A program made the translations under genes and the position numbers. Source: an uncultured archaeon (lineage in GTDB: Archaea > Iainarchaeota > Iainarchaeia > Iainarchaeales > 0-14-0-20-30-16). From it: a DNA stretch of 11,803 nt. The DNA lies in contig CAZQQS010000020.1 in the NCBI GenBank assembly GCA_964595665.1, forward strand, positions 1 to 11,803, written 5' to 3'. Positions 1 through 11,803 of the stretch are shown piece after piece; position 1 is the first letter of the stretch, and each line of letters starts with the position of its first letter. A model generated the notes under the pieces. That model had not been told where the DNA came from and ran no database searches. It worked only from the letters and a program-made list of their open reading frames with translations.

Positions 1-1409
1 TGTCAGAAATTATTCAAAAAACACAAAATAAATATCTAATTAAGAAATCTGGACAAATGTTAACTGATTGCACCTTATTCTTAAATGAAAATCTTTTTAA
101 TCAATTAGAAAAAGAGGCAATTAATCAAATTAAAAATGTAGCTATGCTTCCAAGAATACAAGGAAATGCTTTAGCTATGCCTGATATGCATTCTGGCTAT
201 GGTTTTCCTATTGGAGGAGTTGCTGCATTCGATTTTCAAGAAGGAATAGTTTCTCCTGGTGGAATTGGCTATGATATTAATTGTGGTGTACGATTATTAA
301 TTTCAAATGTAGAATTAAAAGAAATTAAAAAAGATTTAAAAGAGATTTTAGATAAATTATTCAAAAATATTCCTTCTGGAGTAGGTTATGAAAATAAAGA
401 AAAATTATCTAAATCAGAATTATTTGAATTGAATATAGAAGGAATAGATTACGCAATAAAAAATAGTTTTGCAAATAAAAAAGATAAAGAATGCACAGAA
501 GATTATGGTAAATTAAAAGCATCAAATGATTTTTTATCACAAAAGGCAATTGCAAGAGCATTAGCGCAAGTAGGAACTTTAGGTTCGGGAAATCATTTTT
601 TGGAAGTGCAAGTAATAGATGAGATTTTTGATGAAGAATTAGCAAAAAAATGGAATTTGAAAAAAGGAAATATTGCTATAATGATTCATTCTGGTTCAAG
701 AGCTTTTGGACATCAAGTGGCAACTGATTTTGTAAATTTATTTAACACTTTAGAAAAGAAATATAAATTAGATTTCCCTGATAAACAATTGGCTTGTGTG
801 CCAATTCAAAGTAAAGAAGGTCAAGAATATTTATCAAGTATGAATGCTGCTGCAAATTATGCATATGTTAACAGACAAATAATGACTTTTAAAGTAAGAG
901 AAGTTTTTGAAGAGTATGGAATTAAATTAGATTTGCTATATGATGTTTCTCATAATATTGCTAAAAAAGAAACATATAAAATAGATAATGAATTAAAAGA
1001 AGTTCTGGTACATAGAAAAGGTGCAACAAGAGCTTTTGCAAAAGGAAATAAATTATTGCCTGAAAAATATATTAAGACAGGCCAACCAATAATCTTGCCA
1101 GGAAGTATGGGCACATATTCTTATGTTTTAGTTGGTAATAAAGCAGAAGAATTATCTTTTGGTTCTGTATCTCATGGTGCTGGCCGAGTAATATCAAGAA
1201 GTAATGCAAAGAATTCTTTAAGTTATGATTCTGTAATAAAAGAATTAAATGATAAAAATATTTTAATAAAAACAAATAGTAAAAGGGGTTTAGTTGAAGA
1301 AGCACCTCAAACCTATAAAGATGTAACTGAAGTTGTAAAAGTTTTAGAAAAAAATAAATTAGCAAAAGTTATTGTAAAATTAAAACCAATTATGGTGATG
1401 AAAGGTTAA
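1..1409 (+). CDS. rtcB: RNA-splicing ligase RtcB (3'-phosphate/5'-OH RNA ligase), 5' end truncated by window edge
   Basis: Frame 3 is open from nt 3 to the TAA at 1407-1409. The residues before the listed ATG at 57 (SEIIQKTQNKYLIKKSGQ) resemble the N-terminal segment of archaeal RtcB (Pyrococcus RtcB has ..IDKIRWEIPKFDKR.. before the equivalent Met, from memory). ATG 57 is therefore probably internal, and a few codons lie upstream of the window. All RtcB active-site motifs are present: MPDMHSGYGFPIGGV, GYDINCGVR, GSGNHFLEVQ, HSGSRAFGH, VSHNIA, PGSMG and SHGAGR (the guanylylated His). Confidence 0.96.
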   Translation, partial: SEIIQKTQNKYLIKKSGQMLTDCTLFLNENLFNQLEKEAINQIKNVAMLPRIQGNALAMPDMHSGYGFPIGGVAAFDFQEGIVSPGGIGYDINCGVRLLISNVELKEIKKDLKEILDKLFKNIPSGVGYENKEKLSKSELFELNIEGIDYAIKNSFANKKDKECTEDYGKLKASNDFLSQKAIARALAQVGTLGSGNHFLEVQVIDEIFDEELAKKWNLKKGNIAIMIHSGSRAFGHQVATDFVNLFNTLEKKYKLDFPDKQLACVPIQSKEGQEYLSSMNAAANYAYVNRQIMTFKVREVFEEYGIKLDLLYDVSHNIAKKETYKIDNELKEVLVHRKGATRAFAKGNKLLPEKYIKTGQPIILPGSMGTYSYVLVGNKAEELSFGSVSHGAGRVISRSNAKNSLSYDSVIKELNDKNILIKTNSKRGLVEEAPQTYKDVTEVVKVLEKNKLAKVIVKLKPIMVMKG

Positions 1410-2180
1410 TTAAATATTTAATACATCTGGTTTTTTGAATTTAGAATATCTTTTTCTTAATTGTTCTAAAATAAATTCTCTAGAATTAGGATTTTTAATT
1501 CGTTCTAATAAATAATTTACTGCTCCTGGTCTCAAAGAGGATAAATTTGCAATTATAGGGTATGTATGTGCTTGTAATAATTCCAAATATTTTTCAGGTT
1601 TATTTCTACAAACCATCCAATATAATACTTGCTGATCAATATCCATAGGATACATTTCTTCTACATCTATTCTTTTTTCAGCAAAATCGTTTGTAGGAAT
1701 TAAATCGTGATTTATTAATTTAGCCCAATAATCCATTAATTGTTCTAGCTCTTTATTTGATAATTCTTCAAATTTAAAGCTCTTAGTTATTCCTGGTTTT
1801 TTTTCTGTTCCCACATATTTACTATATATTTTTATTTGACCATTTTCTGTTTTAGCATATAATGTTCCTAAAGGAATTCCTGCTCGTTTAATAACTTTAA
1901 TTACATGATTATGAATATCAACTAAAGTATTTGGTGTATCTCTTAATCCTAATTGTCTTACATATTTCCTAAATAATTGTATTGTGCCAGAAGGCGTATT
2001 AAAATCAATTACCTTTTCAGCTACATGTAAATTAGAATTATTTGATAACTTAAAAGAATGTCTATATAATCTGGAAGCGGTTCTAGATACATTAAAATCA
2101 GTTCTTATTTCTCCAGTAGGAGTTACACTTACAACTCTATTTCTTAATTCATGTAATCTTAATTTTCTCGGAATAGGCAT
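1410..2180 (-). CDS. hypothetical protein, 256 aa, Arg/Lys-rich N-terminus, no family recognised
   Basis: A long ORF in a genome where stop codons are frequent, with non-repetitive globular-looking composition (unlike the Leu/Ile-rich antisense ORFs). The ATG at 2180 lies 26 nt from a TATA-like box. There is no TM segment, no Walker motif and no SAM or nuclease motif I can name. The C-terminal stretch TYPIIANLSSLRPGAVNYLLERI could be a helix-turn-helix, but this is weak. Confidence 0.7.
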   Translation of the reverse strand: MPIPRKLRLHELRNRVVSVTPTGEIRTDFNVSRTASRLYRHSFKLSNNSNLHVAEKVIDFNTPSGTIQLFRKYVRQLGLRDTPNTLVDIHNHVIKVIKRAGIPLGTLYAKTENGQIKIYSKYVGTEKKPGITKSFKFEELSNKELEQLMDYWAKLINHDLIPTNDFAEKRIDVEEMYPMDIDQQVLYWMVCRNKPEKYLELLQAHTYPIIANLSSLRPGAVNYLLERIKNPNSREFILEQLRKRYSKFKKPDVLNI

Positions 2181-2200
2181 ATTAAAATAATATAAGAAAT

Positions 2201-2210
2201 ATTTATATAT
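2201..2210. promoter_or_regulatory. candidate shared bidirectional TATA box
   Basis: ATTTATATAT sits at the exact centre of the 51-bp divergent spacer 2181-2231. It is about 26 nt from the ATG at 2180 (- strand) and about 26 nt from the ATG at 2232 (+ strand). Neither start has a Shine-Dalgarno, which fits leaderless archaeal transcripts. TATA-like strings are common in this AT-rich DNA, so the call is tentative. Confidence 0.35.
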
Positions 2211-2231
2211 TCTATATTGTTATTTATATTG

Positions 2232-3146
2232 ATGGAAACTGTTTTGCAAATAAAGAATTTAAGAAAGAGCTTTGGTAAAAAACAAGTATTAACTGGCGTA
2301 TCTTTCGATGCTTATGAAGGACAATGTATTGGTTTATTAGGTCCAAATGGAGCAGGTAAAAGTACAGTTTCAAAATTAATTACAAAATTAATTGATAAAG
2401 ATGAGGGTAAAATTCTAGTTTTAAATAAAGATCAAGATAAAGATTTTCAAGAAATTAAGAAATATATTTCTTTAGTTCCTCAAGATTTTGCATTTTATTT
2501 TGAATTAACTGTAAAAGAAAATTTAGAGTATTTTGCAAAAGCATATAATGTAAAAAATTCAAAAGAAAGAGTTTTAGAAGTTATTAAATTATTAAACTTA
2601 TCGAAATTTACAAATACCCTTTCTGGAAAAATGTCTGGAGGGTATAAGAGATTATTAAATATTGCTGTTTCTTTAATTCACGATCCAAAATTAATTTTAT
2701 TAGATGAACCAACAGTAGCTTTAGATGCAGATATGCGAATTAAAGTTTGGGAAGTAATTGAATTATTAAAGAAACAAGGTAAAACATTAATTTTAACAAC
2801 ACACTATTTAGATGAAGCACAAAGATTGTGTGATAAAATCGCAATATTAAAAGATGGTAGAATTATTTTATTTGATTCGCCTAAAGGCATACAAGAAAAT
2901 TTTGCAGGCAATACTACGATAAAATTAGTTTTAAAAAGAGAATTAACAACTAAGACAAAAAGTTTATTAGAAAAGAAATTTAAGTGTGAGTTTTTAGAGA
3001 ACCATATAAACTTAATAACTAAATCTAATAGTCTTTTAGATGCAATTACTGAGATAAATATTTTAGTTGGAAAAGAAAATATTAAATCTTTAGATATTTT
3101 GATACAAACTTTAGAAGATGCATTTGAAAATATAATTAAGGAATGA
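2232..3146 (+). CDS. ABC-2-type (DrrA/CcmA-like) transporter ATP-binding protein
   Basis: Motifs present: Walker A GPNGAGKST, Q-loop LVPQD, a degenerate signature MSGGYKRLL, Walker B LILLDEPTVALD and H-loop TTHYLDEA. A C-terminal extension of about 85 aa is typical of this subfamily. I prefer the ATG at 2232 (METVLQIKNLRKSFG, a canonical ABC N-terminus) over the TTG at 2217 in the ORF track. The TGA stop at 3144-3146 lies 4 nt before the permease ATG. Confidence 0.93.
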   Translation: METVLQIKNLRKSFGKKQVLTGVSFDAYEGQCIGLLGPNGAGKSTVSKLITKLIDKDEGKILVLNKDQDKDFQEIKKYISLVPQDFAFYFELTVKENLEYFAKAYNVKNSKERVLEVIKLLNLSKFTNTLSGKMSGGYKRLLNIAVSLIHDPKLILLDEPTVALDADMRIKVWEVIELLKKQGKTLILTTHYLDEAQRLCDKIAILKDGRIILFDSPKGIQENFAGNTTIKLVLKRELTTKTKSLLEKKFKCEFLENHINLITKSNSLLDAITEINILVGKENIKSLDILIQTLEDAFENIIKE

Positions 3147-3150
3147 TTTT

Positions 3151-4941
3151 ATGTTATCGTTGATTAAAAAAGAATTGAAAGTTTTATTTTCTAAAAAAAC
3201 ATCTTTGGTAATTTTGATATTATATCCTATAATTTTATTAACTTTGTTGGGCATAGGATTTGATAAACAAAATGTAAGTTTGGATGTAGGTATCGCTGGA
3301 ATGAATAATTTTGATTCTAATTTAGTAAATTCTGGATTTAATGCTTTTGGAGTTAATCCAATATCAATAGATTCTAATAGTTCTTTAACCAAAGCATTTT
3401 TGATTTCTCCAATATATATTATATTCAAACCTTTAGAATTGGGAACCTATTCTGCGAGTATTTTTTATGAGAATTTAGACTTTTTTGTTGGGCAAGGTGG
3501 TTTACAACTTTCCGAGAATTCATTATTATATTTATCTAATAAAATAACATTTGAGAAAATAAATTATATTTTAGATCAAATAAATGATTTGCGAGATTTA
3601 TTAATATCTCAAAAAGAAAAACTAATTGAATATGAAGTTATGTTAGATGAAACTTCTAATCAATTAATTGACATAAATAATAAGTTATCAGATATAAATT
3701 TTATTGACTTAAATAATACTTTAGAAAATAAAAAAATTGATTTAACAGAAATATCTGGAAAATTAAACAATTTGGAAGACGATAAAAATTTATTGTTAAA
3801 TGTTTATGAAACTAATAAAGAGTTAATTAAAACTATAGATAATCTATATTTTAGTTTAAATAATTTTAATGTAAATGCAAGTAATTTTAAAAAAGATTTA
3901 ATAGTATTATCTATTTTATTGCCTCAATTAGACGCATTAGGTTTGGATTATAATGTTGATGTTAATTCTTTAATTACTGATTTAAATGTTTTTACTTCTG
4001 ATTATGACGATTTATTAAATCAATTAAAAGATGTAAATACTACTATACATACTTCAAACAATGGTTTGGAAAGTTTTATTTTAGACTTTAATTCTACTTT
4101 TGAATTAATTAAATATAATGTTGAAGATACAAATATTTTAATTTATGATTTGCAAGAAAAATTAGCAGTAATGGAAATAGATTTCAATTATGCACAAACA
4201 ATGCTAAAAGATAGTTTAATAAAACAAGAGTTAATAAAACAAGATTTGAATTCTTCAATAACAATATTAGATTCTTTAATTTTAGATTTAGCTCCAGAAA
4301 ATTTTGATGCAGAAGCAATTTCTAATCCTATAAAAATAGATAAAAAATCGAGTTATGAATTTTTAACTTCGAGAGATATTGCTTTAATCTTTGGAATGGT
4401 TTTGGTTTTGTTATTTAATTCTATTTTGTTAGTAAGTGTTGCTGGAGTTAAAGATAAAACACAAGGTATAGATGTTCGAGAGAAATTAAGTTCAAGAAAT
4501 AGATTTTGGTTCTTATTTGGAAGATTTTTAGCTCAAAGTTTAGTTGGATTAATTACTGCAATAATCATGTTGATTTTTGTAATATTTGTTTTTAATTTCC
4601 CAATATTGAATTTTGGCTTTGTTTTATTGTATTTATTGTTGTCTATATTTGCATTTGTTGCAATTGGTTTATTTATAAGTATTTTTGTAGATAATGAAAG
4701 TATTGCTATATTAATTTCTTTGTTAATAGCGATGCCTATGTTATTTTTATCAGGATTAATTTTACCAACATATTTTATGCCCGAGTTCTTATCAATTTTT
4801 GCAAATATCTTGCCTTTAACTTTAGCTAAGAATGCAATCTTGCATAGTTTAGTTGGCAAGGATAGTTTGATTTATTTAATAGGTTTATTAATCTATATTT
4901 TTGTATTTTTAGGTTTAGTATATTTATTTAGGAAAAGATAA
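3151..4941 (+). CDS. ABC-2 family permease with large coiled-coil extracytoplasmic insertion (YhgE/Pip-like architecture)
   Basis: The N-terminal TM helix (TSLVILILYPIILLTLLGIGF) is followed by a hydrophilic region of about 370 aa (nt ~3262-4377). That region is rich in N/D/L/I/K with heptad-like periodicity (nt ~3560-4300). Five or six C-terminal TM helices follow (from IALIFGMVLVLLFNSILLVSVAG onward). An AAGGAA RBS at 3138-3143 lies 7 nt upstream of the ATG, and the gene is coupled to the upstream ATPase. Confidence 0.85.
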   Translation: MLSLIKKELKVLFSKKTSLVILILYPIILLTLLGIGFDKQNVSLDVGIAGMNNFDSNLVNSGFNAFGVNPISIDSNSSLTKAFLISPIYIIFKPLELGTYSASIFYENLDFFVGQGGLQLSENSLLYLSNKITFEKINYILDQINDLRDLLISQKEKLIEYEVMLDETSNQLIDINNKLSDINFIDLNNTLENKKIDLTEISGKLNNLEDDKNLLLNVYETNKELIKTIDNLYFSLNNFNVNASNFKKDLIVLSILLPQLDALGLDYNVDVNSLITDLNVFTSDYDDLLNQLKDVNTTIHTSNNGLESFILDFNSTFELIKYNVEDTNILIYDLQEKLAVMEIDFNYAQTMLKDSLIKQELIKQDLNSSITILDSLILDLAPENFDAEAISNPIKIDKKSSYEFLTSRDIALIFGMVLVLLFNSILLVSVAGVKDKTQGIDVREKLSSRNRFWFLFGRFLAQSLVGLITAIIMLIFVIFVFNFPILNFGFVLLYLLLSIFAFVAIGLFISIFVDNESIAILISLLIAMPMLFLSGLILPTYFMPEFLSIFANILPLTLAKNAILHSLVGKDSLIYLIGLLIYIFVFLGLVYLFRKR

Positions 4942-7182
4942 TTAGTAATCAAATAATCCTTTTTGTAATTTAGCTTCTGTTTTAATTTTTTTATTTGTTA
5001 CTTTTAATGTTGCTTTTGATTGGTCTTTTTTTAATAATTTTTTTTCATTGTTTTCTTTTGGGATAAAAACAGAGTTAATATCAAATTCAACTTTTAAATG
5101 TTCTAAAAGTTTTTGTGCAACTTTTAATCCCAAAATGTTAATTAACATTTGTGGATCAGAATTTTTAATATCATAAATAGTTTTAAATTTATTAGTATAT
5201 AGTTTACGTGCTCTTGCTCTTCCAATATTTGGCAATTCAATTAATAATAATAATTCTTCTTTAATTCCTTGTTTAATTCTTTTTTGGATTTTAATTGCTT
5301 GTTTTGTAATTATATCTTTATTTAATATTTTTGCTAATTCAGAAATTGCATAAGCAATCCATTCTGCAATAAATACTTTATTATGAAGTATTCCTGGTAA
5401 TAAATTATAATTGTCTAACAAATCTTGTTCTGAAGTTTCACTAATCCATTCTAAAAATATTTTACAAGTAAAATATTTTTCTAGGATTTCATAGTCATCA
5501 TATAATTCTGCAGAAAATAAACCAAATTCTTTATAATTTTCTTGCAAGTCTAATTCCAAATCTTGTTGTTTAGTTTTAGAAGGCATAATCCAAGGCCTTA
5601 ATTCTAATGTATTAACAATTAACATTAATAGTTCTTTATCTGTTAATTCATCAAATACATTTAATTTTGTAATTATATTATTTGCACTTAAAGGATCAAT
5701 ATACAATTCTGAAACTCTTCTTCCCAATTCAGTTATTTTTACAAATTTATTTTCTATTCTTATAAAATTATATAATTCCAATTCTCTTAATATTGTTTCT
5801 ATTTTATAAAATAAATTATTTAAATCTTGAAATCTTATTGCATAAAAAGTATTTTTGAAGAATTTTTCTAATGATTCATCATTATAAATAAATTCATTTG
5901 CAATTAAAGATAAAATCATTGTTCTCAATGTTGGGATATATCCTAATTGTGAATCTACTTCTTCTGGAGAAGCATTTACATATCTTTCAAATAAGGATTC
6001 TACATCTAATTCATCCTTTGCAATTAATAAAGATTCTCCTTCGTTATCCAAACCTTTTCTTCCAGCTCTTCCAGACATTTGCAAATATTCTTTTATTGGA
6101 ATTGGGTGCATTCCAGAAGCTCCATGTCTATAGGTAGTATGGATGATAACTCTATATGCCGGTAAATTAACTCCTGCAGCCAATGTTGGAGTACTTACTA
6201 TAATTTTTATGTGCCCTAATTTAAATAATTCTTCAATACTATTTCTTAATGGTTCTCTTAATCCTGCATGATGAAATGCAATGCCATTTAACATATTATT
6301 AACAGTTTCTCTATCATAATCTGTTTGAATGTAATTATCAATTTCATTAATTGTTTTTGCGATTATTTTCTTATTTTCCAAAGATAAATATTTTTTAGTA
6401 ATATTTTGTAATTTTTTTGACAACCCTTCAGATGTTTTTCTTGTGTTTGTAAAAATCAATGCTTGTTTATTTTTTTCTAAAGTATCAAAAACAATACTTT
6501 CTAAAGATGAATTTTTTGTTTCTATTAAATATTTTCTTTCTTGCAAAGTAATTTCATTATCTAAAATAACTCCCTTATCTAATTTTACTGGCCTATATTC
6601 TGAATAAATTAATTTTGCATTTAACCAAGAGGCTAATTCTTTGGCATTTGGAATCGTAGCGCTTAATCCTATAACTTGCAAATTTTTTATAGTTAACATT
6701 AATTCTACAATTATTGTTTCTAATGTTGCACCCCTATCTGAATCTATATTATGAATTTCATCTATTACAATTAATCCTAAAGTGTGTAACCAAGATGCTT
6801 TATGCCTTATTAAAGAGTCTAATTTTTCAAAAGTTAAAAATATTATTTGATAATTTTCTAAATACTTTGCACTCGAATCCAAATCTCCTGTTGATAAACC
6901 TATTTTCAAATCAAAACTTTCATACTTCTTTTTAAAATTCTTATAATGTTCAAAAGTTAATGCTTTTAATGGAGAAATAAAAATAACTCGTTTTCTTTTT
7001 TCTAAAATAGTATTTAGCATGTAAATTTCCGAAACTAATGTTTTTCCAGAGCTTGTTGGACTAGATATAATTAGATTTTTATCACAATATTCTTCATTTA
7101 ATGCCAAAATCTGCATTTCATTAAAATCAGGTATATTATATAATTCTTTAACCTTTTGCAATAGCTCTTGAAAATTAGACAT
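4942..7182 (-). CDS. hel308: Ski2-family DNA helicase Hel308/Hjm
   Basis: Motifs present: Q-motif region FNEMQILAL, motif I SSPTSSGKT, motif II VIDEIH (DEIH), motif III LSAT and motif VI QMSGRAGR. The length and order fit RecA1-RecA2-WH-ratchet, followed by a helix-hairpin-helix domain 5 (LPNIGRARARKLY). A Lys-rich tail of about 40 aa ends in QKGLFDY. Confidence 0.93.
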   Translation of the reverse strand: MSNFQELLQKVKELYNIPDFNEMQILALNEEYCDKNLIISSPTSSGKTLVSEIYMLNTILEKRKRVIFISPLKALTFEHYKNFKKKYESFDLKIGLSTGDLDSSAKYLENYQIIFLTFEKLDSLIRHKASWLHTLGLIVIDEIHNIDSDRGATLETIIVELMLTIKNLQVIGLSATIPNAKELASWLNAKLIYSEYRPVKLDKGVILDNEITLQERKYLIETKNSSLESIVFDTLEKNKQALIFTNTRKTSEGLSKKLQNITKKYLSLENKKIIAKTINEIDNYIQTDYDRETVNNMLNGIAFHHAGLREPLRNSIEELFKLGHIKIIVSTPTLAAGVNLPAYRVIIHTTYRHGASGMHPIPIKEYLQMSGRAGRKGLDNEGESLLIAKDELDVESLFERYVNASPEEVDSQLGYIPTLRTMILSLIANEFIYNDESLEKFFKNTFYAIRFQDLNNLFYKIETILRELELYNFIRIENKFVKITELGRRVSELYIDPLSANNIITKLNVFDELTDKELLMLIVNTLELRPWIMPSKTKQQDLELDLQENYKEFGLFSAELYDDYEILEKYFTCKIFLEWISETSEQDLLDNYNLLPGILHNKVFIAEWIAYAISELAKILNKDIITKQAIKIQKRIKQGIKEELLLLIELPNIGRARARKLYTNKFKTIYDIKNSDPQMLINILGLKVAQKLLEHLKVEFDINSVFIPKENNEKKLLKKDQSKATLKVTNKKIKTEAKLQKGLFDY

Positions 7183-7203
7183 ATATATTAATTATTAAAA
7201 GGG

Positions 7204-7211
7204 TTTAAAAG
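7204..7211 (-). promoter_or_regulatory. candidate TATA box for a leaderless hel308 transcript
   Basis: The minus strand reads TAA-tCTTTTAAAcccttttaataattaatatat-ATG. The CTTTTAAA box is centred about 26 nt upstream of the hel308 ATG (7182), and there is no Shine-Dalgarno. The whole spacer to the upstream ATPase stop is only 30 nt. Confidence 0.3.
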
Positions 7212-7212
7212 A

Positions 7213-7905
7213 TTAATTTCGTTTATGCTTTATTTCTACCTTGTCTATTAAGCCATCTTTTATATAAATTATTTTATCAGCATAAATGGTTAAGTTTGGG
7301 TCGTGAGTAACTACCACAAAAGTTGTTTTTCGCTCATCTCTTAGTTTTTTTATTAATTGGATAATATTTGTTGCGTTTTTAGAATCTAAATTTCCAGTAG
7401 GCTCATCTGCAAAAACTATTTCAGGATTATTTATTAAAGCTCTTGCAATTGATACCCTTTGTCTTTCTCCTCCAGATAATTCATTTGGTTTATGTTTTAC
7501 TCTATTTTCTAAGCCAACTAATTTTAGAATTTCTAATGCTGTTTTTGTTTTCTTTTCAGAAGTATTATCGGGAATAGTTGGAATTAAAACATTTTCCAAA
7601 ACTGTTAAAGTAGGAATTAAATTAAAACTTTGAAATACAAATCCAAAGTAATATCGTCTAAAAACAGCTAAACTAAAATCATCTAATTCAGTTATATTTG
7701 TATTTTTTATAATAATATTTCCTTTTGAAGGTTTATCTAATGCTCCTAATAAATGTAATAATGTACTTTTTCCAGATCCCGAAGGACCTAAAATCATTGC
7801 AATTTCTCCTTTAGATATGGAAATATCTGCCTTTTTTAATGCCGGCACTTCAATTTTATCTAACATATAGATTTTTGCTAAATCTTGTGTTTTTATTATT
7901 TCCAT
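7213..7905 (-). CDS. MacB/LolD/FtsE-type ABC transporter ATP-binding protein
   Basis: Motifs present: Walker A GPSGSGKST, Q-loop FVFQSFNL, signature LSGGERQRVSIARAL, Walker B IVFADEPTGNLD and H-loop VVTHD. A GGTGAT RBS (complement of 7911-7916) lies inside the 3' end of padR. The gap between the padR stop and this ATG is 2 nt. Confidence 0.94.
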   Translation of the reverse strand: MEIIKTQDLAKIYMLDKIEVPALKKADISISKGEIAMILGPSGSGKSTLLHLLGALDKPSKGNIIIKNTNITELDDFSLAVFRRYYFGFVFQSFNLIPTLTVLENVLIPTIPDNTSEKKTKTALEILKLVGLENRVKHKPNELSGGERQRVSIARALINNPEIVFADEPTGNLDSKNATNIIQLIKKLRDERKTTFVVVTHDPNLTIYADKIIYIKDGLIDKVEIKHKRN

Positions 7906-7907
7906 TA

Positions 7908-8429
7908 TTAATCACCATATTTTTGATTTATTTTTTTTATGATTTCAAAAGAATTTTTTAAACTCTTTCTAAATTCTTCAATATCTTTTTTTGTTAATCT
8001 TTTTTTAGAATAATTTTTTAAAAAATTATAGGTATCTAAAATATATTCTTTAGTAATATCTCCAGATAATTTGTAATATAGTGTTTGTAACCTCATAAAT
8101 TCTTCTGGTTCTACAGAAATATTTAAACTTTTCCAAGCGTTTATTGCGTTTTTTTCAAATTCTTTTGCGCTTTTAGAAAAATTATCTAAATAATTCAAAC
8201 CTTCTTTAGTAATTGAATATTCTTTCTTTTTTCCAGTTTTTATTTTTATTTGTTTTTTTTCTAACAAATCTTCTAATGCAGGATAAATTGATCCAAAACT
8301 AGGTTTAAACGTATTTTGCGATAATTCAATTATTTTTTTTCGTATTCCATAAGTATGTAAAGGTGTTTCTTTAATTACCAACAATATTAAATATTTTAAT
8401 TTTCCTTTTAAGAATACACAATTGTCCAT
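7908..8429 (-). CDS. PadR-family transcriptional regulator (long subtype with C-terminal helical domain)
   Basis: The N-terminal winged-HTH matches the PadR pattern: LKGKLKYLILLVIKETPLHTYGIRKKIIELSQNTFKPSFGSIYPALEDLLEKKQIKIKTGKKKEYSITKEGLNYL. A helical C-terminal half of about 80 aa follows. A GAGTGA SD-like element lies 5 nt upstream of the ATG. Confidence 0.88.
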   Translation of the reverse strand: MDNCVFLKGKLKYLILLVIKETPLHTYGIRKKIIELSQNTFKPSFGSIYPALEDLLEKKQIKIKTGKKKEYSITKEGLNYLDNFSKSAKEFEKNAINAWKSLNISVEPEEFMRLQTLYYKLSGDITKEYILDTYNFLKNYSKKRLTKKDIEEFRKSLKNSFEIIKKINQKYGD

Positions 8430-8441
8430 ATTATCACTCGT

Positions 8442-8457
8442 TATAGATATATCTATA
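8442..8457. promoter_or_regulatory. perfect 16-bp palindrome TATAGATATATCTATA, candidate PadR operator
   Basis: The sequence was read directly and is its own reverse complement. It lies 13-28 nt upstream of the padR ATG, in the 84-bp spacer between the divergent padR-ATPase unit and the surface-protein/permease unit. PadR dimers bind inverted repeats. Confidence 0.45.
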
Positions 8458-8465
8458 CCGATATG

Positions 8466-8473
8466 TTTATAAA
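8466..8473. promoter_or_regulatory. palindromic TTTATAAA, candidate shared TATA box of the divergent padR / surface-protein promoters
   Basis: A transcription start about 26 nt to either side of the box centre would give a leader of about 14 nt carrying GAGTGA for padR. It would give a leader of about 18 nt carrying GGAGG (8502-8506) for the gene starting at 8514. This is a geometric argument only. Confidence 0.3.
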
Positions 8474-8513
8474 TTATTTGAATCTATTTATTTTATTGTT
8501 TGGAGGAATTATA

Positions 8514-9722
8514 ATGTTTAATTACAAATTCATTTTTATTATATTGTCAGTATTTTTGTTTAGTTCTGTATTTGCTGTTGCAGATTATGCGTATATTTTG
8601 AGATTGGATAGTTATTCTACTTATCCTACAACTATTTATCCTAATAGCGAAGTGAGTTTGAACTTAACTATGTCAAATATTTCTCAAGCAAATGATGCTG
8701 AAAATGTTACTTTTAAATTAATAAATAATAATTCTAATTTTGAAAGTCTTAAAGACAATGATTTTATAAATATTATAAAATTTAGTCAAACTGGAACGGG
8801 TGTTTTGAGATTTAAAGTAAATGCTAATACTCCTGGGGGTTATTATTCTTTACCTTATACCATAGAATATACAAATAATAATCAAAAATATACTATTGAT
8901 TCACAAGTAACTATTAATGTTTCTAATTATAGTAGATTAAATGTTGTTTTGGATGAATACCCTAAAGAAAATTTATATCTAAATGATGAAGTTAAAATTT
9001 CTGGAAGAGTTTTAAATGAAGGAAATACTACTTTAACTGGTGTTGATTTATTATTAAACTATTCTGCAAGAATTATTCCTTTAAGTGAAACAAGTTTGTT
9101 TTTGGAAGATTTAATGCCTGGAGAAAGTAAATACTTTGAGTTTAATTTTAAAATTCCTAAAACTACTGAACCAGGAATATACGATGTAAATGTTTTAGCT
9201 ACTGATGTTTCATTAAATAGTGATAATGAAAAATTATCTTTGATTATTGAAGATAAACCATATTTAATAATTTCTTCAATAAATAAATTGATTACTAATA
9301 ACGGTTTAATTTTATCTCAAGGTGATGATTTTTCTTTATCAATTCAATTAGAAAACATATCAAAATCTAAAGCTAAATCAGTATATGTAAAGATATTAAA
9401 TTTAGAAGAAATTAATTTTATTGGAAATGATATTGCATATTTAGGATCTATAGATTCTGAAGATACTGGTGCAGGAATTTTTGATTTAATAATTGGAAAT
9501 AAAACAAAGGTTGGAAATAATACTTTACAATTAGAAATTGTTTATTCTGATGAATATGATGTTGAACATAAAGATTACAAAGAGATTTCTTTATTGATTA
9601 ATAAAAAGAAAGCTTCTAATGCATGGGTTTCAATTTTAATATTATTATTGATTGCTGGAGGAATAGGATATTATTTTTATAGAAAGAATCAAAGGCACAA
9701 TAAAATTAAAAACATAAAGTAA
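8514..9722 (+). CDS. secreted, C-terminally membrane-anchored surface protein with three tandem beta-sandwich (CARDB / NEW3 / COG1361-like) modules
   Basis: I prefer the ATG at 8514 because GGAGG at 8502-8506 lies 7 nt upstream. This start yields a classic signal peptide, MFNYKFIFIILSVFLFSSVFAVA. The ATG at 8463 in the ORF track has no RBS and would put the TTTATAAA box inside the coding region. Three beta-rich modules of about 110-120 aa lie at about nt 8583-8927, 8931-9257 and 9258-9608. They show CARDB-like strings (e.g. VKISGRVLNEGNTTLTGVDLLL, LMPGESKYFEFNFKIP, PGIYDVNV) and at least 11 N-x-S/T sequons. A C-terminal TM helix AWVSILILLLIAGGIGYYFY is followed by a basic tail. The fold family is judged by eye only. 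Confidence 0.7.
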   Translation: MFNYKFIFIILSVFLFSSVFAVADYAYILRLDSYSTYPTTIYPNSEVSLNLTMSNISQANDAENVTFKLINNNSNFESLKDNDFINIIKFSQTGTGVLRFKVNANTPGGYYSLPYTIEYTNNNQKYTIDSQVTINVSNYSRLNVVLDEYPKENLYLNDEVKISGRVLNEGNTTLTGVDLLLNYSARIIPLSETSLFLEDLMPGESKYFEFNFKIPKTTEPGIYDVNVLATDVSLNSDNEKLSLIIEDKPYLIISSINKLITNNGLILSQGDDFSLSIQLENISKSKAKSVYVKILNLEEINFIGNDIAYLGSIDSEDTGAGIFDLIIGNKTKVGNNTLQLEIVYSDEYDVEHKDYKEISLLINKKKASNAWVSILILLLIAGGIGYYFYRKNQRHNKIKNIK

Positions 9723-9729
9723 ATATAAA

Positions 9730-9746
9730 ATTGGTGAATCTATGTC
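9730..9746 (+). repeat. direct repeat copy 1: ATTGGTGAATCTATGTC (RBS + ATG cassette)
   Basis: This is a 17/17 match to 9800-9816, 70 nt downstream. It contains a GGTGA Shine-Dalgarno, a 4-nt spacer and ATG. Confidence 0.9.
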
Positions 9747-9807
9747 AAAGTTATTAATTTATTTCATTAACAATCAAGAAATTAAAACATATAACAAAGA
9801 TTGGTGA
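9742..9807 (+). CDS. possible 21-codon upstream ORF (MSKLLIYFINNQEIKTYNKDW), or a relic of a duplicated permease 5' end
   Basis: The ORF has exactly the same RBS/start cassette as the permease. Its TGA stop (9805-9807) lies inside the permease GGTGA RBS, 4 nt before the permease ATG. The peptide aligns in register with the permease N-terminus (MSKLLIYFINN versus MSLVKVAFLNN). There is no evidence of translation. Confidence 0.25.
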   Translation: MSKLLIYFINNQEIKTYNKDW

Positions 9808-9816
9808 ATCTATGTC
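9800..9816 (+). repeat. direct repeat copy 2: ATTGGTGAATCTATGTC (functional RBS + ATG of the permease)
   Basis: Identical to 9730-9746. The ATG at 9812 opens the FtsX-type permease ORF. Confidence 0.9.
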
Positions 9817-10942
9817 TCTTGTTAAAGTTGCTTTTCTAAATAATTTCCGAAGATTAAGTCGAACTATGTTGGCTTTGTTGGGAATTATTATAGGAATAGG
9901 AGCTTTAATCTCTTTAGTTTCTGTTGTTGATGGTGTTTACAAGGAAGCATCTGAATCATTAGGTAGAATGCAAGGTTTAATGGTATTCAAGGGTTCAATG
10001 GGCCCAACTAATAGTTTAATGTCTACTTCTTATGAATCTAAGTTAAAATCCGTTCCTGGAGTTGATAAGGCTGTTCCATCTGTATTTAGTTCTATATCTA
10101 CAGTTGATGGCCAGAAAACAAGTTTTGGATTTAGTAGTTATGCTATTTGGGGTGTAAAACCAAGCGATTTTAAATATACTGTTTACAACTCTATTGAAGA
10201 TAATATAATTCAAGGAGATATGATAAAAGATACAGATGTGAAAATGATTTTAATTCCTAAAAAATTTGCTGATGATTATAAGAAAACTATTGGTTCGAAA
10301 GTTGTTTTAAATGATGTTAGTTTTAAAGTAAAAGGAATTTATGAAGTTAGTTCTATGGACAATGATATTGTTGCAAATATTGATGAAGTAATTAAAGAAT
10401 TTGATTTGCCTTCTGATCAAGTAAATTATTATAATATTGCTTTAATTAATCCCCAAGATGCAGCAAAAGTTAGAAATTTAATTAAATTTAAATTCGAAGA
10501 GCTAGAAGCATATAGTCAACAAGATACTTTAGAAATGGTTGGGGATTTATTAGGTAATTTACGTTTATTAGTAATAGTTGTTTCAATAATTGCAGCAATT
10601 GTTGCTGGTGTTGGGATAATTAATACAATGTTAATGTCTGTAATGGAAAGAACTAAAGAAATTGGTACTTTAAAAGCTGTTGGTTGGACTAATGGAAATG
10701 TAATGTTAATGATTTTATTAGAATCTTTATTTATTGGTATTATTGGTGGAGTTTTAGGAATTTTATTTGGATATTTTGGAGCATTTGTTTTAGGTTTAGC
10801 TTCTGGATTATCTGCGGTAGTAACATTATCTACAGTTATTTCAAGTTTTATTTTTGCAGTAGTAATTGGAGTTATAGGTGGATTATATCCTGCATATATT
10901 GCTTCAAGATTAGATCCTATTGAGGCATTAAGAAGTGAGTAA
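9812..10942 (+). CDS. MacB/FtsX-type ABC transporter permease (4-TM, large extracytoplasmic domain)
   Basis: The N-terminus (NFRRLSRTMLALLGIIIGIGALISLVSVV, TM1) is followed by an extracytoplasmic domain of about 210 aa. The FtsX domain then provides three TMs (LRLLVIVVSIIAAIVAGVGIINTMLMSVMERTKEIGTLKAVGW ...). The C-terminus is the family-typical LYPAYIASRLDPIEALRSE. A GGTGA RBS lies 4 nt upstream. Confidence 0.93.
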   Translation: MSLVKVAFLNNFRRLSRTMLALLGIIIGIGALISLVSVVDGVYKEASESLGRMQGLMVFKGSMGPTNSLMSTSYESKLKSVPGVDKAVPSVFSSISTVDGQKTSFGFSSYAIWGVKPSDFKYTVYNSIEDNIIQGDMIKDTDVKMILIPKKFADDYKKTIGSKVVLNDVSFKVKGIYEVSSMDNDIVANIDEVIKEFDLPSDQVNYYNIALINPQDAAKVRNLIKFKFEELEAYSQQDTLEMVGDLLGNLRLLVIVVSIIAAIVAGVGIINTMLMSVMERTKEIGTLKAVGWTNGNVMLMILLESLFIGIIGGVLGILFGYFGAFVLGLASGLSAVVTLSTVISSFIFAVVIGVIGGLYPAYIASRLDPIEALRSE

Positions 10943-11602
10943 TTAATTTGCCCATTTTAAAATTAATTTATAAAATAAAATTCTATCTTCTAATTTAGTT
11001 TTTCTTTTGTAAAGAATTTCTAATTTGTTTTTTGAGATTTCTTTTTGTAAAGCAATTTTTTTAATTATTTTTTCGCCTATGCCTTTATTTTTATATACTA
11101 TAGAAGTTTCAATAGTTTCAATTAGTTTTTTTCTATAATCTAAATCCTTAATAAAAGTTTCAACAACTTTGTTTATACTTTCATCCCCAATATATTCTAT
11201 AGGGATATTAATTTTTTTAAAATCATCTTTATAAGTTTTATCACTAATACTTTTGAATTTGTGTAACCAAAAAGTTTTATTAATAAATTTTTTGATTTTA
11301 TTATTTTCAATAAATGAATTTGCATCTTTTTCTACTTTTTCCCAACTTTGAATTTTATCTAATGTAGAATTATAATCCTCCATTATAGAATGCAATTCTT
11401 TTTTAATTATGTCTTTTGAAGGATATACAATTTTAAATAAAATATCTTTTTTGGCTTTAATTATTCCACCTTCATTAAGATATTTAGAAATACTCTCTTT
11501 TTCTATTAAAGATAGTTTCTTAATTTCTGAGAAATTCTCTAATTCACTTAAGGTATTAAATAAATCCATATAAGATAAAATCATAGTTATGCTTTTAAAC
11601 AT
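10943..11602 (-). CDS. hypothetical protein, up to 219 aa, Lys/Glu/Ile-rich, predicted helical and cytoplasmic
   Basis: A long ORF with no TM segment and no motif I recognise. The start is uncertain, with candidate ATGs at 11602, 11584 and 11569. A TTTAAAA box (11592-11599) is centred about 26 nt upstream of 11569, which would fit a leaderless MDLFNTLSELENF... N-terminus. Confidence 0.6.
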   Translation of the reverse strand: MFKSITMILSYMDLFNTLSELENFSEIKKLSLIEKESISKYLNEGGIIKAKKDILFKIVYPSKDIIKKELHSIMEDYNSTLDKIQSWEKVEKDANSFIENNKIKKFINKTFWLHKFKSISDKTYKDDFKKINIPIEYIGDESINKVVETFIKDLDYRKKLIETIETSIVYKNKGIGEKIIKKIALQKEISKNKLEILYKRKTKLEDRILFYKLILKWAN

Positions 11603-11630
11603 ATAAGCTATACTTTTATAAGGTGATAAA

Positions 11631-11803
11631 ATGGATAATAAGACAGGAATATTTACATATATGATTATAGGGGCAGTATTTTTAATTTTGGGTCTATTAT
11701 TGGCTCCAAAGGTTATTAATACTCAAGAATCTAATGAATTGTTTGTTAATGGTTATGCAAAAGCAAATGTTTTACCAAACGATGCTAAGATATACATAAC
11801 TTT
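11631..11803 (+). CDS. partial ORF (57 codons, runs off window): N-terminally membrane-anchored protein, possibly SIMPL/DUF541 family
   Basis: This ORF is not in the supplied track. GGTGA at 11622-11626 lies 4 nt upstream of the ATG at 11631. The translation is MDNKTGIFTYMIIGAVFLILGLLLAPKVINTQESNELFVNGYAKANVLPNDAKIYITF. A TM anchor is followed by V-x-G-x-A-x(5)-P-[DN]-x-A-x-I, which resembles the first strand pair of SIMPL proteins (compare E. coli YggE ..IVTSGTASVDAVPDIATLAIEV.., from memory). Confidence 0.45.
   Translation, partial: MDNKTGIFTYMIIGAVFLILGLLLAPKVINTQESNELFVNGYAKANVLPNDAKIYIT

Follow-up and report, generated by a model that had tools for sequence, protein, structure and literature searches.

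Introduction

To our knowledge, type VII (MacB-like) ABC systems are understood in bacteria only, always together with a partner, and we know of no archaeal member with a known function or partner. For more than two decades the archaeal LolD-like nucleotide-binding domain (NBD) MJ0796 of M. jannaschii has been used as a structural model of ABC ATPases; it has been studied only as an isolated NBD, and we are aware of no definition of its physiological system. Its neighbouring genes are MJ0795 and MJ0797. On the side of regulation, PadR and TetR proteins typically act as ligand-gated repressors of efflux systems, as LmrR does with lmrCD, and they sense cytoplasmic ligands directly.

In published accounts, type VII systems characteristically pair with an extracytoplasmic partner, namely MacA-TolC, LolA, EnvC/PcsB or TesA. 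Here we analyse a window of 11,803 nt, the whole stretch of DNA from an uncultured archaeon of the Iainarchaeales (contig CAZQQS010000020.1), in which a padR gene, an ABC ATPase gene, a surface protein gene and a permease gene lie around a short control region. A preliminary description of this DNA had proposed that they make up an archaeal envelope machine.

Results

All four genes were recovered by an ORF check at the coordinates previously assigned to them. On the minus strand, padR (7908..8429) and the ATPase gene (7213..7905) are 2 nt apart, and the ATPase ribosome-binding site lies within padR, as the preliminary description had it: reading from the sequence, the padR stop codon TAA (7910-7908) is followed by a 2-nt spacer (7907-7906) and the ATPase ATG (7905-7903), while the ATPase Shine-Dalgarno sequence GGTGAT (7911..7916, minus strand) is made by the last two padR codons. 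On the plus strand, the gene of the 402-aa surface protein precedes a single MacB_PCD+FtsX permease gene, which is indeed the sole FtsX-type permease of the window, and the 84-bp region said to separate the two arms was found together with its perfect palindrome. Only one other ABC system is present in the window, with its own DrrA-type ATPase.

The ATPase (230 aa; ABC_tran 118 bits, 6e-34) is the motor and falls in the LolD/MacB/FtsE clade, with Walker A, Q-loop, signature, Walker B with the catalytic Glu, and H-loop all intact. Among NCBIfam and PDB entries it is matched best by LolD, MacB, DarD, FtsE and MJ0796, the last of which is its nearest solved relative (2.7e-66 over residues 3-223 in the PDB comparison); BceA and PsdA are also among the closest solved relatives. 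LolD is the top NCBIfam model, at 250.3 bits under an equivalog cutoff of 307.75, and the FtsE model scores 196 against a cutoff of 264.85. At some Hydrothermarchaeales loci the ATPase is extended at its C-terminus, and the extension matches the regulator-type FilR1_middle domain.

The permease (376 aa; 9812..10942, plus strand) is of the MacB type, as Pfam and PDB matches indicate, and consists of TM1, an extracytoplasmic MacB_PCD domain (aa 18-224; 76.6 bits, cutoff 27, 4.4e-21) and TM2-4 with an FtsX domain (aa 255-369; 77.9 bits, cutoff 25.5, 8.3e-22). Hydrophobic segments were located at residues 21-39, 252-270, 297-315 and about 325-355, the loop between TM1 and TM2 being about 210 aa long. 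The full length of the protein matches A. baumannii MacB (5gko, 6e-28), and an S. pneumoniae permease (5xu1) is also matched. By permease architecture, FtsX domain and cognate NBD, the system belongs to type VII. Assignment to the LolCDE lipoprotein extractor class was rejected on the LolD and LolC/E equivalog thresholds (for the permease, lolCE 90.9 against 362.45 and LolC 49.4 against 473 in NCBIfam), and assignment to the FtsEX class on the FtsE and FtsX thresholds, the FtsX equivalog models giving 20-45 bits against cutoffs of 225-255.

The surface protein (8514..9722, plus strand) starts at the ATG at 8514, with GGAGG at 8502-8506; a longer ORF starting from the ATG at 8463 was rejected, since GGAGG precedes 8514 and homologues start there. 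AlphaFold2, Foldseek and family Pfam matches together define a signal peptide (aa 1-23), three CARDB-like beta-sandwich modules, a TM helix and a basic tail. The AlphaFold2 model (mean pLDDT 87.9, beta modules mostly >90) has an N-terminal hydrophobic helix, all-beta modules at aa 29-136, 142-246 and 251-363, and a C-terminal TM helix followed by the basic tail. Foldseek matched it at probability 1.0 to tandem Ig/MG-type stacks such as the integrin leg, complement/A2M MG and SbsB domains, which bears out the Ig-like fold first proposed for the three modules. The expected relationship to CARDB, NPCBM and DUF11 profiles held at the level of the family only: in the window protein itself no Pfam match reached its gathering threshold (MG2 21 bits; NPCBM_assoc 17.7 against a cutoff of 24.4), but among 56 diverse homologues, at E <=1e-3, CARDB was matched by 54, NPCBM_assoc by 42 and DUF11 by 33. 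Since its homologues match the CARDB family, the window protein is a diverged CARDB member by homology.

Conservation within this protein is uneven. The membrane-proximal module D3 (aa 251-363; 9264..9602, plus strand) is ~36% identical to distant homologues, against ~18% for D1 and D2, and residues invariant in the family are concentrated there, which makes D3 a candidate permease-docking module. The C-terminal anchor (aa 370-392; 9621..9689, plus strand, from AlphaFold2 and hydrophobicity) and the basic cytoplasmic tail QRHNKIKNIK that follows it are kept across the family, including its bacterial member P0204. Module number differs between lineages, from 2 to 5, but D3 is retained along with the TM helix and the basic tail. 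The window protein lacks a lipobox Cys, and most homologues contain 0 Cys. We found no HlyD- or Biotin_lipoyl-type Pfam match in it, and the model is all-beta save for the two terminal helices; identity with a membrane fusion protein of the MacA or HlyD type was rejected, as HlyD, lipoyl and alpha-hairpin domains are lacking, and any adaptor role would be one by analogy, not homology. The abundance of N-glycosylation sequons noted at first proved a weak argument, as the 11 N-X-S/T sequons compare with about 6.7 expected from composition and GC-richer homologues have only 1-5; judged from sequence, the enrichment is compositional. No natural fusion of surface protein and permease was seen among 10 long family members.

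Linkage between the two genes was surveyed from both sides. In all ~31 distinct loci selected by the surface protein, which span 84% to ~20% surface-protein identity, the surface gene abuts a MacB-type ATPase gene and one or two FtsX permease genes; these loci come from Iainarchaeia, Hydrothermarchaeota, Methanobacteriota, unclassified archaeal MAGs and one actinobacterium. When metagenome loci were selected by the permease, the surface gene was found inside the ABC cluster in 28 of the 46 that could be judged (61%), frequently with the ATPase gene on one side of it and the permease gene on the other, and at most junctions the genes overlapped by 4 nt or were 1 to 13 nt apart. The co-occurrence predicted for surface protein and FtsX permease thus exists in relatives, and the permeases linked to a surface gene form contiguous clades. 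The gene is missing at the other 18 of the 46 related permease loci, so this type of permease can work without the surface protein. Most cassettes of the relatives have two permease paralogues and one ATPase, whereas the window has one permease. The ATPase of the window is 63-72% identical to those encoded inside the same operon in relatives; being orthologous to them, it belongs to the permease of the window and not to one elsewhere.

On this gene context the partnership of surface protein and transporter is strongly supported. The module is not confined to archaea, as had been supposed, since Trueperella pecoris (Actinobacteria) carries it, and nothing in the analysis supports the suggested role in host contact of an episymbiont. 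No histidine kinase or other signalling partner was conserved in the surveyed loci, nor was any hydrolase gene nearby, and the cassette contains no substrate-related gene. PADLOC returned only generic ABC-ATPase and LolE-TM matches, and none for the surface protein or PadR; a known anti-phage defence system was rejected, as no match was system-defining. The NCBIfam matches were likewise generic and gave no hint of a substrate. Our search of the literature found no description of a surface protein paired with a MacB-type pump. The pairing is conserved but uncharacterised, and occurs across many archaea and at least one bacterium.

PadR is a 173-aa protein of the long form (PF03551, 44.9 bits, cutoff 27, 1.1e-11; minus strand) with the winged-helix domain at its N-terminus (aa 15-81, Pfam); solved PadR proteins match it only weakly, 4esb at 1e-3. 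A cassette headed by a padR of about 174 aa occurs in at least 10 distant loci, and 3 permease-selected loci are likewise PadR-led. The regulator is therefore part of the cassette, as first thought, and an ancestral member of it. At one locus (L035) a TetR stands in its place, so the regulator is interchangeable. The case for a detoxification role that can be built on these regulators is circumstantial.

The preliminary description had treated the division of the genes between two strands as a special feature tying motor dosage to PadR. We found the split only in the window and in its 84%-identical relative L033; in other close relatives a divergent ATPase occurs without PadR, and the widespread form is one co-directional operon, frequently with padR at its head. 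This split is a local rearrangement and a derived state, not a trait that defines the module or sets its mechanism apart. Since both arms flank one putative operator, co-regulation would have been preserved by it and not newly created.

This control region (84 bp, 8430..8513) aligns with that of L033 with 1 mismatch in the first 78 columns, the adjacent surface gene being 83% identical at the DNA level. It contains the perfect 16-bp palindrome TATAGATATATCTATA (8442-8457), inside a 24-bp near-palindrome with one mismatched pair (8438..8461) that we consider, on sequence and conservation, a putative PadR operator. The palindrome lies 13-28 nt upstream of the padR ATG, which is the expected TATA-box site for a leaderless padR transcript. 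Given that several perfect palindromes occur in this AT-rich window (5 with a length of 16 bp or more, where dinucleotide shuffles predict 1.25), the palindrome alone is not unusual, the chance expectation for any single 84-bp stretch being ~0.009; its significance comes from conservation and position. Indeed, the core GATATATC matches the palindrome TGATATATATCA found directly upstream of padR in 8 distant loci of 40-61% GC, in which TGATATATATCA (<=1 mismatch) is essentially absent elsewhere, and the same type of motif is found in L044 and L109. A palindrome with a GATAT(AT)ATC core thus directly precedes padR not only in the window and L033 but also at no fewer than 9 distant loci; the variant of the window occurs once in the window and is kept in L033. 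The motif is absent from the PadR-less relatives L003 and L006, and no obvious motif was seen at padR in the PadR-bearing L053 and L055. Its recurrence upstream of distant padR genes suggests that the palindrome of the window is probably the PadR operator, now common to both arms, and we infer that PadR binds it. As it is AT-rich and overlaps the expected TATA site, it may also be a promoter element, instead of or besides an operator. For the surface protein/permease transcript, the candidate archaeal TATA box read from the sequence is TTTATAAA (8466..8473, plus strand). It lies at a distance of 9 nt from the palindrome, and the surface protein ATG follows about 41-48 nt downstream of it.

A further feature was observed at the junction of the surface gene and the permease gene, where a ribosome-binding and start region is duplicated, with ATTGGTGAATCTATGTC present twice (9730-9746 and 9800-9816, plus strand). 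The duplication is kept in L033, and the region (9730..9816) is 92% identical there, above the flanking genes. The first copy of ATTGGTGAATCTATGTC opens a 21-codon mini-ORF (9742-9807), the TGA stop codon of which lies within the permease Shine-Dalgarno sequence, and this mini-ORF probably relays translational coupling across the 89-nt gap. The resemblance of its peptide MSKLLIYFINNQ to the N-terminus of the permease, MSLVKVAFLNNF, suggests that the region arose by a tandem duplication that is now degenerate.

Discussion

We consider it somewhat probable that the four genes are one cassette, made of a ligand-responsive PadR, a MacB-type ABC transporter and a dedicated bitopic Ig-stack subunit. 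The transporter would be a dimer of the ATPase with a dimer of the permease, and the signal-peptide-bearing CARDB-like stack with its C-terminal membrane helix would be the accessory subunit. Bound at its own promoter to the palindrome with the GATATATC core, PadR would repress all four genes, its site in the lineage of the window also adjoining the presumed divergent promoter of the surface protein and permease genes, and a small hydrophobic or membrane-active compound would lift the repression. Translational coupling might then fix the ratio of surface protein to permease. We further infer that the two proteins are in contact, D3 and the TM helix docking on the periplasmic domain and TM bundle of the permease. 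ATP-driven mechanotransmission in the permease ectodomain could expel or extract the compound from the outer leaflet or the pseudo-periplasm, while the variable distal modules (2 to 5) would extend the complex outward through the envelope in place of a membrane-fusion-protein adaptor.

A broader reading, which we offer as tentative and on the doubtful side, is that many archaeal phyla and some Actinobacteria, all of them prokaryotes that lack an outer membrane, share a class of tripartite type VII ABC machines that is both large and uncharacterised. Here the modular Ig-stack would replace the membrane-fusion-protein adaptor, its membrane-proximal module clamping the MacB-type ectodomain and its distal modules (2-5) matching the thickness of the envelope; the exit or working path would run through the pseudo-periplasm or wall, and a conserved PadR operator would control the cassette.

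Alternatively, the module might transport nothing and act like FtsEX, with ATP switching the conformation of the Ig-like protein for adhesion, remodelling of the S-layer or pseudo-periplasm, or activation of an enzyme. Pure mechanotransducers do exist in type VII, FtsEX-EnvC/PcsB being a published example; the surface protein is dedicated and tightly coupled, its conserved part is the membrane-proximal module, and a substrate-related gene is wanting. However, beta-sandwiches are all that could be recognised in the protein, with neither an enzymatic domain nor a coiled-coil activator among them, the FtsE and FtsX scores are far under the equivalog cutoffs, a hydrolase gene is not conserved nearby, and control by PadR or TetR suggests an inducible response and not housekeeping work on the envelope. 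We regard this as unlikely.

The surface protein could instead be the client of a Lol-like extractor that frees the C-terminally anchored Ig-stack, or similar proteins, from the membrane so that they can be passed on to the cell surface or S-layer. It is a secreted, anchored envelope protein, LolD is the best family of the ATPase, the permease matches LolC/E models, and the two permease paralogues of most cassettes recall LolC and LolE. Yet the Lol cutoffs are missed widely (250 against 307.75 and 90.9 against 362), a lipobox Cys is missing, as is any Cys in most homologues, and the TM helix and basic tail are conserved as a stable stop-transfer anchor. Moreover, conservation is strongest in the membrane-proximal module and not in a recognisable sorting signal, and an operon of one substrate and one transporter under a drug-type repressor would be unusual, which leaves the client reading with a low probability in our estimation.

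Equally low in our ranking is Bce-like sensing or target protection, in which the Ig-stack would be the receptor of an antimicrobial peptide or toxin and the ABC module would free the target or report flux. The closeness of the ATPase to BceA and PsdA, the variability of the distal D1 and D2, which would suit ligand-facing parts, and the FilR1_middle extension, which hints at signalling by the motor, all fit this scheme. Against it, no signalling partner such as a histidine kinase is conserved, the permease has the 4-TM MacB architecture and not the 10-TM one of BceB, and direct sensing of cytoplasmic ligands is established for PadR and TetR. Finally, incidental adjacency, with an unrelated surface protein and a divergent ATPase serving another permease, draws its sole support from the strand split and can be dismissed as highly implausible, given linkage in every surface-selected locus and 61% of the permease-selected ones, overlapping junctions, and an only other ABC system that has its own DrrA-type ATPase.

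The cassette reading supplies a specific candidate partner, whose gene context is conserved from the side of the surface protein as well as from that of the permease, a candidate docking module (D3 with the TM helix) and a candidate operator sequence, and it defines a partner-bearing permease subfamily beside sister clades without partner, a first handle on what MacB-type pumps do in cells that lack an outer membrane. Should the Ig-stack prove to be a genuine subunit, it would represent a new way for pumps to reach through an envelope that has no outer membrane, and thousands of hypothetical proteins labelled 'CARDB/S-layer domain' would be re-annotated as transporter subunits.

Among described systems, MacAB-TolC (E. 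coli, A. baumannii) and the Gram-positive MacAB-like Spr0693-0694-0695 (S. pneumoniae) share with the window the permease plan (TM1, periplasmic core, 3 TM; 5xu1 is the Spr0695-type permease) and the clade of the ATPase, and their operons include a gene for a dedicated extracytoplasmic partner, as that of the window probably does. In contrast to MacAB, the candidate partner in the window is a bitopic CARDB-like stack with a C-terminal TM helix instead of a membrane fusion protein, the ATPase is a separate polypeptide, and there is no outer-membrane duct. LolCDE provides the top NCBIfam models for both ATPase and permease, and its two permeases with one ATPase are like the cassettes of the relatives, but the window scores far under the equivalog cutoffs, lacks LolA and LolB, has one permease and encodes a neighbour without lipobox. 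FtsEX-EnvC/PcsB and YbbAP-TesA are, by published accounts, type VII modules that act through a specific partner bound to the permease ectodomain; there the partner is a coiled-coil activator or a lipid hydrolase, whereas the candidate partner in the window is all-beta, membrane-anchored and without a recognisable catalytic domain. As for regulation, LmrR/lmrCD of Lactococcus resembles the window in that a PadR-family repressor is encoded with an ABC exporter and presumably regulates itself through a palindromic promoter operator; however, LmrCD belongs to the type IV exporters and LmrR is a short PadR, while the window combines a long PadR (173 aa) with a type VII pump and a different putative operator core, GATATATC.

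Linkage of the surface gene with the ABC genes

The surface protein of the window (SURF, 402 aa, encoded at 8514-9722 on the plus strand) is linked to the ABC module in both search directions. When its homologues were collected by sequence and profile searches and their gene neighbourhoods fetched, the surface gene adjoined a MacB-type ATPase gene and one or two MacB_PCD+FtsX permease genes in all ~31 distinct loci, over an identity range of 84% to ~20%, in Iainarchaeia, Hydrothermarchaeota, Methanobacteriota and unclassified archaeal MAGs. One further locus belongs to the actinobacterium Trueperella pecoris (L034, CP063212.1, locus coordinates 5293-8437), where an ATPase gene is followed by those for a 358-aa two-module CARDB-like protein and a 452-aa MacB_PCD/FtsX permease; this homologue has the signal peptide, beta modules, TM helix and basic tail found in archaea. 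Broader profiles aimed at cultured and model archaea retrieved MAG proteins only, together with one actinobacterial protein, and identified no cultured archaeon with the cassette. An exact search for the window surface protein in public assemblies gave no record; its relatives are from uncultured archaea, Candidatus Iainarchaeum MAGs being the nearest that have a name.

Starting from the permease, a metagenome scan chose 80 loci by permease motifs alone. The flanking DNA of 46 sufficed for a judgement, and 28 of these (61%) carried a surface-protein homologue within the ABC cluster. The commonest order was ATPase-SURF-FtsX, and the junctions were mostly 4-nt overlaps or gaps of 1-13 nt. In a neighbour-joining tree of the permeases, those linked to a surface gene form contiguous clades and the others lie elsewhere. 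More than 60 cassettes were collected in all. The partnership with FtsX permeases claimed in the preliminary description appears as a conserved co-occurrence from either starting point.

Proteins of the cassette

All four genes lie where they were first placed, in a window of ~25% G+C that also encodes the archaeal housekeeping proteins RtcB and a Hel308-type helicase with 'archaeal helicase domain 4'. The ABC ATPase (7213-7905, minus strand) has a complete and intact set of catalytic motifs, and its nearest solved structure is M. jannaschii MJ0796 (2.7e-66). Its best family models are LolD, DarD, MacB and FtsE, and it scores below the equivalog cutoffs of all of them; membership tests with NCBIfam equivalog models excluded a LolCDE or FtsEX equivalog. 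The regulator gene padR (7908-8429, minus strand) encodes a long-form PadR protein (44.9 bits, cutoff 27). A 2-nt spacer separates its stop codon from the ATPase ATG, and its final two codons are the ATPase ribosome-binding site GGTGAT, a tight junction that had been described correctly. On the plus strand, 9812-10942 encodes a complete MacB-type permease with MacB_PCD and FtsX domains, both over cutoff, four hydrophobic helices and a TM1-TM2 loop of ~210 aa, and MacB structures match it over its full length. The membership tests assign the transporter to type VII. A PADLOC search returned no specific defence system.

The surface protein starts at ATG 8514, which is preceded by GGAGG 7 nt upstream and is the site at which homologues also start. 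An AlphaFold2 model based on a 24-sequence alignment (mean pLDDT 87.9) contains a signal-peptide helix, three all-beta modules (aa 29-136, 142-246 and 251-363) and a C-terminal TM helix, after which comes a basic tail. Foldseek matches were tandem Ig/MG-type stacks, namely integrin alpha legs, the MG domains of complement and alpha-2-macroglobulin, and SbsB, so that the architecture first proposed for this protein, with its signal peptide, beta-rich modules and membrane anchor, stands. The models suggested for searching, CARDB, NEW3 and DUF11, matched at the level of the family: the window protein alone brought no Pfam model over threshold, but among 56 diverse homologues CARDB matched 54/56, NPCBM_assoc/NEW3 42/56 and DUF11 33/56. 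The many N-glycosylation sequons noted earlier (11 vs ~6.7 expected) are compositional, and their enrichment is not conserved. The partner is not a membrane fusion protein.

Among distant family members, conservation of the membrane-proximal module (D3) is about double that of the two distal ones, D1 and D2 (36% vs 18% identity to the window protein), and most of the invariant positions of the family fall within it. The number of beta modules is variable, with length classes of ~290, 400, 500 and 640 aa, and D3, the TM helix and the basic tail are kept in all of them. The homologues have neither a lipobox nor a PGF-CTERM-type signal, and most have no cysteine. A stably anchored subunit with an adaptable distal part and a base in contact with the permease would be expected to show such a pattern, which does not prove contact. 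A Rosetta-stone search among 10 long family members found no natural fusion of surface protein and permease. The family profile matched 5,596 representatives (50%-identity clusters) at E<=1e-3 and 161 at E<=1e-30, the looser matches grading into generic multi-CARDB proteins. An LPXTG anchor match in 1/56 diverse members suggests that there may be sortase-anchored bacterial variants.

Strand split and operon layouts

The strand split emphasized in the preliminary description is real in the window but lineage-specific. The common layout is a single co-directional operon, in the order SURF-ATPase-FtsX-FtsX, SURF-FtsX-FtsX-ATPase or ATPase-SURF-FtsX, often with a PadR gene of ~174 aa in first place. 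Only the nearest relatives of the window (L003, L006 and the P0016 contig) have a divergent ATPase together with a single permease, and they are without PadR. The exact layout of the window, with PadR then ATPase on one arm and the opposite arm carrying SURF-FtsX, recurs only in its closest relative, L033 (84% identity at the protein level). By this distribution, the split is a derived, lineage-specific rearrangement. The window ATPase is orthologous to the in-operon ATPases (63-72% identity).

Several loci depart from these layouts. In L035 (5505-10354), the cassette is headed by a TetR-family regulator in PadR's place, in keeping with efflux-type control gated by a ligand. The permease of this locus is one chain of 752 aa, apparently two FtsX units fused after duplication, and a MarR-like gene comes next. 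L030 has, in addition to the PadR gene leading its operon, a second, short one (111 aa, 10250-10585, minus strand), convergent and directly after the cassette ATPase. In Hydrothermarchaeales (L004, 4653-5837, with equivalents in L010 and L014), the cassette ATPase has ~395 aa vs the usual ~225, and its C-terminal extension carries a precomputed Pfam match to the regulator-type domain FilR1_middle, a hint that motor and transcription control may be directly connected in this lineage. The permease match in L006 (2870-3812), a 59%-identical relative, consists of two segments, aa 3-50 and aa 147-376, lacks the middle, and may reflect a pseudogene, a deletion or an assembly problem.

Two further ORFs of the window, 10943-11602 (219 aa) and 1410-2180 (256 aa), both on the minus strand, had no Pfam, NCBIfam or PADLOC match. 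The former is convergent with the permease gene, adjoins its stop codon and is the least conserved gene in comparison with L033 (79% nucleotide identity). A second, unrelated DrrA/ABC-2 system occupies 2217-4941 and is made up of an ATPase of DrrA type (309 aa) and an ABC-2 permease of 596 aa. This permease has an N-terminal extracytoplasmic region of ~370 aa in which Asn, Leu and Asp are abundant, and weakly matches YhgE/Pip-family and SagH-like proteins.

Control region and palindrome

The 84-bp region between the two arms (8430-8513) does contain the perfect palindrome reported for it, TATAGATATATCTATA, at 8442-8457. Significance of the palindrome by itself was rejected, as it is statistically unremarkable in AT-rich DNA: the window holds five perfect palindromes of at least 16 bp vs ~1.25 expected from shuffles. 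Longer ones lie in coding DNA, a 20-bp ATAATTTTTTAAAAAATTAT in padR (8010-8029) and an 18-bp AAATGTTAATTAACATTT in the helicase gene (5133-5150). We accept the palindrome of the control region as significant only because of a cross-phylum footprint. Eight distant PadR-bearing loci of 40-61% G+C have TGATATATATCA, with at most one mismatch, directly upstream of padR, flanked on one side by the start codon and on the other by a TATA-like GATATATAA (about -30), and essentially nowhere else in their 5-13 kb each; a motif of the same type is present in the independent metagenome loci L044 and L109. The window palindrome TAGATATATCTA shares the core GATATATC with the distant-locus palindrome, occurs once in the window and holds the same position relative to padR. 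Between the window and L033 the palindrome-bearing stretch differs at 1/78 positions, while the adjacent surface gene is 83% identical. The palindrome is absent from the PadR-less relatives.

From these comparisons we infer that the window palindrome is the PadR operator. The likely TATA region of a leaderless transcript of padR and the ATPase gene overlaps it, and a candidate TTTATAAA box 9 nt away is suitably placed for a SURF-FtsX transcript, which would begin ~25 nt downstream of the box. Since the palindrome is near both predicted promoters, one putative operator could still control all four genes. Upstream of padR in L088 (~2990-3011) there is a different perfect palindrome of 22 nt, GTATCTATTTATAAATAGATAC. 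It is made of the ATAGATA half-site seen in the window palindrome, but the half-sites are placed the other way round relative to each other, with an AT spacer of 6-8 nt.

Repeat at the permease start

Two copies of the permease ribosome-binding site, ATG and first two codons (ATTGGTGAATCTATGTC) lie in 9730-9816, at a distance of 70 nt. A mini-ORF of 21 codons, MSKLLIYFINNQEIKTYNKDW (9742-9807), is opened by the first copy, and its TGA stop lies within the permease SD. Because its peptide resembles the permease N-terminus, the repeat looks like a degenerate tandem duplication, now probably relaying translational coupling. In L033 both copies carry an identical C-to-T change, and the spacer is 92% identical, above the flanking genes.

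Proposed mechanism and comparison with known systems

We lean towards reading the cassette as an ABC exporter or extractor of type VII, inducible and gated by PadR, with an Ig-stack protein as its dedicated subunit; operator binding, inducer and substrate are alike inferred. D3 and the TM helix would dock on the permease, and the distal modules would reach outward from the cell and act as membrane fusion proteins do for MacB, by analogy and not by homology. FtsEX-like mechanotransmission to the surface protein seems unlikely. We find it more doubtful still that the surface protein is a Lol-like client, and equally doubtful that it has a Bce-like receptor or target-protection role. Incidental adjacency is hardly credible beside the linkage found in both search directions.

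Searches of the open-access full-text literature returned no account of a CARDB-like partner of MacB-type transporters, archaeal or other. The nearest are passing remarks in two comparative-genomics papers, on SalXY-like ABC transporters close to islands of membrane proteins in Methanococcales (PMC4158269) and on Ig or A2M-domain proteins beside 'antimicrobial peptide transporters' (PMC8416519), neither of which defines the cassette, and COG1361 proteins figure merely as putative 'S-layer domain' proteins. The association may be implicit in COG or arCOG context resources. As a type VII exporter or extractor, the cassette would differ from MacB in its partner, which is a membrane fusion protein in MacB and here would be an Ig-stack in an analogous, non-homologous role.
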